A stretch of 35,243 nt of DNA from a virus. Numbering within the stretch: position 1 is the stretch's first letter; each line of letters starts with the position of its first letter. The DNA lies in IMG/VR virus record IMGVR_UViG_3300045988_131290, one strand, 5' to 3'. Shown in pieces: positions 1 to 35,243 of the stretch. The position numbers and the translations under genes were made by a program. The notes under the pieces were generated by a model. The model was not told where the DNA came from, ran no database searches, and saw only the letters and a list, made by a program, of their open reading frames with translations.

Positions 1-55
1 AAAAAATACGACATTTTGTCGCATCTGAGGTATATTTTAGATTAAATATCTTAAT
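1..55. repeat. Terminal overlap, identical to 35189..35243 (circular closure of the contig)
   Basis: The string aaaaaatacgacattttgtcgcatctgaggtatattttagattaaatatcttaat occurs at both ends of the window. Confidence 0.95.
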
Positions 56-163
56 TCGTCAAGTTTTTTTTTACATTATGTCGCATTTTGTCGGGCAAAA
101 TCACTATAAATTTACATCAAAAAGTACTATAATTATATTGTGAGTATGTCGACAAATGTTGCA
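9..163. promoter_or_regulatory. Three related candidate operator sites in the divergent switch region (9..23, 80..94, 146..163)
   Basis: The 10-mer CATTTTGTCG is exact at 12..21 and 84..93. The inverted variant CGACAAATGT lies at 150..159, inside the palindrome TGTCGACA (147..154). The sites flank the early promoter and lie upstream of the repressor gene. Confidence 0.45.
34..62 (-). promoter_or_regulatory. Candidate early leftward sigma-A promoter
   Basis: On the minus strand: -35 TTGACG (62..57), 17-nt spacer, -10 TAAAAT (39..34). It points across the circular junction into the early operon that starts at 35167/35212. Confidence 0.55.
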
Positions 164-248
164 ACTTTAACAGTTTTGTAACTTTTAATGTGTTTATGTG
201 ACACACTCAAATGGGGTATAATTGGAGTTATAAGGAGGGATTTAACCA

Positions 249-599
249 ATGAATGAAATCAAATTTGAAACACAGGGTGAACGCTTAAAATATATTCGTA
301 AACAACATAAAAAAACACAAAAACAGATGGGTGAGGCGTTGCATTTATCTAGGGATCATATTTCAAGGTTAGAACGAAATCAATGTAATCCTACCGCATC
401 AACGATAGATCTTTTTTGTAGATTGTTTGGGGTTAATAAAGAATGGATACTTACTGGAAATGGAAGAATGGATAGTGATCTAAGCACACTAGAAAACCAT
501 TACGAATTTAAAGAACTGGCGGATAAAATCATTAATTTACCGCAAGATAAATACGATAAGGTTATGACGCTTTTAAAAATATATTTAGAAGATGAATAA
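249..599 (+). CDS. XRE-family HTH transcriptional repressor (cI-like); no S24 peptidase domain
   Basis: HTH_3-like segment KKTQKQMGEALHLSRDHISRLERNQCNPTASTIDLFCRLFGVNKEW. RBS AGGAGG at 233..238 and TATAAT at 217..222. It is the only + strand gene and diverges from the early operon. Confidence 0.85.
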   Translation: MNEIKFETQGERLKYIRKQHKKTQKQMGEALHLSRDHISRLERNQCNPTASTIDLFCRLFGVNKEWILTGNGRMDSDLSTLENHYEFKELADKIINLPQDKYDKVMTLLKIYLEDE

Positions 600-602
600 A
601 AA

Positions 603-637
603 TAGTGATTGGGGTAATCTCCAATCACTATTTTGTT
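603..637 (+). terminator. Rho-independent terminator of the repressor gene
   Basis: Stem tagtgattgg (603..612) pairs with ccaatcacta (621..630), followed by ttttgtt. Confidence 0.75.
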
Positions 638-780
638 ATAGTAACTTTGTTAGAAATATCAACAAATAAATTCCACCTCTCCCCCCGCAGCAATTCCCCC
701 TATTTTTCGCACCCGTCAAAAACCTATACTGTTGTCAGACCTCTACACTCTCGACCACTCTCATTATTGGAAAATCAAAA

Positions 781-804
781 ATGCAACCCCTCTCGAGGTT
801 GCAT
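781..804. terminator. Hairpin with T-runs on both strands (possible bidirectional terminator)
   Basis: atgcaacc (781..788) pairs with ggttgcat (797..804). It is flanked by aaaa on the 5' side and tttta on the 3' side. Confidence 0.55.
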
Positions 805-816
805 TTTATACCTATA

Positions 817-850
817 CCCTCTCGATAGTGGATCACTTATCGAAAGAGGG
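817..850. terminator. Imperfect hairpin just downstream of the 853..1119 stop codon
   Basis: ccctctcgata pairs with tatcgaaagaggg (one bulge). On the + strand it is followed by gtttattgtcttttt. Confidence 0.4.
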
Positions 851-852
851 GT

Positions 853-1119
853 TTATTGTCTTTTTATACTTATTAAGATATAGTTTAATCCGTCTAATTT
901 AACCGTGGTGATATTGTTTTTTTCATCAATATCAGATGTAAAGCGAACAGATCCACGGTTTAAAACTAACTGCGAGTTGCAATTCTCAAATATTAAAAAA
1001 TCCCTATCGAATCTAAACGTACACTCACTCATAATCGTACTCCCATGATCATGGTGAAATGTAACATTGAATATTGTATCAGTTAACAAGTGATTTAATT
1101 TTCTAACATGGGCATTCAT
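853..1119 (-). CDS. Hypothetical protein (88 aa), last gene of the accessory cassette
   Basis: ORF with a strong RBS (AAGGAGGGG, 5 nt before the ATG). Its start overlaps the end of the upstream HNH gene. Confidence 0.65.
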   Translation of the reverse strand: MNAHVRKLNHLLTDTIFNVTFHHDHGSTIMSECTFRFDRDFLIFENCNSQLVLNRGSVRFTSDIDEKNNITTVKLDGLNYILISIKRQ

Positions 1120-1480
1120 GATTACCCCTCCTTAATTTATAATCTAAATTATCAATATTATTATCAAGTTTGTCATGGTTCTTATGGATAACCTTATAAT
1201 ATCTTTTATCCGCTACCCCTTTAAAACATTGGATAACTAAATCGTGTACGTAAAGATCTGCACGTTGTTTTCCTCTATATAAAGATACTCGTTTATATCC
1301 TTTAACTTCGTATTGAGATAATTCTCTAAATTTCGTAATCGTTGTTTTAGATCCGTCATATGTAGTATAAGTATATTTTCTTTTAGCACTTATAACTCGT
1401 CCAAATGTAGTAATAAAATAACCTTCCCAGTATGGAATCGGTGTCACTTGTTCTCCTGTTTGTAACATTCTAGTAATCAT
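1103..1480 (-). CDS. NUMOD4/HNH_3-type HNH endonuclease (homing-endonuclease-like)
   Basis: NUMOD4-like IPYWEGYFITTFGRVIS. HNH_3-like VHDLVIQCF ... VIHKNHDKLDNNIDNL. Confidence 0.75.
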   Translation of the reverse strand: MITRMLQTGEQVTPIPYWEGYFITTFGRVISAKRKYTYTTYDGSKTTITKFRELSQYEVKGYKRVSLYRGKQRADLYVHDLVIQCFKGVADKRYYKVIHKNHDKLDNNIDNLDYKLRRGNHECPC

Positions 1481-2063
1481 CTATCGTAAATCCTTTCTCA
1501 TTGTCATTTTCCGCTTTTCTTTGATTGTAAAGATATTCTTGCATTAATCCGTCAGCATCACCGCTTAAAATCTTTTCTCGAACGTAATTGTCATATATAT
1601 TATTATCTAGTATAAACTTAGTTCGTTTTGCAAATTGATGTCCTTCTTTTAGTGCTACTTTTTCACTTTCAACAATCAAGATCCCTATTCTATAAAGTAT
1701 ATCCTTATAGATCATGTCGTCAATTGGAGCTTGTTCATCTTTACATATCTTTAATATTTCCTGTATGTTCTTGTATTGCGTTTGGAACATATCAGAACGT
1801 TGAAAGTTATATTGATGCCTTGCCATGTTGTCTGTGGCAGCCTGTATTGCTTTTAAATTAAGATCCTCTTTAACTCTATGTCCCAGTACCTCATATTTGT
1901 AATCAGTTACGAATTTAAAGGGTTCGTAATCTGTTAGGTTTAATAATTCTTTGGATACTTTTATAAATAACTCTAGCAATGTAATTGCTAGATAGGAGCT
2001 AAATTTCAAAACCTTTAATATTAATCGTAAGATCTCCCAATATGTGTTTTGTGTATTATCCAT
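1470..2063 (-). CDS. Hypothetical protein (197 aa) with a hydrophobic N-terminal helix
   Basis: ORF with RBS AGGGGG. Its stop overlaps the HNH start. No motif recognised. Confidence 0.65.
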   Translation of the reverse strand: MDNTQNTYWEILRLILKVLKFSSYLAITLLELFIKVSKELLNLTDYEPFKFVTDYKYEVLGHRVKEDLNLKAIQAATDNMARHQYNFQRSDMFQTQYKNIQEILKICKDEQAPIDDMIYKDILYRIGILIVESEKVALKEGHQFAKRTKFILDNNIYDNYVREKILSGDADGLMQEYLYNQRKAENDNEKGFTIDDY

Positions 2064-2080
2064 AATTTAGCCCCCTAATC

Positions 2081-2281
2081 TTAATATAATCTAAATCTGA
2101 AAAATTCAATACAGATTACATTTATTAAACTGATGCTGAATTTAACAATTGTTGTAATTCCGAATATTGCAATTCCGATTACTAAAGTGATTAAGATCAA
2201 ACCGATTACAGTTCCAACCATACCTCTTTTTTTCTCCAGTTCCTCTAAGTTATTCATTACTGTCACTATTATATTTTCCAT
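2081..2281 (-). CDS. Small membrane protein (66 aa)
   Basis: Hydrophobic stretch MVGTVIGLILITLVIGIAIFGITTIV. First gene of the accessory cassette. Confidence 0.55.
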   Translation of the reverse strand: MENIIVTVMNNLEELEKKRGMVGTVIGLILITLVIGIAIFGITTIVKFSISLINVICIEFFRFRLY

Positions 2282-2319
2282 TTTCTAATATACCTCACTT
2301 GATTTATTTATTTGTTTGG

Positions 2320-2354
2320 TGTATATTAGATGTTACCAAGCAATCTAATATACA
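2320..2354. repeat. 12-bp perfect inverted repeat (candidate operator or RNA hairpin)
   Basis: tgtatattagat (2320..2331) and atctaatataca (2343..2354). A third related half-site tctaatatac lies at 2285..2294. Confidence 0.5.
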
Positions 2355-2367
2355 ACTATATTAGTAA

Positions 2368-2397
2368 AGGGCGATTTGACCACCAATCAGTCGCCCT
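2368..2397. terminator. Terminator hairpin downstream of parR
   Basis: agggcga (2368..2374) pairs with tcgccct (2391..2397). The T-run is strong on the + strand and weaker (ttt) on the minus strand. Confidence 0.55.
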
Positions 2398-2409
2398 TTT
2401 TCTTTTACC

Positions 2410-2772
2410 TTAATTTAATATATCGTCGTCTAAATCTATATCGTCATCTTCTTCTGACGTATGAATTATACTTTTATCATCATCTTCTGATTGTGATGCT
2501 GCTGGAGCTACTGTTTGTACTGCTTGTTGTGCAGTTAATGTCGATGCTAACATTCCATCAAGTGTATTTACCTTTTCAGTTAATATTGACTCTGCAAATA
2601 TTCTATTTAGTTGAGTTGGGGGAATAACTCCCTCAACTTCCAACATTATTTCGAAAGCCTTCTTTGCATTTTTAGACTTTCCATACTTACCGTCTTTATT
2701 GAGATATTCCCACATTAGCCTTTCAGTTTCATTTTCTGTATTAAAGTATAAACTTAATCTTTCGTTTGCCAT
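2410..2772 (-). CDS. parR: ParR-like centromere-binding adaptor (putative RHH N-terminus, acidic C-terminal tail)
   Basis: Lies immediately downstream of parM. The N-terminus ERLSLYF followed by a helix is RHH-like. The C-terminus is SEDDDKSIIHTSEEDDDIDLDDDILN. Confidence 0.6.
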   Translation of the reverse strand: MANERLSLYFNTENETERLMWEYLNKDGKYGKSKNAKKAFEIMLEVEGVIPPTQLNRIFAESILTEKVNTLDGMLASTLTAQQAVQTVAPAASQSEDDDKSIIHTSEEDDDIDLDDDILN

Positions 2773-2773
2773 A

Positions 2774-3673
2774 TTATAACCAACCTTTCGCCTTTGCTAT
2801 TCTTCTTTTACCTTTATTATTTGAGTGCATCGGATTTTCTAAGAACATATAATTTTTATTATATCCTTCAATCGCCCTTCTAAAGTCAATTGATCCTCCA
2901 CCTGTAAACACTATTAATTTACCTAATCCTAAATTGAATGAATTTTTCATCTTATTCATTAACTCTTTTATGAACTCGTCCTCAAGTTCTTCATAAACTG
3001 GAATAACTCCCGTTTGTATATAATGTCTTACCTCATGTGTTTCTACATTTTGACCATGCTCATTATTGAATTTTGCTTTAACCCTATTGTAAAAATCTAT
3101 CGTTCCCGCTGGGAAGGTATCTTTATTTACAATTCTTTTGTTTTTATACTCTACGACGTTTGTTGTGCGTCCTCCAATATCTATTATTATTACATCTTTT
3201 GCTCTTTCTTCTTTAGGCAGCATATAGTAACTCGAGATACCCTCTCCTACGATTACCACATCTTCAATGTGAATTGTTTTTTCTTCCGTAGTTTTGAAAG
3301 TGAATGATTTTCCGATAAGATCTCCTTTGATCTTGTCGCTTTGTCCTAGTGAATTTATAGGTAAACCTAATATTAATCGGACGTGTTCTCCGTCTTTCAC
3401 TCCCGACTTATCTAGTCCCCAAAGTAAGTTTGGCATATAGTCTTTTTGAGCTTTATTATATTCACCGTCAAAATCTTTTTCGTATTCCATACGAAAAGCC
3501 TTATCTTTATATTCTAGTACTGTTTTCTCGCTTGTGTCTGCTGCGTCGTATTCTTCGAACGTCGATATAAACTGGAAGTCCTCTCCGTCAACTTGTCCTT
3601 TTGTGTTGTAGTTTCCTAAATCTATTATTCTTGTTACTATATTGTTTAATTCTTGTATTAAATTTTTTGTCAT
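2774..3673 (-). CDS. parM: ParM/Alp-family actin-like plasmid segregation ATPase
   Basis: Actin-fold motifs: phosphate-1 IIDLGNYNTKG, phosphate-2 IIIDIGGRTTNV, adenosine VFTGGGS. Confidence 0.85.
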   Translation of the reverse strand: MTKNLIQELNNIVTRIIDLGNYNTKGQVDGEDFQFISTFEEYDAADTSEKTVLEYKDKAFRMEYEKDFDGEYNKAQKDYMPNLLWGLDKSGVKDGEHVRLILGLPINSLGQSDKIKGDLIGKSFTFKTTEEKTIHIEDVVIVGEGISSYYMLPKEERAKDVIIIDIGGRTTNVVEYKNKRIVNKDTFPAGTIDFYNRVKAKFNNEHGQNVETHEVRHYIQTGVIPVYEELEDEFIKELMNKMKNSFNLGLGKLIVFTGGGSIDFRRAIEGYNKNYMFLENPMHSNNKGKRRIAKAKGWL

Positions 3674-3724
3674 TGTATTAATCCTCTTTTCTTTTATTTT
3701 AATTTTACCTGTTTTAAATTTTTA

Positions 3725-4177
3725 TTATCTTTCGTGTTGACGTTCTTCTTCGTCACAAAGTGCTTTAGTCATTTCTTTACGTTCTTTCCAACTTGCATAT
3801 TTGAATTTAGTAGAGTTTTCTAATTCCTTTTTTTGTCTTGCAAACTCTTTAAGGTGATTTTCTCTAGCGTTTAAATCATATATGAACTCGTCGCAGTTCG
3901 TACATTTTTTCCAAAGTCCAATTTCATGGTCGTGTTCTAAATCTCCTTCACATCTTTTACAATCGCTTAAACAAACTTTTGTATATTCTCCACAGTTTGA
4001 ACATTTAGCAAATACTGGTTCGACTTCTTCTGCGTCAACTTCATTTGCCCACTCTGTTAAAGTTCCACCAGTTATTGAATCGGCAATTCCGAATCCAATA
4101 CTTAAAGTTAATGTTGCAGCCATGCAAACACCATATCCTATTGCTATTTTCTTTAGTATCTTTTTATTAATTTTCAT
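3725..4177 (-). CDS. Membrane-anchored Cys-rich (double zinc-ribbon-like) protein
   Basis: N-terminal TM segment IAIGYGVCMAATLTLSIGFGI, then CSNCGEYTKVCLSDCKRC and CTNCDEF. It lies 51 bp upstream of parM with no obvious intervening promoter. Confidence 0.65.
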   Translation of the reverse strand: MKINKKILKKIAIGYGVCMAATLTLSIGFGIADSITGGTLTEWANEVDAEEVEPVFAKCSNCGEYTKVCLSDCKRCEGDLEHDHEIGLWKKCTNCDEFIYDLNARENHLKEFARQKKELENSTKFKYASWKERKEMTKALCDEEERQHER

Positions 4178-4232
4178 TTTTGGTCAATCCTCTATTATAT
4201 TTAGTAGTCGTCTGTCACCCGACTACTCTTAT

Positions 4233-4261
4233 ATAGTAACATATCCTGTTTTTTGCGTCAA
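4233..4261 (-). promoter_or_regulatory. Candidate promoter of the Zn-ribbon/parM/parR operon
   Basis: On the minus strand: -35 TTGACG (4261..4256), 17-nt spacer, TGt-extended -10 TACTAT (4238..4233). Confidence 0.45.
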
Positions 4262-4265
4262 TACT

Positions 4266-4400
4266 TTTCAACGTTATTTTTATGTTTTTTTATGTATAAC
4301 AACGTTGAAATATTGATATTACTATGTTTTAATTCAATTTTTCTAGGATTTTATTTATTATTTTAACGTTTATTTTATGTTTTTTAATGTCTTTTTATGT
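4266..4400. repeat. Candidate parC/operator repeats
   Basis: 10-bp inverted repeat TTTCAACGTT (4266..4275) / AACGTTGAAA (4301..4310). TTTTATGT repeats at 4278, 4288, 4373, 4393, with the variant ttttaatgt at 4382. Spacing within each cluster is 9-11 bp. Each cluster is adjacent to an AACGTT (4270, 4301, 4365). Confidence 0.45.
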
Positions 4401-4416
4401 TTTATACCGTTAATCA

Positions 4417-5526
4417 CTATTTTGGAATTTCTAAACCATGTGCTTTTGCATATTCTGTTATGGCATATCTTGTTACTTGCGATAGGATAACGTCCATACC
4501 CTGTTCTATAGCTAGTTTATACGCATCTTTATACGCATCATACATAGTGTTTACTTCATTAACACAAACGTCCACCACGTCCTCTGTGGCATCTTCTAAT
4601 ACTTCACTTGGTAAATCATAGTCTGATATATCCATTTGCCCCTCTACGTTGCCATTAGGAGTATAATAAATATCTTCTAAAGTAACATCATCATTTATCA
4701 TTGACTCGTCAAAAGCTCCAGCAGTAACTTCTACTGGATTTATTGAATGTCCGTTCTCGTCAAGTCCAGCAGCAGCATATTCTTCTTTTAACTTTTTAGT
4801 TAATACTTTAGTTTGAATCTTGTTTCTATATGTATCGGCATCTTTATTATATTGATCTAATGTTGTTATACCTTTTTCTTTAAGTGCTGCAAATGTAGCT
4901 TTTAAGTACGCATATTTCTTTTTAACGTCGTCAGATCCAGCAGCAGCGAACACTTCTCCAAATACTCCAAGATCAAAGTCGTTAACGTAAGATAATATTA
5001 GATCTTTTGTTTGGGGCATTACTCTTTTTTCTATGTGGCTATTTTTATAAAGATCAAGTAACGCAGTTTCCTTTTGATTATATGTATTTGATTTATGTTT
5101 TGGGGCAGCAGCACACGATTTAAGATCTTTCAGCGGTACTGGTAAAAAATTACCTTGTTCGTCTTGTATGAAGTCTTGTATTCCGTTTCTCTCGCTTACT
5201 GGTATTGGTTTCGCATATACGAAATATTTATACCCGCACATTCTCCCTTTAATATCTCTTAATCTTATTCTTGATATATAACCGAATTGTTCCAGCTCTT
5301 TAAGTCCCCTCGCTATTGAGTCCCTACCGTCTTTTAAAGATGATACTAAAGACTTAACATATATTTTATGTTTACTTGAATTTCTGTACTGTACGATCTT
5401 GCAATAGATCCCTATTGCCTTAGCTGATATATTTGTTTCATTCAAAATTGAATTATCTAATGTAGTATAATTACTTTCGTATGTCGAATATTCAAATGAA
5501 GTTTGGTTATAAAAATTATTATTCAT
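4417..5526 (-). CDS. Replication initiator / replisome organiser with a DnaD-like domain
   Basis: N-terminal winged-helix-like segment SIARGLKELEQFGYISRIR. DnaD/DnaB_2-like segment LILSYVNDFDLGVFGEVFAAAGSDDVKKKYAYLKATFAALKEKG. RBS GAGGAG. Confidence 0.7.
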   Translation of the reverse strand: MNNNFYNQTSFEYSTYESNYTTLDNSILNETNISAKAIGIYCKIVQYRNSSKHKIYVKSLVSSLKDGRDSIARGLKELEQFGYISRIRLRDIKGRMCGYKYFVYAKPIPVSERNGIQDFIQDEQGNFLPVPLKDLKSCAAAPKHKSNTYNQKETALLDLYKNSHIEKRVMPQTKDLILSYVNDFDLGVFGEVFAAAGSDDVKKKYAYLKATFAALKEKGITTLDQYNKDADTYRNKIQTKVLTKKLKEEYAAAGLDENGHSINPVEVTAGAFDESMINDDVTLEDIYYTPNGNVEGQMDISDYDLPSEVLEDATEDVVDVCVNEVNTMYDAYKDAYKLAIEQGMDVILSQVTRYAITEYAKAHGLEIPK

Positions 5527-5594
5527 AGTGCAATATCTCCTCTTTTATATTTCATATATTTTAAATTGTTTTAATCTCGAATCATTCTATGTAC

Positions 5595-5622
5595 TTGCAT
5601 TTATTTTTAAATGTGATATAAT
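5595..5622 (+). promoter_or_regulatory. Strong + strand promoter inside the rep leader
   Basis: -35 TTGCAT (5595..5600), 16-nt spacer, extended -10 TGaTATAAT (5614..5622). Confidence 0.6.
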
Positions 5623-5685
5623 TAAAGTACATTGTTTAAAAAAAAATCTTGTATTAAAATGTAGTGACTCCTTCACTACATTCTA

Positions 5686-5729
5686 ATGATAACACATATA
5701 ACGTTGAAGTCAATATCTCTAACGTTATA
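5686..5729 (-). promoter_or_regulatory. Candidate rep promoter embedded in an AACGTT inverted repeat
   Basis: On the minus strand: -35 TTGACT (5713..5708), 16-nt spacer, TGt-extended -10 TATCAT (5691..5686). The inverted repeat TATAACGTT (5697..5705) / AACGTTATA (5721..5729) brackets the -35. Confidence 0.5.
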
Positions 5730-5746
5730 AAAATTGTTTTAATCTT

Positions 5747-5775
5747 AAACCCGTTCTTAATTGAGCGGGTTTTTT
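5747..5775 (+). terminator. Plus-strand rho-independent terminator
   Basis: aaacccgttc (5747..5756) pairs with gagcgggttt (5763..5772) with one G-U pair, followed by a T-run to 5775. There is no T-run on the minus strand. Confidence 0.65.
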
Positions 5776-5798
5776 GTTGCAATTACTCACTTTTTGAA

Positions 5799-5834
5799 TA
5801 AAAAAGTCCCCCCACAAAATTATTCGTGGGGGGA
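5799..5834 (-). terminator. Strong rho-independent terminator after the 5858..6157 gene
   Basis: Minus strand: tccccccac, loop, gtgggggga, then cttttttatt. Confidence 0.8.
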
Positions 5835-5857
5835 TAAATTTTAATGAGGTTACAAAA

Positions 5858-6157
5858 TTATTTATCTATAGTTTCAAGTTCTTCAATGGCTTTTAACAGT
5901 ACTTCAAATATAGAACTTGGATTGTTGACATTATCTTTATTATCTTTTTTTACATCTTGGATCTCATCATGTATGCGTTGTATTTTTATAGCTTTTCTAA
6001 CATGGCTAAATACATTATCGAAATTATCCCCTGTTTCGTCGGCTACCGCTTGACATATCTTTGATGTTAGTATTGCTAATTCCTCTAATACATCACCGCA
6101 CCCACCGTTTAATTGTATTTCGCATGAACCTTTTTTTTCGATATATGCTTTGATCAT
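5858..6157 (-). CDS. Hypothetical protein (about 100 aa) in a self-contained transcription unit
   Basis: Preferred start is MIKAYIEKK at 6157 with a GGAG RBS. The candidate promoter at 6210..6238 lies inside the longer ORF-track version (to 6253). Confidence 0.6.
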   Translation of the reverse strand: MIKAYIEKKGSCEIQLNGGCGDVLEELAILTSKICQAVADETGDNFDNVFSHVRKAIKIQRIHDEIQDVKKDNKDNVNNPSSIFEVLLKAIEELETIDK

Positions 6158-6209
6158 CTTTTCAATCTCCTTAATTAAAAAATATGTGGTTTGCCTTTCG
6201 ACATTTAAG

Positions 6210-6238
6210 ATAATATCATAGAGACAAATAAAGTGCAA
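6210..6238 (-). promoter_or_regulatory. Candidate promoter for the 5858..6157 gene
   Basis: On the minus strand: -35 TTGCAC (6238..6233), 17-nt spacer, TGa-extended -10 TATTAT (6215..6210). Confidence 0.5.
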
Positions 6239-6465
6239 TACTTTTTTAGACATTTTATCTAATTTATTTAAGATTAAATATCTAGTATTAATTGAATCAA
6301 TAACCTTTTCTAAATGTGAGTAAAAAAGATCTACTTTGTATCAAATAAAATAATATCCCTTTGATAATCTAGTTATATATCGTATCCCTAAAATCATAAA
6401 AAATAGAAAAAAAGAAATTTATTGTTTTCGAAAAAATGAAGTGTCGCTCGGTACGAGCTTACAAC

Positions 6466-6549
6466 AACCGATATTTTAATTTTATAGTATTTTATTTTTA
6501 TTATATTTTATTTTTATGTCGTGGATAAACCGATATAGACATATCGGTT
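6466..6549. repeat. Origin-like element: three AACCGATAT boxes flanking a ~45-bp almost pure A/T tract
   Basis: AACCGATAT at 6466..6474 and 6528..6536, and inverted as ATATCGGTT at 6541..6549. TATTTTATTTTTA is directly repeated at 6488..6500 and 6504..6516. Confidence 0.45.
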
Positions 6550-6635
6550 ATAGGTATATCCGACAACGGTCAGTTCGAGTAATTCCAACGTGTGTACCGA
6601 AACGGAAAGTTCTTCGAGAATCCTTGTTTTTCGAA

Positions 6636-6666
6636 AATAAAAAATAGGGAGATCCGAAAATCTCCC
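6636..6666 (-). terminator. Rho-independent terminator of the lysis cassette / late operon
   Basis: gggagat (6647..6653) pairs with atctccc (6660..6666). On the minus strand a T-run follows (ctattttttatttt). Confidence 0.8.
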
Positions 6667-6676
6667 ATGTGTTTTA

Positions 6677-6964
6677 TCACTTATTTTTATTTAATTTTGT
6701 CGATATTGTTGCCGCATCACCTAAATTATTTGATTTTAAAGCAGACCATAATTCCTCACCATAAAAACCGACACCACTCGAAATTATGGCAGTAGTGAAT
6801 CCCTCAACAGAGGGATCAATCAGTAAACCGATTATTGTCCCAACCAATATACATATTATAGCCTGTAAAGACTCTTGCAGCGGTGGTTGGTATTTAGATA
6901 CTATCAATTTTACGATCATAACTATTACAACGACTTCAAATAAACTTTTAACTGATATATCCAT
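6677..6964 (-). CDS. Holin (small two-TM protein with a charged C-terminus)
   Basis: TM segments FEVVVIVMIVKLIV and AIICILVGTIIGLLI, with a basic tail KLNKNK. Its start overlaps the endolysin stop (TAATG). Confidence 0.75.
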   Translation of the reverse strand: MDISVKSLFEVVVIVMIVKLIVSKYQPPLQESLQAIICILVGTIIGLLIDPSVEGFTTAIISSGVGFYGEELWSALKSNNLGDAATISTKLNKNK

Positions 6965-7686
6965 TATTTAACCAACCTTTCTACATACTTAGATCCAAGA
7001 CTTATCCAGCCTAAACCACTTTTTAATTTACCCCAGTTATTTTTGATCTCAACGATTGTATATGCGTCACCCTTCTTTAATTCGCCAACTTTATCATAAG
7101 AAGTTCCAGCACCTTTTCTCACGTTTAGACTATCACATATTATTTTAACAACGAAAGGTGTTAGATCTTCTGATTTAAATTTACTTATTCTATTTTTAAA
7201 TTTAGTTAAATTACCGTCACGATCAATGATCACTTGCGGACAATATTTACCCGTATAATCTTTGTGCATTTTAACCTTGCTAATATCTTTTATATTTAAT
7301 AAATTCATTAATTCAAGTACTAATGCGATTGCATTGTCCTCTGCTTGTTTTTGTTTAACCTCGTCTTTGAACATACATATTTCAATACCAACTGCTTTCG
7401 AATTGTAGTTTCCGATATGCCATGCTTTTTTATGAGTATCAACAAGTTGGTAGATTTCTTTATCATCAACTACGAAATGATAACTTGCTTGCCAACTTGG
7501 ATTTTCTTTGTTAAATCTCTTTAATGCAGTCGCATAATTCGCAGCTGGGACGTTCCAATCTCCTGTATTATGAATTGCTATTTCTGTTGGTGTTATTGAT
7601 TGATTTGGTATACAATAACCTTTTGGTAGTATGTCAACTATAACCTTTGCTTTGTGTAATGTTGTATTATTTTTTAATGTAGCCAT
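6964..7686 (-). CDS. Endolysin: N-acetylmuramoyl-L-alanine amidase (Amidase_2/PGRP) with a C-terminal SH3b domain
   Basis: IAIHNTGDW ... SYHFVVDD ... AWHIGN ... GIEICM ... HKDYTGKYCPQ. C-terminal LNVRKGAGTSYDKVGELKKGDAYTIVEIKNNWGKL. Confidence 0.85.
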   Translation of the reverse strand: MATLKNNTTLHKAKVIVDILPKGYCIPNQSITPTEIAIHNTGDWNVPAANYATALKRFNKENPSWQASYHFVVDDKEIYQLVDTHKKAWHIGNYNSKAVGIEICMFKDEVKQKQAEDNAIALVLELMNLLNIKDISKVKMHKDYTGKYCPQVIIDRDGNLTKFKNRISKFKSEDLTPFVVKIICDSLNVRKGAGTSYDKVGELKKGDAYTIVEIKNNWGKLKSGLGWISLGSKYVERLVK

Positions 7687-7701
7687 ATTAATATTTCCCT
7701 T

Positions 7702-9885
7702 CTAATTTTCCAATACACTTGGATATAATTCTGTTTTTGATGTTTCTTTCACTTTGTAGTATCTTGTTGCGATACCTTTATTCGTTGGAACATAATGCAA
7801 TACAATATTAAATGCTTGTATATATACTGCATTAGTTGTCGTACAAAAAGCCCTAATTGAAAACGTAACATCTTCTGTTCTTGATGCCGAAGTTCCGTTA
7901 TAACAAGTCGGGAACCCCATGATCGTCGCTGCAACTGGGATTATATAATCTTGCCCACCTTTCAGCGACATTACTATTTCACCTCTTGATTGATCTTGTA
8001 CTGAACTTTGATTTTGTCCCGTTGAATACTGTTGGTATAGTGTCGGCTGTAAATGTAGTGTTGAATCTGCTTTACACTTAACTTTGATCCAGCCATTAGC
8101 AGTAACCGTATATTGAGAATCTAAACTTTGTGTGATCTTAGATGCAGCCATTGTCGAATATGTTTTATTCGTAGATGAATTTAATAATCTCCACCCGTCC
8201 GAACTATAACGATTACTATCTTCTGTTGACTTTGAACTGTCAGCATAGAAATAATGATGTGTTGTAAATGGTTCAACTAATTTAGTACGTTTATCTCTCG
8301 AATTTTTAACCATAACTAAAATTGTGTTAACGAAATATTCAACGTAACGAGTCATTAAGAAATTGTTACGTTTACCTCCATATGCCGAGTTATTCCATTC
8401 GGGATTTAGTGCTTGTGTACCTATTACATATGATGCCCAACACGACATACTCGGTAGATTACTAGATGCAAATATAACTCTTTCATCTTCTCCATTATCG
8501 GGATCTAATGTTGATAACATTTCGGATAGTTGAGTTATGCAGTTATCCCTAAATCTTGGATAATATACAACCTTTTCTGCTTGAATTGTAGTCAAAGTGT
8601 GCCAATCTATTGACCCACAAAAAGTTTTGACTTCGGAAAGATCTTGTATTAAATCACGCATGATTTGACTTTCTTTTTCAGAAAATGGTGCAGTACCTTT
8701 ATAATTCGTCTGTCCTTCAGAGGCATTTGTTGAGTACTCATTCCATAAATACTCAAAGTTTCTATTAAGATCCACGCCCCTTGAATTTTGACGTTTTGAA
8801 TTTACGAATCCCCAAGGGTTACATATTGGAACGATTACAAGTTTAACTTGTTGTTTTAAGTACAGCAAGTTTGGATCGCTCACATTGTCAGCACATAGCA
8901 ACTCTAAAAACCTACATAGTCCATAGAATGATGTATACTCGTTCCCATGTAAGCAGCAAGTGATTAGTAATGTCTTATCATAACTATCGGGCGTAAGTTC
9001 ATATTTGTAAATATCATATGTATTCGATTGATCTTTACCTAATGAAGTACGTTTTATGTACGTTGGATTAGCCGCTCTAATCGGTTCTAAGATCCAATTT
9101 AAACTGTCATTATAATTATGATCACTTGGCACACCGTTCGAATCTAACTCTGTCCCAAGAATTGTTGGTGGAGTGTACCAATCGGGTAATCGAGAAATTC
9201 CCCCCTTATTTATAATGGTAGTTCCTCCGCCGCTGCCTCCTGTTCCACTTTCTAAAGATGCGACTCTATTAGTTAAATCGCTGATCTTTTCAACTAGGGC
9301 CGCATTTTCAGCATTTAAGTTATTAGTTACTTGTTTAATATTTGTGATTTCTGTTGTGACAGTTTGAATATCGCCTCGTAACTGTTCATTATCAATCTTT
9401 AATTGTCCCGTAGAGCTTTCTAAATCAGTTAGTCGTTTTTGTGCATCTGCTAATCCTCCGACTGTGTTTATAATATCCTGTAATGCTCCAAACTCATTAC
9501 TTGATTGGATTGCGTCGTCGTCCCTAAGAGATTTGACGACCTCAAAATCTAAAATAAACGTAGATATTTCTTGATCATCTAGTGAAATTCCTAATTCAAC
9601 TTTTATTATCCCTTCAATTGCTCTACTGTTAGTCGTAAAGTCCAACAAGGCATACTCATTATCTATGATCGGACACGTTATATATGATACTGTGTCGTCG
9701 GGTTTCTTAATAAAAGCCCTACATGAAATACCCGTCAGATCTAATAGTTGCCCGTTATATGAAAATTTAATTTTTCTTCGTCTTGTATTTATATCTTTTT
9801 CTTTTAATTTCCCACCGAATATATGCTGATCATTTGAAAGATCTAACACTATTACCTCGGGTTCGAATTTATCTACTAACTTCAT
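7702..9885 (-). CDS. Tail fibre / receptor-binding protein: BppU-like N-domain, coiled coil, Gly-rich linker, M14 zinc-carboxypeptidase-like domain, beta-rich C-terminus
   Basis: Preferred start is MKLVDKF at 9885 (RBS GGAGGA, 6 nt upstream). M14 motifs: CCLHGNEYTS (HxxE), NPWGF, RGVDLNRNF, SIDWHT. Confidence 0.75.
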   Translation of the reverse strand: MKLVDKFEPEVIVLDLSNDQHIFGGKLKEKDINTRRRKIKFSYNGQLLDLTGISCRAFIKKPDDTVSYITCPIIDNEYALLDFTTNSRAIEGIIKVELGISLDDQEISTFILDFEVVKSLRDDDAIQSSNEFGALQDIINTVGGLADAQKRLTDLESSTGQLKIDNEQLRGDIQTVTTEITNIKQVTNNLNAENAALVEKISDLTNRVASLESGTGGSGGGTTIINKGGISRLPDWYTPPTILGTELDSNGVPSDHNYNDSLNWILEPIRAANPTYIKRTSLGKDQSNTYDIYKYELTPDSYDKTLLITCCLHGNEYTSFYGLCRFLELLCADNVSDPNLLYLKQQVKLVIVPICNPWGFVNSKRQNSRGVDLNRNFEYLWNEYSTNASEGQTNYKGTAPFSEKESQIMRDLIQDLSEVKTFCGSIDWHTLTTIQAEKVVYYPRFRDNCITQLSEMLSTLDPDNGEDERVIFASSNLPSMSCWASYVIGTQALNPEWNNSAYGGKRNNFLMTRYVEYFVNTILVMVKNSRDKRTKLVEPFTTHHYFYADSSKSTEDSNRYSSDGWRLLNSSTNKTYSTMAASKITQSLDSQYTVTANGWIKVKCKADSTLHLQPTLYQQYSTGQNQSSVQDQSRGEIVMSLKGGQDYIIPVAATIMGFPTCYNGTSASRTEDVTFSIRAFCTTTNAVYIQAFNIVLHYVPTNKGIATRYYKVKETSKTELYPSVLEN

Positions 9886-12157
9886 TGTCTTCCTCCATTT
9901 TTCTAAGTCGCTCTTGCTCGAAACCTCTACGTTTAGCAGTAACGACATATTTAAAAGTAAAGTCGCAGCAATCAGACTCGACTATAAAATGATCTCTAGT
10001 TTGTTCTAATACCCTAAAGTCACCCCAACCTTGCTTTATAATTTCAACAGTATAATCAATATCAGTATTAACGCACTCCATGAAAACTGGATCTAAGTCT
10101 ATACGACGTATAAATCTACCTTTCGAATCTATTTCCACATCAAATATTTGTGACGATCTATCAGTCAAATAGTTTTCTGCATCTTCGACTGCGTAGAAGG
10201 ATCTCACTCCGTAGTTATCGGTTTGTTGTACACAATTCTTAGTGCCACTAACTGATAACGAACCATTAACTCTCACGTCACCACTAAACCCAGCATAATC
10301 CTTAGATTTATTGAAATACATTAAGTAATTACCGTCTGAATCCCAAATACCTAATTCTCCATTAATTGTTCGTTGTATACAATGCTCCCCAAAATATGCT
10401 CTCGCACCGTAAAAGTCGACGTGTTCATAAATAGTAATTGGGTGCGGTGAATCCTCGGTGGCTCTTACATTATACTTATCAAACGTAATGTAAGAGTGTG
10501 CATTACTACTGTTGGTCGCTGACTCGTATGAAATAGCATTGTAACCGTGTGGTTTGTGCGTAAATGCCACCCCAGCCACTATTTTATTGTTACTTTCAAC
10601 AACTGACTGTATTGCACCAACAATTCCGTTATTCCCTTTCCAATCGTACATATAAATATTATTACCTTTGATTTTTATAGCATCTTGATTGTTATTTCGG
10701 AAGATCATTCCGTTGTCACGACTTAAATCCATTTGAAACGTTCCCGACGTGTTTTGGATCATAACCGCACTAAGTACACCCGCAACGATTTGATCGGCAA
10801 CGAATCCTTGACCTGTACCGAATGTTGACCACTTCCAACCTCGACCGTCCTCGGTCCTTTCCGATGCAATCTCAAATCCCATAGTTCCAAGCGACATAGC
10901 CCCAAACGTTGGCGACTCGGGGTCTAAATCCTCAAATAAAATAGCTCTAACGTGCTGCTTTTCGGCCACGTCCCTTTGAGCCTTGAATTGAGTATTTAAT
11001 GCGTTGATCGTACCGTTGATACTTGATCCCGCAACTGTTCCATTTTTATTCAAAATATTATTTAGTTTCTCATTCGTTGATGTTGCAATCTCAACAAAAC
11101 CGCCCACTATATCCCCGACCGTTAAACTAGAATATTCCTCTTTTAAGCAGTCGTAAGTATACGCAGTTATTCGTGATGTAACATCAATGTTCAATGGATC
11201 ATAGTGTAATTGAACTCGATCTCCTAAACCAACATTTAAAAGATTTTCGAACCCTTTAAATTCCTCCATATGCTCCAAAGTTGTGATATTGAATGTAATC
11301 GACATGGTCGGTTTATCTAAACCGTCATCATATAATTGTTTAACTGCTTTTCTTAAAGCAGCATATAATTGATCTTCTGTGTTAAAAACTAGGTCGTTCT
11401 CCCCATATTCTTCGTCCTCTCCAAAGTCACTAACCAACTTGTAGTTATCAAAAGCTACTACGTCCTCGTAGATCTCTTTGTAAGCTCCGATTAATGGACT
11501 ATCGACGAATCCCTCGGGAATAGTTCTACCTCCATATGCCAATGGCATAACTCTAGTTAGTACCTTAGATGTATTGCTGTTATCTTCAATTGATGTAATA
11601 TCTTTGTTGTATTCAAATCTATATCCAGTATCAATTCCGATCCTATCATTAACATAAATGTCAAAGTTATCAATGAATAACTCCCCGCCGATCCTACTCA
11701 TAAACGAGTTGTCGTCATCACTCATGATTGCATCTAATAATTGTCTTCTTATTAAGTGACTCGTATATCTTGCGGTAATATCAGAATGACCTTTGAATTG
11801 TGTCCCTTCAAGGATCTTATCAAGTGCTTGTTGACCGTTCGCATCAGTTGGACGCACATCAACAAGTACTCTCTTAGTTCCTAAGAAAAGTGGAACACCT
11901 GTAACGGTGATCTCGTCCTCTGTCTGCATCACGTCTTTAACTATGTAAAGCTGATCTTGTATGTTTGGAGCTGGAACTTTGAGAACACATTCCTTTTCAA
12001 GATACTTCCACCTACCCTCCTTGTCGATTGGGTGAACTAATGTAATTGCGTTGGTACTATTTAAAGTGACGTCAAGTTCACATGACGTACAATTTATAAG
12101 AGTCATATCTCCATTTTGAGTAAAATCTCTATTTGTAGCAGCATAAACCTGTATCAT
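9869..12157 (-). CDS. Tail-associated lysin-like protein (Tal; prophage tail endopeptidase family)
   Basis: Sits after Dit. N-terminus MIQVYAATNRDFTQNGDMTL is typical of the siphovirus minor structural protein N-terminal region. Confidence 0.7.
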   Translation of the reverse strand: MIQVYAATNRDFTQNGDMTLINCTSCELDVTLNSTNAITLVHPIDKEGRWKYLEKECVLKVPAPNIQDQLYIVKDVMQTEDEITVTGVPLFLGTKRVLVDVRPTDANGQQALDKILEGTQFKGHSDITARYTSHLIRRQLLDAIMSDDDNSFMSRIGGELFIDNFDIYVNDRIGIDTGYRFEYNKDITSIEDNSNTSKVLTRVMPLAYGGRTIPEGFVDSPLIGAYKEIYEDVVAFDNYKLVSDFGEDEEYGENDLVFNTEDQLYAALRKAVKQLYDDGLDKPTMSITFNITTLEHMEEFKGFENLLNVGLGDRVQLHYDPLNIDVTSRITAYTYDCLKEEYSSLTVGDIVGGFVEIATSTNEKLNNILNKNGTVAGSSINGTINALNTQFKAQRDVAEKQHVRAILFEDLDPESPTFGAMSLGTMGFEIASERTEDGRGWKWSTFGTGQGFVADQIVAGVLSAVMIQNTSGTFQMDLSRDNGMIFRNNNQDAIKIKGNNIYMYDWKGNNGIVGAIQSVVESNNKIVAGVAFTHKPHGYNAISYESATNSSNAHSYITFDKYNVRATEDSPHPITIYEHVDFYGARAYFGEHCIQRTINGELGIWDSDGNYLMYFNKSKDYAGFSGDVRVNGSLSVSGTKNCVQQTDNYGVRSFYAVEDAENYLTDRSSQIFDVEIDSKGRFIRRIDLDPVFMECVNTDIDYTVEIIKQGWGDFRVLEQTRDHFIVESDCCDFTFKYVVTAKRRGFEQERLRKMEEDNEVSR

Positions 12158-12159
12158 AT

Positions 12160-12870
12160 TTAGAAATATCTCCTATTCGTCATTATTGTAATTTTTTTAA
12201 CTGTCCCACCTGTCCCCCAAGTGATCTTGTTCTCTCCCTTCTCGAGAGTTGGATATTCACCGCTTAAACTTGTATTTTGATACGTTCCGTCGTCACGATA
12301 ACATAATTTCTTTTCGCTATCTATTGTAATATGTTTACTAACATTCACTTTGATCGTTTCATTATTAACATTTAGTGTAATCGCACCCTCACCTTCAATT
12401 CGTATAATAGGTTTAGCAGCAATCGCCCCGTCATTATGAATGATCATACCGTTAGATATAGGAATCGGATTTAGTTCACTTAATTTACGTCTAAAAGGTT
12501 CAACTATAAAGTTGACTTGACATTCTCCAAGATCTTGAAGGGTGCGACTAAATTCCGAATCTAACTCAATCGACTTAACAATGTAATAAAATTCTTTATC
12601 GTCTGCGAATATTAATTTATTATCTTTAATATCAATAAGCCATTCGTTCATTGATGATACTATCTTTCTAATGTGTTTATGGTCCATGATATTAAATGTG
12701 ACAGGAATCGAACCTTCATTATAACCTATGATCTTGCGATAAGTTGTACCGTCTGCAACCTCATAAGTTTCATAAATAGGAGTCACCAAGGGATAATTGA
12801 TTATACCCTTGACTTTAACCCCTATGTCCCTATTTGATTTATTATTAAACCATAAAGTCCCGTATTTCAT
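12160..12870 (-). CDS. Distal tail protein (Dit)
   Basis: Size (236 aa) and position between the tape measure and Tal. Confidence 0.65.
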   Translation of the reverse strand: MKYGTLWFNNKSNRDIGVKVKGIINYPLVTPIYETYEVADGTTYRKIIGYNEGSIPVTFNIMDHKHIRKIVSSMNEWLIDIKDNKLIFADDKEFYYIVKSIELDSEFSRTLQDLGECQVNFIVEPFRRKLSELNPIPISNGMIIHNDGAIAAKPIIRIEGEGAITLNVNNETIKVNVSKHITIDSEKKLCYRDDGTYQNTSLSGEYPTLEKGENKITWGTGGTVKKITIMTNRRYF

Positions 12871-12872
12871 AT

Positions 12873-15737
12873 TTAAAATCCTTTCGCCAATTTACTTTGC
12901 ATATTTAACTTTTTAACTGTGTAGTTGTAAAAATCTTTTTTTAATTCAGTACCTCCAACGTTTACAATGACTTCTTGATTGTTTTCTAATAATTGAGTTT
13001 GTAATGTCATAAGATCCAACATCTTTTTAAACATACCCTCAATATTAGAACTTGATCCCGACGTCATATATCCGTTTACAGATTGTAAGGTATTACTCAA
13101 TTCACCATACGTCGTAGCAAGTGGTGTCGATCTCGTATAATAGGATCCACTCATAGCGACCGTCGAAAGGGGTTCAACTGCTGCAACTTCAACTCCAGCA
13201 TTAATGTCAAAGTCACGACTTCGACCAAACATAGCTTGAACTTTACCAACCACAGTTTTTGAAATCTTTCCAACTGTATTTGCTAATTTATCAAACCACT
13301 TGATAACCTCTTTCACGGGTGATAGAACGGTTTTCATAACATTCGACACGCCATTTTTGAATGAATTTAATTTACTTTTAACACTCGACCACATAGAACC
13401 AACCGCCTTACTCAACCCCTCCATAGCTGGTTTAAATAGATTTCGGTAAGCACTTTGTACCACGTTCATTACTGATGAAAAGACGTTCGCCAATGCAGTT
13501 AATAGTGGTTTAACTGCCGCCCACATTGTTTGAACGACAGATACTATGAACCCAAATACAGGTTTTCCGACTGTATTCCAAACTAATGAAATTGCATCAA
13601 TAGCTGACGTAAATGTAGATAACAATAATTTAATAAAAGGTATTGCATTTAAAATCGCAACCTCGATCACTTCTCCAAGTATTCTAAATAACGGTTGTCC
13701 CACCGTTTCCCAAATACTTTTTGCAGTTTCCCACAATCTCGAAAAAGCACCTTTAAGATCATCAAAGTACGGACTACATTCTTCAACGAGCTGACTTGTC
13801 GCATCTCTTATTCCGTCCCAATTCTCCTTTATTGCAAGTCCAAGTGCAATTGCGGCACCCGAAACAACTCCTAATACCGTTGCAACTGATCCGATTAAAG
13901 GGAGTAACGGAACTATTAAAGCGTTAAATCCAGCGACTAAAGCCGCAATCGTACCAACTGTTGTGGCTAACGCACCCAATACGACTAATACTCCGCCGAC
14001 TGCACCACCAACTAGACCAATCGCAGTCAATAATCCTTCGTTAGCTTGTCCCCATTCTGACATTGATGCCACTATTTCGGGAATAATATCAAGTAATGGA
14101 TCAAAGAAGTTTGTTATTGACTCACCTATTTTTTGAAATATATTGACGTCGATTGCTCTTTTTAGTCCCTCAAAAGCATCTGATAAACTATCATATCTAA
14201 CACGTGTTAATTGTTCAGCACTTTCATATGTTTGGTCGAAAGCACCTTCAATTCCACCCAATGCCTCTACTGCGTCAATCCCTAGATCTTCCGCCATAGT
14301 TCCGAATAATGTAACTGCTGCTTGATTTCGTTTGATAGGATCTTCAATATTTGACAATCCTTCTGTCATTTTCAGAAAGACTTCTTTCGCACTATCGCCA
14401 CCCTCTCCGAACTTCTTGAACATTTCGTCACTATTGTAACCCATGCTTTTAAAGACGTCGGCAACATCTTCGTCACATTCATTCATTTTAATAGTCATTT
14501 CTTTTATTGCATCACCGACTTTATCAATGGTGAATACCCCAGTTTCATTTGCACTTTGGAATACATTGAACATTTCCTCGGCACTCAAACCAGCAGCATC
14601 AAAATACACCGAATATTCGCTTATACTATCGGCTAATTCATCTGTATTATTTAAATTCGCTTGAACTCCTTGAATAATAAGATTAAACGCCTCGTCTGCG
14701 GTTAACCCAAACTCTTTCATCATTAACCTAGCGGCTTTTGTTGAGTCGGTTATATCCATATCAAAAGTATCCGCCATTGTCATCGCCATTTCGGTTACGT
14801 CTTGTAATTCATCGCCAGTAATATCCAAGTTTTGATAAACTGTTCTTACTGCCTCGGCAACGTCGTCCATGCCCTCCCCAAAGTTATCCGCATATATATT
14901 TTTTATTATGTCGCTAAATTCTTCGGCCTCGTCTGCGGTTAATCCCAAACTAGCATTGAATCTGTTCATGGCTCGTCGAGTTTCCTCGGACTGTTCAACC
15001 GTCCCCATTAACGCATCAACCATTGTGTTCCCAATGTCAGTTAATCTCTCACCAGCGTTACTAAGTCCGTCGGCAATCTCTGAAATGTCCCCACTAACTT
15101 CGTCCAATGAATCGCCCATATCTTCGGCACTATCACCCACGTCCTCCAATACACCTTCGAAATCTTTTAAACTTTGTCCCGCTTGTCTACCTTCATTCTC
15201 AAATTGATTGATCTCTCGTTCACATTGTTTAAGTTCATTCTCTAGTTTGTTAACTTCGGTTTGCGTATTATTTAACGTGGTTTTCATTCGTTCAAGTGCA
15301 TTATCCGCATTTAATACCGTATTGCGTTTTTTATCAAGTGCTTTTTCCGCCTCGGTTAAATCCTGTGATAGTTGTTTAACTTCCTTTGAATTTTCCCCGT
15401 AAGTTTGTTTGGCTTTTTCTAGTTCCTGTGATAACGCATTAACTTTATTCCTTTGTTCTTCATACGAAGATGATGCTTGATCTAATGTTGCTTTGCATTT
15501 TGATACTTGATCTTCATATATCGAAAACTTTTTCTTAGTATTTTCTAATGTTGAACTAAGCATCTTGAACTTAGCACTTTGGCCTTCTAATGTATTTTGG
15601 AAATCTTCGGACGTGGAGTTTAAAGTTTCAAATTCAGATTTAAGACGTTTGTTCGACGTGTTAATTGACTTGATCTGTTGAGTATACGAACTTGACTGTA
15701 ATGCCAACTTGACGGTTAATTGTTTAGTGTCTGACAT
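12873..15737 (-). CDS. Tail tape measure protein
   Basis: 954 aa. N-terminal coiled coils, a TP901-type core (TKAARLMMKEFGLTADEAFNLIIQG) and a central hydrophobic block. Follows the G/GT chaperones. Confidence 0.9.
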   Translation of the reverse strand: MSDTKQLTVKLALQSSSYTQQIKSINTSNKRLKSEFETLNSTSEDFQNTLEGQSAKFKMLSSTLENTKKKFSIYEDQVSKCKATLDQASSSYEEQRNKVNALSQELEKAKQTYGENSKEVKQLSQDLTEAEKALDKKRNTVLNADNALERMKTTLNNTQTEVNKLENELKQCEREINQFENEGRQAGQSLKDFEGVLEDVGDSAEDMGDSLDEVSGDISEIADGLSNAGERLTDIGNTMVDALMGTVEQSEETRRAMNRFNASLGLTADEAEEFSDIIKNIYADNFGEGMDDVAEAVRTVYQNLDITGDELQDVTEMAMTMADTFDMDITDSTKAARLMMKEFGLTADEAFNLIIQGVQANLNNTDELADSISEYSVYFDAAGLSAEEMFNVFQSANETGVFTIDKVGDAIKEMTIKMNECDEDVADVFKSMGYNSDEMFKKFGEGGDSAKEVFLKMTEGLSNIEDPIKRNQAAVTLFGTMAEDLGIDAVEALGGIEGAFDQTYESAEQLTRVRYDSLSDAFEGLKRAIDVNIFQKIGESITNFFDPLLDIIPEIVASMSEWGQANEGLLTAIGLVGGAVGGVLVVLGALATTVGTIAALVAGFNALIVPLLPLIGSVATVLGVVSGAAIALGLAIKENWDGIRDATSQLVEECSPYFDDLKGAFSRLWETAKSIWETVGQPLFRILGEVIEVAILNAIPFIKLLLSTFTSAIDAISLVWNTVGKPVFGFIVSVVQTMWAAVKPLLTALANVFSSVMNVVQSAYRNLFKPAMEGLSKAVGSMWSSVKSKLNSFKNGVSNVMKTVLSPVKEVIKWFDKLANTVGKISKTVVGKVQAMFGRSRDFDINAGVEVAAVEPLSTVAMSGSYYTRSTPLATTYGELSNTLQSVNGYMTSGSSSNIEGMFKKMLDLMTLQTQLLENNQEVIVNVGGTELKKDFYNYTVKKLNMQSKLAKGF

Positions 15738-15738
15738 A

Positions 15739-16002
15739 TTAACACCCTCCTATACTATCTAATACTTTATATCGTTTTACCTCGGTCCTAATATTTTCAC
15801 CTCGGTTATTACGTCTTGATCTTTGTCGATCTCGACTGTCATTTTTAGGTTTATTATATTTAGAGAATAACTCGAACTGTTCAAATAGAAATCTAGGAGA
15901 ACAGTCCCAAAATTCCTCGTCCCCCCATTTTAGAGTTGACTTTGCCAAATAATAAAGGTTTGATATATCAATAAACCCGTTTGAATCTTGATCTACTTTT
16001 TT
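15739..16002 (-). CDS. gpT-like extension, expressed as a G-T fusion by -1 frameshift
   Basis: The -1 frame from the slip site reads VDQDSNGFIDISNLYYLAKSTLKWGDEE..., continuous with ORF 15739..15948. That ORF has only a TTG start and no RBS of its own. Confidence 0.65.
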   Translation of the reverse strand, partial: KKVDQDSNGFIDISNLYYLAKSTLKWGDEEFWDCSPRFLFEQFELFSKYNKPKNDSRDRQRSRRNNRGENIRTEVKRYKVLDSIGGC

Positions 16003-16331
16003 TCTTTTTTATTACCCGCCTGTGGTAAATTATCGGGAATTAATTCAGTTATAACAGGTAGTAACGAGCTAACAATATCCATTGTGTCGAATTGCTTGAA
16101 ATATTTTTCCCCAAGTGGTTTATTTGTCTTTTTATCTCGGATAATTGATCCTAATAAAGCTATTATTGAAGTTATATTATGATTTTGAATCCCTTCAATA
16201 GCTTTTAAAAATCCTTTACGATTTGTTACTTGGAAATGATCTATCGCATAGTTATCAAGTGCTGCGATACATTCCTTCCCGTTGATCTCAAGTTCAACAA
16301 TTCTTTTTTTGCCTAAATGTATTTTCTCCAT
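15993..16331 (-). CDS. Tail assembly chaperone (gpG-like)
   Basis: Lies between the major tail and tape measure genes. Ends in a slippery heptamer directly before its stop codon. Confidence 0.75.
   Translation of the reverse strand: MEKIHLGKKRIVELEINGKECIAALDNYAIDHFQVTNRKGFLKAIEGIQNHNITSIIALLGSIIRDKKTNKPLGEKYFKQFDTMDIVSSLLPVITELIPDNLPQAGNKKEKK
15996..16002 (-). other. Programmed -1 ribosomal frameshift heptamer A_AAA_AAG
   Basis: The zero frame reads GAA AAA AAG TAG. The heptamer is in X_XXY_YYZ phase immediately 5' of the stop. Confidence 0.7.
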
Positions 16332-16344
16332 GTTATCCTCCTAT

Positions 16345-16373
16345 AAATAAAAGACCTACCCTAATGGGTAGGT
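16345..16373 (-). terminator. Intrinsic terminator/attenuator after the major tail gene
   Basis: acctaccc pairs with gggtaggt with a 4-nt loop. On the minus strand it is followed by cttttattta. Confidence 0.65.
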
Positions 16374-16378
16374 ATAAA

Positions 16379-16990
16379 TTAGTTTATTTCTTCTTCTTCT
16401 GTTGGTAATATTGGTTGTTCGAAGAATTTATTCCAATGGTTTAATGCTAATGCTTTTTCTGACGGTTCAGATATTGCGTTTATTTCTGCTAAATCCATTT
16501 CCATTTCTACTTGTAAGCATGATACAAGCGGAACTCCTGTCCCTTCATAGGTAAATGTTTGACCTTCTAACGAATCTTCTTGCGTTGCGTTGTTTCTTGA
16601 ATTTTTAGCAAGTGCAACTTTATATATTATTCTTCGTCTTAGGTTTCCGTTATCCATAGCTATTTCATATGCTATCGCATGGTATGGTGCAACTTGACCC
16701 GTTGCAACGAATGATTTCCCGTTCTTATAACCTTTCCCAGTTATTTTCGCATCTAATGCTGGTGGTGTATCAGAAGATACCTCCATTGTCACATTGACTT
16801 TTGCTATTTGTTTTATAGAGTTTTCGATTATATTATCTGCGTAATACTCACCCTCTGAATATTCGTTAGAACTTTCAAAGTTAACTGCCCAAGGGACCCT
16901 ATAACCAACTCCCCATGTTGGATCTTGCCCTTCTACATCTTTTGTTAATGGGAATAATGTTATTCTACTTATCCCGACTTCTCTTGCCAT
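16379..16990 (-). CDS. Major tail protein
   Basis: Position and strong RBS. N-terminus MAREVGISRITLFPL resembles phi13-family major tail proteins. Confidence 0.75.
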   Translation of the reverse strand: MAREVGISRITLFPLTKDVEGQDPTWGVGYRVPWAVNFESSNEYSEGEYYADNIIENSIKQIAKVNVTMEVSSDTPPALDAKITGKGYKNGKSFVATGQVAPYHAIAYEIAMDNGNLRRRIIYKVALAKNSRNNATQEDSLEGQTFTYEGTGVPLVSCLQVEMEMDLAEINAISEPSEKALALNHWNKFFEQPILPTEEEEIN

Positions 16991-17028
16991 AATTCTTTAT
17001 CTCCTTTGTATCTTTAAATTTTTGTATT

Positions 17029-17059
17029 AAAAAAAGACGATCTATTTTGAAATCGTCTT
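17029..17059 (-). terminator. Intrinsic terminator hairpin overlapping the stop of 17042..17365, upstream of the major tail gene
   Basis: aagacgat (17034..17041) pairs with atcgtctt (17052..17059). On the minus strand it is followed by a 7-nt T-run (tttttttaat). Confidence 0.6.
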
Positions 17060-17365
17060 TGCATAACTAAATGTAACTTGATAATAGTCTGTATTATCAA
17101 ATTTAACAGGTGCGTTTATTATTGTTTTTCTGAAATAATGATTTTCCATTACTCCCTTGATCTTCTCAATAGTTTCAAATATGTTCTCCTTGACGAATAA
17201 ATTTAAATATACGTCGTATCTCGTTGACTCCTCTTTATAATCACCCATTGTGTTTAAATATTCATTATATGTGTACACAATACAAGGGAACACGTTTGAA
17301 GGACGTTCTAAGAAATAGAAGTCGATCCCTGTTTCAAGTAAAACTTGTTCAAGTAATGTATTCAT
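17042..17365 (-). CDS. Tail completion / tail terminator-like protein (by position)
   Basis: 107 aa. Last gene of the connector cluster before the major tail gene. Confidence 0.5.
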   Translation of the reverse strand: MNTLLEQVLLETGIDFYFLERPSNVFPCIVYTYNEYLNTMGDYKEESTRYDVYLNLFVKENIFETIEKIKGVMENHYFRKTIINAPVKFDNTDYYQVTFSYAKTISK

Positions 17366-17787
17366 TTTAATAAATTGTCAATCTCCTTTTTTAAGATCGA
17401 AGTCGTCTTTTGTTCAGCAGCAGCTTTCGACTTCTCATATGATTTATCCAACCAGCCGACGTTATTTGTGATCTTTAACTTACCGTCAAAGTTCCAACCA
17501 AAGTTACGATACCCCCAATGTTGATACCATAATTGTCGTGTACTGTTCCAGTTCTTTTTACCTATCCCTACTGATCCCCATGCAGCACCGTCCTTATTAA
17601 CTTTCACATTTTGGATCACTAATTTACTACGGGAATTATCTTGATCAATGGGTGCATCTTGTTTCATTCCGTCGAGAAAAACTTTTAATCCTTCATTGAC
17701 CGCTTTCTTTCCTACTTTCTTTCCTACGTCGCCCAACTGTTCCAACCTAGACATCAATTCATCTAAACCGTTAACATCTACACTCAT
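17362..17787 (-). CDS. HK97 gp10-like tail-component (neck) protein
   Basis: N-terminus MSVDVNGLDELMSRLEQLG...KKAVNEGLKVF is typical of the family, and the position fits. Confidence 0.6.
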   Translation of the reverse strand: MSVDVNGLDELMSRLEQLGDVGKKVGKKAVNEGLKVFLDGMKQDAPIDQDNSRSKLVIQNVKVNKDGAAWGSVGIGKKNWNSTRQLWYQHWGYRNFGWNFDGKLKITNNVGWLDKSYEKSKAAAEQKTTSILKKEIDNLLK

Positions 17788-18125
17788 ATTTTCACCCTCG
17801 ATAATTTTATTTCAAGCCATTCGTTTTCGTCCTGTATATCCACGACACTTTTAATGTTGTATTTTACGTCCTTGATAATTGCAAGATCACCCTCGTATAA
17901 TTTGTGTTTATGATGTAATCTAATGACTATAGTCTTATCAATTTTGACGTTGTCACCATTCCCTTGGAGATATTCGTTTGATACAGTAGATCGAACGTGA
18001 CACCTCGTTTTATAAATGTCAGTCCAAATGTACGTTGGTTTTCCGTCTGCGTCTTTTCCTAACGTAGATCGTTGAAATAAAACTGTGTGTTTTAAATTGT
18101 GTGGTTTTGTACTAATTTGCAGCAT
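17784..18125 (-). CDS. Head closure / head-tail adaptor protein
   Basis: 113 aa in the connector cluster, with overlapping start and stop codons with its neighbours. Confidence 0.55.
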   Translation of the reverse strand: MLQISTKPHNLKHTVLFQRSTLGKDADGKPTYIWTDIYKTRCHVRSTVSNEYLQGNGDNVKIDKTIVIRLHHKHKLYEGDLAIIKDVKYNIKSVVDIQDENEWLEIKLSRVKI

Positions 18126-18396
18126 ATTGTAATTGAACTAATATACTTGTTAGTATATTATTACGAGTAACTGCCCCCGCTTTTGTTAGATCACGATTGT
18201 TGAACAATTCGGAAATCATACATAATATAAATACGGTCGCTAGGTTTTGGTTAATGTTGTTGGCGTTACCATTAACTAAATATGAAAGATAATCTGTCGA
18301 AGTATCTCGAAGTACGATTAAAAGATCGTCATTATAATCGTCATCTAAATCAATGCCTAAGTGTTTTTTTATTTGATCTAATGTAACTACTGGCAT
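18112..18396 (-). CDS. gp6-like head-tail connector protein
   Basis: N-terminus VTLDQIKKHLGIDLDDDYNDDLL is typical of the phage gp6-like connector family. Confidence 0.6.
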   Translation of the reverse strand: MPVVTLDQIKKHLGIDLDDDYNDDLLIVLRDTSTDYLSYLVNGNANNINQNLATVFILCMISELFNNRDLTKAGAVTRNNILTSILVQLQYAAN

Positions 18397-18429
18397 ATGA
18401 TCACCCCCTATATATTGAATTAACGACTT

Positions 18430-19215
18430 CTAAGATTGAAACGTAACAACGTGACAATGTTCGGGACGTTTAATTACGAATCCACTATAATATCTAGTAT
18501 TAAAGTAAGTTAAATTTGATAAGAATCCCACATTGTCAAATACTCTATTTTCAATTTGTCCGTCGTGAACGTGTGCAATGTCATTTTTACCAACTACTAT
18601 CATTCCGTTGAAGTTTTTATCATCTGTCAAAATCGGCTCAACTCCTAAAATTTTAAAATCTTGTTGAATATCTAAACCTTTGATCTTTCCGATAATATCA
18701 GTTGACATTAACACGACACTATTTTTATTGATATATGATTTAGCGAATTTTTTAAACCAAGTGTCAGTATATGTTTCTAGTTCTTCCCCACATTCAGCAT
18801 CAATCAACGCCTTTTTTAATTGAGTGTGTATCGCTCCGATTAAGTATTCAACCATTGCATCTGCAATATAATCTTTAAGTGATTGACCTTGCAACTCGAA
18901 TATAGTTGATGAAAACGCAAGTTTCAGATCTATTGATTTTAATTCGCCACTTGCCATAGCAACGGTAATCGCACCGTTTATATCATTAGTTATATTCCCG
19001 CTCTCATCTTCGATAAATGTCATTTGACTTAAAACTGGAACGTGTGCTTTTTTAGCAGCAATATCATAACTAGGAATATGATTTATAATACAATCACTAT
19101 TAACAATCTTATCTTGTAATAACTCTAAAAATTTTTCTGTTAACAGGAATGTATCACCCGTCACATTAGGGGCGATGACTTCATTGTCTATTAATAATGT
19201 TTTTAATTTACTCAT
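18430..19215 (-). CDS. HK97-fold capsid-like paralogue lacking the N-terminal scaffold/delta region
   Basis: Blocks align by eye to the adjacent MCP: SVVLMSTD vs AVILMTEE, FNGMIVV vs FNGYPVR, NVGFLSNLTYFNTRYYSGF vs EAGFLKNVVYSKIITYFDI. Confidence 0.5.
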   Translation of the reverse strand: MSKLKTLLIDNEVIAPNVTGDTFLLTEKFLELLQDKIVNSDCIINHIPSYDIAAKKAHVPVLSQMTFIEDESGNITNDINGAITVAMASGELKSIDLKLAFSSTIFELQGQSLKDYIADAMVEYLIGAIHTQLKKALIDAECGEELETYTDTWFKKFAKSYINKNSVVLMSTDIIGKIKGLDIQQDFKILGVEPILTDDKNFNGMIVVGKNDIAHVHDGQIENRVFDNVGFLSNLTYFNTRYYSGFVIKRPEHCHVVTFQS

Positions 19216-19232
19216 GTTATCCCTTTCTAATT

Positions 19233-19262
19233 ATAAAAAGGGCATCTATTAAGATACCCTTT
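19233..19262 (-). terminator. Intrinsic terminator/attenuator after the major capsid gene
   Basis: aaagggcatct pairs with agatacccttt (10/11 positions paired). A T-run follows on the minus strand. Confidence 0.55.
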
Positions 19263-19283
19263 CGTAATTTAATATTAAGTTGA

Positions 19284-20453
19284 TTATTTTGCTATGTCTG
19301 TATAATATACTTCCCAAGCATCTTTGTCGTAAGTTGCTATGTCGAAGTAAGTTATTATTTTAGAATACACAACGTTTTTAAGGAATCCAGCCTCTTTAGA
19401 CATTGATAGAGTGTATTCTTCATTTTCGAATAACATTAATGCTTGTTTGAAGTTACCAAACGCAAAGAAATGTCTTACTGCATCTGCTGTTTCCGAATTT
19501 GTAGCAGCTACTTCCTCATTAGATTGAACGAAACCAGTTTTTAAGTGAGCTGGATCAACGAATCTAACAGGGTAACCGTTGAAATATGGTTGTGCTGGTT
19601 TAGTTAAATCGGGTTGTACCCAAGATAAGTCAAGTTTTGAGTTTTCTTGTTTAGCGAAATGATCGAAAGTTTCTTCAGTCATTAATATAACTGCACCGTC
19701 TTGTTTTAAAGCTCTGTTTAATCCAAGTCTTGTAGCTGATACTAACTCTTTAACTGTGTTTACTTGTTTCATTCCTTCTTTTCTAGCACCTTGTTTTCCA
19801 ACTAACGTCTCACATATCATATCATTTATTTTGTAAACGTAAGCATCAACGAATACTTGTGCCATGTATGATATTAAATCTGCCTCTGTGAATTTAAGTA
19901 TAGTGTCATTTAATAAACCTAATTTACCATATTTCTTTATAGTGAATTTTACTGCATCAAATTGTAAATTAGTGTCTGCGTTCATATCCACCCCGTCAAC
20001 AACTTCAACTAAACCTTGATGTTTAGTTGCATTAACTGGGAATTGTCCGCTTATTGCAGTAGTTTTTTGAACTGTCACAAGATCTTTTAAGTAATCTTTA
20101 TGTCTTAATAACTCTCTTATTTGAGTTGATAATTCTTTTATGTGTATGTTGTCTTCACCCGTAACCGCATTTTTTATCGCTTGTAATTCACCTTCTGATA
20201 ATGGTTGGTTTTTCACTTGTTTAGCCATTGCGTGTATTACTGATACTTTTTCATTTTGTGGTGCTGGAACTGGATCAGCTTTCGGTGCTGCTGCCCCTAA
20301 GTCTATTCCGTTTAATTCTTCTTCCATTCTTAATTCTGACTCTAATGCTTTTATTGCATTGAATACTTTTGTTTTATCGTCTGTCGATTTAGCACCTCTA
20401 AACTCGTCCATTTTATTTCTTATTTCTTTTTTTAATTCTTCTATTCTTGTCAT
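19284..20453 (-). CDS. Major capsid protein, HK97 family, with an N-terminal coiled-coil delta-like domain
   Basis: 389 aa, positioned after the protease. The N-terminal helix is MTRIEELKKEIRNKMDEF. Strong RBS GGAGG. Confidence 0.85.
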   Translation of the reverse strand: MTRIEELKKEIRNKMDEFRGAKSTDDKTKVFNAIKALESELRMEEELNGIDLGAAAPKADPVPAPQNEKVSVIHAMAKQVKNQPLSEGELQAIKNAVTGEDNIHIKELSTQIRELLRHKDYLKDLVTVQKTTAISGQFPVNATKHQGLVEVVDGVDMNADTNLQFDAVKFTIKKYGKLGLLNDTILKFTEADLISYMAQVFVDAYVYKINDMICETLVGKQGARKEGMKQVNTVKELVSATRLGLNRALKQDGAVILMTEETFDHFAKQENSKLDLSWVQPDLTKPAQPYFNGYPVRFVDPAHLKTGFVQSNEEVAATNSETADAVRHFFAFGNFKQALMLFENEEYTLSMSKEAGFLKNVVYSKIITYFDIATYDKDAWEVYYTDIAK

Positions 20454-20491
20454 TTAATAAAACCTCCTAAATTTTTGCATAAAAAAAGAAC

Positions 20492-21214
20492 CTATAAACT
20501 ACATTCAAGCTCTATAAGTTCTAACTCCATTTCTTGTTCTTTTTGTTCTGCTTTCATTTGTCTTTCTTTTTGATCTTTTATTGAATCTCTAAGATCTGTC
20601 GGTAATTTGTCATAATTACCTATACTTGAATTTACTTTAGCAACCATGTCGATTGGATCAACACAATTTATATTGAAATATTGCTCCGCTTGTTCACCAG
20701 TTAACCAAGTTTCATTGTTGACCATATCCTCGATTGTAGATATTTCAACACCTTCTTTTAAATTCTCTTTATACACATTTAATAAACCTTCTTGAACTCG
20801 GTCCAATGTATCCGCCATTTTCCTTAGCTCATTAGCATCACCATATGCTCCGCCACTCGGTTTATGGATCATTAAATACGCATTGGAAGGAATGTATATA
20901 TTATCTCCAACCATTGCAATTATCGACGCAATAGATCCCGCCAAACCGTCAACATATACATTCTTTGTACATGATAATCGTTTTAAAGAATTATACATAC
21001 TTAGACCAGCGAATACAGATCCGCCACCCGAATTTATGTAAATGTTTAAAGGTTTACTTTGATCTATCTGTCCTATATAATTTAATATGTCAGTTGGGCA
21101 ACTGTATAATTCATTCCATGTCTCCCAACTGTCGTCGACGATCTCACCATAAAAATAAAGCTCATTTGCGTCAACTGTGTTTTTGATCTTCATATAGTCC
21201 TTAAAACTTCTCAA
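20492..21214 (-). CDS. ClpP-family (S14) prohead protease with a C-terminal coiled coil
   Basis: INSGGGSVFAGLSMYN ... GLAGSIASIIAMVGD ... LMIHKPSGGAYG. Preferred start is TTG at 21214 after the RBS GGGGGTGA. Alternative starts are at 21193 and 21289. Confidence 0.8.
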   Translation of the reverse strand: MRSFKDYMKIKNTVDANELYFYGEIVDDSWETWNELYSCPTDILNYIGQIDQSKPLNIYINSGGGSVFAGLSMYNSLKRLSCTKNVYVDGLAGSIASIIAMVGDNIYIPSNAYLMIHKPSGGAYGDANELRKMADTLDRVQEGLLNVYKENLKEGVEISTIEDMVNNETWLTGEQAEQYFNINCVDPIDMVAKVNSSIGNYDKLPTDLRDSIKDQKERQMKAEQKEQEMELELIELECSL

Positions 21215-21305
21215 ACTCTCACCCCCTTTCAAAATTAAAGGTATAAACACCTTACCCCTTGTTATAAAACGCCTTAAAATGGCGTACACGAGGTTCGATT
21301 TTTAA

Positions 21306-22541
21306 CTATTCTTTGATATTTTCGTCTTTTTCTTCACCTTCGATATTTTCACCGCTGCTTTTAGTCATTCCGTATTTATTTTCAATATAAGTATCATATT
21401 TTGTGATCGGAACGTAATTAAGCGACATTAATAAATCGTCTGTTCCCTTTATGTATGGTAGATCTTCAAGTCGTCTAACTTCGGCTTGACTCATTATCCC
21501 ATTTAATAGGGCATTTCTATAATAATCCATACGGTCCTTGTCATTACCACGCATTAAAGATCTATAATTGATTTTGAAATAATAATTTTGCTTTTCTTTT
21601 CTAGTAAGTAGCTTTTCAAAAAATTCTTGCTCAATCATCTTTAAGAAAGGTAATAACGATTGTATGAAATTACTTTTTAAACTGTCGGAAATATTATATG
21701 TTCCCTCGGCAACCGACGTTATGACCGACGGAACGTTCATTACTTGATGGATCTTTGCGTCTAAATCCTTCGTTAATTGTGCAACTTGTGACTCTTGAAA
21801 TGAATGTGTTCCGCCGCTAATTGGATTTAATTTCATTCCTTCATCAAGTACTGCTATATTATCATCATTTGATGTAAGAACTCTGTTAAATGCCGATTTT
21901 AGTATCATTTTACTTGACTCACTCGACGTTCCTTGCAATTCAATCCATGCTTTGACATTATTATTTAATCCATTTTCAAATGCTTTAGTAACTAACTTGT
22001 TAGCCGCAACCTTACTCTCTAGGATAGGACGTAATGCGTCGAACCTATTGAATAGATCTCTAAAGTGTAACGTGTTTTCATATGGCACGGTGATGTATTT
22101 TCCCCTTACGGTTCCCGTAACTTGCCATATGTTAGATCCTAATATCGACTCTGATAATCTTGCACCTTCAATTTGTTCTAATGATATTAATTTACCATTA
22201 TGAAAATTCATTACTGCGAATGAATCCCCCTCCAGCAGCATTTTTATGATCATTTCTTTCATAAAATCAAATTGTCCTTGGATCTTGTTCGGGCGACTTA
22301 ATACATTAGTGATACTATTTTCAACACGATTAAAACTAAAATCATCTTTCTGATATAAATGACAACCCATAGATGCAATATATGTTGCTATCGCATTTAC
22401 GCAAGACATAACCACCGAGTCGGAAGTCATAGTTTTAATAGTTACAGTATCACTAGATAATAATTCTTCGAGCGATGTCCCGCCAAAAAAGACGTCGTTA
22501 TTAATCTTCGTCTTTCTACTTTTGTAATATTGTGACTTCAT
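21306..22541 (-). CDS. Portal protein (HK97-type by size and position)
   Basis: 411 aa, between the terminase and the protease. Confidence 0.75.
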   Translation of the reverse strand: MKSQYYKSRKTKINNDVFFGGTSLEELLSSDTVTIKTMTSDSVVMSCVNAIATYIASMGCHLYQKDDFSFNRVENSITNVLSRPNKIQGQFDFMKEMIIKMLLEGDSFAVMNFHNGKLISLEQIEGARLSESILGSNIWQVTGTVRGKYITVPYENTLHFRDLFNRFDALRPILESKVAANKLVTKAFENGLNNNVKAWIELQGTSSESSKMILKSAFNRVLTSNDDNIAVLDEGMKLNPISGGTHSFQESQVAQLTKDLDAKIHQVMNVPSVITSVAEGTYNISDSLKSNFIQSLLPFLKMIEQEFFEKLLTRKEKQNYYFKINYRSLMRGNDKDRMDYYRNALLNGIMSQAEVRRLEDLPYIKGTDDLLMSLNYVPITKYDTYIENKYGMTKSSGENIEGEEKDENIKE

Positions 22542-22726
22542 TAATCAGAATATAATCTTTCCTTATACTTGATCACTAGATTTGCAGCAGCAGCAGTCGC
22601 CAACGTTACTGCTCCGAATCCAACGATCGAATTAATTAAAAATCCCGTTATAACTAAAGATATTAACGCAATTACAGTTAATATTTCCTCTAAGTATAAC
22701 CACACTTTTTCAATTAATTTTTTCAT
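22541..22726 (-). CDS. Small membrane protein (61 aa)
   Basis: Two hydrophobic segments. Wedged between terL and the portal gene with overlapping start and stop codons. Confidence 0.5.
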   Translation of the reverse strand: MKKLIEKVWLYLEEILTVIALISLVITGFLINSIVGFGAVTLATAAAANLVIKYKERLYSD

Positions 22727-22727
22727 T

Positions 22728-24410
22728 TTAACAACTCCATTCCTCCGTTATTATCTCGTCCCAGTTTTTTATATTTGGTGAATCGAATAATAACTTAAAT
22801 GCAAATATACATACAACCGCCATATCAATACGTTGACGGTTCTTGTATTTCCTTTTCGGCATAACGTCCTCGGCTTTACCCACTTCTAACGTCATGCAAG
22901 ACATACACCAGTCAAGGATTTTATTCTCGACGTGATATATGTTTCCGTTATAAACTTCATTTCTAAACTCTTTCGTAGGGCTTGATAGTTGATTAAAGCA
23001 TTGTTTTAACTCTACAACATCATAATCTGCTGCGAGATCTTCCAACATCATTTTTGCGTTGAAGGGATCGGATATAATATAAGCAATATTGCAATCAAAA
23101 GTTTTTTCGATCGACATTATATAATCATATACTTGCGAATAGTTAACGGATAAACCGTCGCAAATTGTACAATAACCCAATCGCTCCATAGCTTGATAAT
23201 CTATCTTTTCACGACGTTCTGCCAATGATCCTCGAGGTAAAAATCCATGACTAAGGAAATAATATTCCCCTTCGTGAGTAAATCCTATCCCGACCGCAGT
23301 TAAATCGGTTGTGATCGAAAGATCGAGTGATACAACAACACTTTGCCCCTTGACTAATTCCTTGAATTTCTCCAATGAAATGACACCTTTTCGCCATTCA
23401 GTCATCTTCAAATATGGTTCATCTTGTTCTGAATTTACGAAAATGTTCATATGCTTAGTTAAAAATTCAGTTCGTTCCAAAGGCTTATTGAGTGCTTTCG
23501 CCCTCGACTTTCTAATCTCGTCGTAATTTTCATCAATTCGCAGCGGGTTCGACATAAATAAACCTGTATCGTCCCATTCGTGACCTTGTTCCGCATAGTA
23601 TATCAATGCAAATTGATTGCGATCTTCAATATCTCCCTTTAATACTTTTCGTATGTATTCCAATTCCTCCAACATGATCGAGTCGTTGATTGCATATGCA
23701 GTCGTAGCCTTCAACATCAATGGATTAACTACTGACAACTGTCCCGATTTCATAGCGGTAATATTATCGTAATCCCTAAAGTTTCCGATTTCATCTGCAA
23801 TAAATGCACTCGGACGAATCGCATTGTTACGACCACTCTCTGACGTCCTCGCTTGATAAAACGAGTTAGTCAATAAGCAAGTGATCTTGCCGCTTAGAGT
23901 GACTGACTTCTTAAATCGCTTTGTAATGATCGGCGACGCATCAATAATTTGCATCATGCACTTTTTAACCTCTCCCGCAAGATCTCGGTCGATACATATT
24001 GAATAAAATTCGCTATATTCATTCTCTGTTAACATTAAAATTAATAATGTGACTGAAAGAATAAATGTTTTTGCGTTTTTTCGTGGAATAAATAACGTAA
24101 TATCTTGATGTTTGAACTTTTTCGGCTTATCTTTGTATCTAAAACCAAAGATATTGACAATAAAAAAGCATTGAAAACCATGTAATCCGTCAAGAATACT
24201 TGTCCCAATACAATTAATACCCGTTGCGAAGTTCATAAACGAAAGCAAAGTTTCGACTAATTCAACCTCTTTTTGATCAAAATAATACGTTTCATCTTCA
24301 TTATGATAGTCATGTAAGAAGATCTCACATTGTCTTTTGACTTCCCAAGTGGTGATTTCGTCCCCCGCAACGACTCGATTTGCATATAATAAAGCTCTTT
24401 CGACTAACAT
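22728..24410 (-). CDS. terL: Terminase large subunit
   Basis: Walker A-like PRKNAKT and Walker B-like AFIADEIG. 560 aa, positioned after terS. Confidence 0.9.
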   Translation of the reverse strand: MLVERALLYANRVVAGDEITTWEVKRQCEIFLHDYHNEDETYYFDQKEVELVETLLSFMNFATGINCIGTSILDGLHGFQCFFIVNIFGFRYKDKPKKFKHQDITLFIPRKNAKTFILSVTLLILMLTENEYSEFYSICIDRDLAGEVKKCMMQIIDASPIITKRFKKSVTLSGKITCLLTNSFYQARTSESGRNNAIRPSAFIADEIGNFRDYDNITAMKSGQLSVVNPLMLKATTAYAINDSIMLEELEYIRKVLKGDIEDRNQFALIYYAEQGHEWDDTGLFMSNPLRIDENYDEIRKSRAKALNKPLERTEFLTKHMNIFVNSEQDEPYLKMTEWRKGVISLEKFKELVKGQSVVVSLDLSITTDLTAVGIGFTHEGEYYFLSHGFLPRGSLAERREKIDYQAMERLGYCTICDGLSVNYSQVYDYIMSIEKTFDCNIAYIISDPFNAKMMLEDLAADYDVVELKQCFNQLSSPTKEFRNEVYNGNIYHVENKILDWCMSCMTLEVGKAEDVMPKRKYKNRQRIDMAVVCIFAFKLLFDSPNIKNWDEIITEEWSC

Positions 24411-24869
24411 TTATCTGTTTTTCAATGCCTTCAATAAAGGATCTTCGTCATCTGCTGCTTGTGTTGTCATTATTATAGCCAATGCCGCTCTATCCTTCGG
24501 TGACATACCTAATTTAGAACCGAAAGTATTAAATATCTTTGAATATCGTTCGTAGATCCTAATACTAGGGTTTTCGGAGTCGTCCGCCAATAACTGCCCC
24601 CTCGAATTTATGTCCTCCTGTGCGGTTTGCATCATATCCAAAGAGTTCGCCACGATTTCCAATGTGTGCGAGTCACTAGACGTCAAAAAGTCTTTCGGAA
24701 ACGACGTTAACAGTTTATTGTAGATCATCACTCCATTTTCAGTAAGTCGAGTTGGAGCAGCAGCAGCAATCGGATCGCCTTTTAACTTTTCTTCGGCATC
24801 TATTCTCGCCTTGATTTGATCTTTTGCAATCTTCCCTTGCTTTAACCCAATGGGTTTTATATTTGCCAT
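24411..24869 (-). CDS. terS: Terminase small subunit (P27-like)
   Basis: 152 aa, directly upstream of terL and downstream of the HNH gene. RBS GGGGGTGA. Confidence 0.75.
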   Translation of the reverse strand: MANIKPIGLKQGKIAKDQIKARIDAEEKLKGDPIAAAAPTRLTENGVMIYNKLLTSFPKDFLTSSDSHTLEIVANSLDMMQTAQEDINSRGQLLADDSENPSIRIYERYSKIFNTFGSKLGMSPKDRAALAIIMTTQAADDEDPLLKALKNR

Positions 24870-24984
24870 ACTCTCACCCCCTTAATATTTATCTCAAAAA
24901 GTTCAAACGAGCATTTTTTTTAAAGAAACTGCGGCTGGGTTCTTCTGTGAAAACGAAAAATTTTTTTGAAAAGACGGGGGGTAT

Positions 24985-25095
24985 AAAAAATTTACATAAA
25001 AAATTTACATAAAAATAAATTTTACATAAAATAAATTTACATAAAAAGATTTTATATAAAAATAAATTTACATAAAAATAAATTTATATAAAATC
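24985..25095. repeat. Array of 7 TTTACATAAA / TTTATATAAA repeats between the HNH gene and terS
   Basis: Copies start at 24991, 25004, 25021, 25036, 25051 (variant), 25067 and 25083 (variant). Spacing is 13-17 bp. Confidence 0.85.
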
Positions 25096-25479
25096 TTCTA
25101 ACCATAACCTCTGATACTCTTTTAACTCTGCTTTGACTTCATCATTATAATCGGAATGTATTATTTCATGTACTTCAAATGTCAAAGGAATTAAATTATC
25201 TGTATCAAAGAAGTTCTCCCTATTTGCTAGATCAATATGATGTATGATCTTCGCTGGTCTAACCTTGCGATATTTATACCAAGAATAAACACACATATAA
25301 TTATACTTCTTTAATATACTGTCCCTAACTCTACACCAACGAGTTGTTTTGTATAACCTTTCGTGATTGTTCAATGATCTTGTATATCTATCTTTGTTGC
25401 GTTTCTTTTCGCAACTATTACATCTTACTTGATCCTGTGTGATTATACTCCCACACATAGAACACGTCTTCAATAACAT
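25084..25479 (-). CDS. HNH endonuclease associated with cos-type packaging
   Basis: CSMCGS...CNSC zinc knuckle. HNH core IIHHIDLANRENFFDTDNLIPLTFEVHEIIH. Lies next to terS/terL. Confidence 0.85.
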   Translation of the reverse strand: MLLKTCSMCGSIITQDQVRCNSCEKKRNKDRYTRSLNNHERLYKTTRWCRVRDSILKKYNYMCVYSWYKYRKVRPAKIIHHIDLANRENFFDTDNLIPLTFEVHEIIHSDYNDEVKAELKEYQRLWLEDFI

Positions 25480-25494
25480 TCGTTTCCTCCCATT

Positions 25495-25524
25495 AAAAAA
25501 GGGACTTCCCTTTTGGGAGATCCC
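25495..25524 (-). terminator. Intrinsic terminator about 15 nt upstream of the HNH start codon
   Basis: Minus strand: GGGATCTCCC AAAA GGGAAGTCCC TTTTTT, with 9/10 positions paired including one G-U. Confidence 0.65.
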
Positions 25525-25566
25525 TTTCGCCTTCTTTCCTATAATACTATAATACCATTTAGAGTA

Positions 25567-25618
25567 TTACATTGACTTATCTTTTCGATTACATTTCAAT
25601 TACATTTACTTTACATTT
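25567..25618. repeat. Four TTACATT(T) repeats, three of them in 11-bp phase, just downstream of the late-regulator gene
   Basis: Copies at 25567, 25589, 25600 and 25611. They share the TTACAT core with the 24985..25095 array. Confidence 0.75.
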
Positions 25619-26042
25619 ATACTACTAATCTATGACGTACTGCAAATGGTACTAATTTATTAAGTATATATGCTTTACGTCTTGATATATAGTTATCGTT
25701 TAGATCTAATTTGAAAGCAATATCTCTTAATGAATAATCTTTAAAGTAATACATTTCAACTATGATCTTATCTCTATCACTTAATAGTAACAACATATTT
25801 TCTATACGTTTCTTTTTATTAGATAGATATATTATCTTACGTCTTAGGTTCTCTAGTGTTACTGCTGATTGCTCCACACTACTTGATGTATTTACATTCG
25901 GACTTGACGGCATATCATTATACGTTACACCTATTATGTCCTCTGACTCTATTCTTAATTCTAACTCTTTGATCTCTATTTCTATATCTTTATATTCGTA
26001 TAATAAACCCTCTAACTTTAATCTTTCGTTATTTGTACTCAT
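25617..26042 (-). CDS. Late-gene transcriptional activator, RinA/ArpU-like (sigma-70 region-4-type HTH)
   Basis: C-terminal segment LSDRDKIIVEMYYFKDYSLRDIAFKLDLNDNYISRRKAYILNKL. Positioned immediately upstream of the HNH-terS-terL genes. Confidence 0.65.
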   Translation of the reverse strand: MSTNNERLKLEGLLYEYKDIEIEIKELELRIESEDIIGVTYNDMPSSPNVNTSSSVEQSAVTLENLRRKIIYLSNKKKRIENMLLLLSDRDKIIVEMYYFKDYSLRDIAFKLDLNDNYISRRKAYILNKLVPFAVRHRLVV

Positions 26043-26076
26043 TAATTGTGATTTCCCTTTCTAAATTGATCTTGCT

Positions 26077-26372
26077 GCTACACTTTGTAACACCTTTCTG
26101 CTACACTTCAAACCGTTGGTATTACTGGGCTAGAGCCGATTTTCACTGCTACACTTTATATCTAATTCCTTTATATATAAAAAAATAAAAATTAATTAAA
26201 ATATTAGAAGTATAAAGAGAAAGTGTAGCAAAGTGTAGCACCACCCTTGAACCATTGATATTACTACGTTGTAGCCGCTACACTTCTAATTTTCAAAGTG
26301 TAGCAGAAGTGTAGCACTTGATGAAAAAACCGCTGCTGCTGTTGCTATTACTTGGTTGTAGCCGCTACACTT
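26077..26372. repeat. Iteron array: 9 copies of GCTACACTT in both orientations around an A/T-rich core (candidate replication origin)
   Basis: Forward copies at 26077, 26100, 26148, 26277 and 26364. Reverse copies (AAGTGTAGC) at 26221, 26231, 26296 and 26307. The A/T-rich core is 26158..26220. A longer composite motif tattact..g.t.tagcc occurs 3 times. Confidence 0.8.
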
Positions 26373-28218
26373 TTTTAATAAATACTCTAGTGTTCTTTCC
26401 GTCGATCCTTAATACCTTGACGTCGTAACCTTGCTTTTTGATGTTGCGGGTAAATACTGTTCTTCCAAGTGGTTTTAAATTACCTTCTGAACACCAAACG
26501 ACATATCTTTTGTATAGTTCCGTTGACGGTTCGTTCTCGATCTTGAAATCTTCCATGAACTCAATGATCGGATTATTCTCTTTCTCGTATTCTTTTAATT
26601 CCGCTTTTACTTCGTCTACTGTTTCGAAGTCGTTGCGTTTTAGCACTCTTTTTAATCCTTCAAGTCCTAAATTAAGTAAATGTTGCAAACTCTCCGTCAT
26701 AAGCAACTTATCTTTGATAAATGGATCAAAGTCTGCATCACTTGACTTGAATTGTGCATTAAATGGTATTATGACCAATCTTCGCATTAATCCGTTGCTG
26801 GTGTCGTTTATTCTTGGAACTTCATTTGCTGAAAAGATTAGCTTAGATGTATTTTTGAAGTCGAAAGGATCCGCCCCTTTACGTTCAACGTTCACCGACT
26901 CACCTGTTACCAGTTTCTTAAAGATCGAGTTATCGTCAATATATGCACTTGAAATATCGTCCCCTATATTAACCATTTTCCCGTATAATTCAGCGGTCTT
27001 AAATCGCACTCCAAGTTCATTCATTCCTAAAGATGAAATATTGTCCTCCCCAATTAGGGCTTTTAGAACATCAAGGATCGTACTCTTACCGTTTGACCCA
27101 ACACCTGTTAGTATGAATGATTTCCCTAGCTCATTACGACGTAGTAAACAATAACCGATCATTTCCTCGATTATGCGTCGCAGCTTGGAATTATTACAGG
27201 CAATCTTGTCAAGTGTACGATCTAGTACTTCTGATCTTGCTGCTGGATTATATGAAACTGCTATTTTATTCTTAGAAATATAGTTCGGTGAAAAGTCCTC
27301 TAATTCCAATGTCTTTAGATTTAAAAGTCCGTTTTTACAAACCACATAATCAGTACTTGATAGATTTTCATTTTTAGCGATTAATTCAAGGTATGAAATG
27401 ACTTCGGCCCTCCTAGATTTCGTTAATGTTGGAATGTGCTTAATTAATGATCTCTCTATATCCGAATATTTGTCCGAATATACACCGTCAACATAAATAT
27501 GCAGCTTATTATTGATCTTGATTATGTGTTCCTCATTCTTTATAAACTCGGCAAATTTATCGTGCATAAATTGACCCTTCTCATTGTAGAATGACGGTTT
27601 ATTAAATGCGTCGTCCCTCAATATTGTATCAATTTCTAATTTAGATAGAGGATCTTTTAATATGTAATCATTGATCAATCGTATACATTCTCTAATTTCA
27701 TCTTTTACAAATCCATGACCTTGCAACTTTAGTATATATGTAAAGAACGTCTGATTTCGCCCTTCGCCTTCTTCCATATTAAAGAAATCGGGAAGTCGTT
27801 TAACTACGGTTAAAAACTTAGGTAATGGATCTACTTCGTCATTTATTATTAACTCTCGTTCCACCCCTTCCAGTTTTAAAGGTACAACTGCGTTTTTCGT
27901 TCCTATCTTAATATCTACTGTTATTCCAACAGCAGTAGTGACCGCTATTGCATTTCCTTGAACATTTGTATTTAGAAAATAGAAGTGCATACCCCTTTTA
28001 GTCTTTAAAGAATGATACTTTATTTCCAAGTCGTCCAAGATCTGCTTTAATATTATCGACTGTACCCTGTCGTCAACGTCTACCATTATGTAATTGTCGT
28101 CTAAAACCCCACCATACTCGTGGAGGTCCTTCACCTCGTCCAATGTGTAAAATTTTGACCTTCCTTTTATCGACTCTGTTGGTCTTTTGCCTTTCGTTGG
28201 TATGTACCCTTTAAACAT
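26365..28218 (-). CDS. Bifunctional primase-helicase (prim-pol N-domain, D5_N, P4-family SF3 helicase C-domain)
   Basis: Walker A LTGVGSNGKSTILDVL. RRLVIIPF motif. 617 aa. Confidence 0.85.
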   Translation of the reverse strand: MFKGYIPTKGKRPTESIKGRSKFYTLDEVKDLHEYGGVLDDNYIMVDVDDRVQSIILKQILDDLEIKYHSLKTKRGMHFYFLNTNVQGNAIAVTTAVGITVDIKIGTKNAVVPLKLEGVERELIINDEVDPLPKFLTVVKRLPDFFNMEEGEGRNQTFFTYILKLQGHGFVKDEIRECIRLINDYILKDPLSKLEIDTILRDDAFNKPSFYNEKGQFMHDKFAEFIKNEEHIIKINNKLHIYVDGVYSDKYSDIERSLIKHIPTLTKSRRAEVISYLELIAKNENLSSTDYVVCKNGLLNLKTLELEDFSPNYISKNKIAVSYNPAARSEVLDRTLDKIACNNSKLRRIIEEMIGYCLLRRNELGKSFILTGVGSNGKSTILDVLKALIGEDNISSLGMNELGVRFKTAELYGKMVNIGDDISSAYIDDNSIFKKLVTGESVNVERKGADPFDFKNTSKLIFSANEVPRINDTSNGLMRRLVIIPFNAQFKSSDADFDPFIKDKLLMTESLQHLLNLGLEGLKRVLKRNDFETVDEVKAELKEYEKENNPIIEFMEDFKIENEPSTELYKRYVVWCSEGNLKPLGRTVFTRNIKKQGYDVKVLRIDGKNTRVFIKKV

Positions 28219-28232
28219 TTTCTAATACTCCT

Positions 28233-28388
28233 TTATATATACTCAATTATCCATAGTCTTCGATATGGTCGTTTTTGATTTATCATTCGCTTTATATTGC
28301 CGCTGCAAATTTCGGTTTCATATAATTCCATGAAAAATACTGATAGTGCGTATTGACTTTTGAACTCATGTATTTCACCTGTTGCCAT
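28233..28388 (-). CDS. Possible small ORF (51 aa) that is not in the ORF track
   Basis: Hand translation: MATGEIHEFKSQYALSVFFMELYETEICSGNIKRMINQKRPYRRLWIIEYI. It fills an otherwise empty 237-bp gap, and its stop abuts the primase RBS. Confidence 0.3.
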   Translation of the reverse strand: MATGEIHEFKSQYALSVFFMELYETEICSGNIKRMINQKRPYRRLWIIEYI

Positions 28389-28455
28389 ACCTCATAGTCC
28401 TTCCTGTTCTTCTATATGGTTCTAACATTGCAACTAATTGCTTTATTAATAATTG

Positions 28456-28644
28456 TTATTCCTTCGTTTTAGGTCGGATAGGTCTATTTTCAGTTAGTGT
28501 CCTATTCTTAAATTCAATACGACAATCATCATTACAGAATCGCTTTGCCTCTCTGTTTGTTCTGAATACTTGTCCGCAGCACTCACACGCTTTAATTAAT
28601 CTTCCTTTTCCAATACAGTTATGAATATTTGTTTGTTTTGACAT
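28456..28644 (-). CDS. Small zinc-ribbon protein
   Basis: CECCGQVF...FCNDDC. RBS GGAG. Confidence 0.6.
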   Translation of the reverse strand: MSKQTNIHNCIGKGRLIKACECCGQVFRTNREAKRFCNDDCRIEFKNRTLTENRPIRPKTKE

Positions 28645-28663
28645 TGTTTTAAAATCTCCAATT

Positions 28664-29500
28664 TTATAAATATTTTTCTTTCATTTCAGCAGCTTTACCG
28701 CATGACATTTTACCCTCGCCACATTTCCCATGTACACAGTCGGGAGCGATATTTGCAAATACTGGTGGTGCAACTTTTTTAACTTCCGTTAACATTGCAT
28801 CTGCAACTTGTTGAATCTCCCATTGTGATCTATTACACAATCTATGTCTAAAGAAATTAAACAATGATCTTGCGTTCATTGTTACGATTATTTTCGTTTC
28901 ACACGCATTAGGGAATACATATCTTGCGTCCTCTATTGCCTTTTTCTCTAATCCACGGATCGTACTCGGGAATATATCTCTTATATACTCCATAAGATCA
29001 AAATTGAACTCTCTTTGTTCGTCCTCGCTTAATTCCGCCCATTTTCTTTGATAGTTGAAATATGCGTCGGGATATTCTGACTCAAAAGTACTATGTAATA
29101 ATTCAATGACTAATTCGTCATAAAGAGCTTGTGTTCTATCCATATGTTGTATAAATAATTTCTTCGAATGTTCACTTGCTGCAATAGCTGGTGGCATTAT
29201 GTACTCGAATTGATCTAATTTAACATATCTTTGTGATTGCTGCGAGTAACTAGCCAATCTATGCCTAACTATTTGATGTGTACAGGCTCTCGAGATCCCC
29301 TCTATCGCAAATGTAAAAGATGCGTGTTCGAATGGTGACTCATGCTCGATCTTCTCCAAGTGATTTAAAAATCTATCAATTTCTTCCATTGTTAATTTTG
29401 CCCTTATGTCATCTATTCCGCTTTTCGAATAACATAATTTTGCAGCACTCGCAATTACTGCTGCTGGTGCTAATGTATGTGACATTAATTCAACTTTCAT
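28664..29500 (-). CDS. thyX: FAD-dependent thymidylate synthase ThyX
   Basis: ThyX signature RHRxxSxxxxSxR, present as [15 protein letters not shown]. Confidence 0.9.
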
Positions 29501-30093
29501 TATTTAACCTCCAACTCGTATTTTAAATATTGTATTGCCTTTTTAAGATCCTTTTCTTTAGTTCCTTTATAATTGCAGCGGCAAATGTACTTGATTGCGT
29601 TCCCTAACGCAAAATTTAAATCTTGATCTTGTATAAAATCAATAACTTCTATTTTTCCGACTGAATAATGGGGACTGTGTTCTATGTCGTTTGGTGGATC
29701 TTGATGTTCTTTCATTACTGGTCTAAATCTAAATACTTTATATGGACAATCTATCTTTGCCCCTTCTAGGGTTTCAACCTCTATCGAATTGCATTCTTCT
29801 TCGATTACAGTAACTCTATATACTTGATCTTTCTTTATATAACGACAATCTTCGATTGGTTGTACCAATGATCCAATGGATATCTCATTTGTTGTCGTTA
29901 AAGGATCCGAGATACTGGGTTGTTCATTAAAACGTTCTTCTGCAAACCAAAAATTTAACGGTTTATCGTCTTTATCAGAAACCCATACACACCCGATATC
30001 ATTAGTTCCTACCACTTTATACGGAGCATCTTTTTGTAAGCCTTGATAGCTAATCTTTGCATATATAACATCACCTATATTGAATTTTGACAT
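29500..30093 (-). CDS. DUF3310-domain protein with two N-terminal SH3-like repeats
   Basis: C-terminal segment [39 protein letters not shown] matches the DUF3310 pattern. Confidence 0.6.
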
Positions 30094-30257
30094 TTACGTT
30101 TTCTCCTTTCTACTTGGTGCGATTTCATTTTCTTTAAATACTGATCCATTTCTTCTCGAGTCAATTTATATGTTGTGACTGGTAACTCGTCTTGTGAATA
30201 ATCATATTTAAGTCCTAATTGAACTGTAAAATTTCCATGTTTATTCGTTTTCATCAT
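30075..30257 (-). CDS. Hypothetical protein (60 aa)
   Basis: ORF with a GGAG RBS, overlapping both neighbouring genes. Confidence 0.5.
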   Translation of the reverse strand: MMKTNKHGNFTVQLGLKYDYSQDELPVTTYKLTREEMDQYLKKMKSHQVERRKRKCQNSI

Positions 30258-31951
30258 TGCTTTACTCCTTTAAAGTCGTCTATACGTTTTTTAGCAAGTT
30301 CAATATACCAACCTTTATCTAATGCCCGAGGACAACTCATACCATTTATGTCGTCGTTCATTATAAAGCACTTATGCGGTGTATTTGCGATTTTCTCTCT
30401 AGTATTGATCTTAACTTTAAAAATACCTCCGTCTGATCTGATCCTTGATGCGAATACTCTAAACGTCTTTTCGTGTAATACTTCGTCGTTATGAACTGCG
30501 TATTTATATTTGCTCGAGATCTTAACAATCTTTTGGAACTCTTTCAATTCGTTACAATCAAGAATAGTCTTTTCAACTGGGATATTATATAGAAAATAAT
30601 TAACTATTGCCTTATTCACTATCGGAAGATCATAGTCAAGTTTACTAAGTTTCTTAACGTAAGATCCTTTTGATTTGTATTTCCCGTTTTCGTCCACTAT
30701 TATGTAGTTGTTCACGTCCTTCTGAATAACCTTACAATATTTATCATGTTCTAACTCGAATCCAGTTCTTCTTTCCCACTCGGAACAAATTGACACATAT
30801 TTATCGTAGTCAGTTGGTTTTTCTAATTTAACAAGAATCCCGTCGGTATTAGATTGTATTAATTTAAGATCATCACCAAAAGCAATCTCCAATTTCTCTA
30901 ATAAGTCAACTATTAACAACTGCCCATTGATACAAACATTATTTGCCATTAGTGGATCATATAGGGGATTATTCTTATCTTTACTGGCCCCGTACGTTCC
31001 ATTTATGACAATCTTTAAAGGTGCTTGAAGTGGGTTCTTTGCTCTTTTATATTGTATTCTAGTATCTCTGATTTCTTCGAATTTCTTCGGCTCTACCACG
31101 TTTCTACTTAGGAAATCGAACAATATCATAAGGCTAGGGTACATACTGGCTATATCGGACATTACATAAAGACCGTCCCCTATGTAGTGATCAATCGCCC
31201 CATGTATTCCACCAAATGCTAAAATATGTTTAACTCCGTAGATCTCTGTAGTTAGTTTTTTATCATAGTCTAAATTGATCGGGTTTAGGTAGTATTCTTT
31301 AATATAATTGTATTTAGATAAACGCAGCGGCTTAACAATAGATATATCGAACTCGTCGTCGTATTGCTGCTTTTGTGCATTTAAGATGATCGCACTTAAT
31401 TGAGCCTTTGTCTTTGACATATAACTTACTGGTAAATTAAAAGCCTTAATCAACCCCAAGTGTGACTCAAATTCTGCTTTACGATTTAAAAATACTTCGA
31501 TCGTTTGCTCTACGTCATGACGACAATATTGCAATACGTCTTTTAATTCTTGATCTGTTAGCTTACGATCAATATTGAATGAAACGGACGTTTCTTTGAT
31601 GTTGTTACCCATGAACCCCTCTAATTGCTTTAAGGAGTGCATAGAAGTCATTATATCGAAATTGATAACTGGGTATTTATTTAATAAGCTCGAGAACTCC
31701 CAACCACCTTTGCCTTCAACTATCATAAAATCATTTATCGCTTTTGGATTAAAGCCGCAAAGAATCGCTTTTAAAATGTACTGATCATATCGCCTTGAAT
31801 TGTACCCGATCCAAATATTATTTTTGTTGGCTTGATATACCTTGTCAAGTGCTACTCTATCATTTATTATTTCGTGTATTTCTTCTCTGTTAGTATCTAC
31901 AATAACAACTAACCAATCTTCCTTAAAGACCTCAAAGTCATAAAAAAGCAT
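30254..31951 (-). CDS. Compact family-B DNA polymerase with a 3'-5' exonuclease domain
   Basis: Exo I YDFEV, Exo II NSRRYDQYIL, Exo III YCRHDVEQT. Pol motif A DIASMYPSLM, motif B KIVINGTYGASK, motif C QSNTDGILV. Preferred start is the ATG at 31951 (MLFYDFEV). Confidence 0.85.
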   Translation of the reverse strand: MLFYDFEVFKEDWLVVIVDTNREEIHEIINDRVALDKVYQANKNNIWIGYNSRRYDQYILKAILCGFNPKAINDFMIVEGKGGWEFSSLLNKYPVINFDIMTSMHSLKQLEGFMGNNIKETSVSFNIDRKLTDQELKDVLQYCRHDVEQTIEVFLNRKAEFESHLGLIKAFNLPVSYMSKTKAQLSAIILNAQKQQYDDEFDISIVKPLRLSKYNYIKEYYLNPINLDYDKKLTTEIYGVKHILAFGGIHGAIDHYIGDGLYVMSDIASMYPSLMILFDFLSRNVVEPKKFEEIRDTRIQYKRAKNPLQAPLKIVINGTYGASKDKNNPLYDPLMANNVCINGQLLIVDLLEKLEIAFGDDLKLIQSNTDGILVKLEKPTDYDKYVSICSEWERRTGFELEHDKYCKVIQKDVNNYIIVDENGKYKSKGSYVKKLSKLDYDLPIVNKAIVNYFLYNIPVEKTILDCNELKEFQKIVKISSKYKYAVHNDEVLHEKTFRVFASRIRSDGGIFKVKINTREKIANTPHKCFIMNDDINGMSCPRALDKGWYIELAKKRIDDFKGVKQ

Positions 31952-31973
31952 AGCTCCCACCTCTCAAAATTTC

Positions 31974-32002
31974 AAAAAAATTACACAAGGGGCAAGGCCC
32001 CT
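31974..32002 (-). terminator. Weak terminator-like hairpin between the DUF669 and polB genes
   Basis: aggggc pairs with gcccct with a 3-nt loop. The T-run begins 7 nt after the stem on the minus strand. Confidence 0.35.
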
Positions 32003-32007
32003 CATGC

Positions 32008-32454
32008 TTAACCTTCGTACACTTCCGTTATTTTAAATTGATCATAACCTTTTTCTGTTTTACTGTACTCTAACTCATATTCTAACTCTGATTTTTGTAT
32101 CACAACGTCTATTACTTTAACTAAATCACAGTATTGATCATAGTCTTTAAACTCTATTGTTTCTCCTGTATCTAATGATCTAAGGAATTGATTGGCCATA
32201 TGTATTTGAAACCCTGTCATTATTACTTGATTGAAGAATATTAATCGTCCTTTATATTGTCCGTCTAACACTTTGAATGTACAAGATAACATGACTTTGT
32301 CCCCGTTTTTAGTTGGTTTAACTTCGATCTTAGTAACTGCAACTTCATACTCTCCATGCGGAACGTCCTCAAAAGTATTTTTTTGTGCCTCGTTTATTTC
32401 ACTTTGTATTAACTCTTTATCCATTTCTTGATTGAATTTATCAAATATTCCCAT
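32008..32454 (-). CDS. DUF669-family protein (putative phage ssDNA-binding protein)
   Basis: The pattern FEDVPHGEYEVAVTKIEVKPTKNGDKVMLSCTFKVLDGQYKGRLIFFNQVI is typical of DUF669. Lies adjacent to the ERF gene. Confidence 0.55.
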   Translation of the reverse strand: MGIFDKFNQEMDKELIQSEINEAQKNTFEDVPHGEYEVAVTKIEVKPTKNGDKVMLSCTFKVLDGQYKGRLIFFNQVIMTGFQIHMANQFLRSLDTGETIEFKDYDQYCDLVKVIDVVIQKSELEYELEYSKTEKGYDQFKITEVYEG

Positions 32455-32987
32455 TATCTTCTTTTTCTCCTTCTGCTTGTTTGTTCTTCTTCTGCTGCAT
32501 TAAACGCAGTAAATTGACCTGTTGGAGTCGTTTCATCTTCTCCACCTTCAAATGGTATATCTATATGTTGGTTAGTAGCATCACTATCTTTAGTGTCGTC
32601 GATACATAATAAACCATTTAGTGCGTACTTTCTTGCGTATGAACTTGCCGCACCTGTGACTTGACTCGAGTCCATACCCTTTTTATTTAATTCTTCCCTT
32701 GCATAACCTGTTGCAGATACAGTCGAATTAAGTATGTGATCGTTTCGTAACTCTGCGTCACTCTCAATATCGTATAACGTCGCAGTCGCTTTTATATAAA
32801 ATCTATCTCCTAGATTAACCATTTCGTCACTTATTAATAAAGTAGCTTTGTATTTATCTAGCAGCGGTTTAACCGCCTCGACTATATCCTCGCAAGATCT
32901 ATATTTATATCTACCGAAAGAGTTATAATTGCTTTTGTGTACTTTAAGTTCCTGTTGAATCTTCTGTAATTTCTCGTATATATTCAT
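32454..32987 (-). CDS. ERF-family single-strand annealing protein
   Basis: YKYRSCEDIVEAVKPLL ... QVTGAASSYARKYALNGLLCIDD. Confidence 0.75.
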   Translation of the reverse strand: MNIYEKLQKIQQELKVHKSNYNSFGRYKYRSCEDIVEAVKPLLDKYKATLLISDEMVNLGDRFYIKATATLYDIESDAELRNDHILNSTVSATGYAREELNKKGMDSSQVTGAASSYARKYALNGLLCIDDTKDSDATNQHIDIPFEGGEDETTPTGQFTAFNAAEEEQTSRRRKRR

Positions 32988-33283
32988 ATTTTCATAAACT
33001 CCTTTTTAAAATCCTCAAACTGACTAGGTTTTAATATGTAACCCTTACCACCCGCTCGATTGATCTTATCTATATTATATATTTGTAACGGTGATGTTTT
33101 CCCGTTCTCTGCTTTAAGTTCTAAAGCGAAAAATTTACCCCTATAAACTCCTACAATATCGGGAATACCACTCCTTTGGAAATATCCCCCTCCGTACACC
33201 TTGTAGTGCCAACAAGCACCACCCAGCGAATTTAAGAAATTTATCACCTGTTCGGTGAATTTACCCTCGGGTGTTTTAGCCAT
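32984..33283 (-). CDS. VRR-NUC domain nuclease
   Basis: PD-(D/E)xK core GIPDIVGVYRGKFFALELKAENGKTSPLQ. Confidence 0.8.
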   Translation of the reverse strand: MAKTPEGKFTEQVINFLNSLGGACWHYKVYGGGYFQRSGIPDIVGVYRGKFFALELKAENGKTSPLQIYNIDKINRAGGKGYILKPSQFEDFKKEFMKI

Positions 33284-33761
33284 TGGTTTTAAACCTTATA
33301 CTCGCCTTTGTGTGCGTTTCTGTAAGATATTGTTTATATAGTTCGGGGTGATCTTTTTTAAATCGAGTCGTATCGAATTTTGTTCCTGTTCTTTCTTTGA
33401 CATATGCGATTGATATATTATCATTATCAAATTTAGTAATTCCATACTGTTCCATTAATCCAAGCAAGGTTGTTTTTAATTCGTCCCTACTCGTTGCAAG
33501 TTCCTTGTATCTCTTTTCTTGAATTGCTAGATCTTTCAAAACCGTAAGAGCATTACTTTCGAATAATGCCAATGGTGTGGTATTACTCATTGGTCCTATT
33601 GCAGCTTTCCAACAACGATTACATTCTTCGGAATCCTCACCTTCCTTACAAACTGGGAGTACTGGAAGTCCCCAGTCAAACGGGCAGATTGCTTTAGAAT
33701 CCGCAAATTCAATTATCTCATCTGTGGTATACTCTGAATAATTAGCTTTATTTATTCCCAT
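33276..33761 (-). CDS. Hypothetical protein (Cys-rich N-terminus, coiled-coil middle)
   Basis: ORF overlapping both neighbouring genes in the early operon. No confident motif. Confidence 0.55.
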   Translation of the reverse strand: MGINKANYSEYTTDEIIEFADSKAICPFDWGLPVLPVCKEGEDSEECNRCWKAAIGPMSNTTPLALFESNALTVLKDLAIQEKRYKELATSRDELKTTLLGLMEQYGITKFDNDNISIAYVKERTGTKFDTTRFKKDHPELYKQYLTETHTKASIRFKTNG

Positions 33762-33764
33762 AAC

Positions 33765-35012
33765 TTAAATCTCACTTTCAATAAATAATCTGTCGGTATA
33801 ATCTTTTCTTTCCAATAATGTGTTATAAATTTCCTCGTCAACTGATCCCTCTGTAAGCAAATAGTAATAAAAGCACGTTTGCTGCTGTCCGATCCTGTGA
33901 GTTCTTTTTTTCGATTGCTCGAATAACTCGCTAGACATAGTCAAACTAAAATATACTATTACATTTGCTTTTTGAAGGTTCAACCCCATTGATCCAGCTT
34001 GATATTGGATCAATGTGATTGAATTATTAAATTTTTCATAGTTTGATAGATCTCTACATTTACCATTTACAATGGATATTGGTTTATTTAACTTTTTACA
34101 AACTGATTTAATCAACTCTAGCTCTTTATCAAAATTATAAAAAATTATTACTCTGTTCTCTGTTCCTTCTAGTAAAGATTTTAATTTATCAAGTTTGTTT
34201 TGATTATATTGACTTGCAAGTTGGCGGCAATATAATAACCTGTTTAATGTAGTATCTCCCACCAACTCCAACTCGTTAGTGATCAATAACCTATCCTTTT
34301 TAAATTTCTTATAATATGTCGTATTTGCAACCTTTTCGATATTATGTACTTGGGCTGGAAGTTTAAAAACGTCCTCTGTCTTCATGAATACCGCCCCGAG
34401 TTCTCGCAGCTTTCGTTTAAGTCGGTCGACGCATTTATAGCCAACTACCTTCTGTATTGGCACACCGCCGATCTTAAATTTTGTCGTCACTATATATGTG
34501 GAAAAGTAAACTGATTTATTTTTTTTATATCCTAGCAATTTTAATTGTGAGTAAAGTTCCTCGTATTTTCCAGCTACGGGAGTTCCACTTAGTAAGATCA
34601 CGTTTTTAAACTTTAACTTTCGTATAAATTTCGTTCTTGTTGCTTGATCATTTTTGATGTAGGAACTTTCATCTAGTATAAGTGTAAAATCTGTTATCTT
34701 CGTAAACTGTGGACGTCGCCAAATTAAGTCGTAGTTTATCACAAGAACGGTTTTAGTAGAGATATTACTTAAATCTTGGTTGTTATATTTCAGTACCTCA
34801 TACTCACCATAATATATTTTTACATGCTCGATCCAGTCGTCAACTTTGGACTTTTGACATACAATTATATTTAATTTCTCGTCTAATTCTTTCATTTTCT
34901 CGGTTGCAACAAACGTTTTGCCCAGTCCCATATCTAAATAATATGCAACTCTATTTCGACCTTTTGTCAACTCGAGAACTTGTTTTTGATGTTCGTAAAG
35001 TTCCACTTTCAA
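33765..35012 (-). CDS. SNF2-family (SF2) helicase
   Basis: Motif I LDMGLGKTF, motif II LILDESS, motif III LLSGTP, motif V QAGSMGLNLQ, motif VI KKRTHRIGQ. TTG start with RBS AGGAG 7 nt upstream. Confidence 0.85.
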   Translation of the reverse strand: MKVELYEHQKQVLELTKGRNRVAYYLDMGLGKTFVATEKMKELDEKLNIIVCQKSKVDDWIEHVKIYYGEYEVLKYNNQDLSNISTKTVLVINYDLIWRRPQFTKITDFTLILDESSYIKNDQATRTKFIRKLKFKNVILLSGTPVAGKYEELYSQLKLLGYKKNKSVYFSTYIVTTKFKIGGVPIQKVVGYKCVDRLKRKLRELGAVFMKTEDVFKLPAQVHNIEKVANTTYYKKFKKDRLLITNELELVGDTTLNRLLYCRQLASQYNQNKLDKLKSLLEGTENRVIIFYNFDKELELIKSVCKKLNKPISIVNGKCRDLSNYEKFNNSITLIQYQAGSMGLNLQKANVIVYFSLTMSSELFEQSKKRTHRIGQQQTCFYYYLLTEGSVDEEIYNTLLERKDYTDRLFIESEI

Positions 35013-35017
35013 AAATG

Positions 35018-35167
35018 TTACTCCTTTCTAAAAGAGGGGTCATTTTCTCCGTCAAGGATTAAATTATCTATGATCCCTTTGAATTCATTAAATTCGTCAT
35101 TTGTCAATTTATCGTTTAGTTCGATTAATTGTAACATTGTCTGCCTTATAATTTCGTCATAGCTCAT
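35018..35167 (-). CDS. Small hypothetical protein, first gene of the early operon
   Basis: Preferred start is MSYDEII at 35167, preceded by GGAGGAGG. The ORF-track start at 35212 has no RBS and sits about 3 nt from the predicted transcription start. Confidence 0.5.
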   Translation of the reverse strand: MSYDEIIRQTMLQLIELNDKLTNDEFNEFKGIIDNLILDGENDPSFRKE

Positions 35168-35188
35168 GTGATGCAGTACCTCCTCCGA

Positions 35189-35243
35189 AAAAAATACGAC
35201 ATTTTGTCGCATCTGAGGTATATTTTAGATTAAATATCTTAAT
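35189..35243. repeat. Second copy of the 55-bp terminal overlap
   Basis: Exact identity to 1..55. Confidence 0.95.

Follow-up and report, generated by a model that had tools for sequence, protein, structure and literature searches.

A plasmid lifestyle is already well known in Clostridia, where phage-plasmids are common (PMC7969092, PMC10210947). Among the closest described systems, phiSM101 (NC_008265), an episomal prophage of C. perfringens SM101, is a circular, siphovirus-type element of ~38 kb in which a plasmid replication gene, parM and an 80-aa ORF come after a cI-type repressor, the cassette being flanked by the lysogeny switch on one side and the lysis genes on the other. The same ParM family includes the proteins of pCW3/pCP13-like C. 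perfringens plasmids and Cbc-ParM and CBg-ParM of C. botulinum (PDB 7x54 and 7x3h). Clostridial ParMRC loci have a promoter-associated repeat array and encode a small ParR-position protein of 80-94 aa. RepA_N/DnaD-like plasmid initiators of Firmicutes (e.g., that of pSK41) combine a winged-helix N-terminal domain with a DnaD-like second domain, and pSK41-like plasmids have a type II par locus beside rep and countertranscript control of rep. Phage P1 maintains its prophage with a plasmid-type initiator and a partition system, and has distinct lytic replication (PMC7969092); its components are RepA/oriR, ParABS (type I, with a Walker ATPase) and Cre/lox for dimer resolution.

The window analyzed here, i.e., the whole stretch of 35,243 nucleotides, starts with 55 nucleotides (1-55) identical to positions 35189-35243, an overlap derived from circular assembly that leaves a unit length of 35,188 bp. 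The element is best explained as a complete, circularly assembled temperate siphovirus of 35.2 kb with a gut clostridial host, and its named relatives point to Romboutsia and Clostridium. Pfam and PHROG assigned the virion and packaging genes (TerS/TerL, portal, ClpP protease, capsid, connectors, tail, tape measure, and Dit/Tal) as well as an amidase and a cI-like HTH protein, thus completing the gene set of a temperate phage, whereas the holin (6677-6964) was assigned solely by its position and TM-like sequence. Every ORF described in an earlier note on this DNA was recovered in place on the minus strand, and the same searches confirmed its account of the virion, lysis, cI-like HTH, primase-helicase and DNA polymerase genes. 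The repressor (249-599, plus strand) has 116 aa and no peptidase domain, matched HTH_19/HTH_3 and PHROG 8/3/4, and diverges from the early operon; operator-like motifs of the cI switch were found at 11-24 and 73-86, and none in the rep or par promoters. A plus-strand ORF at 605-883 was dropped as a lysogeny gene because it spans two terminator hairpins. Megablast of positions 1-8000 against phage and plasmid collections gave zero matches, so the element has no close annotated relative; GenBank entries for close relatives of its ParM read solely 'hypothetical protein, Caudoviricetes sp.'

The likeness to phiSM101 covers the circular siphovirus-type genome, the order and kind of the cassette genes and the place of the cassette. 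In contrast, the Rep of phiSM101 is a pCW3-type 'plasmid replication protein' encoded divergently from parM rather than a wHTH-DnaD protein, its parC has repeats of the AAGTAAC type and adjoins parM on the upstream side with no genes between, and both its phage backbone and its module for lytic replication differ. Compared to P1, which is three times as large, the element has a DnaD-type Rep and an actin-type ParMRC and lacks a recombinase. The element is, in our judgement, probably a temperate clostridial siphovirus kept as a low-copy plasmid through Rep and ParMRC, with a separate module for lytic growth. This leaves current concepts unchanged, since plasmid prophages with type II partition were already known (phiSM101 and the phage/plasmid ParMs of C. 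botulinum); the present additions are a parC-like array, the AACGTT sites of the rep promoter, an antisense RNA candidate and a separate origin candidate of the iteron/AT-rich kind.

Partition genes and the par promoter region

The parM gene (2774-3673, minus strand) encodes an actin-like segregation ATPase of 299 aa. The protein matched ALP_N (9.7e-7) and MreB-like_C (2.2e-6) of Pfam, each past its curated threshold, PHROG 691 'partition protein' (2.6e-38) and, over residues 15-292, Cbc-ParM in the PDB (7x54, E = 2.2e-32), and it was 37 and 38% identical to the ParMs of phiSM101 and of the pCW3/pCP13-like plasmids, respectively. The phosphate-1, phosphate-2 and adenosine motifs of actin-fold ATPases were all present, and D18-L-G-N, E144-G, D165-x-G-G-R-T and T257-G-G-G were invariant in a family alignment of 19 sequences. 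The ORF read in the earlier note as a ParM with all its nucleotide-binding motifs thus matched both actin-fold/ParM models and a solved clostridial ParM. Selection on parM (dN/dS 0.06-0.08) was as strong as on core phage genes.

The parR candidate, ORF120 (2410-2772, minus strand; 120 aa), has its ATG 1 nt past the parM stop codon and is followed by a terminator hairpin (2366-2399, minus strand; inverted repeat AAAGGGCGA/TCGCCCTTT). Its conserved N-terminal region, predicted to bind DNA (ERLSLYF...MWEY...KSKN), leads through a variable linker into an acidic C-terminal tail, with 13 D/E among the final 26 residues and DDDILN at the end. Its homologues were the ParR-position ORFs of phiSM101, one C. 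perfringens plasmid and four metagenomic lineages (hhalign against small ORFs 3' of clostridial ParMs: 98.4%, E = 9e-15). The N-terminal signature is shared with the ParR-position proteins of clostridial ParMRC loci, from which ORF120 differs in its greater length and long acidic tail. These results upheld the description of a small acidic-tailed protein in the ParR position, and the dN/dS values of the gene were 0.18-0.23. ORF120 alone found no match in Pfam, PHROG, NCBIfam or PDB, the profile of the ParR N-terminal family yielded only noise against PDB and Pfam, and the AF2 monomer model (pLDDT 53, no strand) was too poor for a fold search. The predicted N-terminal pattern, a short hydrophobic strand and then two helices, is compatible with a ribbon-helix-helix fold, which is less firmly supported than the earlier note states.

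The first gene of the par operon is ORF150 (3725-4177, minus strand), a presumably accessory gene whose product has an N-terminal transmembrane helix and CxxC zinc-ribbon motifs, and which found no match in Pfam, PHROG, NCBIfam or PADLOC. It is kept in relatives, often preceded there by an ORF of 231-246 aa, and presented a dN/dS of 0.12 against the related locus L004. Neither PADLOC nor Pfam gave a convincing assignment for ORF150, ORF131, ORF197, ORF66, ORF88 or the ORFs inserted in relatives. The par promoter (4233-4261, minus strand; TTGACG-17-TACTAT with an upstream TG), located by a promoter scan, has hexamers that are kept in relatives. At the start of the par transcript lies a hairpin or inverted repeat with an 8-bp stem (4203-4227, minus strand; AGTAGTCG-N9-CGACTACT), unchanged in three lineages except for one change that permits a G-U pair.

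Upstream of the promoter, the parC candidate (4266-4411, minus strand) comprises cluster B (4270-4306), which abuts the -35, and cluster A (4365-4411). In the two clusters AACGTT/AACGGT brackets, spaced 31 and 41 bp, surround two to three ACATAAAAA units in 10-bp phase. This architecture and the AACGTT positions were conserved in L003, L006, and L018-20 (three lineages), and of the window's 15 AACGTT copies, 5 are concentrated in 173 nt of promoter sequence (post hoc binomial 8e-9). Several features set this locus apart from other clostridial ParMRC loci: its repeats are built on AACGTT, parM is separated from promoter/parC by one to two additional genes, and the par motif also brackets the rep promoter.

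Over 10 loci the repeat type co-varied with the ParR type: the ERLSLYF type of ParR occurred with AACGTTA, KRLSLDL with AAATAAC/TAACTTA and ERINLRL with AAGTAAC. Loci L009 and L010, with an unrelated Rep and the same ParR type, presented AACGTT only at the parM promoter and not upstream of Rep; for this reason the AACGTT sites were rated less likely to be Rep iterons. Across lineages, as far as motif distribution indicates, AACGTT follows the ParR type rather than the Rep type, and within this lineage the sites could conceivably belong to Rep and not to ParR. In the mechanism that we propose, ParR (ORF120) would bind the phased AACGTT repeats of parC at the par promoter, and this binding would also autoregulate the operon. 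The acidic C-terminal tail of ParR would capture the ends of ParM filaments, and ATP-driven polymerisation of ParM would drive sister copies apart. Binding of ParR to parC and its action at the rep promoter are both predictions from the repeat patterns.

The initiator gene and its control

The rep gene (4417-5526, minus strand; dN/dS 0.22) encodes a 369-aa initiator in which a winged helix (residues ~30-105) precedes a helical domain probably of the DnaD type (~150-230), and a further small helical domain lies at the C-terminus (~325-369). The winged helix matched HTH_36 at 1.3e-6 (28.5 bits vs. a cut-off of 25), and the protein matched PHROG 186 'DnaD-like helicase loader' at 5.4e-19. The DnaD-type Rep of the earlier note held in part. 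The window Rep itself did not match PF07261 at E ≤ 0.01, whereas 24 of the 44 full-length relatives did (best 3e-19); the probable DnaD assignment is therefore one of transitive homology, through these relatives and PHROG 186. In addition, plasmid relatives of Rep are annotated 'DnaD domain protein,' and matches in BFVD included 'DnaD-like replication protein' and 'Replisome organizer.' Searches of the PDB by sequence or profile recognised the wHTH alone, the family profile matching MarR/Lrs14 wHTH structures. The structural model reached pLDDT 70-84 across residues 30-105, and its top PDB matches in Foldseek were Geobacillus DnaB (5wtn) and a DnaD model (~260 columns, E ~0.02-0.1, with wHTH-only regulators interspersed). 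As compared with RepA_N plasmids such as pSK41, Rep lacks a sequence match to RepA_N (PF06970) or the PDB and has an extra C-terminal domain. Rep, with its winged-helix and DnaD-type domains, presumably binds the plasmid origin and recruits the helicase-loading and priming machinery of the host.

The rep promoter (5686-5726, minus strand; TTGACT-16-TATCAT with TG) is bracketed by AACGTT at 5700-5705 and 5721-5726, and would be opposed by a candidate countertranscript to the rep leader (5595-5775, plus strand). The latter has a promoter at 5595-5622 (TTGCAT-16-TGaTATAAT, with an extended -10), a start near 5629 and a terminator at 5747-5775, giving an RNA of ~147 nt with ~50 nt of overlap with the rep mRNA. 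Its predicted fold was unusually stable (MFE -38.9 kcal/mol, z = -6.8), and the promoter, the terminator and the stable fold were kept in relatives, with one compensatory pair change. No Rfam family was found for it, and Rfam over 2200-6800 returned only sub-threshold, terminator-like matches. If this antisense RNA is expressed, as its conserved signals suggest, it would be a candidate for copy-number control of rep of the plasmid type. The par and rep promoters share one geometry (TAACGTT-N7-ATTGAC), in which AACGTT sites of the ParR type bracket the -35. ParR may conceivably double as a regulator of rep, coupling copy number and segregation on top of the antisense RNA, and ORF150 could be a new ParMRC partner and not a passenger; we hold this extended scheme to be speculative and rather improbable.

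Lytic replication and the number of replicons

A candidate lytic origin (26077-26370) has an AT-rich tract surrounded by nine GCTACAC iterons, which occur in either orientation; 1.3 copies were expected in place of the nine found, and all nine are inside this 300-nt stretch. It adjoins the gene of the D5-type primase-helicase (26365-28218). The polymerase named polB in the earlier note was confirmed as a DNA polymerase, whereas its placement in family B was weakly supported (NCBIfam Pol II, E = 0.004; a faint PF00136 match of a 62%-identical homologue). Lytic growth would proceed through this early module, with primase-helicase, DNA polymerase, SSB, Erf and ThyX, from its own origin at 26.1-26.4 kb; the pairing of each origin with its mode is read from gene neighborhood and is thus provisional. 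The suggestion of two replicons gained independent support in two ways: an iteron/AT-rich origin candidate adjoins the primase-helicase, and in relatives homologous Rep-ParM-ParR cassettes are joined to unrelated lytic replication modules.

The best-surviving alternative is a single replicon, in which the wHTH-DnaD protein acts as replisome organiser for both lysogeny and lytic growth, working with the primase-helicase and the polymerase, and ParMR is the sole plasmid-specific part. Proteins with wHTH and DnaD-type domains are typical phage replisome organisers, the PHROG 186 and BFVD matches given above include such names, and no Rep-specific iteron array was found with confidence. However, 20 kb separate rep from the early replication operon, the gene has a promoter and terminator of its own past the late-operon terminator, and it seems to be under antisense control of the plasmid style, while the primase-helicase has an iteron/AT-rich region of its own adjoining it. 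Moreover, L010-L012 hold the cassette Rep plus a separate early-operon pair of Phage_rep_org_N/DnaB_2 and DnaC-like proteins. We therefore regard a single replicon as unlikely.

Maintenance of the prophage and distribution of the cassette

No integrase, resolvase or transposase was found by Pfam among all ORFs of at least 99 aa, and six-frame tblastn of the element with the recombinases of its own relatives gave a best E of 0.2, in agreement with the absence of an integrase noted before. The par-rep block, with two transcription units of its own, lies between the lysis genes and the repressor, the usual position of an integrase. Since this plasmid-style replication-and-segregation cassette stands in place of an integrase, life as a low-copy plasmid is the most likely state of the prophage, judging from gene content. 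A phage-plasmid lifestyle was further supported by the ParM match, the circular assembly and the lack of any contig >50 kb among close relatives, so that all computational checks suggested in the earlier note were in favour of its reading; virion or replicative DNA would give a circular contig in a metagenome just as well. The lack of long contigs is strong though indirect evidence, because assemblies of metagenomes frequently end at the borders of prophages. A multimer-resolution recombinase is present in most low-copy plasmids; the element has none, so the host Xer system would have to serve. The idea of a decaying plasmid remnant was ruled out by the dN/dS values, which indicated purifying selection on rep, parM and parR.

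An integrating prophage, relying on a host recombinase (XerCD-type, CTX-like) or on an unrecognised ORF (e.g., ORF197 or ORF261), would need ParMR and Rep only transiently or after induction. Several ORFs are indeed left with no family assignment, and the same cassette occurs in a more distant lineage that has an Xer-like tyrosine recombinase and contigs of 53-69 kb; some relatives may accordingly integrate or alternate between states. For this element, integration is very unlikely: no recombinase was detected by either search, contigs of close relatives never exceeded 50 kb or showed host flanks, and ParM is under selection as strong as that on core phage genes.

Phage-encoded cytoskeletal proteins with lytic roles exist, as in large phages. 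Least credible is that the actin-like protein has a lytic role in placing or organising the phage DNA, the element not being stably lysogenic as a plasmid: such lytic roles and the doubts raised about the plasmid state of some Bacillus phages with partition genes (BigBertha; PMC7969092) speak for it, but the par operon lies outside the early and late operons and beside a cI-type repressor, encodes a ParR homologue, carries a centromere-like array, and has the aforementioned identity to the partition loci of true C. perfringens plasmids and of episomal phiSM101.

The preferred reading, a prophage kept as a low-copy plasmid, gives a now well-supported annotation to a widespread family of human-gut clostridial phages, which standard lifestyle predictors tend to misclassify because they have no integrase. 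The cassette would be useful for phage-plasmid detection, for shuttle vectors and for stable replicons in poorly tractable gut Clostridia. Genome searches found no isolate or host assembly of the element; single-protein ParM scans of IMG/VR and species-representative genomes gave no match, and alignment-based ParM scans gave distant relatives only. In metagenomes, close relatives were present in ~300 sample blocks altogether. Relatives of ParM (P0003) with identical synteny occurred in 257 sample blocks and those of Rep (P0153) in 39, none of them on contigs >50 kb; the longest contig in the window's own ParM cluster was 39.6 kb. The 'repressor - Rep - ParM - ParR' cassette is movable and fills the integrase position in several unrelated clostridial sipho- and myovirus backbones.

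Gene organization of the element

The first 55 nt of the window were identical to its last 55 nt, an overlap typical of contigs that close on themselves in assembly (unit length, 35,188 bp), and the window represents a complete element. Almost all genes were carried on the minus strand. The early operon (35.0 to 26.4 kb, minus strand) comprised SNF2 helicase, VRR-NUC, Erf, DUF669 SSB, DNA polymerase, DUF3310, ThyX and D5-type primase-helicase genes. It was followed by a sigma-like regulator and by the late genes, which were ordered as packaging and head (TerS/TerL, portal, ClpP-type protease, capsid and connectors), tail (tail, tape measure, Dit/Tal and a BppU/carboxypeptidase tail protein) and lysis (an amidase endolysin and then a small membrane-type ORF at 6677-6964, a putative holin called from position alone) up to a terminator at 6647-6666. 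A cI-like HTH repressor gene (249-599) had the opposite orientation to the late operon. The complete siphovirus virion, lysis cassette and cI-like repressor of the earlier note were all found. The small terminase gene was directly preceded by six tandem 15-16-nt repeats (AAATAAATTTACATAA-like, 24983-25107), possibly the site recognised by the terminase (cos/pac) or else an element of a late promoter.

The plasmid-type region was located between the late terminator and the repressor gene. It began with ORF131, which has its own terminator, followed on the minus strand by rep (5526-4417), a 240-nt intergenic region, ORF150 (4177-3725), parM (3673-2774) and ORF120, the parR candidate (2772-2410), with a terminator at 2399-2366. 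Four small ORFs came next, one of them a homing-endonuclease-like gene with NUMOD4 and HNH_3 domains (1103-1480, minus strand) in the lysogeny-proximal accessory region, which was conserved in relatives. The interval separating ORF66 from the parR terminator contained, within 2284-2364, a 12-nt inverted repeat without mismatches (2320-2331 / 2343-2354) and further TCTAATATAC / TATATTAG copies, likely an operator for the downstream ORF66-ORF197-HNH-ORF88 unit. A 92-aa ORF at 605-883 (plus strand) is unlikely to be a gene, as it runs across two terminator hairpins (599-634 and 778-807); here transcription from cI and from the leftward operon converges and stops.

An exact 16-nt motif, TTWAGATTAAATATCT, occurred at the early promoter (36-51) and again just upstream of ORF131 (6268-6283), which suggests that ORF131 and the lysogeny switch are under common regulation. 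A second motif, ACATTWTGTCGCAT, bracketed the early promoter (11-24 and 73-86). The rep and par promoters had neither of these operator-like motifs.

The partition locus

The 299-aa ParM ORF exceeded the curated Pfam cut-offs for ALP_N and MreB-like_C, matched PHROG 691 'partition protein' (2.6e-38) and could be aligned in full with Cbc-ParM of Clostridium botulinum, whose structure is solved (7x54; E=2.2e-32), as well as with CBg-ParM. The actin-fold signatures D18-L-G-N, E144-G, D165-x-G-G-R-T and T257-G-G-G were invariant in a 19-member alignment of the family. The proposed actin-like ATPase with all its nucleotide-binding motifs was thus borne out, including at the level of actin-fold models.

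The start of ORF120 was separated from the parM stop by a single base, and 13 of its last 26 residues were acidic, the tail ending in …EEDDDIDLDDDILN. ORF120 itself had no match in any library searched. Its conserved N-terminal 45 residues were homologous (hhalign 98.4%, E=9e-15) to small ORFs found directly 3' of ParM in phiSM101, a C. perfringens plasmid and four metagenomic lineages. The AF2 monomer model was poor (pLDDT 53), and searching PDB and Pfam with a ParR profile returned noise only. The ParR assignment is supported by position, acidic tail and homology to clostridial counterparts, and the sequence pattern is compatible with the putative ribbon-helix-helix fold initially attributed to this protein.

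A strong promoter, TTGACG-17-TACTAT (4261-4233), preceded the par operon (ORF150-parM-parR). Upstream of the operon there were two repeat clusters (4270-4306 and 4365-4411), the proximal one abutting the promoter -35, each bracketed by AACGTT (or AACGGT) at spacings of 31 and 41 bp, with two or three copies of ACATAAAAA, phased at 10 bp, between the brackets. This architecture was kept, with invariant AACGTT positions, in relatives whose ParM and Rep were 85-89% and about 70% identical, respectively. Across ten par loci the dominant repeat varied with the ParR N-terminus (ERLSLYF with AACGTTA, KRLSLDL with AAATAAC/TAACTTA, and ERINLRL with AAGTAAC), and an unrelated ParR was accompanied by none of these repeat types. 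In two loci with the same ParR type as the window and a very different Rep (L009 and L010), AACGTT bracketed the parM promoter only. Since repeats, conservation and co-change with ParR type look as a ParR/parC pair should, 4266-4411 was assigned as candidate parC.

ORF150, between parC and parM, displayed a transmembrane helix and CxxC zinc-ribbon motifs, with no family or defence-system match, and could be a lysogeny-expressed accessory gene, e.g., for superinfection exclusion. In relatives, the corresponding interval (L003 8760-9868; L018 11324-12463) has an additional ORF of 231-246 aa.

The replication initiator and its candidate control

The 369-aa Rep contained a significant HTH_36 winged helix and matched PHROG 186 'DnaD-like helicase loader' (5e-19). 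Its own sequence did not reach the DnaD model PF07261 in Pfam, but among the 44 relatives matching through the central domain 24 did (best E 3e-19); in an exhaustive profile search, Rep fell into a superfamily of very large size, with 24,062 proteins at E<=1e-3. Three confidently folded modules were obtained in the AF2 model, namely the wHTH, a helical domain (150-230) and a small C-terminal domain. The top matches of this model among solved structures were DnaB of the Firmicute primosome (5wtn) and a DnaD model over about 260 aligned columns, at E values of only about 0.02-0.1 and interleaved with short wHTH-only regulators. Viral matches were described as 'DnaD-like replication protein', 'replisome organizer' or 'RepA-like initiator', and plasmid relatives as 'DnaD domain protein'. 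All these factors taken together supported the DnaD-type designation indirectly.

Within rep, three imperfect 30-nt direct repeats (4706-4735, 4757-4786 and 4928-4957), each encoding an AAG-x-D-E peptide motif, could be internal iterons or simply protein-level repeats. In some Firmicute plasmids the origin with its iterons lies inside rep.

At the rep promoter, too, the -35 was flanked on both sides by AACGTT (5700-5705 and 5721-5726). The motif was not enriched overall in the window (15 copies vs. 15.5 expected); five of the 15 copies were concentrated in promoter DNA totalling 173 nt (binomial 8e-9, calculated post hoc). Opposite the rep leader, the plus strand carried a conserved extended -10 promoter (TGaTATAAT, 5614-5622) and a terminator (5747-5775), delimiting a candidate countertranscript region at 5595-5775. 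The predicted antisense RNA, of about 147 nt (5629-5775), would overlap the rep mRNA over its initial ~50 nt and folds stably (-38.9 kcal/mol, z=-6.8). Its promoter, terminator and hairpin, the latter with one compensatory change, were conserved in relatives from three lineages, and it matched no Rfam family. Countertranscript control is a plasmid hallmark, and from these features we infer that rep may be controlled in this way.

Mode of prophage maintenance and relatives

The best explanation, which we consider probable, is a phage-plasmid with P1-like logic built from Gram-positive parts, in which prophage replication would depend on a copy-controlled wHTH-DnaD initiator, segregation of prophage copies on a ParMRC system (type II partition), and lytic growth on a separate primase-helicase/polymerase replicon. 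All nine GCTACAC copies of the window (1.3 expected) were confined to 26077-26370, where they surround an AT-rich tract, some in one orientation and some in the other, beside the D5-type primase-helicase gene. This second origin-like region, likely the lytic origin, agrees with the earlier proposal of two replicons. The main rival, a single replicon whose Rep would serve both lysogenic and lytic modes, retains a small share of the probability.

Integration through a host or unrecognised recombinase is unlikely. No recombinase or transposase was detected by Pfam among all ORFs of at least 99 aa, including the largest antisense ORF (26438-27154, plus strand), and six-frame tblastn of the window with the tyrosine recombinase, resolvase and TnpB of related elements gave a best E of 0.2; the claim that there is no integrase held, and a dimer-resolution recombinase was also absent. 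One related lineage (L009-L012 and L021-L022; contigs up to 53-69 kb) shared the repressor-Rep-ParM-ParR cassette. It also encoded a serine resolvase, an FtsK/SpoIIIE-like protein and a tyrosine recombinase of Xer-like type. In these elements dimers may be resolved, or the prophage may switch between an integrated and a plasmid form.

A purely lytic role of the actin homologue is the least probable reading. More distant ParMs (37-57%) were encoded at the equivalent site of unrelated elements of 33-39 kb that resemble siphoviruses or myoviruses. There they followed one or two HTH repressors and a Rep, which was again of wHTH-DnaD type, of HTH_36/DnaD_N type or a Rep_3 protein. The lytic replication modules of these elements varied, some with their own Phage_rep_org_N/DnaB_2 and DnaC-like pair. 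The dN/dS of ParM (0.06-0.08) equalled that of the phage helicase, and Rep and ParR gave values of about 0.2; the Rep-ParM-ParR block is under purifying selection.

Megablast of window positions 1-8000 found no close DNA relative in annotated phage and plasmid collections, and many protein relatives were present in a large protein collection. The ParM cluster of the window includes GenBank DAY54800.1 ('MAG TPA: hypothetical protein, Caudoviricetes sp.'), seen on 98 contigs (longest, 39.6 kb). An 85%-identical ParM was indexed in 257 sample blocks, the longest contig measuring 20-50 kb in 105 of them and exceeding this size in none, and a 70% Rep relative in 39, without contigs >50 kb; the gene order of the window was kept in all contigs with either relative. 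The element is apparently widespread. Named relatives came from Romboutsia, and the nearest cultured phage backbones those of C. botulinum and C. tetani phages (TerL about 51% identical).

Phage-plasmids have been documented as frequent both among Clostridia and in the gut (PMC7969092, PMC10210947, PMC11652158, bioRxiv 10.1101/2025.02.07.636470). The arrangement of the window is that of phiSM101 of C. perfringens, although the Rep differs, and its ParM family is common to C. perfringens plasmids and C. botulinum elements; the logic is like that of phage P1, whereas the parts are Gram-positive. This indicated an uncultured addition to an already known type. Its distinguishing features are a ParR of greater length whose acidic tail ends in DDDILN, the one or two genes inserted between parC and parM, the AACGTT motif common to par and rep promoters, and the candidate countertranscript; these are variations and no new principle. 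In close relatives the ORF131 position (L003-L008 6286-7131; L018-L020 8769-9769) was occupied by a PAPS-reductase-fold gene (281-307 aa) whose product is weakly similar to defence proteins of the BrxP/SspD/DndC type, which marks the interval from the lysis genes to rep as a slot for variable accessory genes.

What the first reader, a model, noticed from the sequence alone, without database searches (positions are those of the whole stretch)
5595..5776. Putative antisense RNA (countertranscript) over the rep leader and promoter
The only strong + strand signals inside the minus-strand gene train are here. A near-consensus promoter (TTGCAT, 16 nt, TGaTATAAT) at 5595..5622 faces a + strand-specific intrinsic terminator at 5747..5775 (10-bp stem, T-run on the + strand only). 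The interval holds no credible ORF. It runs antisense through the predicted rep 5' leader and then across the rep promoter, and it includes a 10-bp hairpin at 5658..5682. The hairpin loop is CUCCU in the antisense RNA and AGGAG in the sense RNA. This layout matches countertranscript copy-number control known from Gram-positive plasmids such as the pT181 and pIP501 families. The CUCCU loop could also pair with the rep SD (GAGGAG at about 5535).
Basis: inference. Interest (0 to 1): 0.65.

Follow-up and report, generated by a model that had tools for sequence, protein, structure and literature searches.

The report
Antisense RNA gene facing rep promoter
A small non-coding RNA gene sits head-on against the promoter of the plasmid-type replication gene of a gut Clostridia phage-plasmid, and most likely throttles that gene to hold copy number, a well-known control principle in a previously undescribed layout.

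Summary
The + strand carries the only TGnTATAAT promoter in the 35-kb window (5614-5622). An intrinsic terminator lies at 5747-5772. About 147 nt between them hold no conserved ORF and fold far better than shuffles (z = -7.35).

Six sequence variants of the same replicon (Rep 69-100% identical) keep the antisense promoter (74% invariant columns) and terminator (73%). These values match rep codon positions 1-2 (75-76%). rep third positions (26%) and the rest of the leader (21%) are much less conserved. G·U pairs make the terminator more stable on the + strand in every variant, and the first hairpin too in three of the relatives.

So a countertranscript gene is very likely real. It overlaps only the first 28-51 nt of the rep mRNA, then crosses the rep promoter. 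The window family has no leader attenuator, so it is not a pT181/pIP501-type system. More distant Rep relatives (33-41%) do have a classical attenuator.

The 5658-5682 hairpin occurs only in the window and its closest relative, and the CUCCU loop only in the window. The second hairpin is probably a by-product of two AACGTT protein-binding sites.

No expression data exist. This is a new variant of a known kind, of moderate interest.

The parts
5595..5622 (+). Promoter of the antisense RNA: -35 TTGCAT (5595-5600), 16-nt spacer, extended -10 TGaTATAAT (5614-5622).
   Evidence: Read from sequence. It is the only TGNTATAAT in the window. TG, TATAAT and the TTG of the -35 are invariant in six variants, with 74% invariant columns over 5595-5628. 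The tool scan finds the homologous promoter in L001.
5629..5776 (+). Predicted countertranscript (ctRNA) of about 147 nt: 5' tail, SL1, SL2, linker, terminator.
   Evidence: Fold at -39.6 kcal/mol, z = -7.35. All six variants share the same architecture, and the ctRNA strand always folds better than the opposite strand. No Rfam family matches. No conserved ORF. The start and end points are predicted, not mapped.
5644..5658 (+). Invariant core of the single-stranded 5' tail, AAATCTTGTATTAAA. It is complementary to the 5' end of the rep mRNA.
   Evidence: 15 of 15 positions are invariant in six variants. In the sense RNA this segment forms the 5' strand of a long-range leader helix predicted in the MFE fold of five of the six variants and available as an alternative pairing in L005.
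5658..5682 (+). SL1: 10-bp hairpin with loop CUCCU (AGGAG in the sense RNA). Lineage-specific.
   Evidence: Present only in the window and L002, where the loop is GCUCAUU. The other variants have a different hairpin overlapping the rep -10, with G·U pairs valid only on the ctRNA strand.
5697..5729 (+). SL2: inverted repeat made of two AACGTT palindromes (5700-5705, 5721-5726) that flank the rep -35. Probably operator sites first and an RNA hairpin second.
   Evidence: Fold. Five of the 15 AACGTT sites in the window lie in the two intergenic regions next to rep. Relatives keep the two sites at the rep -35, and the three checked downstream of rep (L002, L005, L007) carry a further 2-6 AACGTT sites there.
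5686..5713 (-). rep promoter: TTGACT (5713..5708), 16 nt, TGtTATCAT (5694..5686). Predicted start about 5679.
   Evidence: Scan hit at 10 of 12 with TG. TTGAC and TGnTAnnAT are conserved in all variants.
5731..5745 (+). Single-stranded linker AAAUUGUUUUAAUCU between SL2 and the terminator. It is one copy of a perfect 15-nt direct repeat, so it is complementary in trans to the rep leader at 5577..5563.
   Evidence: Repeat D6. Only 1 of 1000 dinucleotide shuffles of the intergenic region reaches 15 nt. The variable base changes in both copies together: A/A in the window and L002, G/G in L001. In L001 the partner copy is the rep SD-AUG region, with a duplex of -18.1 kcal/mol.
5563..5577 (-). Partner copy of the 15-nt repeat in the rep leader (AGAUUAAAACAAUUU), 37-51 nt upstream of the rep AUG.
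5747..5778 (+). Intrinsic terminator of the ctRNA: AAACCCGTTC-TTAATT-GAGCGGGTTT followed by TTTGTT.
   Evidence: Scan hit. 73% invariant columns. One U·G or G·U pair in every variant, and its position shifts in L001. Stability is -14.7 kcal/mol on the + strand versus -9.8 on the - strand.
5527..5679 (-). Predicted rep leader of about 153 nt, with SD GAGGAG at 5542..5537. It contains no terminator.
4417..5526 (-). rep: 369-aa initiator with HTH_36 domain, DnaD-like.
   Evidence: Pfam HTH_36. PHROG 186 and 428, DnaD-like helicase loader or replication initiation protein. An Alp/ParM-like partition gene lies downstream at 2774-3673.

Best explanation
The element is a phage that also carries plasmid-type maintenance genes (rep plus an actin-like partition gene, no integrase found). 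The + strand of 5595-5778 encodes a non-coding countertranscript (ctRNA) of about 147 nt. It starts from an extended -10 promoter placed head-on, about 50 bp from the start site of the rep mRNA. It ends at an intrinsic terminator just upstream of the rep -35.

I propose it is the negative element of copy-number control for plasmid-mode replication, working in two coupled ways.

(a) RNA pairing. The unstructured, conserved 5' tail (plus SL1 in this lineage) is perfectly complementary to the first ~51 nt of the rep mRNA. That stretch is the 5' strand of a long-range helix in the rep leader, predicted in most variants. Pairing would open or replace this helix. The single-stranded linker (5731-5745) can also pair with a second leader site 37-51 nt before the AUG. 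The outcome would be lower Rep translation and/or duplex-triggered mRNA decay.

(b) Transcriptional interference. Every ctRNA transcription event must run across the rep -10 and -35 before terminating, so the two promoters compete directly.

The AACGTT palindromes around the rep -35 add a protein repressor layer, either Rep itself or a partner.

Shown from sequence: the signals, their conservation, the strand-specific structure, the complementarity, and the absence of an attenuator.

Inferred: that the RNA is made, that it represses rep, and which of the two routes dominates.
For: The promoter, terminator and fold are present as described.

Conservation in six variants: antisense promoter 74%, linker 75% and terminator 73% invariant columns. 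This compares with 26% at rep third codon positions, 21% in the rest of the leader, and 75-76% at rep codon positions 1-2.

Strand specificity: the terminator has one G·U pair in every variant, and its position moves in L001. The terminator is 3.4-4.9 kcal/mol more stable on the + strand. The first hairpin of L001, L007 and L008 is markedly more stable on that strand, and that of L007 folds only there. The whole-RNA MFE is lower on the ctRNA strand in 6 of 6 variants.

The 15-nt tail core is invariant and sits in a long-range leader helix predicted in the MFE of five of the six variants.

The 15-nt linker/leader repeat is improbable by chance, at 1 in 1000.

In relatives, the ctRNA tail or linker is also complementary to the rep translation start. 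The duplexes are -22.3 (L005), -21.0 (L007) and -18.1 (L001) kcal/mol. In L005 and L007 every other gene start except the one directly downstream of rep scores -4.6 to -14.8; no other gene starts were available for L001. This points to action on rep expression.

Rep homologues at 33-41% identity have their own antisense promoter and a structured ~110-nt antisense RNA; in L017 a scan also confirms a leader terminator just before the SD, and the same hairpin-plus-T-run is visible in the sequences of the other three. Antisense control of this initiator lineage is therefore recurrent.

Context fits plasmid-mode maintenance: a DnaD-like Rep, an Alp/ParM-like gene, no integrase seen, and a separate D5-type primase for phage replication.
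Against: There are no transcript data of any kind.

Only six closely related variants exist, and the covariation test is not significant (61 of 500 shuffles reach the observed score).

The -35 is weak, at 3 of 6.

The cis overlap lies 102-153 nt upstream of the AUG. Folding the leader with the overlap blocked reveals no SD-sequestering structure or terminator in the window. The step from pairing to repression is therefore not explained for this particular sequence.

SL2 and part of the conservation can be explained by DNA-level operator sites and by the rep promoter itself.

In the window itself the two strands fold almost equally well (-39.1 versus -38.3 kcal/mol).
Confidence: 0.6

Rival explanations
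1. The + strand RNA is real, but its product is not what regulates rep. The act of convergent transcription across the rep promoter does the regulating (pure transcriptional interference, or an insulator against read-through). Alternatively the RNA works mainly in trans on other targets, such as the translation starts of rep and of the first gene of the downstream partition operon.
For: The terminator lies beyond the rep promoter, so every transcript crosses the -10 and -35. Only a third of the RNA is antisense to rep RNA. In L005 and L007 the tail matches the start regions of rep and of the next gene about equally well: -22.3/-22.3 and -21.0/-19.6 kcal/mol.
Against: The 15-nt tail core is invariant although it is not a promoter element. 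Structured hairpins with strand-specific G·U pairs suggest selection on the RNA itself. The window and L002 lack the tail-to-start-site match: -6.9 and -9.8 kcal/mol.
Confidence: 0.17
2. The features are DNA-level elements of the replicon rather than an RNA gene. They would be operator or iteron sites for Rep or a partition adaptor, an AT-rich unwinding region, and a hairpin that terminates or insulates the upstream late genes. The + strand promoter match would be fortuitous or silent.
For: AACGTT sites cluster at both sides of rep, and more copies sit next to iteron-like repeats downstream of rep. Because AACGTT is a palindrome, two copies automatically give the SL2 hairpin. In L009 the upstream ORF runs into the terminator hairpin, so it may also serve the sense direction.
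Against: TG, TATAAT and TTG at correct spacing are invariant while neighbouring leader sequence diverges. The T-run and the G·U pairs favour the + strand. A separate strong - strand terminator already ends the upstream gene at 5834..5807. The variant hairpins of L001, L007 and L008 are markedly more stable on the + strand, and that of L007 folds only there.
Confidence: 0.13
3. The + strand transcript is a replication primer or origin-activating RNA, or it encodes a small peptide (for example a type I toxin-antitoxin module).
For: Some extrachromosomal prophages use RNA-based origins (abstract of PMC7157519). Short ORFs can be drawn in the region.
Against: A dedicated initiator gene is present. 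The candidate iteron array lies on the other side of rep. No ORF is conserved, none has an SD, and L001 has none of 8 or more codons.
Confidence: 0.04

Closest known systems
pSK41 RNAI (staphylococcal RepA_N plasmids)
   Same: This is an ~83-nt countertranscript with an unstructured 5' tail and stem-loops. It is complementary to the rep leader about 100 nt upstream of the translation start and acts at a distance (PMC5703833). Here the overlap lies 102-153 nt upstream of the AUG, and the RNA has a ~29-nt tail plus hairpins.
   Different: The initiator family differs (DnaD-like/HTH_36, not RepA_N). No ctRNA-induced RBS-sequestering stem-loop could be predicted. The RNA extends across the rep promoter. 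There is no sequence similarity.
pIP501 RNAIII/CopR and pT181 RNAI (countertranscript-driven attenuation)
   Same: There is a convergent antisense promoter in the rep leader. In pIP501 there is also interplay of convergent transcription with a repressor that binds at the rep promoter (PMC5703833). The more distant Rep relatives L016-L019 and the P. sordellii plasmid L028 look like this type. All four metagenomic loci show the hairpin-plus-T-run before the SD in sequence, confirmed by scan in L017. L017 and L019 also have an HTH_XRE gene directly upstream.
   Different: The window family has no leader terminator, no pre-emptor and no Cop gene upstream. The ctRNA ends upstream of the rep promoter, not inside the leader.
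pMV158 RNAII
   Same: The interaction is started by a single-stranded 5' tail rather than loop-loop kissing, and translation is inhibited (PMC5703833; title and abstract of PMC4485353). Relatives L001, L005 and L007 have ctRNA segments complementary to the rep SD-AUG region.
   Different: RNAII is cis-encoded over the region next to the repB start site. Here the cis overlap is at the far 5' end of a 153-nt leader, and in the window no match to the start site exists.
IS10 RNA-OUT/RNA-IN and coliphage 186 pR/pL
   Same: The promoters face each other with start sites a few tens of bp apart. The two RNAs overlap only at their 5' ends. The antisense RNA or polymerase runs over the target promoter, so interference and pairing can both contribute.
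   Different: In IS10 the overlap includes the ribosome-binding site. In 186 no RNA pairing role is invoked. Neither controls a replication initiator.

Membership tests
pT181/pIP501-type countertranscript-driven transcriptional attenuation | An antisense RNA is transcribed from within the rep leader and is complementary to it. | tested here: met
   Predicted convergent promoters give a 51-nt overlap (5629-5679). The overlap is 28-50 nt in relatives. These are predictions only.
pT181/pIP501-type countertranscript-driven transcriptional attenuation | A rho-independent terminator (attenuator) lies immediately 5' of the rep start codon. | tested here: not met
   There is no - strand terminator between 5527 and 5679, and none in L008 or L001. 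For contrast, L017 has one at 2951-2978, just before the ATG at 3001.
pT181/pIP501-type countertranscript-driven transcriptional attenuation | A pre-emptor or antiterminator pairing exists that the ctRNA prevents. | tested here: not met
   Free and overlap-blocked folds of the leader show no terminator/antiterminator alternative.
pIP501 (Inc18) dual control | A small HTH_XRE Cop repressor gene lies directly upstream of rep. | tested here: not met
   The upstream ORF 5858-6253 (131 aa) has no Pfam or PHROG match. The upstream gene differs among close relatives. It is present in distant relatives L017 and L019.
pSK41-type RNAI control | The ctRNA target lies about 100 nt upstream of the translation start, and the RNA has a 5' tail plus stem-loops. 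| tested here: met
   The overlap lies 102-153 nt before the AUG. The fold shows a tail plus SL1, SL2 and a terminator.
pSK41-type RNAI control | ctRNA binding induces a stem-loop that sequesters the ribosome-binding site. | tested here: inconclusive
   Constrained MFE folding shows no such structure in the window. MFE prediction in a very AT-rich leader is weak evidence either way.
pSK41-type RNAI control | The initiator belongs to the RepA_N family. | tested here: not met
   Only HTH_36 and DnaD-like matches were found.
pMV158 RNAII-type translational control | The antisense RNA is complementary to the region at or next to the rep ribosome-binding site. | tested here: not met
   In the window the tail-to-TIR and linker-to-TIR duplexes are -6.9 and -9.4 kcal/mol, not above other genes. 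Only the SL1 loop CUCCU matches the SD (-14.1, marginal). The feature is met in trans in L001, L005 and L007.
Convergent-promoter transcriptional interference | Promoters face each other, and the antisense transcript traverses the target promoter before terminating. | tested here: met
   The start sites are about 50 bp apart. The terminator at 5747-5772 lies 34 bp beyond the rep -35. The same geometry is seen in all six variants. Actual interference is not testable here.
Any curated RNA family (Rfam 15, including ctRNA_pND324, ctRNA_pT181, ctRNA_pGA1) | A match to the covariance model at the gathering score. | tested here: not met
   There are no hits at gathering thresholds in the whole window. 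Only sub-threshold terminator-like noise appears at E values up to 10.

The most novel reading that the evidence does not exclude
The countertranscript may work mainly as a trans-acting RNA made from a decoy. In relatives L005 and L007 the 5' end of the rep leader is a degenerate copy of the rep translation-start cassette (AAUACAAGAU - SD - UUnnAAACAAUG) that lacks the SD. The antisense RNA templated there is therefore complementary to both flanks of the real SD of rep. It is equally complementary to the start site of the first gene of the downstream operon that carries the actin-like partition gene.

The two copies change together between lineages: UUUUAAACAAUG in L005 versus CUAAAACAAUG in L007. 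One small RNA would then couple replication and partition gene expression. The window lineage would have rewired this through a 15-nt linker/leader repeat and an anti-SD hairpin loop.
Probability: 0.2. Interest if true: 0.65.

Novelty: new variant of a known kind. Interest (0 to 1): 0.45.

Why it matters
Phage-plasmids must hold a stable low copy number as prophages, yet how Gram-positive ones do so is essentially undescribed. I found no paper describing antisense control of rep in such elements.

This locus offers a compact, testable module. It has two head-on promoters, a ~147-nt RNA and operator-like palindromes. RNA pairing and promoter interference can be separated genetically.

The target core is invariant across all six variants. 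This predicts that these gut phage-plasmids belong to one incompatibility group and would exclude each other.

The contrast with more distant Rep relatives also matters. Those relatives use a textbook attenuator. Together the two groups show how one initiator lineage swaps antisense mechanisms. A cultured Paraclostridium sordellii plasmid is available for experiments on the distant type.

Tried and rejected
Rfam searches found no family, either at gathering thresholds on the whole window or at permissive E-values on the intergenic regions of the window and L017.

DNA similarity searches of the region against phage and plasmid records found nothing. The genome collection held neither a Rep relative nor the conserved motif.

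The single metagenome scan returned only sequences identical to variants already in hand, so diversity could not be increased. The viral collection held one member.

The covariation test on the six variants gave 91% of cells paired but was not significant. I therefore rely on conservation and strand-specific G·U pairs instead.

MAFFT/RNAalifold on the four distant ctRNAs mis-aligned the variable hairpin and gave little. The single-sequence folds agree with one another.

A search for a leader attenuator or an SD-sequestering switch in the window was negative.

RNAduplex of the non-overlapping ctRNA against the leader gave over-long duplexes. Only the perfect cores are meaningful.

The small-peptide or toxin reading is rejected. 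A second rep promoter downstream of the antisense promoter (5611..5584, 9 of 12) is rejected because it is not conserved.

TAACGTTA as a window-wide regulon motif is rejected because the exact 8-mer occurs only once. The looser AACGTT clustering is retained.

Full report
**Context**

The window is a 33% G+C, 35-kb phage genome with nearly all genes on the - strand.
- It has tail, M14-peptidase tail fibre, amidase and terminase genes.
- It has a D5-type primase, an SNF2 helicase, ThyX and a CI-like HTH gene.
- Downstream of the lysis genes lies a plasmid-type module. It comprises a 369-aa initiator at 4417-5526 and an actin-like (Alp/ParM) partition gene at 2774-3673. The initiator is HTH_36 in Pfam and a DnaD-like helicase loader or replication initiation protein in PHROGs.
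- No integrase was seen among the proteins scanned.
- The closest named relatives by terminase (51-57% identity) are Clostridium tetani and C. botulinum phages and a 36.6-kb Crassaminicella plasmid.

I therefore treat it as a phage-plasmid of a gut Clostridia host. The finding lies in the 331-bp gap between a strong - strand terminator (5834..5807) and the rep start codon.

**Observation**

- + strand promoter: TTGCAT (5595-5600), 16 nt, TGaTATAAT (5614-5622).
- 10-bp hairpin at 5658-5682 with loop CTCCT.
- + strand terminator at 5747-5772 followed by a T-run.

The -35 is poor (3 of 6), so the scan did not list the promoter. The extended -10 is perfect. TGNTATAAT occurs only once in the whole window on either strand, where shuffles give 4.07.

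The facing rep promoter is TTGACT-16-TGtTATCAT (5713..5686). This places the rep start near 5679 and the antisense start near 5629. The two RNAs would share about 51 nt, after which the + transcript crosses the rep -10 and -35 and stops 34 bp beyond the -35.

The 152-nt RNA folds into a 5' tail and three stem-loops at -39.6 kcal/mol (z = -7.35 against dinucleotide shuffles). No conserved ORF exists.

**Relatives**

Protein searches found Rep relatives only in metagenome assemblies, not in phage, plasmid or reference-genome collections.

Fetching their contigs gave six distinct versions of the region upstream of rep:

| Variant | Rep identity to window |
|---|---|
| window | 100% |
| L002/L003 | 87% |
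| L001/L004 | 77% |
| L005 | 71% |
| L007 | 69% |
| L008 group and L009 | 69% |

These lie on 37-40-kb contigs with the same phage-plus-partition gene order. The gene upstream of rep differs among them: a 131-aa ORF, a 93-aa ORF, or a PAPS reductase.

A motif scan of the metagenome collection returned only copies of these variants. The family is narrow.

**Conservation**

The table gives invariant columns in the six-way alignment.

| Segment | Invariant columns |
|---|---|
| Antisense promoter (5595-5628) | 74% |
| Linker before the terminator | 75% |
| Terminator plus T-run | 73% |
| SL2 / rep -35 | 62% |
| rep codon positions 1 and 2 | 75% and 76% |
| rep third codon positions | 26% |
| Leader between the antisense promoter and the SD | 21% |
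| SL1 | 15% |

Within the promoter, the invariant bases are the TG, the TATAAT and the TTG of the -35 at constant spacing. This is the pattern expected of a working promoter and terminator, not of neutral spacer.

**Strand of the structure**

Every variant folds as tail-SL1-SL2-terminator.

The terminator stem has one wobble pair in every variant. It is U·G in five variants. In L001 that pair becomes U-A and the neighbouring G-C becomes G·U. On the opposite strand these would be A·C mismatches. The hairpin is accordingly 3.4-4.9 kcal/mol more stable on the + strand.

The window-type SL1 is a 13-nt insertion shared only with L002. The other variants instead have a hairpin over the rep -10:
- L005: UAUGCUAA/UUAGCAUA
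- L001: UAUGUUAA/UUAGCAUA
- L007: UGUGUUAA/UUAGCAUG
- L008: the same 5' arm as L007, with a 3' arm ending CACG

In L001, L007 and L008 this hairpin is markedly more stable on the antisense-RNA strand, and in L007 it folds only there.

With six related sequences a formal covariation test is not significant (61 of 500 shuffles). I count this as suggestive only. In the window itself the two strands fold almost equally well (-39.1 versus -38.3 kcal/mol).

**What is probably not RNA function**

SL2 consists of two AACGTT palindromes flanking the rep -35. Five of the 15 AACGTT sites in the window lie in the two gaps flanking rep, about 1.6% of the sequence.

The gap downstream of rep (4178-4416) has three AACGTT sites embedded in 30-nt iteron-like repeats, followed by a promoter. 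The relatives checked (L002, L005, L007) keep 2-6 sites there. These look like binding sites for Rep or a partition or regulatory protein.

Two palindromes automatically make a hairpin. SL2 therefore cannot be used as evidence for the RNA, and it suggests a protein repressor layer on the rep promoter.

**Mechanism**

The rep leader is 145-165 nt long in all variants and has no terminator. pT181/pIP501-type attenuation is therefore excluded for this family.

The invariant 15-nt tail core (AAAUCUUGUAUUAAA, 5644-5658) is antisense to the 5' strand of a long-range helix. That helix appears in the MFE fold of five of the six leader variants and is available as an alternative pairing in L005. ctRNA binding would open it.

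Folding with the overlap blocked did not reveal an SD-sequestering structure in the window. The downstream consequence (translation, decay or both) remains inferred.

Two further observations point to action on rep expression.

First, the ctRNA linker (5731-5745) is one copy of a perfect 15-nt direct repeat. The other copy lies in the rep leader 37-51 nt before the AUG. This gives 15 nt of trans complementarity, and only 1 of 1000 shuffles reaches that length. The variable base changes in both copies together between the window/L002 and L001. In L001 the partner copy is the SD-AUG region itself (-18.1 kcal/mol).

Second, in L005 and L007 the ctRNA tail matches both flanks of the rep SD, at -22.3 and -21.0 kcal/mol. 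It also matches the start of the next gene, at -22.3 and -19.6. All other gene starts in those loci score -4.6 to -14.8.

The window and L002 lack this tail match (-6.9 and -9.8). In the window the SL1 loop CUCCU faces the SD, but only marginally better than at other genes (-14.1 versus up to -12.4). L002 has a different loop.

Independently of pairing, the geometry forces every antisense transcription event across the rep promoter. Transcriptional interference is therefore a built-in component.

**Distant relatives**

Rep homologues at 33-41% identity (L016-L019) have a different, textbook arrangement:
- an 11/12 sense promoter;
- an extended -10 antisense promoter;
- a ~110-nt antisense RNA ending exactly at the sense start, with a closing stem containing a G·U pair and two internal hairpins whose sequences differ but whose shapes are kept;
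- a 12-bp hairpin plus T-run immediately before the SD, confirmed by scan in L017 and visible in the sequence of the other three;
- an upstream AUAUCAAG segment in three of the four loci (L017-L019) that could act as antiterminator;
- in L017 and L019, an HTH_XRE gene directly upstream, as in pIP501 (comparison with PMC5703833).

This type is 77% identical over 86% of its length to a 33.9-kb circular ParM-bearing plasmid of Paraclostridium sordellii.

Antisense control thus recurs in this initiator lineage with at least two architectures. This raises my confidence that the window's + strand unit is a regulator of rep.

**Comparison with known systems**

- **Overall logic.** It is that of Gram-positive plasmid countertranscripts.
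- **pSK41 RNAI.** By position of the target (about 100 nt before the start site) and RNA shape (5' tail plus hairpins), this is the nearest match (PMC5703833). The initiator family differs, and the induced RBS hairpin could not be shown.
- **IS10 RNA-OUT/RNA-IN and 186 pR/pL.** By geometry (5'-to-5' overlap, antisense RNA running over the target promoter) the locus resembles these systems. This comparison rests on my own knowledge and was not checked here.
- **Rfam.** It matches no Rfam family.
- **Literature.** I found no paper describing it.

I rate it a new variant of a known kind.

**Verdict**

| Question | Assessment |
|---|---|
| Observation | confirmed |
| Interpretation | partly supported |
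| A real antisense RNA gene is present | about 0.8 |
| It represses rep as described | about 0.6 |
| Interest | moderate (0.45) |

This is a solid, experimentally tractable new copy-control module for phage-plasmids, but not a surprise in kind.

Noticed in passing
window 4178-4416 (- strand orientation; AACGTT at 4270, 4301, 4365; repeats 4266-4295/4361-4390 and 4277-4306/4382-4411): The gap downstream of rep holds iteron-like 30-nt repeats (ACATAAAAA...AACGTT), three AACGTT palindromes and a promoter (TTGACG-17-TACTAT) for the operon that contains the actin-like partition gene. Relatives L002, L005 and L007 carry 2-6 AACGTT sites in the same place. It is a candidate origin or partition centromere, and it shares its site with the rep promoter.
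   Followed up: partly
window 4204-4226 (- strand): The hairpin GTAGTCGGGTGACAGACGACTAC lies in the leader of the operon downstream of rep. It is kept, with a few substitutions in the stem and loop, in L002, L005 and L007. Its function is unknown.
   Followed up: no
L005 3970-4003 and 5300-5333; L007 3970-4003 and 5293-5326: The translation-start cassette AAUACAAGAU-AGGAG-AUUnnAAACAAUG is duplicated before rep and before the next gene. The two copies are essentially identical in L005. A degenerate, SD-less copy forms the 5' end of the rep leader, where the antisense RNA is templated.
   Followed up: partly
L016 1280-1611, L017 2670-3000, L018 1660-1988, L019 2670-3000, L028 3001-3296: Rep relatives at 33-41% identity carry an unannotated ~110-nt structured antisense RNA plus a classical leader attenuator. 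L017 and L019 also have an HTH_XRE gene upstream. One instance sits on a cultured Paraclostridium sordellii plasmid (NZ_CP124276.1). There is no Rfam match.
   Followed up: partly
window, whole (both strands): TGNTATAAT occurs once where shuffles give about 4, and that one site is the antisense promoter. This may reflect selection against stray strong promoters in a one-strand gene train.
   Followed up: no
window 6254-6676: A 423-bp non-coding gap lies between the holin-like ORF and the 131-aa ORF. It contains long-range inverted repeats (6417-6435/6627-6645) and a two-way terminator-like hairpin at 6647-6666. It was not examined further.
   Followed up: no
L009 3740-3771: In this variant the upstream PAPS-reductase ORF (2846-3769) runs into the antisense terminator hairpin, and the separate upstream terminator is missing. 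The hairpin may therefore also stop sense-direction transcription there.
   Followed up: no
window 5589-5601 / 5620-5632 and 5599-5611 / 5635-5647: Inverted repeats (ATGTACTT...AAGTACAT and ATTTATTTTTAAA...TTTAAAAAAAAAT) bracket the antisense promoter in the window and L002 but not in the other variants. In the sense RNA they form the apical part of the long leader hairpin.
   Followed up: partly

Follow-up and report, generated by a model that had tools for sequence, protein, structure and literature searches.

Organization of the locus

We analysed the 35,243-nt viral sequence IMGVR_UViG_3300045988_131290 (hereafter the window; overall A+T content 65.8%), a siphovirus-type phage with terminase, portal-to-tail, tape measure protein, endolysin and DNA polymerase genes. 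A short repeated word forms an array at positions 26077–26372, and all genes around this array lie on the minus strand. Along that strand, it is preceded by genes for an SNF2-type helicase, a RecE-like protein, a small endonuclease, an Erf-like annealing protein, SSB, DNA polymerase, a DUF3310 protein, ThyX, two small open reading frames and a primase–helicase, and is followed by genes for a sigma-70 region-4-like regulator, an HNH endonuclease, TerS, TerL and the virion proteins. The array therefore sits where the replication module gives way to the late genes. The features on which the analysis turns are as follows.

2774–3673: actin-like (ALP_N, ParM-like) partition protein
4417–5526: DnaD-like/HTH_36 Rep
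25617–26042, minus strand: sigma-70 region-4-like (ArpU/late-activator-like) regulator, syntenic with the array in relatives
26077–26085, plus strand: iteron GCTACACTT, farthest from the primase–helicase gene
26100–26108, plus strand: iteron
26148–26156, plus strand: iteron bordering the AT-rich core, opposite in orientation to the 26221/26231 pair
26157–26220: AT-rich core, candidate DNA-unwinding element, 89% A+T
26221–26229, minus strand: iteron directly bordering the AT-rich core
26231–26239, minus strand: iteron in tandem with that at 26221, the pair adjoining the AT-rich core
26277–26285, plus strand: iteron with a degenerate inverted copy, GTTGTAGCC, just before it at 26268–26276
26296–26304, minus strand: iteron
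26307–26315, minus strand: iteron in tandem with that at 26296, at 11 nt
26364–26372, plus strand: iteron GCTACACTT covering the TAG stop codon (26365–26367)
26365–28218, minus strand: primase–helicase gene, 617 amino acids (Pfam, PHROG and PDB matches, AlphaFold2, Foldseek)
26374–26463, minus strand: proposed iteron-reading tip, codons 586–615 (AlphaFold2 secondary structure and covariation)
30254–31960, minus strand: DNA polymerase
32008–32454, minus strand: SSB

The left part of the window encodes an endolysin, the DnaD-like/HTH_36 replication initiator, the actin-like partition protein and a Cro/CI-type repressor. Because it combines a DnaD-like Rep with an ALP_N partition gene and no integrase was detected in the window, the element appears to be a phage-plasmid that keeps a distinct replicon for maintenance. 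The plasmid-type Rep probably has an origin of its own, the second in the window, and we infer a division of labour between the two. Several AT-rich, repeat-bearing gaps adjoin the Rep and ParM-like genes (4178–4416, 5527–5857 and 6254–6676), and a block with 95% A+T and six ATGTAAA-type words occupies 24982–25091, between the HNH and terS genes. A megablast search with a 2.7-kb region gave no match among phage records, which thus hold no annotated near-relative.

Structure of the iteron array

All nine exact copies of the 9-mer GCTACACTT in the window fall within the 296 bp of the array, five in forward and four in reverse orientation. Dinucleotide-preserving shuffles of the whole window contained 0.14 copies on average and 2 at most, and none of 100 shuffles reached 9. 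Allowing one mismatch added just three scattered matches elsewhere in the window, which is chance level, and no 8-mer exceeded five copies in any other 600-nt stretch of it. Along the strand, three forward iterons stand on one side of the AT-rich core; on the other, two reverse iterons adjoin the core and four further copies extend towards the gene. The reverse iterons form two tandem pairs, with spacings of 10 nt (26221/26231) and 11 nt (26296/26307). The pairing of a degenerate inverted copy with an iteron, seen at 26277, recurs at 26355–26363 beside the iteron at 26364. The core itself spans 64 nt (26157–26220) with 89.1% A+T, against 65.8% for the window, and by nearest-neighbour dG (−56.0, compared with a mean of −74.0 and a standard deviation of 4.8) only one 60-mer in the window is less stable.

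These counts agree with a preliminary description of the sequence, which had reported nine copies (five forward, four reverse), two reverse pairs in tandem and a last iteron over the primase–helicase stop codon; the iteron-flanked AT-rich core that it put at 60 bp is also present, at the slightly greater length measured here. It had further proposed three copies of a longer composite repeat ending in the iteron. Two are good copies (26255–26285 and 26342–26372, 90% alike), but the third (26111–26156) has about 10 extra bases inserted between TAGAGCC and the iteron, and the TATTACT part of the composite lies outside the iteron and belongs to a separate conserved motif, M2, of which it is the reverse complement.

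An Rfam scan of the array returned sub-threshold eukaryotic miRNA and snoRNA noise alone, leaving an RNA element without support. Scanning the gene strand of the array for terminators and sigma-70 promoters gave nothing. The antisense strand carries one weak sigma-70-like site, with a −35-like TTGATA contributed by M2 and TACACT by an iteron; the idea of an antisense origin promoter was abandoned, since the −10-like part is gone in relatives with other iterons. GC skew is monotonic across the window with no inflection at the array, which is uninformative rather than contrary because all genes lie on one strand.

The adjacent gene encodes a D5/P4-type primase–helicase

The open reading frame at 26365–28218 on the minus strand ends with TAG at 26367–26365, within the iteron at 26364–26372. 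Pfam domains in its product comprise D5_N (residues 229–339), DUF5906, which is the SF3 P-loop core (370–480), and Pox_D5 (546–596), with a sub-threshold PriCT_1 match in the N-terminal part. The N-terminal 228 residues contain VDVDD and GMHFYF, both invariant in relatives, which we take to be AEP primase motifs I and II. The sole sequence match in the PDB was PriRep5 of SaPI5 (7OLA/7OM0; phmmer E = 2.6e-42, residues 236–591). We modelled the protein with AlphaFold2 from 59 homologues (mean pLDDT 81.7), and Foldseek again placed 7OLA as the best fold in the PDB (7OLA/7OM0, E = 1e-21, 28–30% identity, TM 0.69–0.73 on target), followed by ASFV PrimPol and poxvirus D5/E5. We conclude that the protein is a D5/P4-type AEP–SF3 primase–helicase; the preliminary description had already called it a D5/P4-type primase–helicase, which the three Pfam domains and the 7OLA match support.

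In the model, the C-terminal domain consists of helices 550–557, 565–578 and 586–595 followed by a β-hairpin (598–605 and 608–615), and its predicted fold is a winged helix. The third helix (586–595) is the predicted recognition helix and the β-hairpin the wing. Residues R604 and N609 border the D606–G607 turn, on the two strands of the predicted wing near its tip.

The array recurs after the gene in relatives

We searched phage records by tblastn and found related primase–helicases in Paenibacillus phage Wanderer (52% identity), Bacillus phage BMBtp15 (50%) and Staphylococcus phage PI-Sepi-HH2 (46%). In each, a short word in both orientations surrounds an AT-rich stretch right after the gene, and the words of Wanderer, BMBtp15 and PI-Sepi-HH2 (GTAACAGA, GGTTACAG and TGTCTTATG) are all different. 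A wider survey of viral and genome collections gave 128 further loci, mostly prophages of Clostridia and Bacilli, in which we scored an array wherever at least 4 exact copies of one 8-mer occurred in the 610 nt around the stop codon. Of the 68 non-redundant relatives that share 46% identity or more, 53 had an array, compared with 30 of 1,886 equal-sized background windows from the same loci. Both orientations occurred in 47 of these 53, and iterons stood on both sides of an AT-rich 50-mer in 51 (median 94% A+T). Below about 46% identity, only 4 of 32 relatives had an array following the gene, so part of the family lacks this arrangement. Lactococcus phi31 encodes a relative, Pri31, at 31% identity over residues 245–595; within the 230 nt that follow pri31, TGTTCCA iterons in both orientations surround an AT-rich core.

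The order primase, array, sigma region-4-like gene, HNH and terS is kept in Clostridia-, Bacillus- and Paenibacillus-type relatives. A tblastn search with the sigma-like protein of the window found it in 4 of 47 loci; the Bacillus group has a divergent gene of this type in the downstream position.

Closer relatives were located through the protein database. Their identity to the primase–helicase of the window, their iterons and their wings are as follows.

Window (WIN): iteron AAGTGTAGC (GTGTAGC), wing KVLRIDGKNTRVF
L256/L258, 89% protein identity: iteron AAGTGTAGC (L256: GTGTAGC), wing KVLRIDGKNTRVF
L255, 91% protein identity: iteron AAGTGTAAC (GTGTAAC), wing KVVKIDGKCTRIF
L004, 83% protein identity: iteron CTTGTAAC (TTGTAAC), wing KVVKIDGKSVRIF
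L252–254, 93% protein identity: a mixed set of iterons, wing of the window type

When the close relatives were aligned, the iteron sites proved positionally homologous, the word being uniform within a genome and different between genomes. Such concerted change of the word is the pattern that would be expected for co-evolution with a reader acting in trans.

Iteron words co-vary with the tip of the helicase

We compared iterons and proteins among 12 prophages of the Bacillus cereus group, whose helicases are 98–100% identical outside the tip and whose iterons fall into three classes (GTAACAGA, GGTTACAG and CGTAAGGA). Iteron class coincided with the three variants of the last 34 amino acids of the helicase (adjusted Rand index 1.0, 12 prophages); the corresponding values in the same prophages were 0.05 with the downstream sigma-like protein and −0.1 with the remainder of the helicase. 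Individual pairs showed the same behaviour: L013 and L023 have sigma-like proteins that are 98% identical and different iterons, and L013 and L017 have sigma-like proteins that are 68% identical and the same iterons and wing. Between L035 and L019, DNA identity is about 95% through the gene, 57% in its last 100 nt and 63–80% in the array, and returns to 86–91% at the start of the next gene.

Across clades, the word also varies with residue 609, which follows the DGK turn. Asparagine at this position accompanied CTGTTAC (15 loci) or GTGTAGC (2 loci) and serine accompanied GTAACC (8 loci) or TCCTTAC (2 loci), these counts ignoring shared ancestry; arginine went with ATCTT[AT]G-type words. The covariation is confounded by physical linkage, because the wing codons abut the iterons and recombination that swaps one tends to carry the other, and linkage alone could give some of the association. 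This objection is weakened, although not removed, by the sigma-like gene, which abuts the other side of the array without co-varying. On the strength of these comparisons, we propose that the iterons are read by the last ~34 residues of the primase–helicase, which contain the predicted recognition helix and wing.

A second conserved motif is interleaved with the iterons

A second word, M2 (AGTAATATCAAYGGTT), stays constant in the alignment of the close relatives while the iterons change. Three copies lie in the window.

26111–26126, minus strand: M2, AGTAATACCAACGGTT, one mismatch
26250–26265, minus strand: M2, AGTAATATCAATGGTT, exact match to the family core
26337–26352, minus strand: degenerate third copy of M2, AGTAATAGCAACAGCA

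The word TATCAANGGTT was found 50 times in 41 kb of post-primase regions compared with 8 times in 500 kb of remaining locus sequence, a 75-fold enrichment after primase genes; the gene strand held 42 of the copies and the opposite strand 8. A looser seed gave the consensus AAAnnnAGTnnTATCAAnGGTT and exposed conserved positions outside the seed, namely T at −1, AGT at −6 to −4, an A-tract at −12 to −10 and TT at +8/+9. Typically, M2 stands ~16 nt after an iteron and about 8–10 nt ahead of an iteron pair.

We also scanned viral contigs for AGTNNTATCAAGGGTT and obtained 122 sites, 30 of them within iteron-like arrays. As this 14-base pattern yields mostly chance matches (92 of the 122 were outside arrays), we used the array-associated subset alone. 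An SF3 helicase gene ended within about 100–350 nt of 17 of these 30 sites, compared with 2 of the 92 non-array sites. Many of the helicases concerned are of the VapE type (PF05272), accompanied by a separate Prim-Pol/PriCT_1 primase, and come from Streptococcus prophages; the genes after these Streptococcus arrays appeared by eye to be DUF3310-, MazG- or DUF1642-like and not sigma-like. In Lactococcus phi31, the region after pri31 contains a reversed M2-like word with one mismatch. Judged by this distribution, M2 is a component common to putative origins whose SF3 helicases belong to at least two branches, D5-like and VapE-like.

Three near-identical contigs carry M2 ~165 nt upstream of a phage HU gene. 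A literature search for the M2 string returned unrelated primers only.

Two specific identities for M2 were considered. An IHF site was attractive at first sight (TATCAA-N4-TTG with an upstream A-tract), but only 24 of 71 M2 sites fit the IHF consensus, WATCAANNNNTTR, in full, the conserved G8–G9 and upstream AGT of M2 are not IHF features, and tblastn found no HU or IHF gene in the window. A hairpin (AAACCC...GGGTTT) is formed in the Bacillus group only and is absent in the window. M2 probably serves the origin as an accessory site to which a protein binds.

A more tentative proposal, which we consider possible rather than probable, is that the origin is built in two layers, in which fast-evolving iterons read by two or three wing-tip residues (604, 609) are combined with an invariant 16–22-bp M2. 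The common reader of M2 might then be a conserved Bacillota host factor or the AEP/PriCT primase module, and it might dock beside the iteron pair and be required for origin firing. On the same tentative footing, M2 would be a previously undescribed element found in phages of Clostridia, Bacillus, Paenibacillus and Streptococcus. If true, the proposal would mean that a natural wing–iteron 'recognition code' separates near-identical replicons.

The array as a candidate lytic origin

Taken with the analogy to SaPI Reps, the sequence comparisons make it likely that the array is the lytic (vegetative) replication origin of this phage and that its reader is the winged-helix tip of the self-loading primase–helicase next to it. 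The label 'lytic' is in keeping with the separate plasmid-type Rep and the actin-like partition gene that the window carries elsewhere. As in SaPI Reps, the primase–helicase would bind the 9-bp iterons through its C-terminal winged helix, with contacts made by the recognition helix (586–595) and the β-hairpin wing (598–615). Iterons of opposite orientation flanking the 64-bp core may let two hexamers self-assemble around or next to it; the core would then melt, the N-terminal primase domain would make primers, and the phage's own DNA polymerase and SSB would take over.

The position of the array invites a different interpretation, in which it is the operator or promoter of the downstream gene for the sigma-like late activator and is bound by that protein or by another repressor. 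The array lies directly upstream of the ribosome-binding site of this gene, and the gene order from primase to terS is conserved in relatives. The iterons, however, follow the helicase tip and not the sigma-like protein in the B. cereus group (adjusted Rand index 0.05, with the contrasting pairs L013/L023 and L013/L017), the M2 arrays after VapE-type helicases in Streptococcus have, judged by eye, no sigma-like gene next to them, and the gene strand has no sigma-70-type promoter. We regard a purely regulatory array as improbable. A dual role is possible, in which the initiator-occupied origin acts as a roadblock to read-through into the late activator gene.

Two further readings, plasmid maintenance and DNA packaging, are less likely still. 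The phage encodes a DnaD-like/HTH_36 initiator and an ALP_N/ParM-like protein, integrase was not detected, and centromeres and plasmid origins are also iteron arrays, so the repeats might belong to the origin of the Rep (4417–5526) or the centromere of the actin-like system (2774–3673). Yet centromeres and Rep iterons normally abut their genes, and the array is ~21 kb away from the Rep and ParM-like genes, which have AT-rich, repeat-bearing gaps right beside them. Moreover, it travels with the primase–helicase gene in relatives and co-varies with the C-terminal tip of that protein, and we consider a maintenance function very unlikely. An even smaller chance attaches to a site recognized by terminase or HNH during packaging (cos or pac accessory sites), which the location ~1.2 kb upstream of the HNH–terS–terL module might suggest, terminase-binding sites being capable of consisting of repeated words. 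In the linear record of Wanderer, by contrast, the homologous array lies ~1.4 kb inside the right end, and that end falls after the HNH gene; the AT-rich repeat block at 24982–25091 in the HNH/terS gap is a better candidate, and covariation is with the helicase tip and not with packaging genes.

Comparison with known origins

The lytic-origin reading places the array beside the origins of staphylococcal pathogenicity islands. SaPI Reps are initiator and helicase in one and recognize their iterons through a C-terminal winged helix; 6–12 iterons follow rep directly, two or more to each side of an AT-rich region and in opposite directions (PMC9371898). PriRep5 and Rep1 bind cognate iteron-bearing origins without ATP (PMC9371898). 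The array has every structural feature of a SaPI origin that can be checked in sequence: as the preliminary description had proposed, the arrangement is SaPI-like, and iteron number, position, AT-rich core and opposite directions all match the published description (PMC9371898).

The resemblance extends to the proteins. SaPI1, SaPIbov1 and SaPI5 (7OLA, 7OM0, 7PDS), like the window, have an SF3 helicase initiator with a C-terminal winged helix, and in SaPI5, as in the window, the helicase is fused to a primase. Short iterons that start from the gene end, lie in opposite directions and enclose an AT-rich middle are common to both, as is the divergence of iteron specificity between relatives (PMC9371898). 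There are also clear differences. A SaPI/PICI is a ~15-kb helper-dependent island without virion genes, whereas the window is a complete phage, and the replicon type alone is shared. The iterons are 9 bp long in the window and 5–6 bp in SaPIs as described, and the window protein shares only 28–30% identity with PriRep5 over the aligned part. The window has M2 interleaved with its iterons, and no M2-like element is mentioned in the passages on SaPI origins of the published account (PMC9371898).

The design of the origin is thus of an already known (SaPI) type; what goes beyond the known is the wing/iteron specificity series and the conserved M2. For this phage, the analysis places the candidate lytic origin and names its likely initiator, which is useful for annotation. 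The natural series formed by WIN, L256, L255 and L004 and the three B. cereus-group classes has near-identical helicases whose wing tips and iterons differ at one to a few positions, allowing direct residue- and base-swap tests of how self-loading SF3 helicases read origins. M2, if functional, would add to many Bacillota phage origins a shared part that has so far gone unrecognised. Possible uses of such origins include replicons or shuttle vectors for low-GC anaerobes and origin-decoy (Per-type) phage resistance.

Satellite phage P4 has an α primase–helicase of the D5/P4 family; the C-terminal domain of this protein binds the type I iterons of the origin, which are repeated octamers. P4 has two separated iteron regions, ori and crr, a proteobacterial host and a primase domain of a different type. 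Compared by description only, its geometry differs from that of a central AT-rich core directly after the gene. Among phages of lactic acid bacteria, the ori of Lactococcus phi31 is a non-coding 'ori' element. Streptococcus thermophilus phage Sfi21 likewise has a non-coding region in its replication module with origin characteristics, which at high copy leads to phage resistance (PMC6356513). Sfi21 and phi31 differ from the window in their hosts and iteron words, and primase and helicase can be separate proteins there. Iteron plasmid and lambda-type origins resemble the window in having repeated initiator sites beside an AT-rich unwinding element, but their initiator (Rep or O) is not a helicase and must recruit a host DnaB-type helicase, whereas initiator, helicase and primase in the window would be a single polypeptide.

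Conserved and variable motifs in the arrays

Interleaved with the iterons downstream of the primase-helicase gene is a conserved motif, M2 (AAAnnnAGTnnTATCAAnGGTT), that is distinct from the iteron word and occurs in the window at the following positions:

26111-26126, minus strand, M2 copy
26250-26265, minus strand, M2 copy
26337-26352, minus strand, M2 copy

M2 recurs in many of the other loci compared with the window (for example, at +163 in L013, and in L150, L156 and L207). The iterons diverge, whereas M2 is invariant, and it is common to window-type arrays and to those adjoining the VapE-type helicases, another SF3 branch, of Streptococcus prophages. Iteron variation was also found in a close relative: in L252-L254, the primase-helicase is 93% identical to that of the window and carries a window-type wing (the predicted C-terminal β-hairpin proposed to read the iterons), and the iteron set at 4315-4680 is mixed, with GTGTAAC, GTGTTAC, GCTACAC and GCGTAGC at homologous positions. 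This mixture may mark an intermediate in specificity drift, or the reader may be more tolerant.

Lactococcus phage phi31 (L259; AJ292531.2) has the same design as the window. Directly after pri31, at 3690-3950, TGTTCCA iterons in both orientations surround an AT-rich core, together with a reversed M2 word with one mismatch (AAGCCTTGATA); the record carries no origin annotation. Among 32 more distant relatives, with primase-helicases below about 46% identity (L036-L061 and others), an array after the gene was detectable in only four. Origins in relatives at this distance may lie elsewhere, or their iterons may be degenerate.

In L186, a Bacillus-type array of GTAACAGA iterons with M2 (about 6000-6700) does not follow a primase-helicase gene. 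The ORF ahead of it, of 139 amino acids, resembles by eye only the C-terminal winged-helix region of the helicase; on this visual judgement it would be a stand-alone origin-binding domain.

The M2 word also turns up in three viral contigs that are nearly identical to one another. There it precedes a phage-encoded gene of the HU family by about 165 nt, and no iterons seem to accompany it:

L155 6045-6060, M2 word
L219 1200-1215, M2 word
L223 1501-1516, M2 word

This placement may be coincidental; alternatively, it may hint at a link between M2 and an HU-family protein.

Other features of the window

The window looks like a phage-plasmid, and no integrase match was found among the window ORFs scanned. 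The relevant features are:

249-599, plus strand, Cro/CI-type repressor
2774-3673, minus strand, actin-like (ALP_N/ParM-type) partition protein
4417-5526, minus strand, DnaD-like/HTH_36 replication initiator
4178-4416, 5527-5857 and 6254-6676, AT-rich gaps with short repeats near the partition and initiator genes

These gaps are candidates for a maintenance origin and centromere. At 4308-4323 (minus strand), about 95 nt past the stop codon of the DnaD-like rep gene, is a word that resembles M2 with two mismatches (AGTAATATCAATATTT). The AT-rich gap around it also holds a sigma-70-like promoter and repeats of AACGTT and ACATAAAAA, and DNA this rich in A+T may contain such a word by chance.

Between the HNH gene and terS, the least stable and most AT-rich stretch of the window (24982-25091) contains six ATGTAAA(T)TTT-type words spaced 13-16 nt apart, and is a candidate cos-proximal binding region for terminase/HNH.
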